Positions 1-64,000 of a stretch of DNA of 64,000 nucleotides are shown piece after piece. Each line of letters opens with the position of its first letter. Position 1 is the stretch's first letter. The notes beneath the pieces are model-generated. The model was not told the origin of the DNA and searched no databases. It saw nothing but the letters and a program-made list of their open reading frames with translations. This stretch comes from an uncultured Gammaproteobacteria bacterium (GTDB lineage Bacteria > Pseudomonadota > Gammaproteobacteria > JAURND01): positions 608,001 through 672,000 of the forward strand of contig CAVQQD010000003.1 in assembly GCA_963714975.1 (NCBI GenBank), given 5' to 3'. The position numbers and the translations under genes were made by a program.

Positions 1-882
1 AATTTTTGACTTTCTAAGCAGCAAACATTTTGGTGTAGCTGGGTGACTTTTAGCTGTACAGTTGGAGTATTATTGGGCTCTATGGTAGTTGGCTTATTAC
101 ATTATAAATTCTCAGTGACTGAAATTAATGATGGTATTTGGCGCTTGCCTTATTTTTTAGGCATATTATTGGTTGCTGTTGGTATTTACATGAGAAAATT
201 TTTAGGTGAATCCCCTGAATTCCAAAAAATAATTTATTCTAATAAAATAAAAAAAATCCCATTCTTAGTGGCCCTGCAACAATCGCACAGAAAAATGTTA
301 CAAGTCGTGGGGCTCAACGTATTTATAGCTGTATCTTTTTATATCCTTTTTGTTTGGATGCCAATTTACTTACATTTTTTTCAAAAATTTACTCTTAATG
401 AAGCTTTTTTTCTCAACATTAGCACAATGGTAGTATTGGTGATATTAACACCTTGCTGCGGTTATATAGCTGATAAAATAGGGAGAAATAAGATGGCGGT
501 TATGTGTGCCATACTTGTCGCCTCCCTTGTTTATCCAGCATTTCAGATTATAAATACAGGAAGATTTCTAGAAACCCTAATTGCATTAACTGTTCTAGCC
601 ATTTGTTTTAGTTTGATTGAAGGTACTACCGCAGCGATTACCTCTCAACTATTTGATGCTGAATATAGGCTAAGCGGCATAGGTCCATCTTATAATATAT
701 CCATGTCACTTTTTGGAGGAACTGCACCACTGATATGCACCTTCCTCATTACAAAAACTAATTGGTTTTTAGCACCAGCCTTGTATATAGTAATATCAGC
801 ATTAGTAGGGATAACCACAATTATTAGCATTATTTATAACAAACACTACATCTCTGCACCAGAGAGACTTAATGAATATTAG
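1..882 (+). CDS. MFS transporter (ProP/MHS-like), 5' part outside the window
   Basis: Multiple TM helices; WRLPYFLG, LGESPEF, GYIADKIGR and FGGTAP motifs. Confidence 0.85.
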
Positions 883-907
883 TTATATCCTAAATATGTT
901 CATCAGA

Positions 908-1660
908 TCAAGCATAGCGTGCATAGACAATACAGCCACCTAGAATCTCCTCATCAATAGCCTGATATAATTTGGTATACCTGTCCAGCGCCTTGTTGTA
1001 TCCATCTTCACCAAATTGCATTATTAATTCTTCTTTTTGATTGTCAATGAGGTTCAACAAATGCTCATACCATATTTTATATTCAAAACTTAAATCTTTA
1101 ATAGTATGGCAAGTCCAACCAGATTTACGCCCCAAATCGGTTATAGTATCAAATCTTATAGGCAAAAAAGCTTTATCTGGGTTATTTTTAATAATTAATG
1201 GGCAATTTCCATCTAGAGTTAAATCAACATATTCAAATATTATTAGTTCTGATTCTTCCTTAGCTACCGAATGCAACTTTTTTAAGGAATTTAGTTGGTC
1301 TGGAAAAGCATAAAAAGAATTAAATAAACAAAGTAAATCAAATTTCCTATTAGCTAATATTTTATCTACACAAAGGACATCTGTTGTAACAAATTCTATG
1401 CTTGGATATTTTTCTTGGGCATATTCAATTGATTTTTCTTCAATATCGAATCCGGTTACTTTGCCCCAACCCTGTTGCTGGATAAAGTTAGCTGTTCCCC
1501 CTTGGCCACATCCCACATCTAAAATAAGCTTGTTCATATCCTTTTTAAACGGGGTTAAGCATTGAATAATTGCTTCTTCTTCTCCTGCATGAGCATAATC
1601 CGATCCACGCACATTGGCTAGAAGTCTTTTACCTTCATACCAGCGCAATCCTTGTATCAT
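908..1660 (-). CDS. Class I SAM-dependent methyltransferase
   Basis: ILDVGCGQGG motif I, VTGFDI motif II. Confidence 0.85.
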   Translation of the reverse strand: MIQGLRWYEGKRLLANVRGSDYAHAGEEEAIIQCLTPFKKDMNKLILDVGCGQGGTANFIQQQGWGKVTGFDIEEKSIEYAQEKYPSIEFVTTDVLCVDKILANRKFDLLCLFNSFYAFPDQLNSLKKLHSVAKEESELIIFEYVDLTLDGNCPLIIKNNPDKAFLPIRFDTITDLGRKSGWTCHTIKDLSFEYKIWYEHLLNLIDNQKEELIMQFGEDGYNKALDRYTKLYQAIDEEILGGCIVYARYA

Positions 1661-1767
1661 TTGGTTTTCTCCAGAGGATAAAAATAGGGAATTTTAACCT
1701 ATTGAATAATAGTTGGTCAGGTTTATTATAAGCCATCCAATTGGATAAATTATGTACCCAATAACCC

Positions 1768-2208
1768 ATGGACGCCTCTCAAAGAGGTAAAACCCCAAAC
1801 AAGCAAGGAAATGCTACCATGATCAAGACCCCATTAAAATACTCACTATACAACCTATGTATGGATACCATTGAACATCGCGAGAAAAATGCGAAAATTA
1901 ACTTAACTTCAGCCAGTTTTAAGCAAAGATATTATCTTGGGAAAAAATATCCAGAGAAGTATTTTACGCATCGAGAAGCCATGTGCATGTTATACATGCT
2001 GCAAGGATTAAACTACAAACAAATAGCCAATCTCCTTTCGCTTTCTCCAAGGACAGTAGGTTTTTACTGTAGCAACATGCGTATTAAATTGCGGTGTAAA
2101 TCAAAAAAAGAATTGGTCCACGCGATGAGACAATTAGATTTTATGAATTTGATTGCTAATGTAAATCCCTATAATGAGAATTCCTGCTTACTGACGATAT
2201 TAAGTTAA
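1768..2208 (+). CDS. LuxR-family HTH regulator (true start may be 1819 or 1861)
   Basis: FTHREAMCM..LQGLNYKQIANLLSLSPRTVGFY..NMRIKL LuxR HTH. Confidence 0.8.
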   Translation: MDASQRGKTPNKQGNATMIKTPLKYSLYNLCMDTIEHREKNAKINLTSASFKQRYYLGKKYPEKYFTHREAMCMLYMLQGLNYKQIANLLSLSPRTVGFYCSNMRIKLRCKSKKELVHAMRQLDFMNLIANVNPYNENSCLLTILS

Positions 2209-2284
2209 AGTAATACATTTTTATCCACTTAAAGACCACAGGTGGTTTTGACTTTAAGAGCTTTATAATTTTGATTTCTTCCAT

Positions 2285-2758
2285 TTAGTGAGTATCTAAC
2301 GATAATAATTGCTGGTCGATTTTTTTTATCTTTTGCTCAGAAGAACAATCATAATCGACCACAAATCCATAAACAGCTTCCCATAAAGGCAGGTTAGCGT
2401 TTTTAGCATACAGATATAAAGCTTCATATACATGTTTGGGCAATTTCAGCAGCTTTATTTTATTATTCTTGCAATATCGTTTTTGTCTTATGGTCATTAA
2501 GTAGCGTGACCAATCCTTAGGCGAAATGTATGTTTCTAGCCATATTTTTAATTCACGAATAATTTCTAACTTTTCTTCGCGTGATTTTGCTAAACATTGG
2601 CGATCATATAAAGCAATTAAAACGTTTTGAGATTCAAATCTTTTTTGATCAGATATTTCTAGTCGCTCGGCCCGATTATAGTTCTTGAAAATGTTTATAA
2701 AATAATTTAGGCATTCCTGCATGTTGTGCAGGGTAATGTCATTTCTTGGTCTTGGCAT
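2285..2758 (-). CDS. Hypothetical DNA-binding protein with MatP-like helical region and C-terminal ribbon-helix-helix
   Basis: WLETYISPKDWSRYLMTIRQKR resembles MatP [22 protein letters not shown]; followed by RHH-like IKLLKLPKHVYEALYLYAKNANLPLWEAV. Confidence 0.5.
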   Translation of the reverse strand: MPRPRNDITLHNMQECLNYFINIFKNYNRAERLEISDQKRFESQNVLIALYDRQCLAKSREEKLEIIRELKIWLETYISPKDWSRYLMTIRQKRYCKNNKIKLLKLPKHVYEALYLYAKNANLPLWEAVYGFVVDYDCSSEQKIKKIDQQLLSLDTH

Positions 2759-2930
2759 AAAGCTTACTCCAGTTATCGTTAGTATCCAACGATAATATAG
2801 GATAACTCAAAAAAAGGCAATCAGCGTAAGATAACCAAAGTCATCATGCATTGACTTAAAATACATGGTAACCAAAGGTTTACAAAAAATAATCAATTTG
2901 CTGTATTTTGAATACTAGGTTGGGGGCGAA

Positions 2931-3005
2931 GTGTGAAAAAAGCTGTGGGTGATAATATGGGAAACAAGAATGTTTCCCATATTTCATCCATCAGCTTATT
3001 CACAC
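2931..3005. repeat. Long imperfect hairpin with DnaA-box-like nonamers in the stem
   Basis: Perfect core aatatgggaaaca-agaa-tgtttcccatatt; outer arms gtgtgaaaaaagctg / cagcttattcacac. Confidence 0.7.
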
Positions 3006-3061
3006 GCCTCGAAGAGTCGTCCACAACTCCTTATACCTCCTTATACCTCCCTTTTATGACT

Positions 3062-3208
3062 CTATTCTTGAACTACCAAAAAAAACGGCCATCTGGCGCT
3101 GCATGAATCACAGCTACTGTTGCTGCTGGTATGGTGCAAGCAATTCCAAAACCGATTGTTGCTAATGGCAAAATGAGCATGGAGTAGGAAATATCTTCAT
3201 TGACTGAC
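3062..3208 (-). pseudogene. Fragment of a DHA2-type MFS transporter
   Basis: Minus strand reads SYSMLILPLATIGFGIACTIPAATVAVIHAAPDGR; no full-length ORF. Confidence 0.5.
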
Positions 3209-3321
3209 TGCGGGATTTTTGCGGGATTAAGTCCGACATTGTTATACATTTTACGCCAAATTGTAGTGGACGTCCCAGTTAAAGTTATGTAAAATCAATG
3301 GCTTAAGAAGCATAAGCCGGT

Positions 3322-3365
3322 TTCGTAATCAGTAGGTCGGAGGTTCGACTCCTCTCTTCGGCACC
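3322..3365 (+). mobile_element. 3' half of tRNA-Thr(CGT), probable attR of an integrated island
   Basis: ttCGTaatcagtaggtcggaGGTTCGACTCCtctcttcggcacc gives anticodon loop, T-arm and acceptor 3' strand; no D-arm or 5' acceptor upstream; IHF consensus aatcaatggctta (3293-3305) and tandem tgcgggatt (3209, 3220) upstream. Confidence 0.8.
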
Positions 3366-3431
3366 GAAGAATCTTCGATCGCAGGAGCAGATTCGTCTGC
3401 CAACTTGCGTAGGCTGGCCTCCTGAAAGCTA

Positions 3432-3470
3432 CGAGCACGGCGGGTTGCCCGCGCGGCAGGACCCCGTAGG
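3432..3470 (+). repeat. 39-bp GC-rich dispersed hairpin repeat, copy 1 (copy 2 at 40248-40286)
   Basis: 36/39 identical to 40248-40286. Confidence 0.8.
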
Positions 3471-3768
3471 CGGGCGACGGGACTTCAGTTCAGTTTGAGC
3501 TCACGAAAATTTCAAGAGGAAACTGAAAACTATGTAAACGATTTCTTCAATATCATTGATACCGCATGTGGTGATGACGCGCGCAACATAAAATCCTCGA
3601 CGCTAAAAATTTTTGACCCACTTCTGCTAATGAAAATTGACCCACCTTCTTTCCTAAATAAAGCTCCATAGCCTGTTACTGAGCCACTTTTTCCCATCGC
3701 ATTCCTGACACTTGAGGCTCACTATTTCCTCCAGAAAAAAATAGATATTTCTGGGGAGAATAGTATTC

Positions 3769-4197
3769 ATGACAACGATCCAACAAACCTGTGCACACTG
3801 TCGGGAGATATTTGTAATACGGCGCAATCCTGCTCAGCATTACTGCCATCAAAAAGCCTGTCAGCAGGTTAGGAAAAATTTATGGCGTCAAAACCAGCGG
3901 GCTCAGGATGAAGACTATCGAGAAAATCAATGCCGAGCTAATCAACATTGGCGTAAGAAACATCCCGATTATTGGCGACATTATCGACAGACGCACCCTG
4001 GTTATCAGCAACACAACCGTGAATTACAGAATCAGCGTGACCGAAAAAGGCGCGCCAAACAAGCAATGACACCAAATTCCGTGCTTGCAAATAGCGACGC
4101 GTTGCAGGTTGAAATCACTATTATTTCAGATAGTTATAAAAATTCCGCCTGCTTGCAAAGAGACCACCTTATCGCCAATGGGGTTCGAGTGGGTTAG
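3769..4197 (+). CDS. Hypothetical Cys4 (CxxC...CxxxxC) basic helical protein in the IS21 element
   Basis: CAHC...YCHQKAC, then R/Q-rich HPDYWRHYRQTHPGY helices. Confidence 0.7.
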   Translation: MTTIQQTCAHCREIFVIRRNPAQHYCHQKACQQVRKNLWRQNQRAQDEDYRENQCRANQHWRKKHPDYWRHYRQTHPGYQQHNRELQNQRDRKRRAKQAMTPNSVLANSDALQVEITIISDSYKNSACLQRDHLIANGVRVG

Positions 4198-4207
4198 GCT
4201 TTTAGCC

Positions 4208-5115
4208 ATGACTCCAATTTCTCTTTCATCCCAGGCAACGCAAGCATCCTTCGAGGTGGAGTGGCACTGCTTAGATTTGCGTTACGAACATCTACGCCGA
4301 CGTGAACTAAAAGCTCAACAGCGCTTAATGGTTTCCATTAGTATCCATGGGTTGTTGAGGCCGATCTGGTCGTAGCGGCACCCTCTTCCGCACAATGGGC
4401 GGTGATTGATGGATATGCCCGCATTCACGCTATGCGCCAATTAGGCAAAGATATTATCAGAGCCCAAGTCTGTCCGTTGGCAGCTGATGAGGCTTTGATC
4501 TCGCTTTATCAAGTGGGTCAGTCTCGTCCGTGGGAGCCGTTTGAAGAAGCAACGCTGTTGCAAGAATTAATGAATGGGCATCAGTATTCTCAAGCCCAAT
4601 GTGCGCGCAAGCTGGGTAAAAGTGAAGCATGGGTCAGTCATCGCCTTGAGCTGCTGGCCGACCTGCCTGAATGTATTACCCAAGCTATTTACCAGGGCAC
4701 GTTATCCCATTGGGTCGCCAGCCGAGTGCTGGTACCCTTTGCGCGCGCAAATCTCGATCACGCGCAGCAGTTTGTTGCTTACCTCGCCAAACATCGACGT
4801 TCCAGCCGAGAATGCCGAAGTTTTTATGAACACTACATGCAATCGAGTTCTCAAGTGCGCAAACGGATGATCGAGGAGCCGGCTTTGTTTTTTAAAGCGC
4901 AAACCCAGAGCAGTAGCACAACGCCAACGCAGCAATGGCAGCAGCAGTTCTCCCAGATTCAACACGCATTACACAGGCTCACTACTCTGGTGGGCCAGCT
5001 GTTTTATCCTCAGCAACCGGTCGCAGAGCGTACCGCATTGGAGGGACCCCTCCAGCAAACCCTCCTGGCCATCGAACAATTACAAAGCACCTTACGGACA
5101 TTATGTGATGCATAA
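4208..5115 (+). pseudogene. ParB/Spo0J-like protein, split by a 1-bp frameshift near 4366
   Basis: LMVSISIHGLLRPI + (restored VVVAAPSSAQWAV) IDGYARIHA ParB N-domain; HTH SQAQCARKLGKSEAWVSHRLELL. Confidence 0.8.
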
Positions 5116-5269
5116 AGAGCCCACCGGTCAAACGATACAACAACTGCAGCAAGCAGGTCATAGCTTGCGGGAAATCAGTCGCCTGTTAGGCTTATCGCGT
5201 AATAGCGTGCGCAAGCTTTCTCGACAAAAGCAGGCGGAACCAGCAGAACTAATCCATGCTAAGCATGAA

Positions 5270-6980
5270 CCTAAAAACGGCAGTTGAAGGACTTCCTAAC
5301 CGATAAAACTCTGATCAAATATCTTCCAACAAAGTACCTTTTTTTCAATTTTATGTGGGTGCTGATAAACCAAGTGGTGGCTGCAGCGACTTTCCATTTA
5401 AATATTTTCCTACTGCTTGGCTCAAAATTCGATACCAACATTGATCATGTGTTAACTGCTCCGCATCTTTTTTTAATCCTTTAAAAAATTTCACCACGCG
5501 GCTTAATAACATTTGAACTTTATTAATATTTCCATGCGTGCTGCTGATAACAATGTGTGTTTGTCTTGCATGGACAGTTTGTTTTGCCATAGCATGCAAT
5601 AATAAGGGACGACTCGTAATAGCTTCTAAATGTTTGTCAGGTTCTGCCAGGCGAGCAAATATATTCCACCAATTATAAATAAGAGCAACCACGCGCGACA
5701 TAAAGCGGCAACGCTTCATGTCTTGGGTTGTAAACCCGCTCCAACCCCATTGATTTTTCAATTCATCAAATATATTTTCACTGTCCGCACGATCGCGATA
5801 ATGTTGCGCAATAGTCAGTATTTCATCCGGTAATGAAGTAACTAATACAGCGTATTCATAAACATAGGTTTTATCATCAACCTCACCAAAACATATCTCT
5901 AATTGTTTTGTTCCTGCATGTTGTGAAATAAGCATTAAATTTTTTTGTATTTTTTTTCTCAACACGATGACTCGACGCGATCTTTCCCAACCATCTAATT
6001 TCAATAAGGCATCAGTCCCTTCCCAGCCCTGATCAGCAAAATACCAATCTTGACGAACCATTTTTACTTCTTCTATTAAACGCTTTACATTCTTCGTTGA
6101 TTTCAATTTAAATAAATAGGGTATTTGCTTTTCTTCAGCAATTTTCATCACACCATCTGTACCAAAAGCACAATCACCTCGCAAAAATTGAGGCCACTGT
6201 GCACGCGGAATACGATCTAATAATTCCCATAAATCAGGCGCCGAATAACTGGATGCCATTTGATTACCAGGCTGTACTTCAACATCCAGTACTAAACGTA
6301 AATTGGCGATAAAATAGGAATGATAGGTATGAGAAGGGCGGCCAGGTTTTGTTGGATTATAACCCAATACAGCTCCTTCCTGTTTTCCATAAAGTACTTT
6401 AACTGTGGTATCAACATCTAATATCCATGGCACACTCAGCAATGGCACATAACATTTATTTAAATGTTTTTGTAGCCATACTATTCCAGCTTCTTCTTCC
6501 ATTTTTACAAAGCACGCCGGAGTGAATCTTCACTCACTATTTTTTTAATACCCAATAAATCTGGATTTACTCCATCACAACGCAATGTAGTGATATGAGC
6601 ATAGCGACTATGACCTGCTAAAACAGCTAATAACAGCGTACCTAAAATGTCACGATTTGAAGGAGCGTTGGGACTTACTAATTGCAATGGACAATCTTCA
6701 ACCCAAGGGTCAAATAAATTTCCAATCTTTAAAAATTCAATAAAAAATGCCAATTGTCCTAGCGGAGTTACAGCAGCTTGAGGATCCCATTCCACATAGA
6801 TGCGACCACCAAAAGTATCTAGGGCTAATGAGACATTTTTGGCTAATAAATTTTCTTCTTTTAAGTCTTCTGGCAGTTCACCCGTTGGGTGAAGAGGAGC
6901 CGGAGGTAGTTTCATGCGATTTCCCCTGTAATTTTGTTATAAGGGTCGCATTATCTCATAGTTCAACTGCTTTTTTTAGG
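5270..6980 (-). mobile_element. IS1380-family insertion sequence (1711 bp)
   Basis: IRs cctaaaaacggcagttgaa / cctaaaaaaagcagttgaa (17/19); 5-bp DR ATGAA at 5265-5269 and 6981-6985; CC...GG ends. Confidence 0.85.
5351..6915 (-). pseudogene. IS1380-like DDE transposase, frameshifted near 6505
   Basis: LDVDTT, LRGDCAFG and YRDRADSENIFDELK DDE motifs; ORFs 6505-6915 and 5351-6502 are one base out of register. Confidence 0.8.
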
Positions 6981-8850
6981 ATGAAGAGTATGTGCCCTTG
7001 ATTAAAACATTGATCCCGGAGTGCCGGGGTAACTTAGTACGGGTCCATGAACGATTGACCATAGAATATCAGGCCACCCTGGCTTATAGCACGCTGACTT
7101 GGCTGGTTCGTAAATACCAATTGGGATCGCTACCGCAACGGGTGGGGATATACGAATTTGAACCGGGGCAGGAGATGCAACATGATACCTCTCCTCATCA
7201 AGTATTCCTCGGAGGTCAATGGGTCAAAGCCCAATGTGCTTCGCTCATCTTGGCATTCAGTCGTCAACTGTTTATCCAATATTACCCTTGTTTTACACGC
7301 TTTGAAGCTAAATTTTTTTTGCAGCAAGCCTTATCTTTCATGCAAGGCAGTTGCCGCCGCATGATCATTGACAATACCAGTGTTATTTTATCGGGTGGCG
7401 CTGGCGCGTTCGCCAAGATTGCCCAGGACATGCAATTTTTTAGCCGTTTTTATCGCTTTGAATTTATCGCCCATGCCGTGAATAATCCCAATCGCAAAGG
7501 GCGCATTGAAAGGCCATTTTCCTATGCGGAAAACAATTTTCTAGCAGGGCGTACCTTCGCAGACTGGGAAGATTTAAACCACCAAGCACGTGCATGGTGC
7601 GACACCGTCGCCAATCAAAAACCGAAACGATGTCTGGGAATGGTGGCGCCACAAATAATCTATATCCAGGAAAAACCTTATTTACAACCATTACCTGCGG
7701 TGGCGTTACCGATTTACGAACACCAACAACGTATTGTCGACACTCAAGGTTATGTCAATTGGAATACTAATCGTTATTCAGTACCGGAATCCCATATAGG
7801 CCATACTGTGGACGTTTATCAGTATTTAGATAAGTTGGAAATTTATTATCACCATCGGATCATTGCAAGCCATGAAAGATTGCTAGGCGTACAGCACCAG
7901 CGGTCTATCCAAAAAGGCCATCATGTCCTGTTGCATCGTCGCGCAAATCGCATGGCGCAATGTGAGGCCGAGAAACAATTAACCGGGATAGATGCCCTTT
8001 TAGATGACTATCTCACTGGCATGAGATCGCAGGTTCGTGGCCGTGGCGCTTGGGCATTCAGGCGCCTACTCCATCTCCAACGCCTCTATCCCAAAGAACC
8101 TTTTTTAATGGCCATCCGACAAGCCAAACAGTATGGGCTTTATGATCTTGTTCGTCTTGAAAAGCTCATCATTCGCTGTGTGGCCGGAGAATTTTTTAAT
8201 TTATCAAATGAGGAATCCTGTCGATGTTAGAACAGCTTCAACAACTTACCGATCAACTGAAGTTACGAGGTATGGCAGCCCATCTTGCACCCGCCATTGA
8301 GGCCGCACAGAAAAATCAAACAGCATTCCAAGAGATTTTACTCCAACTCCTGGAGGCTGAAGCACTGGATCGCCAAACCCGAGCCTTGGCCAGTCGTACA
8401 CGAAAAGCCAAAATGCCGTGGACCTGGACCTTAGATACCTTTCCCTTTCAGCAACAACCTGGCGTGAGTAAAACCCAAGTACTCTCGCTAGCAAAACTCG
8501 ATTTTATTAAGGGCAATGAAAATATTGTATTTATCGGCAAACCGGGTGTGGGGAAAACTGGTTTAGCCCTTGGGTTACTCAAGGCGGCACTACAACAAGG
8601 ATATCGATGTCGGTTCTACTCTGCCTTAGATTTATTGAATGATCTGTATGCCTCTTTAGCAGACCGAAGCACTTCCAGCTTACTCAAAAGCGTGGCGAAA
8701 TATGATTTATTAGTGATTGATTAATGTTGACACCTCATTAATGTGGAGTAGTTTTCATATCTATTTGAAAATAAAAAATTTATTTCTATATCGCTCCACA
8801 TTAATAATAGTAATAGCATTGGAATTCTCATTTCAACAAAGGAGATTCTA

Positions 8851-10107
8851 ATGCTTAAAAATTTTTTCCCAAAAGCTTATCAACGCTATTTGTCTTTACC
8901 CGTGTTGGGGCCAATACTGGATGAATTTACAATATTTCTCACCCAATTAGGTTATCCCCGTCATGTAGTACGTGCTCGTTTCTATGTAATTCCAGCAATT
9001 GATCAACATCTGCGAACACGCAAATGTTATTCAATCCAAGATATTACTCGAGACGCACTGCTAGCTTGTGCACCGCCGCTAGGTCATTCCCAAGAAGATA
9101 TCCATTCGGCTGCCACAGTAAACTTATTAGAACGCTATTTTGATGAAAAAAGAGTACTCCTTCCGCCGGAACCACTTAGTCCCATCGAAGAAAAAGTGAA
9201 TGAATATCGTCGTTATTTGCAACAAGTACGCGGGTTTTCACCTTCGACTACCAAGCATCACTGCTTCACAATATCACAATTTCTGGTTCGTTTTAATAAG
9301 TGTGGAGGATTATCCTATCTGGCAAAATTAACATTACAAGACATCGAAGATTTTATACGTGATCGTGGTAATAAATTAAAACGAACTTCATTACAACATA
9401 CCATTGCTCATCTTCGAGCATTTCTGCGTTTCCTTATCATATACGGTGAAGTTCCAAGAGGGCTGGATAGTCAAATCGATACGCCACGTATTTATCGTGA
9501 AGAACAATTCCCTCGTTCTCTTGACTGGGAAATTGTATGTTCTCTTTTAGCAATCCATCGATCAATCAACACCAATAGGAAAGCGAGATTATGCAATACT
9601 GTTACTTATCACAACCTACGGATTACGGGCAAGTGAAATTGTTTCTTTAAAATTAGAAGATATTGATTGGAGAAAAAATCACTATATAAATATTTCAACG
9701 TAAAACAAGTACACAACTTATACTACCACTAACTGAACAATGTAGGGGAGAGTATTTTAGATCATACCTTCGTCAAGGACGTCCTTCTGTTCCTTTTCGA
9801 GAGATATTTGTTCGGCACCGTGCACCCTCCGGGTACCTTAAAATCTAGCTGCAGTAACATGAGGCTTTTCAGTGTATCGGTCTAGACGATAGCAATCTAT
9901 CCATTTCATTTCAAAGGTACTCATTGTCTTCGCCATTCCTATGCAGTTCATTTACTTCGACAAGGCACATCGCTTAAAGACAATCGGCAGATACTATTAG
10001 GTCATCGTAAATTTTGAAAGTACTTGTGTTTATTTGCGATTGAATATAGAAGATCTCCGTAAAGAATTCCACTTAAGTATCTACCAAGTTTATCTACTAT
10101 TAAATGA
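8851..10107 (+). pseudogene. RIT tyrosine recombinase A, frameshifted (end approximate)
   Basis: Shifted-frame RDYAILLLITTYGLRASEI and HCLRHSYAVHLLRQG motifs. Confidence 0.75.
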
Positions 10108-10119
10108 AGGAGTTTAATC

Positions 10120-11139
10120 ATGAAAAACATAGACTATTCTTTTATCGTCTCCAATGGGTTTAATCATTATACATTATCTTAATCTCAAGCAATGTCTCTC
10201 GGTCGCCAGTATGTAGAAGTGAACGTGAGAATTTTCTAAAATCCTTGATAAATTCTTATGCGATACTAAGCAAAGTGATCTTGCAGTAGAAAGTTTTACT
10301 GCATGGTGCTATGACCCTGCAACAAATAAATGCATCAGGGGTTCGACGTAATCATATGCGTGCATGTGCGTAATCTATGTCTTTATCGTCAACGAACAGA
10401 ACCTACTTGTTTTATTCCAGATACATCTACAATTTCCAGCCGCTACATCAAACTATTCAACCACATATTTTCACTGAAGACTGAAATTATTCAGACTATT
10501 CAATGCGATAAAAGAACTTGAATCCTGCGTGCAGATCACCTTATGACGGCAAGAAAATTTTAGGCTTGGCATCTCGTATTACTTTATACGAGCAGGATTG
10601 CGGCAGTGGAGAGCTGAGTAAAATTAACAATTAGGAGATTATAACTGCCGTTAACCATACTATACTAATTCGCGCATCTAAGTTTCACAAATCGCGTCTG
10701 ATTCCTTTGTCAGCAGGATGGATGGAATGAAATAGAAACGATTATCTAAAAATACGACAGCGCCATATTAAGTTTCCTGTCTCGAAGGAATCTTCCATTA
10801 CATTTGGAATAATCGCATAATAATAAAGCATGGGATCATTATAGCAGGCACGACGGACTGTGATATAATCTTCCACTCTCTTTTTCAAATGCCAATATTC
10901 GTACAGTCGATGGAGATCAACCACCGCGTTAAATGATTTTAGACATTCTTTTGCGGTACTTGGCACTCTCTGAACGTTGGTATGAAGAAGGCGAAAATGT
11001 GCAAGCAAAATTGCCCATACTATCTACTTACATGGGACATTTTTCTATCCTATCAACACAGTATTACTTGCGCTACATCGAAGAAGTGGTAAGTACTGCC
11101 AGTAAACGTTTTGAAAAGCATTATGGGTCACTAGTATAA
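10120..11139 (+). pseudogene. RIT tyrosine recombinase B, heavily frameshifted
   Basis: KFHKSRLIPLS, DFRHSFAV and RWYEEGENVQAKLPILSTYMGH..STQYYL fragments. Confidence 0.75.
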
Positions 11140-11166
11140 TATGAATTAAATATGCGAGATGGTAAT

Positions 11167-12183
11167 ATGAAAATAACTACAAAAAACAAATATATTATCT
11201 TATGGTTTGAAAGATTTTTTTGCTGATTATTTACCTAGCTTACGTGGAATGAGTCCACATACAATACATAGTTATCGTGATTGTTTGGCATATTATTGAG
11301 ATATATTGCTACGCAAAAATAATGTCCCGTAACAAAAATAGATATAAAGAATTTTAATGCCAAAAAAATCATTGAATTTTTGCAAATGTTAGAGGATAAG
11401 CGTCAAAATAGTGCCAGCACCAGTAATATTAGATTATCTGCCATACATGTTTTTTTTCGATACCTTGCAGTAAAAATCCAGAAAAAATAGAACACTGTCA
11501 ACAAATTTTAGCTGTACCATTCAAGCGTACTAGTTCTCGCATTGTAGAATATTTAGAATATGAAGAAATTCAAGCTGTATTTTTCAGCAGTTGACCGGTC
11601 AAATGAAGATGGAAAACGTGATTACATTTTACTGGTTACTATGTTCAATACCGGTGCGAGAGTGCAAGAAATTCTTAATTTGCGATTGAATGATTTGCAG
11701 CTTGTTAAACCTTATCAAGTACGTTTAATTGGAAAAGGTCGCAAAGAAAGATTATGTCCTCTTTGGCCGCAAACAGCACAGTTATTGCAAGAATTAATCG
11801 CTACACGTAATAGTACACAGCCAGAAGAACATGTGTTTCTAAATCATCAAAAACAACCATTCACGCGTTTCGGTGTACGTTATTACTAACAAAATACTGT
11901 GATTTAGCCAGAAAAAGCACATTAACACTGTTAGGGAAAAGATTGCATCCACATAGTATGCGTCATAGCACTGCTATTCACCTTCTCAAATCCGGAGTAG
12001 ATATAGTCACTATTAGTCATTGGTTAGGTCATGCCGACATTAATACAACAAATCGCTAATGCAAGCGTTGATCTTGATATGAAGCGTGAAGCTATTAATA
12101 AGAGCGCTATAGATAAAAAAATTCAACACAAAGCAATTTGGCGTTCCGATGCTTCTATTTTAACGTGGTTAGAATCCTTATAG
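11167..12183 (+). pseudogene. RIT tyrosine recombinase C, frameshifted; catalytic Tyr codon is TAA
   Basis: RDYILLVTMFNTGARVQEI, GKGRKER, HPHSMRHSTAIHLLKSGVDI..WLGHADINTTNR*. Confidence 0.8.
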
Positions 12184-12630
12184 ATAATTATTAATGTGGA
12201 GTAATTTTTTAAATAGCCGTATAATTTATGGAGAATATGCTGTTACTCCACATTAATAAAGTCTCAACATTAATCCATGTATGTGGAGCTCCACATAAAT
12301 TGATGAATTAGGGTATTTAACGTTGACACCCGAACAAGTAAATATTTTTTTTAAATTAATCGATATGCGTTATCAAAAAAAATCCACTCTCATCACAACC
12401 AATTTAGATTATCCCCAATGGTATGACATCTTTAAAAATCCACAACTCGTCGATGCCATGCTGGATCGCTTTCAGCACCATTGCGTGACCCTGCGCATTG
12501 ATGGATCCAGCCTCAGAAAATCTGCCTAATCCACCGGCACCCTAGAGCAAGGTCTTCATCCAGGACCGCCGGGCTAGGCGTGCCCCACCCCTAGGCTTAA
12601 AGTTACCCCGCCAAATAATACGAGAGGTCT

Positions 12631-12676
12631 CCGCCGAGTAAGCACGCCGCATTGCTGCGGCGTGCTTACTCGGCGG
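12631..12676. repeat. Perfect 21-bp-stem hairpin in the 3' non-coding region of the IS21 element
   Basis: ccgccgagtaagcacgccgca-ttgc-tgcggcgtgcttactcggcgg. Confidence 0.9.
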
Positions 12677-13113
12677 CCCACAAGGCGCAACAACTATTTT
12701 TTAATTAAATAGCTATTGTCATCTAAAATCATCTTTGGCAGTGACCTTGACTGGAGGGGCACTTCGAATGGCGGTGATGACGGGTTTTACAAGGAAATAA
12801 CTACTTATTCTTGCGCATTGAGTGGGTCAATTTTTATTAGCAGAAGTGGGTCAAAAATTTTTAGCGTCGAGGAAAATTTCCCCTGCAGTGGTAGCCGATA
12901 AACTTAAAAATCATGAGGTTGCGAAAACAGTGATGAGTAAGGTCCGGCGCAAACTGAACCAAAATGCTAGGGCAGGGGATATCCCTAGTATATCGATATA
13001 TGATAAGGAAGCCCCATCCAAAATCCCAATAATGAATAAAACGAAAAGAAGGAGCAGAACAAAATTTAGAACCACCTCATTAAAGAATCACATCAGTCAC
13101 TGCCTACTCTCAT

Positions 13114-13353
13114 TTATTGTGCTATCCGCTTAAATCGTGGAACGCTATTCCCTTCATAAGTAACATTTTCGGCAAACATTGCTTTGGGTCTAACCCAGAC
13201 TTGATTGCTTCCAAACGTGTCACATTCATACAATGCTTTATAAATAACCATTTCTTCATGGGTTTCTCTGTGACGTGCAACACCAATGACCTCATATAGT
13301 TTTCCAGTTTTATAATGCTGATATTTCCCACAGGAGATATCTTCTACAGTCAT
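13114..13353 (-). CDS. DUF1653-family protein
   Basis: GKYQHYKTGKLYEVIGVARH.ETHEEMVIYKALY...WVRPKAMF signature. Confidence 0.85.
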   Translation of the reverse strand: MTVEDISCGKYQHYKTGKLYEVIGVARHRETHEEMVIYKALYECDTFGSNQVWVRPKAMFAENVTYEGNSVPRFKRIAQ

Positions 13354-13542
13354 AGAAATCCCGAGCGTATTCAACTAACCATCTCTTCCACAGGTAAAGG
13401 AATGATCAGAATTTACTAAACAGGATGCACATACAGAAGGTTCTGTTCGGTAACCTGGGCCACTGGCCCACCGTAAGTTGTATTTGAATTGAGGATTGGA
13501 CGTTGGATATGGTGATGAGGCTGAAGAGTCAATAATCAAGTG

Positions 13543-13600
13543 TAATGCAACGTTATATATTGTAATTTCTTATTGCATTAAGCAACATTATATAGTATAC
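13543..13600 (+). promoter_or_regulatory. Probable TA promoter/operator
   Basis: Inverted taatgcaa...ttgcatta and direct gcaac(g/a)ttatata repeats upstream of the antitoxin gene. Confidence 0.5.
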
Positions 13601-13630
13601 TTTAGTTAAGTAAATTATTGGAGGTAGATT

Positions 13631-13855
13631 ATGGGAATTGCTGTTAATTTAGATAATGACTTAGTTAGTATTGCGCGTTCTTATTCTAGAGCAGAAAGCC
13701 GTTCCGTCCCTAAGCAGATCGAGCACTGGGCCAAAATAGGTCGTATTGCTGAAGAAAATCCAGACCTTAACTATGAGGCTGTTAAAGCAATTTTGTTGGG
13801 TCTCGAAGATGTGCGACTTGGTAACGTTCAAGAATATGATCCGGATGAATTATGA
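13631..13855 (+). CDS. ParD-like antitoxin
   Basis: AESRSVPKQIEHWAKIGRIAEENPDL family motif; ATGA overlap with the toxin. Confidence 0.85.
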   Translation: MGIAVNLDNDLVSIARSYSRAESRSVPKQIEHWAKIGRIAEENPDLNYEAVKAILLGLEDVRLGNVQEYDPDEL

Positions 13856-14142
13856 AGGTTTTACGAACCAATACTTTCTTACGTGCAGCGAAAAAGCTGC
13901 ATCGTAATCAATTGGTTGCGCTTAAAGAAGCAATTGAGGAAATTGAGAACGACCCTTCTATTGGTGAATTAAAGAAGGGAGATTTAGCTGGGATTCGTGT
14001 TTATAAATTTCGTATTTTACAGCAATTAGTATTGCTTGCTTACCTTTATGAAGAAGAAACGGATGAATTAACCTTGGTCTCGTTTGCCCCTCACGAAAAT
14101 TTTTATAGCCTTCTAAAAAAACAAATAAAAAGCTCACTGTGA
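13852..14142 (+). CDS. RelE/ParE-family toxin
   Basis: DPSIGELKKGDLAGIRVYKF...HENFY motif. Confidence 0.85.
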   Translation: MKVLRTNTFLRAAKKLHRNQLVALKEAIEEIENDPSIGELKKGDLAGIRVYKFRILQQLVLLAYLYEEETDELTLVSFAPHENFYSLLKKQIKSSL

Positions 14143-14270
14143 CTAAATTACTATTCGCACCTAGGGTATCATTTATGGGAATTAAATGGTATAAGTCATG
14201 ATTTTTGCACAACAAAAAAATATCATTGTTGAATTGTGATTTTTTCCATTGGATAATTCCATCCCAGTTG

Positions 14271-14372
14271 TTCCTCTTCGGATAACTTGGGTCTAGGTTG
14301 TCTGGAAGCTGCTTTTATCTGCTTTGTTAACTCGTTTTTAATTTCTGGTTTAACTTCTAAGGGATAAGCTAG
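14271..14372 (-). pseudogene. Remnant paralog of the phosphatase gene at 21480-22883
   Basis: 92/102 nt identical to 22320-22421 (YP.EVKPEIKNEL.KQIKAA.RQP.P.LSEEE). Confidence 0.8.
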
Positions 14373-14747
14373 TACTCCGTCAAAAAAGTTTTTGTGCATT
14401 GATTAGTCAGGTATGAGACAATCGCTACCTTTTAAAATTAAAAAGGTGGGTGTTGATTTGGCACAAACGGAATTCAAATTCGGCTCAGGAAAAAAGATTT
14501 ATTAGCAATCAAAGAATACGTGAAATATGAAGAGCCGTGTGTTATTCGGAGATGCAACATATTAAGTGCATTGAATTTAGGCTATAGAATTGCCGAGATT
14601 GCGGAATTGCTCCATGTCCATCGCAATACAGTGCGAAATATTGGTCTAATTTATAATGAATTGGGGTTGGATGCTGCATTATATGATGATGAAAGGTCAG
14701 GCCGACCAATCGATTTTGATGATAGAGATCGATCAAGAATTATTGCT
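14370..14747 (+). mobile_element. IS630-like left-end remnant (transposase HTH only)
   Basis: tagtactccgtcaa end; IAEIAELLHVHRNTVRNI...GLDAALYDDERSGRP HTH; no DDE domain or right end. Confidence 0.6.
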
Positions 14748-15386
14748 GTATTGGCAATACCCATACAAGAATGCTTTGATGCCATGATCGATTTAAAGGA
14801 GCAAAAAACTATTTTGTTGGGTGACTCTCCAGAAATTCCAAATAATCAGGATTACACCAAAGTTAGAGTGACGGTCTACGAAAAATTATTAACCGCGCAA
14901 AAGAATCTACCCAATCAACTTAGATTTTGTTTGTACGAAGGTTATCGCAGTTTGCAATTACAAGAGCAGCTCTTTAATCAACGCTATCACATTTTAGAAC
15001 AGGCTTATCCAGATTGGAAACATTCAGAAATTTTCCAAGAAACGATAAAATTAATTTCTCCAGTGATCAACTTGGATGGCTCAGTGAACATACCGCCACA
15101 TAATACAGGTGCAGCGATTGACATCTATTTGCTTGATGGACAAGGCGAGATCGTGGATATGGGAATTCGTGTTGCAGATTGGATGCAAGATAAGGATGGT
15201 TCGTTATCACTAACCGATTCTGTAAAAATTTCTGATACGGCAAAACAGTATCGATTGATCATGAGCGACGTGCTTAAACAGGTTGGTTTCGTGAATTATC
15301 CAGGAGAATATTGGCATTGGTCTTATGGCGACCGGTATTGGGCTTATCAATGTGGGAAGCCATTTGCTTTATATGGTGCGGTCTAA
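14520..15386 (+). CDS. Chimeric ORF: IS630 HTH fused to a VanX-like D-Ala-D-Ala dipeptidase (peptidase M15)
   Basis: LYEGYRS, PPHNTGAAIDI and EYWHWSYGDRYWA M15 motifs. Confidence 0.8.
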   Translation: MKYEEPCVIRRCNILSALNLGYRIAEIAELLHVHRNTVRNIGLIYNELGLDAALYDDERSGRPIDFDDRDRSRIIAVLAIPIQECFDAMIDLKEQKTILLGDSPEIPNNQDYTKVRVTVYEKLLTAQKNLPNQLRFCLYEGYRSLQLQEQLFNQRYHILEQAYPDWKHSEIFQETIKLISPVINLDGSVNIPPHNTGAAIDIYLLDGQGEIVDMGIRVADWMQDKDGSLSLTDSVKISDTAKQYRLIMSDVLKQVGFVNYPGEYWHWSYGDRYWAYQCGKPFALYGAV

Positions 15387-15852
15387 TGATTACTATTGAG
15401 CTCCTTAAGCATCACTCTGAAACAATTCCTCAGCTTGTGCAACTGTGGCATGAGGGTATTGGTAGAACGTGGTCACCCGATGTTTGCATTTCCAGGGTGG
15501 CTGATAAGTTGCATACTCATTTGAATGAATCCACTTTACCAATCACGTGGGTTGCACTGGATAATATGCAACCCGTTGGGATGGTATCTTTGCGCGATAA
15601 TGACGGTATAAGAACGGACTTAACGCCGTGGCTTGGATCACTGGTGGTTGATCCGAGATACAGAAAACAAGGCATTGGTCAGCGTCTCATCGAAGCTACT
15701 CAACTTAAAGCACGCGAACTGGGTTTTACACACTCTTCTTGCTAGCGTTCGACTCAAGCATTCCTGACTATTACCGCAAATTGGGTTGGGGTACCGTAGG
15801 TATGGATGAACTAGCCGGACACCCAGTAACCGTGATGGAGATTTGCTTATGA
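15386..15852 (+). pseudogene. GNAT N-acetyltransferase, frameshift near 15730
   Basis: PWLGSLVVDPRYRKQGIGQRL motif A; C-terminus (LLAFDSSIPDYYRKLGW) in a shifted frame. Confidence 0.75.
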
Positions 15853-16607
15853 CAACTTCTTCATTAAACACCTATCTTGATCTATGTGCCCAGGTTTATG
15901 ATTTAAGCAAGCCCACGCCGCCAGTAGATGCTTACGCTTTTTATCGTGGTTACGCCGTACAAGCAAATGGTGCAATCCTAGAACCCATGTGTGGTAGTGG
16001 GCGGTTTTTATTGCCGTTGTTGGAGGAAAATTTTGATATCCAAGGCTTTGATGCGAGTCAGCATATGTTGAACGCGTTATTTGCTAAAGCGTCATTAAAT
16101 AAGTTACAGCCGCGGGTTTGGTATAGTTTTATAGAAGATTGGCAAACATCTGCCAATTTTAAACTAATTTTTATGCCAAGCGGATCATTTTGTCTTTTAA
16201 CTGGCGAAAGTTCGATTCAACTAGCGCTAACGCATTGTTATGATCATTTAGCTGAAGAAGGTATTTTATTGATTGACGCGCTAACCCCAGCAGGTGACCC
16301 AAGTTCACTGGGCGTTTGGCAAGGGCAGTGTTATACGCGGCCAGATGGTAAAAACATTCTGCTTTCTAAACTTTCCTTATTAAATGAATCGATTTTAACA
16401 ACTGTTTGTAAGTATGAACTCATTGATGGCAACAGTATTGTCCATACAGAAATTGAGCAAATCCATGTGAGATTATATAGTCAAGTTCAAATGATGGACT
16501 TATTGCATCAAGCAGGTTTTACGCAGGTACGTGCAATAAAAGCATTTGTTAAACAATCAGCTCCTGACTCACAGGATGAATCTATTGTTTATGAATGCAG
16601 GAAATAG
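15849..16607 (+). CDS. Class I SAM-dependent methyltransferase
   Basis: ILEPMCGSGRFL, GFDASQHML. Confidence 0.85.
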   Translation: MTTSSLNTYLDLCAQVYDLSKPTPPVDAYAFYRGYAVQANGAILEPMCGSGRFLLPLLEENFDIQGFDASQHMLNALFAKASLNKLQPRVWYSFIEDWQTSANFKLIFMPSGSFCLLTGESSIQLALTHCYDHLAEEGILLIDALTPAGDPSSLGVWQGQCYTRPDGKNILLSKLSLLNESILTTVCKYELIDGNSIVHTEIEQIHVRLYSQVQMMDLLHQAGFTQVRAIKAFVKQSAPDSQDESIVYECRK

Positions 16608-16650
16608 CAGCAAGAATAGTCAAATAAACGATTGACGAAGAAATACACTA

Positions 16651-17118
16651 TTGAAGTTGATCATGATAGTTAGCTTTGTGGATAAAATTCCGGAAGATTT
16701 TGAAAAAAGAATGCGTGAAGATTTAGGTGAACACGAAACAAGCCATGGTATTGATGTTAATTTTAAGCGATTTGCGTTGTTGTTAACGAATAAAGCAGGA
16801 AAAATTATCGGTATCTTGAACGCATTTACTGCGTTTTCTGAAGTATACATTGACGATATGTGGGTAGATAAATTGCAGCGTGGAAAAGGGTACGGAAGTA
16901 AATTAATTCAAGCCTTAGAAGATCATTTTGAAGGAAAAGGATTTAATAATATGAATCTTGTAACGAGCGCTTTTCAAGCACCAGAATTTTACAAAAAATG
17001 CGGATTCACCGCTGAATTTGTCTGAGAAAATAAAGTCAACCAAAAATTGACTAAAACTTTTTTTGTAAAATATTTTAAAAACCAAATACAAATTCAAGGC
17101 GTAATCAAAGATAAATGA
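16651..17118 (+). pseudogene. GNAT acetyltransferase with internal TGA at 17023
   Basis: MWVDKLQRGKGYGSKL, QAPEFYKKCGF; frame continues ENKVNQKLTKTFFVKYF after the stop. Confidence 0.7.
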
Positions 17119-17137
17119 AAGATTGATTAATCAAAAA

Positions 17138-17824
17138 CTATTCGCTCATCGCATAAGCTACCGCATGAGTAGTTTGGAGAACAATAGGGTTAATAATTGG
17201 TAAACAAGAATTTTTTTCATCGAGCACCAGCGGACATTCCGTACATCCTAATACTACAGACTCGCAATCCGCATACTGACGTGTTAACGCTGAAAAATAA
17301 TTTCTATCTTCGATAGTAATCTGATTTTGCATCGCTGATTCAAGGGTTTTTTCTATCTTTTTGCGGTCATCTAGCTCTGGGATAATCACTTGTATACCGT
17401 TTTTCTCTAAAATAGCCGCAAAAAAACCATCTTCCATTGTGAATTGTGTTGCCAATAATAAGACTTTCTTTTGCTGTTGGCTCTTCAGATGTTCAGCCAC
17501 TAATTCGACAGCATGGAAAACTGGTGGCGTGTCGCCGAGCCCGCTTTTAATGATATCGTAGTATTTATGCAAACTATTACAACAGATCAATATGCAATCA
17601 GGTTTTAATGCTGCCAAAGCGCTGAATTCTTGTTTTAGCAGTTGAGCTATGATGTCATGACTTTTACCATAGTGAGACATAATATCATGATAATTGATGC
17701 TTTTTAACAAAATTTTTGCGCTATGATAGCCACCCATGCGCTCATTCACTAATATATTTAATAATTTGTAGTATTCAATGGTAGATGACCAGCTAGTTCC
17801 GCCTAACAAACCTATTGTTTTCAT
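17138..17824 (-). CDS. Aspartate/glutamate racemase family (YgeA/RacX-like)
   Basis: IGLLGGTSWSST, CNSLH and LGCTE catalytic motifs. Confidence 0.9.
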   Translation of the reverse strand: MKTIGLLGGTSWSSTIEYYKLLNILVNERMGGYHSAKILLKSINYHDIMSHYGKSHDIIAQLLKQEFSALAALKPDCILICCNSLHKYYDIIKSGLGDTPPVFHAVELVAEHLKSQQQKKVLLLATQFTMEDGFFAAILEKNGIQVIIPELDDRKKIEKTLESAMQNQITIEDRNYFSALTRQYADCESVVLGCTECPLVLDEKNSCLPIINPIVLQTTHAVAYAMSE

Positions 17825-18714
17825 ACTCGTAGTAATCCTCTAAAAAAATCAGTTAACTGCTTAAAATAAGCCACATGATGATGCAAATTATCCTCTAAAG
17901 CCCAAGCTTGCGCCAACACAGCTTGTACAAAACACCATTGTACGATACGCAGTCGTGAGTAACCCATGATATCGGCGAACCTCTCAACGCGAAGTTGTAT
18001 GAAAGCAACAGCTTCTGGGTGCTGCAACAACTCTGGTATGGGGTTACGTAAAAAGGCAGATACGTCAAAGATAGGTTCTCCGATAACACCCTTAGGATCA
18101 ATGACCAACCACTCATCACCATTTTGGAGTAAGTTTTCATGATGTAAATCACCGTGTAGTAATACTGGCATCGCTGCAGTCGCCAATAAATGATCACGAA
18201 GCTGTCGCGCCTGATGTAGATCATCGGGTGATATTTCCCATTCTTGATCCAATGCTAACAGCCAATCTTGAATCGTTAGGAAGGTGGCAGGCGGAATAGA
18301 GGCCTGATGCAAGCGTTGTATTGCTTCACAAACAATGGTTACCGCTGTTTCATCCCGTTTAGGAAAATACGTTTTCAATGAATTGCCTGGAATTGCCCTC
18401 GTTGTAATGAGCCATCCAGGTTCGTTCGCTAATACTTGAGCGGCGCCAAAACCATTGAATGCCTTGAGGGCTGAGGCTTCTTTTTTCAGACTATCCGCAT
18501 TGTAAGCTAACTTTAAAATTATGGGTTGCTGGCCTTGAAAACCAGCCAATACATAATGGTAACTTAAATTAGATAATGGTTTGAGAGCAGATAAATAGTG
18601 CTTTTCAGCAATAGCATGGATTTTTTCGGGTAAATGCCTTAGCCAGTAACTACCCTGCTTGCCGTAAAGACGTTGGATAGTATCTTCAAATGAATTCATG
18701 ATTGAGCTAACCAA
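17821..18714 (-). CDS. APH(6)-like aminoglycoside/hydroxyurea phosphotransferase
   Basis: LLHGDLHHENLL, IDPKG. Confidence 0.85.
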   Translation of the reverse strand: MVSSIMNSFEDTIQRLYGKQGSYWLRHLPEKIHAIAEKHYLSALKPLSNLSYHYVLAGFQGQQPIILKLAYNADSLKKEASALKAFNGFGAAQVLANEPGWLITTRAIPGNSLKTYFPKRDETAVTIVCEAIQRLHQASIPPATFLTIQDWLLALDQEWEISPDDLHQARQLRDHLLATAAMPVLLHGDLHHENLLQNGDEWLVIDPKGVIGEPIFDVSAFLRNPIPELLQHPEAVAFIQLRVERFADIMGYSRLRIVQWCFVQAVLAQAWALEDNLHHHVAYFKQLTDFFRGLLRV

Positions 18715-19649
18715 ATTCTTAATACATTAGCCAATTTACCCTGGCCCAATAGCTGCTTTATACTTGTAGCTTCAATGCTGGTCAGAAGCCGATAGACTGT
18801 CAACGCTCTGTGAACCGACCAACATTGCTGAATTAAGGACATCACTGCCAGCAGCTGGTTTTGTGGTGCGTGATCTAGCCAAGGTTGCAGCACCTGTAAT
18901 TGTAAATGCCGATAGACCTCTTCTGGTAGTGCGTGCTTTTCTTTAACTTGATTGAGCATATTTAACAATGAGAAAAAAGGATGAGTCACGGCAACTTCAC
19001 CTAAATCAACTAAGGTAATTTTTTGTGTTTTTGGATCAATCAGTAAGTTATTGTCGTGAAAATCATTGTGGCTAAAGGTATCAGGAATGGGATATTGTGA
19101 TAATTGTTCGCAAAGTGAAACTAGTTTAGGGGTAAGCGACGATAATTGCTTTATTTCTGCATCAGTTAGACCATCGGCAATTAATAAATCTTTTTGGTTG
19201 ATCAGTAGAGTATAGCAAGCTGGAAGGTTTGCGATTCTCCAATCAGATGCATCTAGATTTAGTAAACGATCTAAGTGAGCAATGCTTTTGCGTTGTACCG
19301 CGATATAATTGCGTATAGCAGTGAGCAGCAAGTTGGCGTTAAAACCTTGTTTAAAATACTCACGTAAGGTTATCCCAGCATCTTGCATTAAGAAACAGCA
19401 TAATTGGGGATTGTCGGCTATCACGAGAGGCACAGGCGCTCCACAGGTTTCTTGGAGCAAATGGATCACTTGAGGTTCTTTAGATAACCCAAGGGGAGCT
19501 TGCTTGAGGTATAGTGAACCTTGGTCGGTGTCAAAACGGTAAACAGACGACCATGGGGTTTGTAAAATAACTTTGGGTACAGGATTCTGCATCCGGTAGC
19601 CTAAATTTTGTAGGATAGTAAATGTCCATGAGATGCTAGTTAATGACAT
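18696..19649 (-). CDS. APH/choline-kinase-like phosphotransferase
   Basis: LYLKQ, HNDFHDNNLL, VDLGE. Confidence 0.8.
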   Translation of the reverse strand: MSLTSISWTFTILQNLGYRMQNPVPKVILQTPWSSVYRFDTDQGSLYLKQAPLGLSKEPQVIHLLQETCGAPVPLVIADNPQLCCFLMQDAGITLREYFKQGFNANLLLTAIRNYIAVQRKSIAHLDRLLNLDASDWRIANLPACYTLLINQKDLLIADGLTDAEIKQLSSLTPKLVSLCEQLSQYPIPDTFSHNDFHDNNLLIDPKTQKITLVDLGEVAVTHPFFSLLNMLNQVKEKHALPEEVYRHLQLQVLQPWLDHAPQNQLLAVMSLIQQCWSVHRALTVYRLLTSIEATSIKQLLGQGKLANVLRIWLAQS

Positions 19650-19923
19650 GTTTTAACTACCTTCATCTGCCTGGAATTGCGATTTATTGATCGGGGATAA
19701 TGGTGCGCCAAAACTGAGTGTACTCAAAGTGAGCGATATTAACCCAATGACAACCCTAGCTAAATTTTTCATAATGCCCCGTCAATTTCTGGTGGGGTGA
19801 GTATCACAGGCCAAAGGCCAACCAGTCCAGTCCATAGTAAGCTTATTCATCTTATCATATAATAATGGTGGGTTTTGTCCCGCCAATTTTTTGACACACA
19901 ACTATTCCTGAGAACATCAAGTC

Positions 19924-20112
19924 ATGCAGCCGATCCCACCTGACTTACCTACGCCCATTATAACGCCACGTTTAGCGAATCGTTTTGGTAGAAAGCCTGC
20001 TTTTTATACGGGGATTGTGATCGCCACCTTAGGTTCTTTGATCAGCATTGCTTCTGAACCACTGAGAAAGTCTTATCCTTTGACCCGTGGCCCTATGAGA
20101 ATCTTCCAGTAA
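19924..20112 (+). pseudogene. Mosaic of gene fragments (RimJ-type GNAT N-terminus plus MFS loop)
   Basis: DLPTPIITPRL abuts ANRFGRKPAFYTGIVIATLGSLISI. Confidence 0.5.
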
Positions 20113-20114
20113 TA

Positions 20115-21053
20115 GTGATGAGCAGCCAATCTATTAGTATACCTCAGCACTTAAAAACATTTGTTTCAACCTCTGCAGAAACACCGATTGAGTTAATTAA
20201 TCGATTAACCAAGGAAGGATTTAAACACCTTTATATTGATGGAGGTATTACCATACAGAACTTTATTGCTGATAATTTGATTAATGAGTTGACCATCACG
20301 CTCATTCCAGTTTTGTTAGGTTCAGGTCGCTCATTATTCGGGCCAGTAGCGCATGATATTGAGCTAAATCACATTGAGACAAAATGCTTTGATGGCGGAT
20401 TTGTGCAATTGAAATATGGTATTAACCCAACTGGAAATGTTACCCATAAAAGAAAAAGTAAAGACAAAGTTTATCTTGTGTATGATGAAATGAGTGATTG
20501 GTTTGATTCTCATCGTAGTAAAGAACTTACCATGGAAAAGTTTTATTTAAATTTACTTCAAAAACATATTCTGGCAGGAGGTAAAATATTAGATGTTGGC
20601 TGTGGCACTGGTGAACCTATAGCACAATTTTTAATTACGCAAGGTTATAAGGTAACCGGCATTGATGCGAGCGAAAAAATGATTGATTTGTGTAAGCAAC
20701 GGTTTCCAAATGCAAAATGGTTGCTTGCTGATATGCGTACTTTAAATTTGCAAGAAAAATTCCATGCGGTCATTGCCTGGCACAGTTTTTTTCATTTACC
20801 GCATGATGATCAACGAAGTACCTTAAAATTGCTTACTTCAATGGTAGAAAAAAACGGTTTACTGATGTTCACATCTGGGGAAGAATACGGTGAGGTCTGG
20901 AGTGATAACGGAGGACATGATCTATATCACGCTTCACTTTCTTCTGCCGAATATACCGAGATACTATCCAATTGTCATTTTGAAATACTGGTACATAAAG
21001 TGAAAGATTCTGACTGTGGTGAAGCAACTGTGTGGATCGCCAAAAAGAAATGA
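20115..21053 (+). CDS. RibD-C/DHFR-like domain (5'-truncated) fused to a class I methyltransferase
   Basis: HLYIDGGITIQ..INELTITLIPVLLGSGRSLF; ILDVGCGTGEP. Confidence 0.75.
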   Translation: MMSSQSISIPQHLKTFVSTSAETPIELINRLTKEGFKHLYIDGGITIQNFIADNLINELTITLIPVLLGSGRSLFGPVAHDIELNHIETKCFDGGFVQLKYGINPTGNVTHKRKSKDKVYLVYDEMSDWFDSHRSKELTMEKFYLNLLQKHILAGGKILDVGCGTGEPIAQFLITQGYKVTGIDASEKMIDLCKQRFPNAKWLLADMRTLNLQEKFHAVIAWHSFFHLPHDDQRSTLKLLTSMVEKNGLLMFTSGEEYGEVWSDNGGHDLYHASLSSAEYTEILSNCHFEILVHKVKDSDCGEATVWIAKKK

Positions 21054-21346
21054 CCAAAGATAAAGCGAAAATAATTCATGAACTGTTTAGCCTTATGAAT
21101 GTTGGAGCTGCAACGTATAATGACTTACAATTACTGGGTATTCACTCCAGAGAGCAATTGGCTCACGCATGTCCTGATGAATTGTACTTACGCTTACAAG
21201 AAATCACAGCCCAAACTCAAGATCCTTGTGTGTGGGATGTCTTTGCCGCCGTAATTTACGAAGTACGTACCGGCGAAAAGCAGCCTTGGTGGGAATGGAC
21301 AAAAATTCGCAAAAAAAGACAATTAGAAGGAACATTTTGTACCTAA
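21050..21346 (+). CDS. Cdd1/mitomycin-resistance-like helix-hairpin-helix protein
   Basis: LMNVGAAT..DLQLLGI, DPCVWDVF, PWWEWT. Confidence 0.75.
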   Translation: MTKDKAKIIHELFSLMNVGAATYNDLQLLGIHSREQLAHACPDELYLRLQEITAQTQDPCVWDVFAAVIYEVRTGEKQPWWEWTKIRKKRQLEGTFCT

Positions 21347-21479
21347 AGTCGCGGCGTGATAACTTAGGACTTTATTGTAACCACTATATTTTAATTGGAG
21401 GAGAAAATTATGCAAAGTGTACTCATTGAGGTAAGAAAACTATATACCGTGGTGCAATTTATTCATGAAGCTTTACAGC

Positions 21480-22883
21480 CTATTCGAACGCGATCTTCGT
21501 CGAGTCTAATCTAGAAGGTGCTGTTCCAGAGGGCGCATATGGAGGTTGCTGATTCGCTACTACCTGCTGTGTCTCCTCCAAAACACTCTCGTTAGAGATC
21601 TTAATATGTCTCTTTTTTTGATCATTTGGGTTCTGTGATTGTGCTTCCATCGTTTGCATTAAAGAGGAAAAGTAAGGACTCTGAGGGAGCAGAGGAGATA
21701 AACCGTCTCTTCGCCATGTTACAAATATACCTTGATCATTGCATTTTCTAATGTCTTTCAGAAAGGCCGAATCAGCTTGTGGACGTTTTAATTGCATATA
21801 ATGTGCAGCTTCCTGTGGAGTGACATCGTAACGCCAGACCAAATAACTAATGGCTACCGCCACACTACGCGAGGCGCCTGCCGAACAATGCACCAACACA
21901 TTTTCTCCCTTGTTTCGCGCATCGTCAATTGCTCTCAATGCGGTAGGTAATCTAGAAAGTAATTTACTCCAATTTTTATTTTCTTTTTCTTCGGGCTCGT
22001 TGGGTTGCTTATCACCCAAATCCTGGCCAATGTTAATATGCATACATCCTGCAGGTGAACTGCTAGGGTCAGTTTTTGCTACGGTTATGGCCGTGGATAA
22101 TTGTCCTGGTGAACTGCTAGCGTCAGAAGGATTTGTGACGGTTATGACTGTGGGAAAGCTTCGTCCTAAAGATGATTCGCAGGCAGGATGATTTGTTACG
22201 GTTATGACCGTGGAAAATCGCAGATCTTTTCCATCCCTTACTTCCCTATAAGACTCTATATCCCCCACATGCAATCCTTCTATAATTTTATGTGAATGTG
22301 TGGATAATGATCTAAGCTGTTCCTCTTCGGACAATATGGGTATAGGTTGTCTGAAAGCCGCTTTTATCTGCTTTGCTAACTCGTTTTTAATTTCTGGCTT
22401 AACTTCTGAGGGATAAACTAGCTGCCGAGCAAACGTATATACAGCACCAATTCCTGCCCAAAAAATCATTTTTGTCGCATCCGCGCCAAACCCAAGAATC
22501 TCGAAACCCAGTCCAGCTGGAGCGAACAGGCCAATCAGTGGAGGAAAAGCAAGCATCAAGATAATCGCCCATATTACAATGTTTGCAAATTGAAACCACT
22601 TTTTATATCCATATTTCTCACCTAGTTTTTCTGGCCAAAATAACAGTAATGCTAAATTAAAAAAAGCTCCAGATTCAGATTCATGATCCGTTCTTCTTAA
22701 CAAAAATTCTGGTGAGAAAGGCAGGAAAACAATTCCTCGAAGCAAAGCCCGAAACCAGGGTTCTTCAGAAACCGCAGCTTTTCCTACGGCTTCGTGATGT
22801 TTGTTTTCGTCTGTCATAACTTTTTTCCGAAGTTGATTAGAAAATTCGATAATCAAATGATTATAGTGAGTAGGCTGAGGCAT
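21480..22883 (-). CDS. Membrane-anchored dual-specificity protein phosphatase, effector-like (start may be 22817)
   Basis: N-terminal TM helices; IIEGLHVGD, VLVHCSAGASRSVAVAISYL, KRP DSP motifs. Confidence 0.85.
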   Translation of the reverse strand: MPQPTHYNHLIIEFSNQLRKKVMTDENKHHEAVGKAAVSEEPWFRALLRGIVFLPFSPEFLLRRTDHESESGAFFNLALLLFWPEKLGEKYGYKKWFQFANIVIWAIILMLAFPPLIGLFAPAGLGFEILGFGADATKMIFWAGIGAVYTFARQLVYPSEVKPEIKNELAKQIKAAFRQPIPILSEEEQLRSLSTHSHKIIEGLHVGDIESYREVRDGKDLRFSTVITVTNHPACESSLGRSFPTVITVTNPSDASSSPGQLSTAITVAKTDPSSSPAGCMHINIGQDLGDKQPNEPEEKENKNWSKLLSRLPTALRAIDDARNKGENVLVHCSAGASRSVAVAISYLVWRYDVTPQEAAHYMQLKRPQADSAFLKDIRKCNDQGIFVTWRRDGLSPLLPQSPYFSSLMQTMEAQSQNPNDQKKRHIKISNESVLEETQQVVANQQPPYAPSGTAPSRLDSTKIAFE

Positions 22884-22904
22884 TTCAGCTTCAGCCTACT
22901 CATC

Positions 22905-22937
22905 ATAATACACAAGAAAGCTTAAGATTTTATGAGA
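22905..22937 (-). promoter_or_regulatory. Degenerate PmrA-type box plus -10
   Basis: Minus strand tCTCAtaaa-at-cTTAAgctt-N7-TATTAT. Confidence 0.45.
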
Positions 22938-23055
22938 TACGAACTGGGATGGGAATCGTGACACGAATTAAACGAGAAGGACTTATATGCATATTGATAG
23001 AGGCTGTACCGAAAAGTGTTGACACATCACACATCACAAAGACTTGCCTTTCCTA

Positions 23056-23394
23056 TCACTTCGGCGCCATGGGTGGATTATACGCGACCCTCACCACTCG
23101 ACCGCCTTGGAAATAAATATCTAAGCGCTTCATATAAATATCTTTCCCTCCGCGTTGCAAGGTATAGACATAAGCCCAGTGGTTATCGTTAAACAAATTG
23201 CCTAGAATTGGATTCCCCAAGATGGCCAATACTTGTTCTTTACTCATGCCTGGCTTGATTCGCGCTTCCATTTCAGGCGTGTACAGGTTTCCCTGCTGCA
23301 CATCAGGTTGATAAGGACGCAAGACAGAACAAGCTGTAAACTCAGGGCAGAGTAAGCATAAAAATAAGAATGGAAGTACAATATTTTTTTTCAT
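23056..23394 (-). CDS. bamE: Outer membrane protein assembly factor BamE
   Basis: Lipobox TAC, YQPDVQQGN, GMSKEQVLAILGNP; divergent from fur. Confidence 0.9.
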   Translation of the reverse strand: MKKNIVLPFLFLCLLCPEFTACSVLRPYQPDVQQGNLYTPEMEARIKPGMSKEQVLAILGNPILGNLFNDNHWAYVYTLQRGGKDIYMKRLDIYFQGGRVVRVAYNPPMAPK

Positions 23395-23489
23395 AGTGTT
23401 ATATTCCTAAGCGCCGTCTTGCAGGAAGCAGAGATCCATGTCAAAACAACGGTGTGAGTTATTTAGAGCATTACTATATAAGGGGTAGT

Positions 23490-23897
23490 ATGAAAAATAA
23501 AGAACTTCGTGATGCAGGTTTGAAAATTACCGTGCCACGATTGAAAATTTTGCAAGTATTAGAAAATGCGGACCCGCATCATTTAAGTGCCGAAGATGTC
23601 TATAAAGCCTTGCTAGAGTCAGGTAATGAAGTTGCTTTAGCCACCGTGTATCGGGTCCTGACGCAATTTGAAGAGGCTGGAATCATTAAGCGGCATCATT
23701 TTGAAGGGGGCTATTCCGTATTTGAAATAGAGCAGGGAGAGCATCACGATCACATGGTTTGTGTCAAATGCAATCGAGTCGAAGAATTCGTTGATCCTGA
23801 CATTGAAAAGCGGCAAGCTGAGGTTGCCAGTCAGGCAGGTTTCAAAATGACGGACCACAGTCTTACGATTTATGGGATTTGCAAAGATTGCAGTTAA
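23490..23897 (+). CDS. fur: Ferric uptake regulator
   Basis: GLKITVPRLKIL, LATVYRVLTQF, HHDHMVCVKC. Confidence 0.97.
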   Translation: MKNKELRDAGLKITVPRLKILQVLENADPHHLSAEDVYKALLESGNEVALATVYRVLTQFEEAGIIKRHHFEGGYSVFEIEQGEHHDHMVCVKCNRVEEFVDPDIEKRQAEVASQAGFKMTDHSLTIYGICKDCS

Positions 23898-23908
23898 GAC
23901 GCCGGGAA

Positions 23909-24766
23909 TTAAAGACCTAAAACCAACCCCAGAAATATCACACAGCCAATCCATTGACTACGTTGGAAAGCTATCAGGCAGGCCTCGGGGCGGCGGTTCC
24001 AAATCAGGCATTGTAAATACACCATGATTCCTGCAGCCACGATTAGGCCGAGAAAAAAAGCGCGTCCTAGCTGCCATTGTTGCCCCAATACCCAGAGTAG
24101 CAAGAGCATTAGTGCATGGAGTAAGGCAATCACCGATGTCTCCCAATTCCCCCATAAAATAGCTGTGGATTTGATGCCTACCTGCAAATCATCAGTTCGA
24201 TCTGCCATGGCATACATCGTGTCGTAAGCAATGGTCCATAAGCAGGTGAGCAGGAATAGCAACCACCCGAGGAGTGGCACTTCCCCAGTTTGTGCCGCAA
24301 ATGCCATAGGTATACCCCAACTAAAGGCTATGCCCAATACAAATTGCGGCAAGTGAGTCACGCGTTTCATGAAAGGATAAGTTACCATCAGCACTATCGC
24401 CGGTATCGCCAGCAAGCGTGCTAGGGCATTCAGAGGCCACAGCAATCCAGCCGCTAATAGGCTGAGCGTTAAGACCAAGATTAGTGCTTCTTTGGGAGAT
24501 ACCTGGCCAGTCACTAAAGGACGATTGCGAGTCCTGCTCACAGCCCCATCCCAATGCCGATCAGCCAAATCATTAATGACACAACCAGCGGAGCGGGTTA
24601 GAAACACCCCCAGGGTGAAGATCAACACCAAGGACCCAGCGGGTTGTCCTTGGCCCGCTATCCACAAAGCCCATAAGGTGGGCCACAGCAATAGCAAAGT
24701 CCCTATCGGCCGGTGCCAGCGCATCAACTGGGCGTAGGCCCGGCATTTACTGAGCATATTGGTCAT
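23909..24766 (-). CDS. ubiA: 4-hydroxybenzoate octaprenyltransferase
   Basis: RPIGTLLLLWP, AGCVINDLADR, YDTMYAMADRTDD. Confidence 0.95.
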   Translation of the reverse strand: MTNMLSKCRAYAQLMRWHRPIGTLLLLWPTLWALWIAGQGQPAGSLVLIFTLGVFLTRSAGCVINDLADRHWDGAVSRTRNRPLVTGQVSPKEALILVLTLSLLAAGLLWPLNALARLLAIPAIVLMVTYPFMKRVTHLPQFVLGIAFSWGIPMAFAAQTGEVPLLGWLLFLLTCLWTIAYDTMYAMADRTDDLQVGIKSTAILWGNWETSVIALLHALMLLLLWVLGQQWQLGRAFFLGLIVAAGIMVYLQCLIWNRRPEACLIAFQRSQWIGCVIFLGLVLGL

Positions 24767-25290
24767 ATTTGTTCTTTAATAAATAAACTTGTCCGGTCCT
24801 TTCTGCTGTAGCCGTGTTGCTGTAATCGAGTGCTAACCCAATGATCCAACGACAGTTTACCTGATCCATGCAGCATCAGCATCATTAATAATAATCCCCA
24901 ATTGATGTGTTGTTGTAAGCCCATAGATCCGCCGGCTGTCCATAAAAAGGGATAAGAAATAACCGCTATAATATTATAAAAAAAGAAAATTAAGATACAA
25001 AAGCGTCCACCCAAGCCCAGTACTAATAAAATCGGTAGGATAATTTCTGCCGCAGTTCCTAGTACTGCAGCCACATCAGGGGATAAAATGGGGACTTGGT
25101 AAACGTAAGTAAACAGGTTCACTGTGGTTTCCCAACTCTGGATTTTTAGCAAACCTGACTTGAAAAATATGCTGGCTACCCATAAACGAACAATTAAATC
25201 ACCAAAAGGTGTTAAAAAGTTCATAGTAGCGACAAAGGGGTGTACAATTTTCGCAACGATCCGAATAGACATAATGGCCTCCATACTCAT
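24763..25290 (-). CDS. DoxX-family membrane protein
   Basis: RLWVASIFFKSGLLK, GSGKLSLDH. Confidence 0.85.
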   Translation of the reverse strand: MSMEAIMSIRIVAKIVHPFVATMNFLTPFGDLIVRLWVASIFFKSGLLKIQSWETTVNLFTYVYQVPILSPDVAAVLGTAAEIILPILLVLGLGGRFCILIFFFYNIIAVISYPFLWTAGGSMGLQQHINWGLLLMMLMLHGSGKLSLDHWVSTRLQQHGYSRKDRTSLFIKEQI

Positions 25291-25377
25291 TTTTTTAGTC
25301 CGTTTAAAAAAAGTCTAGCACAAGCCATTTAGGTTTGCTTTCGGGGACAAAAATCTCAGTTAAGGTAGACACAAACT

Positions 25378-25665
25378 ATGGAATATCTCATAGAAGCGGT
25401 AATCAACAATAATGCGGAGCAAGTTCGCCAATTATTAAGCTCTGGGCTTGACCCTAATGGATTTGAAGACCAGGCCCAGGTGAGGCCCTTGCATTTTGCT
25501 GCCCAATATAATTCACTAGCAAGCGCCCTTGTGCTCTTAGAGGCAGGTGCGCAAATAGATGTCACAACTGCCGATGGAATCACTCCGTTAGATGTGGCTA
25601 AACTTCACTCCCATCAGGATATGATTCAGTTATTTCAAGGGACATTACATGTGGAAAAAAATTAA
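25378..25665 (+). CDS. Small ankyrin-repeat protein
   Basis: PLHFAAQYN, GITPLDVA. Confidence 0.85.
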   Translation: MEYLIEAVINNNAEQVRQLLSSGLDPNGFEDQAQVRPLHFAAQYNSLASALVLLEAGAQIDVTTADGITPLDVAKLHSHQDMIQLFQGTLHVEKN

Positions 25666-26791
25666 CCTTTTAATTTCAGTAGTTTGGATGCTTTCCGCCC
25701 AGGCCCAACCGGTAATGCCAATTACGGTTGGCGCGATTTATAATTTGACCGGGAGCCAAAGCCTACTCGATACTTACTCTGCCGATGGGGCTAAGTTAGC
25801 GGCGTCGGAAATTAATCAGGCAGGCGGTTTATTGGGTCGCCCGGTCCAGTTAAAAATTCTCAATGGCCAAACCGAGCCAGAAGTTATTGCCAGAGATGCA
25901 GCTGAGTTAGGAGCTGATAAAGATATTGTGGCAGTCATTGGCTTAAGTGATACCGACATGGCGCAGGCAGCCATTCCGACCTTGGCGAAATATCACAAAT
26001 TGCTCATTATTTCAGGAGCTACTTCACCTGTTTTAGTTAAGCTATCCCCCAATTGGGTCTTTATGGCAACTTTTTCTGACGATCAGCAAGCAGAAAAAGC
26101 TGCTGATTTTGCTTTTAAAACCCAACATTATAAAACTGGCGTTTTACTGTTTCAAAAAGACAGCCAATATGCGAACTTGCTGGCGCGTTATTTCCAGAAA
26201 TTTTACGAAAAACTGGGGGGGGAATTTATTGCCACTAGCAAATTTACTCGAGAACATTCGAATATTTCCGCTTTTTTGGCTCAGATTGAGAAAAAAGGCG
26301 TTGTTCCCGATTTTCTCTATTTGGCAGCAGATCCCACTACCTCGGTCAATATTGTGCAACAATTACGGCAGAAAGGCTTCGAGCAACCAATTGTTGGTGG
26401 CGATGGTTTGGATACGATAGCTCTACGCCAGCAATCACGGGCATCCCATTGGGTGGGGAGCATTTTTTACACGACTCATGCCTTTGTTGAGTCGCAAAAC
26501 CCTAATCTCCGTGTGCAAAATTTTATCGAAGATTATCGAAGAATGTATCATCAAATACCGGACAGTAGTTTTGCTGCTTTGGGTTATGACACGATGAATC
26601 TATTAGCAGAAGCCATTCGCCAAGCCAATTCGACGGATCCGAATAAGATTCGTGCCTCTTTAAAAAATTTGGCTAATTTTGAGGGCCTTACAGGGTTTAT
26701 GAGTTTTTCCAATAGTTTTATTCCGAAAAAAACAATTTCTTTAGTAGAATTACGTAATGGAGAGGAGGAGTTGTTGGCCCCCTCTCCTTAG
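25649..26791 (+). CDS. LivJ/K-like periplasmic binding protein (no adjacent permeases)
   Basis: Signal peptide, EINQAGGLLGRPV, ALGYD, FEGLTG. Confidence 0.85.
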   Translation: MWKKINLLISVVWMLSAQAQPVMPITVGAIYNLTGSQSLLDTYSADGAKLAASEINQAGGLLGRPVQLKILNGQTEPEVIARDAAELGADKDIVAVIGLSDTDMAQAAIPTLAKYHKLLIISGATSPVLVKLSPNWVFMATFSDDQQAEKAADFAFKTQHYKTGVLLFQKDSQYANLLARYFQKFYEKLGGEFIATSKFTREHSNISAFLAQIEKKGVVPDFLYLAADPTTSVNIVQQLRQKGFEQPIVGGDGLDTIALRQQSRASHWVGSIFYTTHAFVESQNPNLRVQNFIEDYRRMYHQIPDSSFAALGYDTMNLLAEAIRQANSTDPNKIRASLKNLANFEGLTGFMSFSNSFIPKKTISLVELRNGEEELLAPSP

Positions 26792-26805
26792 AACAGGAGA
26801 AAAAT

Positions 26806-27537
26806 GTGTCCATTCGAGTTTTAGTCAACGGCGCCCGCGGTAAAATGGGGCAAGAGGTCACCAAGGCAATAAAAAATGCTCCAGATTTAATCCTGGTGGG
26901 CGAAACTAATAAAGAAGATGATCTTAATGGGGCCATTGCGTCATATCAAGCCCAGGTAGTAGTTGATTTTACCTTGCCGGATGTAGTTTTCGACAATACT
27001 CGTACCATTCTCGGTGCGGGCGCACATCCAGTGATTGGCACCTCGGGTTTATCACTCGAGCAAATGGAAGAACTGCAGCAATTGGCCGCCAGCAAGAAAT
27101 TAGGCGGCATTATTGCGCCTAATTTTTCTATCGGCATTGCCTTAATGAATAAATATGCCCAGGACTGTGCCCGTTATTTCTCCGAAGTTGAGATCATTGA
27201 ATGCCACCATGCCGCCAAAGTCGATGCCCCCTCGGGGACTGCGTTGCAAACCGCGCAATTAATTGCTGCCGTCAAAGCCCAGTCTCAGAGCAACCCGGCC
27301 GAAAAGGAAACTTTGCCAGGCGTGCGCGGTGGCCGCTACCAAGGAATTCCCATCCATTCCGTCCGCCTACCCGGGTTACTGGCCCAACAAATTGTGTTGT
27401 TTGGTGGTCAAGGCCAAACTCTGAGCTTACGCCATGATGCGTTAAGCCGCGAAACCTATATGCCAGGCGTTTGCCTTGCCTGCCGCAAGGTTCTGGAGCT
27501 GGATAAGTTGGTGTATGGTTTGGAACAGATTCTGTAA
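26806..27537 (+). CDS. dapB: 4-hydroxy-tetrahydrodipicolinate reductase
   Basis: NGARGKMG, IGTSG, APNFSIG, ECHHAAKVDAPSGTA. Confidence 0.95.
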   Translation: MSIRVLVNGARGKMGQEVTKAIKNAPDLILVGETNKEDDLNGAIASYQAQVVVDFTLPDVVFDNTRTILGAGAHPVIGTSGLSLEQMEELQQLAASKKLGGIIAPNFSIGIALMNKYAQDCARYFSEVEIIECHHAAKVDAPSGTALQTAQLIAAVKAQSQSNPAEKETLPGVRGGRYQGIPIHSVRLPGLLAQQIVLFGGQGQTLSLRHDALSRETYMPGVCLACRKVLELDKLVYGLEQIL

Positions 27538-27610
27538 GCGTAAACAAGGTGCTTATCAACACGAGGCGCAGTGTGCGGTTTAATGTTAATTTTCTTAGCA
27601 AGGTGCCTTT

Positions 27611-29308
27611 ATGCGACTACCCTTAGGTCAAGATGATTTTAAAAAAATCAGGGACAGGAAGTACGATTGGGTCGATAAAAGTTTATTTATCCAAGAAATT
27701 CTCGATGACACCGCTGAAGTTGCTGTGATCACCCGTCCGCGCCGTTTTGGCAAAACCCTCAATTTATCAATGCTGCATTATTTTTTAGCAGCTGAAGCCT
27801 ATGGACAATCCTCTCAAGGATTATTTAATGGCACGAAAATTGCAGCTTTGGGTGACGAATATATGCAGCACCAAGGCCGCTACCCAGTGATCTTTGTTAC
27901 CTTTAAAGAAGTGAAAAATCAGCACTTTGCGACTGCCTATCGAATGATGGAAGCCATGATGGCACAGCTTTATCAGGAATATCAGCATATCCTTCTGGAG
28001 AGTCCACACTTAACTTCCAGTGATAAAGAAAAATTTCTTGCTGTGCTGGAAGAGCGCGCTGATGAAGGTGCTATTCGATCTGCTCTGCGCAATCTAAGTT
28101 ATTACCTTTATCAGCATTATCAAGTCAAGCCGTGGTTGCTGATCGATGAGTACGATACTCCGATTCAGGCCGCTTATGTGCATAACTATTACGATCAAAT
28201 GATCGATCTGCTGCGTGGTGTCTTTGGCCCGGCGTTAAAAACCAATCCCTATCTCGAAAAGGCAGTGATTACAGGAATTTTACGGGTTGCCAAAGAAAGC
28301 TTATTTTCGGGATTAAATAATTTAAAAGTTTATACCCTGACAAATTCTCAATATGGGCAGTATTTTGGTTTTACCGAAGATGAAGTAGAAAATTTATTGC
28401 AGCAAGCAGGCTTACAAACACAAGCCCCTGCGATTCGTGATTGGTACAATGGCTATAAAGCAGGAACCTACACCGTTTACAATCCCTGGTCGATTGTCAA
28501 TTGCATTCGCGAAAAGGGAGAATTAGCGCCTTATTGGGTCAATACCAGCGATAATAAATTGATTAAAATCCTGTTACTGGGGTCGAGTGAAGATTTTAGA
28601 GCGCAATTTGAGGATTTATTACAAGGGAAGACGATTGAAAAAGTGATTGATGAAACTTTGGCATTTGCCGCCTTGAAAAACAGCGAAAGGGCGGCGTGGA
28701 GTTTATTGTTTGCAGCGGGTTATTTGAAAGTGGTTGCTTCACAGCGGGTTGAAGAAGAATTGCAGTGTCAATTAGATATTCCCAACCGCGAAGTACGTGG
28801 GTTATATCGAAGCATTATTCGGGAATGGTTAGCTGACGATCATGACACGAAATGGCTTGATGCTTTCTTAAATCATTTGCTCATAGGTGATTTAAAAGCC
28901 TTCGAACTAGATTTAAAACATCTGGTTGAACAAACATTTAGTGTCCACGACATTTCTAAAGATCCTGAAGTGTTTTATCATGGCTTTATGATTGGTGCGA
29001 CAGCAAGTCTGTATCACAATCCAAATTATGAAATTAAATCGAACCGAGAGAGTGGTTATGGTCGCTATGATTATCTGATTTTTTCGCATGATAAAAATAA
29101 ACCGACGATTTTAATTGAGCTCAAACGCGTGCCCAAAGATGCACCCCACTTAGATCAGGCTTTGGAGCAAGCGGCACAACAAGCTTTAGAACAAATCGAA
29201 TTACAAAATTATACGGCTGAAGCCAAGCAACGTAATAGGACCAATATATTAAAAATTGGTTTAGCTTTTTCTGGGAAGCGTTTTAAGTTATTATCTCATA
29301 CTGTTTGA
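27611..29308 (+). CDS. AAA-ATPase-like protein with C-terminal PD-(D/E)XK nuclease
   Basis: RPRRFGKTLNLSML, LIDEYDTP, YNPWS, NRESGYGRYD, IELK. Confidence 0.9.
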   Translation: MRLPLGQDDFKKIRDRKYDWVDKSLFIQEILDDTAEVAVITRPRRFGKTLNLSMLHYFLAAEAYGQSSQGLFNGTKIAALGDEYMQHQGRYPVIFVTFKEVKNQHFATAYRMMEAMMAQLYQEYQHILLESPHLTSSDKEKFLAVLEERADEGAIRSALRNLSYYLYQHYQVKPWLLIDEYDTPIQAAYVHNYYDQMIDLLRGVFGPALKTNPYLEKAVITGILRVAKESLFSGLNNLKVYTLTNSQYGQYFGFTEDEVENLLQQAGLQTQAPAIRDWYNGYKAGTYTVYNPWSIVNCIREKGELAPYWVNTSDNKLIKILLLGSSEDFRAQFEDLLQGKTIEKVIDETLAFAALKNSERAAWSLLFAAGYLKVVASQRVEEELQCQLDIPNREVRGLYRSIIREWLADDHDTKWLDAFLNHLLIGDLKAFELDLKHLVEQTFSVHDISKDPEVFYHGFMIGATASLYHNPNYEIKSNRESGYGRYDYLIFSHDKNKPTILIELKRVPKDAPHLDQALEQAAQQALEQIELQNYTAEAKQRNRTNILKIGLAFSGKRFKLLSHTV

Positions 29309-29333
29309 GGCGCGTGCCTCTAAGAGCTGTTTA

Positions 29334-29360
29334 TCCTGAGGAGCGAAGCGTCTCGCAGGA
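29334..29360. repeat. Short REP-like palindrome
   Basis: tcctgaggagcgaagcgtctcgcagga with GCGAAGC loop. Confidence 0.6.
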
Positions 29361-29417
29361 CACGGCGGAGTAGTTGCTTTGTCCCCTACACAGTTGCTTT
29401 TTAATTTTTTTCGGGCT

Positions 29418-29450
29418 GTTAATGTACACATAAGCTTTGCCAAGTATAGT
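29418..29450 (+). promoter_or_regulatory. PmrA-type box plus -10
   Basis: gTTAAtgta-ca-cATAAgctt-N7-TATAGT. Confidence 0.55.
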
Positions 29451-29544
29451 AAGCGTTTTTTAGGAGGTGTAATTTTAATGTGACTCAATGAGAATGAAGC
29501 CACAGAGTGTTAAATAACTAAACAAATATAGAGGAGAATCTACG

Positions 29545-30555
29545 ATGTCAGATGATCAAGTAGAAGGGGAATCTAGGGTTGAAGAAAAGAAGATAACGCC
29601 ACAACCCAATACAACGCTAGAAACACTGGTCCAGTCTTCAGCGCCACAAGCAGATGATAAGCCTTGGCAACCTACTTTATGGCGTTTTAATCCGATCAAT
29701 AGAGAATTTTCTTATATACCCGAATTTCTCAAGTCAAATCCAGGCGGTCAAACATCTTCTTGGGCGGTAAAAGTACCATTGGTTGGTATAGGAGTGCTTG
29801 GCGGTATAGGGTTAGGGTTAGGTGTCAATTACACCCTGGAGGCGGGGACATTTGCCGCTGCTACAGGATATACCGGCGTTATTTGTGGTATGGTTTTATG
29901 CGCTGCTTGGGCGTTTGATTGGATGGCACGTAGAGACAAGGCGCAATCATTTCAGTTGCGGCAGGCAGTTGAGGAGAAGTGGAACGCGCTTAAATTGTAT
30001 TTTCCTAAGGCGAATAAAGAGGATTTTTTCCCTATCTATGCTAAGGAAAAAGAATCTACTAGCTGGGGCGCCTCCACTTATCTTGCAGGCGTCACGTTTG
30101 CTACAGGCGCTGTAACCACTGGTTTTTTAGTGGCAAATCAATTTGCTGATCATGTCGTTGTTTCCTTCGGATATTGTATGTTAACTGCAGTTTTGACTGC
30201 TGCATTCTTAATGCTAAGTCGATATGCAGATTATTGCCATGCCAAGCATGAGCATGATCAATTAGCTCGCCAGAATGAGGCATTGGAGAAACTACTTAGT
30301 AATATTGGGGAACGTAAGGACAAAGCGTCGCTCAAGTTTAATACCATCGAGGAAGTTGTCAGTGCAAAAAGTTGGTTATTAGTTGGCGTATCGTTAAGTC
30401 GAGGAGAAAAGTACCTATTGGTAGGGGCCAGTGAGGAGCAAGCTAGAGCACAAGACGGACTTGAGAAAGGAGAGGAGGCCGGCTATTTTGATAAACAATT
30501 AGTTAGGCAAGTGAGCGAGCAAAAGACTGAAACTTTTAAAAACGTCAAAATATAA
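29545..30555 (+). CDS. Hypothetical membrane protein (two TM hairpins), effector-like
   Basis: Four hydrophobic segments, coiled/E-rich C-terminus, upstream PmrA-type box. Confidence 0.7.
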   Translation: MSDDQVEGESRVEEKKITPQPNTTLETLVQSSAPQADDKPWQPTLWRFNPINREFSYIPEFLKSNPGGQTSSWAVKVPLVGIGVLGGIGLGLGVNYTLEAGTFAAATGYTGVICGMVLCAAWAFDWMARRDKAQSFQLRQAVEEKWNALKLYFPKANKEDFFPIYAKEKESTSWGASTYLAGVTFATGAVTTGFLVANQFADHVVVSFGYCMLTAVLTAAFLMLSRYADYCHAKHEHDQLARQNEALEKLLSNIGERKDKASLKFNTIEEVVSAKSWLLVGVSLSRGEKYLLVGASEEQARAQDGLEKGEEAGYFDKQLVRQVSEQKTETFKNVKI

Positions 30556-30575
30556 CTTAATAACTTGTTAGCGAA

Positions 30576-30606
30576 AATTAGAGTGGTTTTTTGCCACTCT
30601 AATTTT
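30576..30606. terminator. Probable intrinsic terminator hairpin
   Basis: aaaattagagtgg...ccactctaatttt. Confidence 0.6.
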
Positions 30607-30629
30607 TCTAATCTTCCTAATTTATTTGC

Positions 30630-31403
30630 ATGAAACTTATTGCTGTGGGTTCTACCTCTCTTGTTTCTGCTATCCAGTGTGCCGCTCACTCACTAGCCTC
30701 ACAGCTGCATTTACCTTACATTCCCCCCACCTGCACCGATTTTAAATATTTACTCGTACTCACGGACCAACACCTAGAACTACACCAAGTCGGTTCGAAG
30801 ATGAAACCCTTAGTAGTGGATTTCCTGAGTCCTAGTCTGATTTATCGGCGTCAGCACAGCGGTAAGCGGCAGTTGTTAGCGCGGGCTGTGGGGGTAGGGA
30901 AGCAGCAAGGTAAAGGGATTTCGGTATTGGATGCGACAATGGGTTTAGGAGAAGATGCGTTTGTGCTCGCCAGTTTGGGCTGTCGGGTGCAGGGTTTTGA
31001 GCGCTCGCCGGTGGTGGCGGCGTTGTTGCAAGATGGTTTGCGGCGGTTATTTGCCAGCGAGAGTTTCGAGGATCTGGCGCTTGCGGTTACGCCGGGTGAT
31101 GTGAGGGATTATTGGCAGTCTTCTTCTGAGCCGCCTGATGTCGTCTATTTAGATCCGATGTTTCCACCGCGGCAGAAAACCGCATTAGTGAAAAAGCAAA
31201 TGCAGTGGCTACAAGATTTGTTACAGGATGAAGCGGATGATGCAGAGGAATTGTTACAGCTGGGGTTAAAGTGGGCTACGAAGCGAGTGGTGGTGAAACG
31301 GCCGCGGTTGGCTTTACCGTTGGCTGGGCTGAAGCCAGATTTGGTGCTGAGCGGGCGCAGTGTGCGATTTGATGTATATTTTAAAACAACCCCCTCTCCC
31401 TAA
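30630..31403 (+). CDS. rsmJ: 16S rRNA m2G1516 methyltransferase
   Basis: VLDATMGLGEDAFVLASLG, ERSPVV, VYLDPMFP, RVVVKRP, RFDVY. Confidence 0.9.
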   Translation: MKLIAVGSTSLVSAIQCAAHSLASQLHLPYIPPTCTDFKYLLVLTDQHLELHQVGSKMKPLVVDFLSPSLIYRRQHSGKRQLLARAVGVGKQQGKGISVLDATMGLGEDAFVLASLGCRVQGFERSPVVAALLQDGLRRLFASESFEDLALAVTPGDVRDYWQSSSEPPDVVYLDPMFPPRQKTALVKKQMQWLQDLLQDEADDAEELLQLGLKWATKRVVVKRPRLALPLAGLKPDLVLSGRSVRFDVYFKTTPSP

Positions 31404-31506
31404 CCCTCTCCCACCTTCCCTCGCTGACGCTCGGGCGGGGGAGAGGGGATATAGTGGAGACTCCCTCTCCCCCGCCCGAGCGTCAGCGAGGGAAGGTGGG
31501 AGAGGG
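31404..31506. repeat. Perfect 44-bp inverted repeat pair (CCCTCTCCC...GGGAGAGGG REP type)
   Basis: 31404-31447 is the exact reverse complement of 31463-31506. Confidence 0.9.
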
Positions 31507-31532
31507 GGTCTGAAGTTCCTTTTAAAAAACAG

Positions 31533-31672
31533 TTGCTAGATTAAAATAATCTGAGGATAATAAGCGCGTGCGGTAGGTGCTGAAACACCTAGTCGCACGC
31601 TAACCACTGGAATCTAACGAAGGAGATTCAACAATGGCTGTTGTCAGTTTAACGCATCTTGCGTCCGTGCAA
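31533..31672 (+). ncRNA. symE/symR-like leader with probable antisense RNA
   Basis: TTGCTA-N17-GATAAT promoter; gcgtgcg.taggtg-ctgaaa-caccta.tcgcacgc stem then TAACCAC; hairpin over aggag RBS; ATGGCTG; opposing TAAACT -10 in the first codons. Confidence 0.5.
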
Positions 31673-31958
31673 AACAGCTTCAATTATTTTTCTCTCACGT
31701 GTCACTCGTTCGTGGTATTTCCATTGTCAAATCAGAAGGCTATCTGCTTTAAATCCTCGCAGCCATTGTGGGGTGGTAGGGTAGCATTTTGTGACGATTT
31801 GGGGTGTGGGAGGAGGATGGTGAGGTTGGGTCGATAAAGTGGCAGAGGTAGCGGTGGCGGGGCAGCGATTTGATCTCCTGCTCTGTCATCTCTTTAATCT
31901 CTGCCACTGATACTCCTTAAGATTTCTTGGTTACTTATGTCGTCGTTTCTGCGTCTCC

Positions 31959-32040
31959 GTCATTGCGAGGAGCGAAGCGACGTGGCAATCCAGTGCCTCG
32001 GCTTGTGAGATTGCCACGTCGCTTCGCTCCTCGCAATGAC
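31959..32040. repeat. CGTC/GTC-type palindromic repeat dimer
   Basis: Perfect 32-bp arms gtcattgcgaggagcgaagcgacgtggcaatc. Confidence 0.9.
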
Positions 32041-32085
32041 AGTGCAGGGACAACGTGCCTTATATAAAAATAATAGGAGCAAATC

Positions 32086-32487
32086 ATGAATACTATGCAA
32101 CTGAGAGTCCCCGTCGTTGAAGATAATAAAATGGCTAGCAAAGGGGCTGACTCTATCCTCACCGCAGCAAACTGCCAAGTAGATTTAGCTATGAATGGCA
32201 CCCAAGCCCTTCAATTATTTTCCAATCGTTATGACCTAGTCTTACTTGATCTTGGACTCCCGGATTATTATGGCCTTGATTTGGCCCAACTTATGCGTAA
32301 GCATTTAAGTGGCAATGCCAATGTGCCGATTGTTATTTTGTCCGCCCATGCCGTGCATGAGGAAAGCTGCTACACGCGAGCAAAGGCATTAAAACTCAAT
32401 GGACTATTCGACAAGCCTTTTACCGATGAATTATGCGCGAGGTTATTAGCAGGAGTGCAAAAAGGGGAGACGGATTTTTGGGAATAG
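32086..32487 (+). CDS. Single-domain response regulator
   Basis: VVEDN, LLDLGLPD, LSA, KPF. Confidence 0.85.
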   Translation: MNTMQLRVPVVEDNKMASKGADSILTAANCQVDLAMNGTQALQLFSNRYDLVLLDLGLPDYYGLDLAQLMRKHLSGNANVPIVILSAHAVHEESCYTRAKALKLNGLFDKPFTDELCARLLAGVQKGETDFWE

Positions 32488-32712
32488 CGTGCAAATCCCT
32501 TCTCCCCCAAGGGGAGAAGGGATAAACACTCTGGGACTACGGTATTGTGCGTTCCGCTGTTTCTTTTAATATGAGTTCATGACTCATGAGCTAAAAACAA
32601 AAAACAAGAATACCCGGACTGATTTTGATCGTCCTTGGAAATACGGTTTAGGATTATATTTTCGTGAGCCTCCCTAGGTGTCATCCCGAGCGCAGCGAGG
32701 GATCTCAGGAAT

Positions 32713-32941
32713 GTGGCAAAGCATTTGGTTAATCCCATTGTTCCATTTGCAAATAATCAAGCAGAGCGTGATATACGCATGATGAAGTGTAAACAGAAAA
32801 TCTCCGGTGGCTTTCGATCACTAAAGAGAGCTGAAATATTTGCGCGTCTTCGTGGCTTATTTCAACCAGGCAAAAACAGGGTTGGAACGCTTTTTAATTA
32901 ATTCAACAAGTGGTTCGTGGCAGTGTGCCGATGTTGGCTTA
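32713..32941 (+). pseudogene. IS66 transposase C-terminal fragment
   Basis: [27 protein letters not shown] motif. Confidence 0.8.
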
Positions 32942-32953
32942 AAGGGTTAGGTA

Positions 32954-33244
32954 ATGAGCAAGGAATATTACATTTATTTATTAACGAATCAAAACCTAAA
33001 TGTGCTTTATACGGGTGTGACCAATAACCTGATACGACGTGTATATGAACATAAAAACAAAATGGTTGATGGATTTACTAAACAATATAATGTGGATCGT
33101 TTAGTTTATTATGAGACTTATTCAGAAATATACGATGCAATCACAAGAGAAAAACAAATTAAAAAATGGTCACGAAAAAAGAAAAATGACTTAATCAATC
33201 AAATGAATCCCCAATGGGGAGATCTGTATGAGACTCTTCTTTAA
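32954..33244 (+). CDS. GIY-YIG nuclease (UPF0213/YhbQ-like)
   Basis: YYIYLL, LYTGVTNNLIRRVYEHK, AITREKQIKKWSR, NPQWGDL. Confidence 0.9.
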   Translation: MSKEYYIYLLTNQNLNVLYTGVTNNLIRRVYEHKNKMVDGFTKQYNVDRLVYYETYSEIYDAITREKQIKKWSRKKKNDLINQMNPQWGDLYETLL

Positions 33245-33365
33245 ACAGTGAGATCCCTCGCTTCGCTCGGGATGACAGCTTCGTTTTGATTGGCTTATTG
33301 CTCTTCCCAAAGAGCAAGAGCCAATATACAATCAATCAATAAAAAACATCGAGGAGAAACAACAC

Positions 33366-33644
33366 ATGAGATTTATTACTACTCCTGAGAGAGTTGGGAT
33401 TGAAAAAGGGTTTCGACGAGGTTTAAAAGCTGGCAAACGATATATTGCCACTGCAAAGAGACTTGGCATTGCAAAGGGGATCCAGCAAGGTGAATCTAAT
33501 TTATTACTTCGTCTCTTAGTGCGTCGCTTTCATGGTATCCCTCCGACTTATCTGGCTCGAATTCAACAAGCAAGCGCTGAAACTCTTTTAATCTGGGGTG
33601 AACGTATTTTTGATGCTTCCCGCTTAGAAGAGGTATTTCTTTAA
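33366..33644 (+). CDS. DUF4351/Rpn C-terminal-like protein (probably a fragment)
   Basis: FITTPERVGIEKG, GIQQGE.NLLLRLL.RRF, LLIWGERIFDA.RLEEVF. Confidence 0.7.
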   Translation: MRFITTPERVGIEKGFRRGLKAGKRYIATAKRLGIAKGIQQGESNLLLRLLVRRFHGIPPTYLARIQQASAETLLIWGERIFDASRLEEVFL

Positions 33645-33660
33645 TTTAACACTCACATCG

Positions 33661-33687
33661 TCGTCCCGCGGCTTGTCCGCGGGACGA
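33661..33687. repeat. CGTC-type REP palindrome
   Basis: tcgtcccgcgg-cttgt-ccgcgggacga. Confidence 0.75.
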
Positions 33688-33711
33688 AAGCTGAGACTGC
33701 AGGAGGCAAGG

Positions 33712-35703
33712 ATGCATGAAAATTTGATTTTAAATGGCAAAAAACGGCTTGTAATCGAGCAAGTTTATCCAGAGGTCAATTGCGGCCGGTTTCCAGTAAA
33801 GCGCTGTGTTAATGATCTTATGGTGGTTGAGGCCACACTATTTGCTGAAGGTCATGATGAGTTGGGAGCGGAATTAAAATTTCGCGAAGCCAACACGCCG
33901 CATTGGCAAGCCGTACCATTTCAAGCTTTAGGGAACGATCGCTGGCGAGCAGAGTTTAAAATTAATCACATGGGCGTGGTTTATTACACCATCACTGCTT
34001 GGATTGATCATTTTCATTCTTGGCGACGTGATTTGGAGCGGTGGCTACCGACCACGCAGGATATTTCTGTTGAATTATTAATGGGAGTGAATTTAATTCG
34101 TTCTGCCAGTCTCAGGGCCGCTGGGCATGATGCTCAGCGCTTGAGCCAGTTGGCCAATATTTTAGCAGATCAACATGATAAACAGGCCGCAATTGAATTG
34201 GCGTTTAGTCAGGAATTGCTGTCATTAATGACCAGCTATCCTGACCTAGAAACTGCAGTGACTTATGATAAAGAATTAATGATTGTCGTCGATCGAGTCA
34301 AGGCTCGCTTTAGCAGTTGGTATGAGCTTTTTCCTCGTTCTTTGGGCGCCAATGGCCAGCACGGCAACTTGCAAGATCTTATTGGGCATTTACCCTATAT
34401 TGCTGCAATGGGATTTGACGTAGTTTATTTACCGCCGATTCATCCGATAGGACTTACTTTTCGCAAAGGTAAAAATAATTTATTGCAGGCAGAGCCTGAT
34501 GAACCTGGGAGCCCTTGGGCTATTGGAAGTCCCGAAGGAGGCCATCAAGCGATTCATCCGCAATTAGGCAATTTGCAGGATTTCCAACAATTAATTCGGG
34601 AAGCTGCAAACTATAATCTGGAAATTGCCCTGGATTTTGCTTTGCAATGCACTCCAGATCATCCCTATGTTAGCCAACATCCAGAATGGTTTAAATCTAG
34701 ACCAGATGGAACAATCCAATATGCCGAAAACCCACCTAAAAAATATCAGGACATTTATCCACTAAATTTTCAGTCTGAAAATTGGTGTGATCTTTGGAAT
34801 GAATGTAAAAATATTTTATTGTTTTGGCTAGAGCAGGGGGTGAAGATATTTCGTGTCGATAATCCCCACACTAAACCGTTTATTTTTTGGGAATGGTTAA
34901 TTGCTGAAATTAAACAAATGTACCCAGAAGTTATTTTTTTATCTGAGGCATTCACGCGACAAAATATTATGTATTATCTGGCCAAATTGGGTTTTACTCA
35001 GTCTTACAGTTATTTTTCCTGGCGTAATACCAAGCGTGAAATAATGGATTATTTCACTGAGTTGACGCATTCTCCAGTGCGCGAATATTTTCGACCCAAT
35101 CTCTGGCCCAATACCCCGGATATATTATCGGAATACTTACAAACCGGGCAGCGCGGAGCTTTTATCACCCGCTTGGTGCTGGCAGCTACTTTAGGGGCCA
35201 ATTATGGAATTTATGGCCCTGCTTTTGAATTATGCATTGCTGAGCCTCGAGAGTTGGGTGGTGAAGAATATCTGAATTCCGAAAAATATGAATTAAAGCC
35301 TTGGGATCTCAATCATCCCAATAGTTTAAAAGATATCATCGCCCTGGTGAATAAAATTCGCCAAGAAAATCCCAGCTTGCAACAGGATTGGAATTTAAAA
35401 TTTTATCCGATCGATAATGAACAATTGATTTGCTATAGTAAATTTCTTGGCGCTAATGTGATTATTGTTATCGTCAATTTAGATGTTCATTATCTTCAAA
35501 CAGGTTGGGTTGAATTACCACTAGAAGAATTAGGCGTAGCTGCTGAAAAAGCATATTGGGTGGAAGACTTACTGGGCCGTCAACGCTATTTATGGCATGG
35601 CAGCCGTAATTATGTTGAATTGGATCCGAATAAGTTGCCGGCGCATATTTTTCGACTTTCTCCGCACGTCCACCGAGAAAAGGATTTTGAGGGGTATGAG
35701 TAA
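33712..35703 (+). CDS. glgE: Alpha-1,4-glucan:maltose-1-phosphate maltosyltransferase
   Basis: SWYELFPRS, YLPPIHPIG, AENPPKKYQDIYP, FRVDNPHTKP, NTPDIL. Confidence 0.93.
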   Translation: MHENLILNGKKRLVIEQVYPEVNCGRFPVKRCVNDLMVVEATLFAEGHDELGAELKFREANTPHWQAVPFQALGNDRWRAEFKINHMGVVYYTITAWIDHFHSWRRDLERWLPTTQDISVELLMGVNLIRSASLRAAGHDAQRLSQLANILADQHDKQAAIELAFSQELLSLMTSYPDLETAVTYDKELMIVVDRVKARFSSWYELFPRSLGANGQHGNLQDLIGHLPYIAAMGFDVVYLPPIHPIGLTFRKGKNNLLQAEPDEPGSPWAIGSPEGGHQAIHPQLGNLQDFQQLIREAANYNLEIALDFALQCTPDHPYVSQHPEWFKSRPDGTIQYAENPPKKYQDIYPLNFQSENWCDLWNECKNILLFWLEQGVKIFRVDNPHTKPFIFWEWLIAEIKQMYPEVIFLSEAFTRQNIMYYLAKLGFTQSYSYFSWRNTKREIMDYFTELTHSPVREYFRPNLWPNTPDILSEYLQTGQRGAFITRLVLAATLGANYGIYGPAFELCIAEPRELGGEEYLNSEKYELKPWDLNHPNSLKDIIALVNKIRQENPSLQQDWNLKFYPIDNEQLICYSKFLGANVIIVIVNLDVHYLQTGWVELPLEELGVAAEKAYWVEDLLGRQRYLWHGSRNYVELDPNKLPAHIFRLSPHVHREKDFEGYE

Positions 35704-35754
35704 ATCCTCCTTAATCCCCCTTTTTCCAGGGGAAAATTATTTTGGTTCTATGTA

Positions 35755-35824
35755 GAATCGAGTGGGTAGATTATCCTTCTCCCCTTGTGGGAGAAGGATA
35801 ATCTCCCAGTTACCCACTCGATTC
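35755..35824. repeat. Nested palindrome with a CCTTCTCCC...GGGAGAAGG core
   Basis: gaatcgagtgggta / tacccactcgattc arms around agattatccttctccc-cttgt-gggagaaggataatct. Confidence 0.8.
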
Positions 35825-35870
35825 CACCTTATCCTTCTGCAATGCCAGTTCGTGCTAAAAAATGATTGGC

Positions 35871-35903
35871 GTTAATAGTTCATTAAGTATTGTTTGGTAA
35901 GAT
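35871..35903 (+). promoter_or_regulatory. PmrA-type box plus -10
   Basis: gTTAAtagt-tc-aTTAAgtat-N7-TAAGAT. Confidence 0.7.
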
Positions 35904-35943
35904 ACTAGCTTATAGGTGACCTCCCCAGGCGTCCTCCCTCAGT

Positions 35944-35968
35944 TCATCCCGAGCGGAGCGAGGGATCT
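35944..35968 (+). repeat. Solo copy of the GIY-YIG-flanking repeat
   Basis: tcatcccgagcggagcgagggatct. Confidence 0.75.
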
Positions 35969-36043
35969 GTGGGGAGAAATGAAAGTTTTTAAAATCTAAT
36001 AACAGATTTTTGTAGAATGACCGTTAAATAGGGGGTGTAGTTT

Positions 36044-36856
36044 ATGTCTCAACAGACTAAAGAATTTAAGTTGGTGCAAGATTGCTATAATGCGGTTAAG
36101 GGGGCCTACGCATCCAAATGGAATAACCTAATAGCTAATCAAGACTTCAATAAAGTAGAGCAGCAATATCAAGATATTTTAGCACTGGAAGAAGCAGGAA
36201 CCCCTATCTCTACAGAGGACTTGCTGGGATTTAGTGATGCGGTAGATCGTGCAGATACAGATGGAAGAATTACTGTGAGCAGCCCAGCTTATCTGAACTT
36301 AGAGAAAGCTACTCAAGGTGCTCAACAGAACTATTTGAGTCAATTTGAGAGCTTTAATAATACAGTCCCCCTTGATACAAGTTCATCGTCATTAGGTGGT
36401 GGCAAGGATTTTTCAGATTTGTCTGGGACAATAGATGAGCAAGAGAAAACCGATACCCCTAGCTGTCTATCATGGTTTTTTGGTTCCACAAAAGAAACAC
36501 TAGCCAAAGCAGCTGACACGGTTGGAGAACACCCTAAAACAATAATAGGCGGCACTTTGGCTGCAATGGGGCTTTCGTTATTAGGCACTTACCTCTATGA
36601 CCATTTTAAAGGTACGGATGCTTTTAATTTTTTCACCGACAATCGTGTTTGGGATGCTAATTCGATACAAAAAGGCTTTGAAACCGTCGGTGGGATTTAT
36701 GGTCCAGTTTTGGTGGGTGTGATAGTGCTGGCAATGTGGGCGGCTTCTAGGATTCGTTCGAATGCTAAGGTGGAGCCTGCTGAACAACCCAGCCAAATGG
36801 AGGTAAATTCTCCTATGTTTCCATCTCCATCAGGCAGGGTTGAGCAACTAGGTTAA
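36044..36856 (+). CDS. Hypothetical effector-like membrane protein (paralog of 38246-39739)
   Basis: Shares FKL..CYNAVK and LGTYLYD...GT.AFNFF.DNRVW.A.S...GFETV.GIYG blocks; two C-terminal TMs. Confidence 0.75.
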   Translation: MSQQTKEFKLVQDCYNAVKGAYASKWNNLIANQDFNKVEQQYQDILALEEAGTPISTEDLLGFSDAVDRADTDGRITVSSPAYLNLEKATQGAQQNYLSQFESFNNTVPLDTSSSSLGGGKDFSDLSGTIDEQEKTDTPSCLSWFFGSTKETLAKAADTVGEHPKTIIGGTLAAMGLSLLGTYLYDHFKGTDAFNFFTDNRVWDANSIQKGFETVGGIYGPVLVGVIVLAMWAASRIRSNAKVEPAEQPSQMEVNSPMFPSPSGRVEQLG

Positions 36857-37039
36857 GCCTTCTGCAATTAGGTCATCCGCTGCAATTTCGCATTTCAGTC
36901 TCTTTGTCCCAGTGCCTCGAGGGTCTGGATCCAGACCCGCTTTTCCTCTTTACACCTAACGTCCAAAACGTTAGCATACCTACAATTCAAACCGTTAGAG
37001 CTAGACCCGTGGACATTCTTACATTCAACCAGCAACTCC

Positions 37040-37713
37040 TTGAGGGGAAAATTGATCAACCCGGGTTATTTCCTCATTTGGAAAGTCTCAAAGCTTCTCA
37101 GCCGTCGCATTAAAGTGCTGCGGAAACCCTGCAAATACCACTTCTCCAACTTACTGGTCGCTCTGGCGTATCATCCCGCCAGGATTCGGCATATTAATGA
37201 TTTTGCGCAATTAAATGCACAAGAACAAAGCGTATTCTATGAATGGTTGATAGCGCAGGAGCCAATGCGCTGTTCCGCTATTGCGGGTACGGAACTTCTA
37301 GCGCCCTTGGCGTTTTGGCAAAATCAACAACATGAAATTGATTTTGTTGCTACTCCGACGCATTTCATCGAAGTAAAAAGAGGCGCTTGTTCAGCATTAG
37401 AATTTGGATGGTTCCCAAAAATATTTGGTAATACGGAGTTAATGGTAATAAACAAAAACTCTTTTAACCTAGATTCGGCAGTAGAAACCGTAGCGAGAGG
37501 GATTAAGACGTTGAAGATCTTGATTATTTTTAAGTTTTTTTCTTGAAGGCGTACTCACCCGTACGGTGAAAGAAAAAAATATAAAAATAAGCGGGAGATT
37601 CAATGTATTAAGCCCTCGCAGTAGGTTTCTACTGCCGAATCTAGGTTTAAGGCTGGGAACATGCAGGGCTTAACGTTGGAACAATTTTTGCAGAGTTCAT
37701 TTCATCTAATTTA
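37040..37713 (+). pseudogene. C-terminal fragment of an AAA+/DUF4143-like ATPase interrupted by a MITE
   Basis: RKPCKYHFSNLL, HEIDFV..FIEVK; INKNSF|KAGNMQGLTLEQFL restored after removing 37468-37650. Confidence 0.55.
37468..37645. mobile_element. 178-bp MITE with 22-bp TIRs and TTTAA target duplication
   Basis: cctagattcggcagtagaaacc / ggtttctactgccgaatctagg; TTTAA at 37463-37467 and 37646-37650; imperfectly palindromic throughout. Confidence 0.85.
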
Positions 37714-37787
37714 ATTGACCAGTAGCAGGTCTCCTCAATACAATTAAGCCATGGTTGAAAGGGGCAATGCCATCGGTTTGTGCTCTT

Positions 37788-37946
37788 TGTAGGGGGCAAA
37801 AATAATTTCCCCCTTTGAAAAAGGGGGATTAAGGGGGATTTAAAAAGTTGAGGATACTCGCGTTATTTTCGTTAGTACTCAATGCTTCTTTAAATCCCTC
37901 CTAACCTCCCTTTTCCAAAAGGAGGGATTATTTTTGTCCCCCTACA
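37788..37946. repeat. CCCCCTTT..AAAGGGGG-type REP dimer
   Basis: tgtagggggcaaaaataat / attatttttgtccccctaca arms; related units at 35702-35742 and 39850-39887. Confidence 0.8.
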
Positions 37947-37973
37947 GAGGCTTGTGCTAGGAAAATATTTGGT

Positions 37974-38006
37974 GTTAATAGTTCATTAAGAATTGCCTAG
38001 TAAGAT
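37974..38006 (+). promoter_or_regulatory. PmrA-type box plus -10
   Basis: gTTAAtagt-tc-aTTAAgaat-N7-TAAGAT; nearly identical to 35871-35903. Confidence 0.7.
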
Positions 38007-38024
38007 ACAAATTATCGCTTTTGC

Positions 38025-38174
38025 CTCTCCCCTTGTGGGAGAGGCCGCCGCGCCGTAAGGCGCGCGGGTGAGGGGTAAGCAACAGTTAGCATTTAGCTAA
38101 TAAAATGCTTCTTGCTGTTTTCAAGTTTACCCCTCATCCGCCCTTCGGGCACCTTCTCCCACAAGGGGAGAAGG
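38025..38174. repeat. CC(T)TCTCCC-type REP dimer
   Basis: cctctccccttgtgggagagg...gggtgagggg / cccctcatccgcccttcgggcaccttctcccacaaggggagaagg; related copies at 32497, 39768, 44171, 45437. Confidence 0.8.
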
Positions 38175-38245
38175 ATTTTTACACACAAAGGAGGGTGAAT
38201 GATTACGATTTTTAAATGTAATAACCATACGAAGAGGATTAATTT

Positions 38246-59979: not shown

Positions 59980-60900
59980 ATGATGAAAAAATTAGTTACA
60001 GGAGCTAATGGTTTTATTGCGAAAGCGCTTTGTAAGCTTTTGTGTGAGCGAGGAGTTAATGTTAGAGGAACGGTAAGAGATCAGTCTCGTCCTTTGCTTA
60101 GCGGGGTGGAGCGTTATATAACTGGTAATATTAGTGGTGAGACGGATTGGGGTAATGCTTTAGCGGATGTTGATGTGGTATTTCATCTGGCCAGTACGGT
60201 ACATCGTCCTGATATCCAAGATTGCAGTATTTACCAGGTTGCAATTCCTGAAGCCACGATTAAGTTAGCCAGGCAAGCTGCTGAAAGGGGGGTGAAACAA
60301 TTTATATATTTAAGCACTTCGAAGGTGTATGGAGTTGAATCTTCTGCTGATTTAATTCAGGAGGCGCATGAGCAAAGACCAAATGCTCCTTATGGGGTGG
60401 CGAAATTGGCGGCAGAGCAGGCTTTACAGCAATTAGCTGAAAAATCAAATTTAGAAATTGTTATTGTACGCCCCCCGTTAGTTTATGGACCTGGAGTGCG
60501 CAGTAATTTTACTCTTTTAATGCAATTAGTGCAGAAATTGCCTGTGTTGCCTTTTGGCTGTGCTAATAATAAGCGCAGTTACGTTGGCGTAGATAATTTG
60601 ATTAATTTTTTGCTGCATTGCTCCGAGCATCCTAGAGCTGTAAATCAAATATTTAATATTTCTGACGACAACGATTTATGTACTAAGGAATTATGCCAAT
60701 TGATCGCGCATATATTTGACCGAAAAAGTTTTTTATTGCCAATTCCAGAAAAATTTATGTATGCTGTCTTGAAAACTATAGGCAAAAAATCATTTTATAA
60801 TAAATTATTTGAATCGGTTAGGTTGGATATTACTCAGGCAAAAAATCGATTAAATTGGGCGCCATTGTTAACGGTCGAACAGCAATTTCAAAGCTTATAA
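59980..60900 (+). CDS. NAD-dependent epimerase/reductase (WbpV/WbpK-like)
   Basis: TGANGFI, YGVAK, RPPLVYGPGV. Confidence 0.85.
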   Translation: MMKKLVTGANGFIAKALCKLLCERGVNVRGTVRDQSRPLLSGVERYITGNISGETDWGNALADVDVVFHLASTVHRPDIQDCSIYQVAIPEATIKLARQAAERGVKQFIYLSTSKVYGVESSADLIQEAHEQRPNAPYGVAKLAAEQALQQLAEKSNLEIVIVRPPLVYGPGVRSNFTLLMQLVQKLPVLPFGCANNKRSYVGVDNLINFLLHCSEHPRAVNQIFNISDDNDLCTKELCQLIAHIFDRKSFLLPIPEKFMYAVLKTIGKKSFYNKLFESVRLDITQAKNRLNWAPLLTVEQQFQSL

Positions 60901-60914
60901 AATGTACTGATCCT

Positions 60915-61952
60915 ATGCTCTTTTACATTTTTCCTAGTTTATTTTTATGCTCTGTGTTGTTAACTTACGCCTATATTCGTTACGCGCGTCAACGACAATG
61001 GCTGGACTTACCAACTAAGCGTAGCTCTCATACCATAGCGACCCCACGTGGAGGTGGCTTAATTTTTATCGGTCTTTGGGTGATAGCGGTTATTATATTC
61101 ACCCTATTCGGCTGGATACCAGGGCGGCAAATGCTGGCTTTGCTCCCAGGAGCGGTGCTGGTAGCCATAGTTGGTTTTTATGACGATCGATTTACTTTAG
61201 CAGTTAAATATCGAATGTTATGGTATTCACTTGCGGCCTTTATTAGTTTAATCATTCTGGGTGGAATTTCGAGTTTCTCTTTGGGGCAAGACATTATTTT
61301 ACCTTTGGGTTGGTTTGGTTCAGTGCTAGGTATTTTGGCAATCATTTGGTCGACTAATTTGTTTAATTTCATGGATGGAATTGACGGCATTGCTGCAGTC
61401 GAAGCCTTATTTTTGCTAGCAGTAGGTGGTTTTTTTCTGTGGCAAGTAGGAGGGCAGGGAATGGCGATTGCCGCTTGGATGCTAATGTCTTGTGTGCTTG
61501 GTTTCTTAGTTTGGAATCGGCCTCCTGCTAAGCTATTTATGGGTGATGTGGGCAGTGCTACGTTAGGTTTTATTATTATGGTGCTTGCCTTCATGAGTGA
61601 AACTCAGTATCACATTCCGGCCATTTTATGGGGCATTATGTATGGGGCATTTATTTTTGATACCACCGTCACTTTGTTGCGTCGTATCCTTGCCAAACAT
61701 AATTTATCTACCCCACATCGTTTACATGCTTATCAACGTTTGCATCAAGCTGGCTGGAGCCACGGTAAGGTCTGTTGGGCATTGGCAGGCGTTAATAGCT
61801 TTTTGGCTGCTTTAGCAATTGTTGGCTTTTATTTCCCTCATTGGCTGTTTCTTATCTCACTACTGCTAATAGCGATCAGTTTTTTAACCGGGTTATATAT
61901 TAAAGTTGAGCGCATAAAACCGATGGAATTAGGAAGACACCTGGGGAGTTAA
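60915..61952 (+). CDS. MraY/WecA-family initiating glycosyl-1-phosphate transferase (WbpL-like)
   Basis: RSSH.IATPRGGG, NLFNFMDGIDG, FMGDVGS, HRLHAYQRL. Confidence 0.9.
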   Translation: MLFYIFPSLFLCSVLLTYAYIRYARQRQWLDLPTKRSSHTIATPRGGGLIFIGLWVIAVIIFTLFGWIPGRQMLALLPGAVLVAIVGFYDDRFTLAVKYRMLWYSLAAFISLIILGGISSFSLGQDIILPLGWFGSVLGILAIIWSTNLFNFMDGIDGIAAVEALFLLAVGGFFLWQVGGQGMAIAAWMLMSCVLGFLVWNRPPAKLFMGDVGSATLGFIIMVLAFMSETQYHIPAILWGIMYGAFIFDTTVTLLRRILAKHNLSTPHRLHAYQRLHQAGWSHGKVCWALAGVNSFLAALAIVGFYFPHWLFLISLLLIAISFLTGLYIKVERIKPMELGRHLGS

Positions 61953-63070
61953 GATCTTTCTAATAAATCATTGACAATACGTTTGCTAGCTTGACCATCT
62001 CCATAAGGATTATTTACCTGGCTCATGCTGAAGTAAGCATGTGCGTCGTCAAGTAAACAGGTTAATTCCTGAAGTAAATTTGTGGGATTAGTTCCAACCA
62101 GTTTCGCATTGCCAGCAGCCACCCCTTCAGGTCTTTCTGTGGTATTTCGAGTGACTAGCACAGGTTTGCCAAAGGTGGGGGCTTCCTCTTGAATGCCACC
62201 GGAATCAGTGACCACTAAGTAGCAACGTTGTAGTAGGTAAATTAGCGAAATATAATCTATGGGGTCAATTAAATGAACGTTTGATAAGTTCCCTAAAGCC
62301 ATTTTAGCGGGTTTTTGTACGCGGGGATTAAGGTGTACTGGATAGATGATTTCAACATCGGCCCTTTGCGCGATGGTGTTAAGTGCCTCAAAAACTTGGC
62401 TTAAGCCGCTATGCCAATTTTCGCGACGATGTCCGGTGACTAAAATTAAGCGTTTTTGTGGATCTAAAAAATTAAATTGTCTTGCTAAGCTATCTTGTAA
62501 TTGCGTATCTTGCTCAATGCGCGAAGAGGTAAAGAGTAATGCGTCTACTACGGTATTTCCTGTGATAACGATGCATTGTGATGGTATTCTTTCCGTTTGC
62601 AGATTATTTTTTGCTTCTAAGGTAGGAGCATAATGAACGGTGCTAACCACCGAGATTAAATGGCGATTAGCTTCTTCTGGCCAAGGCGAATCTAAGCAGT
62701 AGGTCCGCAGGCCTGCCTCGATATGTGCCACTTTGATATTATGATAGAAGGCTGCTAGTGCACTACTGAATGCGGTGGTAGTGTCCCCTTGCACCAAAAC
62801 CCAATCTGGGGCAGAATTGCTCAGCAAGGATTCTAATTCTAATAATGGCTTAACTGTGAGATTAGTGAGAGATTGTTGTCTTTCCATGAGGTTTAAATCG
62901 TAATCGGGCTGGATATTGAAAAATGTTAACATTTGGTCCAGCATTTCGCGATGTTGCCCTGTAACACAAACATGAGTAGTAATTTTGTCGGCATGTCGTT
63001 GTAGCTCTTGAATGACAGGAGCCATTTTTACTGCTTCGGGGCGGGTGCCAAAAATGCAAAGAACATCCAT
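61949..63070 (-). CDS. wecB: UDP-GlcNAc 2-epimerase
   Basis: GTRPEAVKMAP, VQGDTTT, HIEAGLRT, HRREN, DSGGIQEEAP. Confidence 0.93.
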   Translation of the reverse strand: MDVLCIFGTRPEAVKMAPVIQELQRHADKITTHVCVTGQHREMLDQMLTFFNIQPDYDLNLMERQQSLTNLTVKPLLELESLLSNSAPDWVLVQGDTTTAFSSALAAFYHNIKVAHIEAGLRTYCLDSPWPEEANRHLISVVSTVHYAPTLEAKNNLQTERIPSQCIVITGNTVVDALLFTSSRIEQDTQLQDSLARQFNFLDPQKRLILVTGHRRENWHSGLSQVFEALNTIAQRADVEIIYPVHLNPRVQKPAKMALGNLSNVHLIDPIDYISLIYLLQRCYLVVTDSGGIQEEAPTFGKPVLVTRNTTERPEGVAAGNAKLVGTNPTNLLQELTCLLDDAHAYFSMSQVNNPYGDGQASKRIVNDLLERS

Positions 63071-63136
63071 GAGTTTTCTCCTTGGTTTTAATTATAGGTG
63101 AGTAATGAGTAAATTCCAGCGGACAAGAACATTACT

Positions 63137-64000
63137 ATGAAAGTAATGACCATTGTCGGAACACGACCAGAATTAATTAAATTGAGTTGTGTGATTAAAT
63201 TGCTTGATCAACATTTAGATCATGTTTTTGTTCACACCGGTCAAAATTATGATTACGAGTTAAATGAAATTTTTTACAAAGAATTAGGGGTGCGTCAACC
63301 CGATTATTTTTTATCTGCTGCAGGTGACACCCCGGCTGAAACAGTGGCAATGGTTATCCACAAAATTGATCAATTGTTAGCTAAAGAAAAGCCTGATGCT
63401 TTTTTATTATTAGGAGATACCAACAGTTGTTTATCTGTATATGCAGCAAAACGTCGGCAAATACCTATTTTTCACCTAGAAGCAGGTAATCGTTGTTTTG
63501 ATATGCGGGTTCCCGAAGAAGTAAATCGTCGCATAGTAGATCATGTTAGCGATGTTAACCTTGTCTATACTGAACATGCTCGTCGTTATTTATTAGCAGA
63601 AGGTTTACCTGGAGAGCTTGTCCTGAAAATAGGGTCTCCGATGCAAGAAATTTATAATGAACATTTGCCTCAAATAAGTAAATCTACGGTGTTAACACGG
63701 TTAAATCTCCAGGAACAAAAATATTTTATCGTGAGCTTACATCGCGAGGAAAATGTAGATTACGAAGCAAATTTTCAAAATTTCTTAGCTTCATTGCTTG
63801 CAATCGAAAAGAAATATCAATTTCCGATCATTGTTTCAACCCATCCTCGTACGAGAAAACGTTTAGAATCCTTGGGTGTTGATTTTACTAGCGAAATGAT
63901 TCATTTTTTGCCGCCTTTAGGATTTTTTGATTATGTGTTCTTAATGCAACAAAGCTTTTGTGCCATCTCCGATAGCGGAACCATTACTGAGGAAGCTTCT
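63137..64000 (+). CDS. Second 2-epimerase (FnlC/WbjD/QnlB-type), runs off the window
   Basis: MKVMTIVGTRPELIKLS, HTGQNYDYELNEIF, EAGNRCFDMRVPEE.NR, HREENVD, SDSGTITEE. Confidence 0.88.
   Translation, partial: MKVMTIVGTRPELIKLSCVIKLLDQHLDHVFVHTGQNYDYELNEIFYKELGVRQPDYFLSAAGDTPAETVAMVIHKIDQLLAKEKPDAFLLLGDTNSCLSVYAAKRRQIPIFHLEAGNRCFDMRVPEEVNRRIVDHVSDVNLVYTEHARRYLLAEGLPGELVLKIGSPMQEIYNEHLPQISKSTVLTRLNLQEQKYFIVSLHREENVDYEANFQNFLASLLAIEKKYQFPIIVSTHPRTRKRLESLGVDFTSEMIHFLPPLGFFDYVFLMQQSFCAISDSGTITEEAS

Follow-up and report, generated by a model that had tools for sequence, protein, structure and literature searches.

The IS21 family serves as a structural model for transposase–ATPase machines and is a common carrier of resistance genes. 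Its canonical members are about 2–2.6 kb long, their ends start with TG, and their IstB protein corresponds to TnsC and MuB, the former of which acts together with TniQ-type proteins that feature a zinc ribbon. A 2023 survey presents istA and istB of IS21 as relatives of TnsB and TnsC and states that a target selector has not been reported for IS21, which is described as a two-gene element.

The element found in the window (the whole stretch of 64,000 nucleotides that was analysed) is a degenerate copy from a widespread four-gene IS21 lineage. It is bounded by a pair of 52-nt terminal inverted repeats (3594–3645 and 12822–12873, 98% complementary in the window sequence), and since the two AAAAT copies reach positions 3594 and 12873, the element limits are 3595–12872 (Table 1). 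The initial annotation had described one inverted repeat pair with a 5-bp target duplication, two extra co-oriented genes before istA, an overlap of the ParB-like gene with the istA start and a unit of about 4 kb without nested inserts. All this is borne out: AAAAT is present on both sides, four plus-strand genes lie within the ends, the istA start precedes the stop codon of the ParB-like gene, and about 4.0 kb remain when the two nested inserts are subtracted.

Table 1. Features of the four-gene element and of its nested inserts, in window positions
Feature	Position	Strand	Remarks
Target-site duplication, left copy	3590..3594		AAAAT
Left terminal inverted repeat	3595..3645	+	begins CCTCGACGCT; two sub-repeats of AAATTGACCCAC type
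Zinc-ribbon basic protein gene	3769..4197	+	142 aa; CxxC...CxxxxC
Direct repeat, R1/R2 type	4085..4104	+	CTTGCAAATAGCGACGCGTT
Direct repeat, R3 type	4153..4172	+	CTTGCAAAGAGACCACC; 68 nt past the first, other reading frame
ParB-like gene, N-terminal piece	4208..4375	+	frameshift, then in-frame TAG
ParB-like gene, rest, second frame	4363..5115	+	DGYxR motif, HTH, C-terminal helices
Perfect 14-bp palindrome	4738..4751		TTTGCGCGCGCAAA; F-A-R-A-N codons
istA, N-terminal HTH part	5105..5269	+	overlaps ParB-like stop codon (5113–5115)
Nested IS4-like insertion sequence (DDE_Tnp_1_4)	5270..6980	-	within istA; ATGAA flanks
istA remainder	6981..8230	+	DDE core and Mu-transposase C-terminal barrel
istB, N-terminal part (AAA+)	8224..8720	+	up to the insert
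Nested insert, about 3.6 kb	about 8721..12298	+	within istB; 35-nt inverted ends, ATTGAT flanks
istB, C-terminal part	12299..12529	+
Perfect 21-bp stem, 4-nt loop	12631..12676		between istB and right end
Right terminal inverted repeat	12822..12872	-
Target-site duplication, right copy	12873..12877		AAAAT

The ParB-like gene of the window matches HTH_ParB (9e-10) and KorB (2e-5), istA matches Mu-transpos_C_2 (8e-20) with the D, D and E residues visible in its translation, and the two pieces of istB match IstB_IS21 (5e-38 and 1e-17), while a Pfam search with the zinc-ribbon ORF gave no match. The protein encoded by this ORF carries cysteines at positions 8, 11, 26 and 31, which are invariant, and its C-terminal part appears to be shorter than in the intact relatives. 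The sub-repeats in the left end are presumed to be IstA sites. Both istA and istB are split by one nested insert each; the end of the IS4-like insert has short matches at seven other places of the genome, and the insert in istB contains broken pieces of a tyrosine recombinase. The window copy, the only one of this element in its own genome, is non-functional because its ParB-like gene is frameshifted, and as a broken copy it carries no information on activity.

Intact relatives are represented by near-identical multicopy elements of the L023 type (seven copies of 4086 bp) and L088 type (five copies of 3729 bp), as well as by L029 (4753 bp) and L031/L036 (4109 bp). The left-end motif and its sub-repeats recur in L023, L088 and L029, and the target duplications of family elements (5–8 bp) differ from copy to copy. 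Thus, the four genes move jointly between the inverted ends.

The linkage of the genes is very tight. A ParB-like sequence lies directly 5' of istA in 77 of the 80 related loci, and in the remaining three the istA start is at most 326 nt from a contig end; the association holds completely over at least nine phyla, so close istA relatives lacking the gene, which would have indicated passenger cargo, are not what was found. A zinc-ribbon ORF is present 5' of the ParB-like gene wherever space allows. When the zinc-ribbon protein itself was used as the query, istA was found downstream in 47/47 loci with at least 1800 nt of downstream sequence and istB in 25/26 loci with at least 3200 nt. In the IstA tree, the ParB-bearing elements form one clade (86 of the 117 rows), and the eight canonical rows that have neither extra gene all fall outside it; three canonical plasmid IS21 elements contain istA and istB only. 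The co-phylogeny expected for dedicated genes is seen in the IstA and ParB distances, which are correlated with r = 0.91, a value reached in 0 of 999 permutations, although the loci are mutually related and these tests, like the counts above, overstate independence. The ParB-like gene is thus co-inherited with IstA.

The initial annotation further proposed that both extra genes are dedicated transposition accessories (target selection, regulation or loading), a reading that is supported, and that they define a little-described IS21 subgroup. The subgroup is delimited by the ParB-like gene but not by the zinc-ribbon gene, which is also present in IS21 lineages without ParB. The zinc-ribbon gene is part of an extensive family without annotation, comprising 1393 protein clusters at E ≤ 1e-10 and detected in 15 of the 401 genomes sampled from the window’s phylum. 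When its protein was considered as a possible TniQ/TnsD-type target selector, Pfam and NCBIfam gave nothing above cut-off, and its fold had no meaningful match in Foldseek and in a VIA wide PDB search (all Z < 5). A literature search found no published description of the four-gene lineage.

The ParB-like protein consists of an N-terminal ParB/Srx fold followed by a ParB HTH, together spanning about 200 residues. It scores 73.6 with TIGR00180 (cut-off 58.45) and matches HTH_ParB at 6e-10; its structure model (pLDDT 93.7) has ParB-CDP, Noc and KorB as the best PDB matches, with a Foldseek E-value of 1.5e-10 to 6sdk, and the profile search against PDB gave 4e-25.

Both extra genes contain conserved DNA sites, of a different class in each. 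The first is a palindrome of 14–16 bp within the ParB-like gene, kept in the family by compensatory changes: of the 47 ParB ORFs that carry xARAx, 44 have both free wobble pairs complementary, and in the variants MARAM, LSRDK, LPRGN, FTRVK and FIRIN the palindrome is preserved by paired substitutions that change the encoded residues. Its location is exactly 90 nt past the recognition helix (87 in one clade). Among the 39 of 67 ORFs that could be scored, the helix residue that follows SWVS is R in all 34 with G at palindrome position 3, and Y, H, L or V in the four with C or T at this position. The palindrome is confined to element copies in the two genomes searched, with one site in G000 and seven sites corresponding to the seven copies in G061; that of the window, TTTGCGCGCGCAAA, occurs nowhere else in its genome and is a likely binding site of the ParB-like protein. 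Since elements of the L088 type are multicopy without the palindrome, and have E at the reading residue, the palindrome is dispensable for transposition as such.

The second class is represented by three direct repeats at the 3' end of the zinc-ribbon gene, with conserved synonymous sites; the window copy has two against three in the intact relatives. Their spacing is fixed (81 and then 68–72 nt, or 69 and 69). Codon usage within the in-frame repeats is strongly biased, with Ala encoded by GCA in 130/134 cases versus 163/726 elsewhere in the same genes, and Lys by AAG in 127/134 versus 409/868. The third repeat is out of frame or beyond the stop codon in seven of nine AT-type elements, and in 24 of 36 distinct elements it is placed 53–55 nt 5' of the ParB ATG. 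In L023 it is followed by a promoter-like TAGCCA-18-TACAAT, although consensus matches occur at the background level (7 versus 8.1 expected). No residue–base covariation was found between the zinc-ribbon protein and the repeats, which could be read by IstA or by a host factor instead. In both classes, each site lies within the gene of its proposed reader, so that finding site and protein together is in part trivial.

On balance, we consider it probable that both extra proteins bind the sites in their own genes and are directed at the element itself and not at host targets, with a role in regulation or assembly. The ParB-like dimer would bind the palindrome through its HTH, and the zinc-ribbon protein would occupy the three repeats, the last of which may abut the promoter of the parB–istA–istB operon; acting in cis, both proteins would set transposase expression and/or aid assembly of the transposition complex. 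The restriction of the candidate sites to the element’s own copies in the two genomes searched favours such self-directed action over target selection. More tentatively, one can suggest a private self-recognition, in which the ParB-type protein with its parS-like site and the zinc-ribbon protein with three operator-like repeats mark the own copy, coupling expression, cis-preference or self-immunity to copy number. If so, IS21 would gain its first described module dedicated to accessory or regulatory functions, and the ParB–parS pair a new role outside segregation.

The relation of IstB to TnsC and MuB is well established, and, together with the zinc ribbon of the TniQ-type proteins and the position of both extra genes in one operon overlapping istA, it would agree with their being target selectors or immunity factors that steer or exclude the IstB ATPase, in the manner of TniQ/TnsD with TnsC or of MuA–MuB immunity. 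Nevertheless, we regard this as unlikely: the conserved sites are internal to the element and absent elsewhere in the two host genomes searched, and the duplications and flanks of independent copies have no common motif. Self-exclusion by the extra proteins is compatible with the data. It is similarly improbable that IstA uses the three repeats as an internal transposition enhancer, in the way MuA does in phage Mu, with the zinc-ribbon protein simply overlapping them or acting as a competing repressor. An enhancer would fit the fixed orientation of the repeats 0.4–0.85 kb from the left end, their persistence in ParB-less elements and the Mu-transposase C-terminal domain of IstA, but a site read by IstA is expected to differ between distant transposases, and the same TTGCAAAGATGGACGCGTTA is common to elements whose IstA matches the IstA queries at only 25–29% identity; moreover, the repeats are unlike the terminal sub-repeats.

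The ParB-like protein was initially assumed to be a CTP clamp. As a true sliding clamp, it would be loaded at the palindrome, spread over the element and either silence it in a KorB-like manner or recruit host SMC or ParA, so that an insertion sequence would alter segregation or structure of its host replicon. Its best structural and profile matches are indeed the CTP-binding ParB, Noc and KorB, and the element has a single palindromic site of the loading type. However, when the protein is aligned with B. subtilis ParB, it shows G-Y-x-R at the GERR motif, with the catalytic Glu missing, ENLQR is not conserved across the family (39-row alignment), and a ParA gene occurs in none of the elements examined, which makes the assumption doubtful and the clamp quite unlikely. 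The absence of ParA, like the lack of matches to defence families, also argues against passenger cargo, i.e., a partition or regulator module captured from a plasmid and without a role in transposition. This would accord with a plasmid-borne Desulforapulum homologue labelled in RefSeq as a chromosome partitioning protein, but we find it highly improbable in view of the complete co-occurrence, the single clade that co-diverges tightly with IstA, and the overlap with the istA start.

Returning to self-directed regulation or assembly, the lineage adds to IS21 two dedicated putative DNA-binding proteins with candidate sites over at least nine phyla, the putative sites being maintained inside genes through substitutions that also alter the encoded protein. 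It therefore offers a direct route to the question of self-control in IS21-type elements. Annotation pipelines could also recognise elements whose genes RefSeq labels as “ParB”, “HTH protein”, “ATP-binding protein” or “hypothetical”.

Compared with canonical IS21 elements (IS21, IS100, IS5376), the lineage shares an IstA in which an N-terminal HTH is followed by a DDE core and a C-terminal barrel of the Mu type, the AAA+ helper IstB directly downstream, inverted ends with two sub-repeats each, and target duplications of 5–8 bp. It differs in having four genes instead of two, a size of 3.7–4.8 kb, ends that begin with C(C/T)TC, and extra internal sites. The L023 IstA has HTH matches and Mu-transpos_C_2 at 9e-18, but its best NCBIfam match, NF033546, gives 145.5, below the cut-off of 160; the L023 IstB passes with NF038214 (227.8 versus 200). 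The best IstA outside the family in the plasmid collection is at most 26% identical. Since the organisation is not the two-gene one, we classify the lineage as an IS21 variant and not as a canonical member.

With ParB, Noc and KorB, the ParB-like protein has in common the ParB/Srx fold with HTH and a candidate palindromic site of 14–16 bp, the length class of the Noc site; in B. subtilis, parS lies within spo0J itself, as the palindrome does here. The differences are the lack of a ParA partner, G-Y-x-R in place of GERR, a distinct C-terminal helical region and the location of the gene inside an insertion sequence, overlapping the transposase gene. The control of phage Mu is analogous in its related transposase–ATPase pair and in oriented internal repeated sites near the left end, by the promoter region, although neither Mu c nor Ner is related to the two extra proteins of the lineage. 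Finally, InsA of IS1 is a small zinc-finger regulator encoded upstream of the transposase, and the zinc-ribbon protein resembles it in being small, basic, of the CxxC...CxxC type and encoded by the first gene, 5' of the transposase; it differs in its sequence and fold, which have no match above cut-off in Pfam or NCBIfam and no meaningful one in PDB, and in its presumed sites, which are internal direct repeats and not terminal ones.

The element is a four-gene mobile unit in which the ParB-like gene is strictly co-inherited with one clade of IstA, and in which the zinc-ribbon gene is associated more broadly, with several IS21 lineages. An IstA alignment scanned against one genome per species matched 297 stretches, 203 of them relatives, and the best 80 (38–55% identity) were kept; these represent Pseudomonadota, Thermodesulfobacteriota, Myxococcota, Acidobacteriota, Actinomycetota, Verrucomicrobiota, Planctomycetota, Chloroflexota, Gemmatimonadota and others. 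By tblastn, 77 of the 80 loci have a ParB-like sequence directly upstream of istA, and in the remaining three (L017, L066 and L074) the contig ends 3–326 nt from the istA start. In the IstA tree (FastTree, loci L180 and L186 of genome G046 excluded), the ParB-bearing elements form a single clade comprising 86 of the 117 distinct rows with support 90, the inner 83 rows reaching support 100, and all eight rows with neither extra gene fall outside it; the deep branches, those of long rows above all, are provisional. Three loci labelled as Cys without ParB inside this clade (L031, L053 and L070) were rejected as label artefacts, as tblastn finds ParB in each. Pairwise distances among 44 distinct elements correlate at r = 0.91 for IstA and ParB, 0.64 for ParB and the zinc-ribbon protein, and 0.55 for IstA and the zinc-ribbon protein, none of 999 permutations reaching the observed r for any pair; because the rows are related to one another, these correlations are descriptive. 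The co-occurrence and co-phylogeny that the initial annotation proposed to look for among IstA homologues are found for the ParB-like gene.

The mobile unit is delimited by multicopy genomes. Near-identical copies (97–100%) of intact relatives measure 4086 bp (L023 type), 3729 bp (L088 type), 4109 bp (L031/L036) and 4753 bp (L029 type), and their target duplications of 5–8 bp differ from copy to copy (CCCTAGTG, TTACAAAG, CTCTTTAG, GGCTG, CGCTCGAA and GTCGATC among them), none being seen at copy L030. Three plasmid-borne canonical IS21 elements have only istA and istB. By far the best IstA match in the plasmid collection is pHRM2a of Desulforapulum autotrophicum (31.9% identity, E = 1e-62), other plasmid records among the matches listed having at most 26.3%. 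Its element is apparently intact, with 50-nt inverted ends and ORFs for a 157-aa zinc-ribbon protein, a 307-aa "ParB", a 500-aa IstA whose sole annotation is "helix-turn-helix domain-containing protein", a 246-aa IstB labelled "ATP-binding protein" and, as the product of a fifth gene, a CHC2 zinc-finger protein. A fifth gene of this kind, for a CHC2 (DnaG-type) zinc-finger protein, lies inside the ends and downstream of istB in some Desulfobacterales members.

The window copy agrees with its first description as four co-oriented genes within one inverted-repeat pair with a 5-bp duplication, the ParB-like gene overlapping the istA start and the unit without both inserts measuring about 4 kb (see the table); its span is set by AAAAT flanking both inverted ends. 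The copy is a dead, inactive relic and the sole one of its sequence in its own 2.56-Mb assembly. The transposase of the IS4-like element in istA reads as two ORFs of 383 and 136 aa, and seven other places in the genome give short matches to the end of this element. The insert in istB contains several copies of ATTAATGTGGAGTA, is single-copy in the genome and holds only broken tyrosine-recombinase pieces. A related element in G002, a genome of the window's family, has the same gene order and shares the AAATTGACCCA end sub-repeats with the window; it is decayed at other places and contains a group II intron, the reverse transcriptase/maturase of which is inserted between istA and istB. A programmed frameshift as the cause of the split ParB-like gene was rejected, as the break in the G002 relative lies elsewhere; 65 distinct intact ParB ORFs (260–345 aa) among the fetched loci also oppose it. 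Defence cargo was likewise rejected: PADLOC gave a single 17.5-bit match, to the ParB-like protein, and otherwise none. The stretch from istB to the right end contains a perfect 21-bp G+C-rich hairpin, an equivalent of which was found in none of the four intact relatives examined; an Rfam search of window positions 3000–13500 gave no match and so no support for reading the repeats as an RNA family.

A second, apparently intact four-gene member of the family is present on contig C1 of the window's assembly. Its ends start GGGCTTCGGCGCT, and it encodes a 134-aa Cys-rich ORF of another type (CLLKGC...RYCSDEC), a ParB-like protein, a 506-aa IstA and a 241-aa IstB. Since this region is about 60% G+C and the window, judged by eye, is AT-richer, contig C1 may be foreign DNA or a binning admixture.

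Positions of features in the window copy (plain numbers) and in related elements (locus names)
Feature	Position	Remarks
Inverted repeat	3594–3645 and 12822–12873	52 nt, 98% complementary
Target duplication AAAAT	beside both ends	element bounds 3595–12872
Cys-rich basic ORF (first gene)	3769–4197	142 aa, no Pfam match
ParB-like gene (second gene)	4208–4375 and frame ending at 5115	split by frameshift; HTH_ParB and KorB matches
istA (third gene)	start at 5105	overlaps ParB stop; cut by IS4-like element
IS4-like element in istA	5270–6980	DDE_Tnp_1_4; ATGAA flanks
istB (fourth gene)	downstream of istA	cut by insert of about 3.6 kb
Insert in istB	~8721–12298	35-nt inverted ends; ATTGAT flanks
Tyrosine-recombinase pieces	8851–9636 and 11560–11889	
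Direct-repeat copies	4085 and 4153	in different frames
Hairpin	12631–12676	
Palindrome TTTGCGCGCGCAAA	4738–4751	FARAN
Palindrome TTCGCGCGCGCGAA	L023	FARAN
Palindrome ATGGCGCGCGCCAT	L112, L126, L132, L172	MARAM
Palindrome TTGTCSCGSGACAA	L051, L063, L067	LSRDK
Palindrome TTGCCGCGCGGCAA	L133, L147	LPRGN
Palindrome TTTACGCGCGTAAA	L117	FTRVK
Palindrome TTTATACGTATAAA	pHRM2a	FIRIN
Intron reverse transcriptase/maturase	L013:4061–5377	G002 element
CHC2 fifth gene	L014:7245–7781; L021:5145–5456; L026:4131–4409	
ORF in ParB slot	L099:1092–1505	
L088-type element	L088:3541–7269	
Second element, contig C1	L199:2529–6886	minus strand

The zinc-ribbon protein has four invariant Cys residues (40-row alignment) and no naming model in Pfam or NCBIfam. 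When 1.84 billion cluster representatives were searched with its profile, 3993 matched at E ≤ 1e-3, of which 1393 reached E ≤ 1e-10 and 30 reached E ≤ 1e-30; the top 150 are small proteins of about 100–220 aa. A word-index search, as against these thousands, found three proteins only. Among 401 genomes drawn evenly from the window's phylum, 15 match the profile, the window's own included. In the structural model, residues 1–100 are confidently predicted as a zinc ribbon plus helices. Its nearest 30 protein-atlas clusters are all named "hypothetical protein" and lack a Pfam family, Foldseek gave no match in the PDB (best E = 2.5), and the VIA wide fold search returned only generic helices (Z ≤ 4.5).

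A metagenome-contig scan starting from this protein (four-row alignment) gave at least 597 stretches and at least 281 relatives, 80 of which were kept. Downstream of the zinc-ribbon gene, istA follows in all 47 kept loci with at least 1800 nt of sequence and istB in 25 of 26 with at least 3200 nt, while just 40 of the 64 that extend for at least 700 nt have ParB. ParB-less loci encode an rve-positive IstA with only 25–29% identity to the IstA queries; in the IstA tree they make up a clade of their own, with 20 rows, and two further long branches. In some of them the ParB slot, between the zinc-ribbon gene and istA, is taken by a 137-aa ORF that matches HTH_36 weakly; in L099, the example, this ORF overlaps the istA start, which suggests a non-orthologous replacement of the second gene. 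In others, such as L164, the slot is empty. The 12 rows of some ParB clades scored as having ParB without the Cys-rich gene carry a first-slot Cys-rich ORF missed by the profile (e.g., L029 and L073). The proposal that the two extra genes define an IS21 subgroup is supported for the ParB-like gene, tied to one IstA clade; the zinc-ribbon gene extends beyond that clade, to ParB-less lineages.

Two classes of DNA site are under selection inside the two extra genes. Three direct repeats occupy the 3' end of the zinc-ribbon gene, with the sequence GATTGCAAAGA(T/G)GGACG and spacings of 81 and then 68–72 nt in AT-type elements, and the sequence GCGCGAGACGC and spacings of 69 and 69 nt in GC-type elements. 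They are confined to one cluster per element, on a single strand, 0.4–0.85 kb from the left end. The first two copies translate as [LI]AK[MST]D[AE]; the third lies downstream of the stop codon or in a different frame in seven of nine AT-type elements and in further loci, its DNA being kept. Among 134 in-frame copies from 72 of 87 distinct genes, the Ala codon is GCA in 130 (163/726 elsewhere in the same genes), the Lys codon AAG in 127 (409/868) and the Asp codon GAC in 126, with seven GAT and one AAC (248/596); every scored copy opens with NTT. Judging from this codon usage, synonymous positions of the repeat are fixed. For 24 of 36 distinct elements, the distance from the third repeat to the ParB-like ATG is 53–55 nt. 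After this repeat, L023 has a promoter-like TAGCCA-18-TACAAT, and the promoter scan was no richer than shuffled sequence. ParB-less elements bear the same repeat sequence. The two copies left in the window fit the loss of a repeat unit.

The second site is formed by the codons for P-[LFM]-x-R-x-[NKM] in the ParB-like protein, which make up a perfect palindrome of 14–16 bp, TTGGCGCGCGCCAA in most elements. Of 47 xARAx ORFs, 44 have complementary bases at both free wobble pairs, and paired changes in the variants preserve palindromy while altering the amino acids. From the recognition-helix motif SWVSxR to the palindrome start there are exactly 90 nt (87 in one clade). Scoring of helix residue x against the palindrome, which covers 39 of 67 ParB-like ORFs and includes one row with a mis-picked palindrome, gave R in 34 of 34 ORFs with G at palindrome position 3; in the four departures, C at this position goes with Y, and T goes with H, L or V. 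The window's genome has one occurrence of the palindrome and that of L023 has seven, exactly at the seven element copies. The L088 type, a five-copy Myxococcota element, has no palindrome and has Glu where the helix residue is elsewhere Arg; it retains three GC-type repeats.

We infer that a dimer of the ParB-like protein reads the palindrome as its candidate site, because of the palindromy, the compensatory changes and the covariation of Arg with G. The repeats, in turn, would be candidate sites of the zinc-ribbon protein, since they persist without ParB and across IstA classes, although their linkage to this gene is partly trivial. Both extra proteins would act on the element itself, in control of the transposase operon and/or in complex assembly. 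Their earlier reading as the element's own accessories gains support at the family level. Selection of host targets by these proteins is less likely, because the candidate sites are private to the element; a role in self-immunity may also be considered.

At the level of listings and abstracts, a full-text literature search gave no description of a four-gene IS21 element with ParB and zinc-ribbon genes; an entry for one in ISfinder or TnCentral may exist. PMC13139386 presents canonical istA and istB adjoining a resistance gene, and PMC12486865 presents IS21 structures with no mention of subgroups. The direct repeats and the palindrome are two sets of embedded sites that are new here. The ParB-like protein exceeds the TIGR00180 cut-off, and its model (pLDDT 93.7) best matches B. 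subtilis ParB-CDP, Noc, M. xanthus ParB and KorB in the PDB, over about 200 residues at 17–25% identity. CTP-dependent clamping, which the initial annotation gives as a property of ParB domains, is not assumed for it here, because in a profile alignment with B. subtilis ParB the GERR motif corresponds to G-Y-x-R and the ENLQR segment is unconserved across the ParB-like family.
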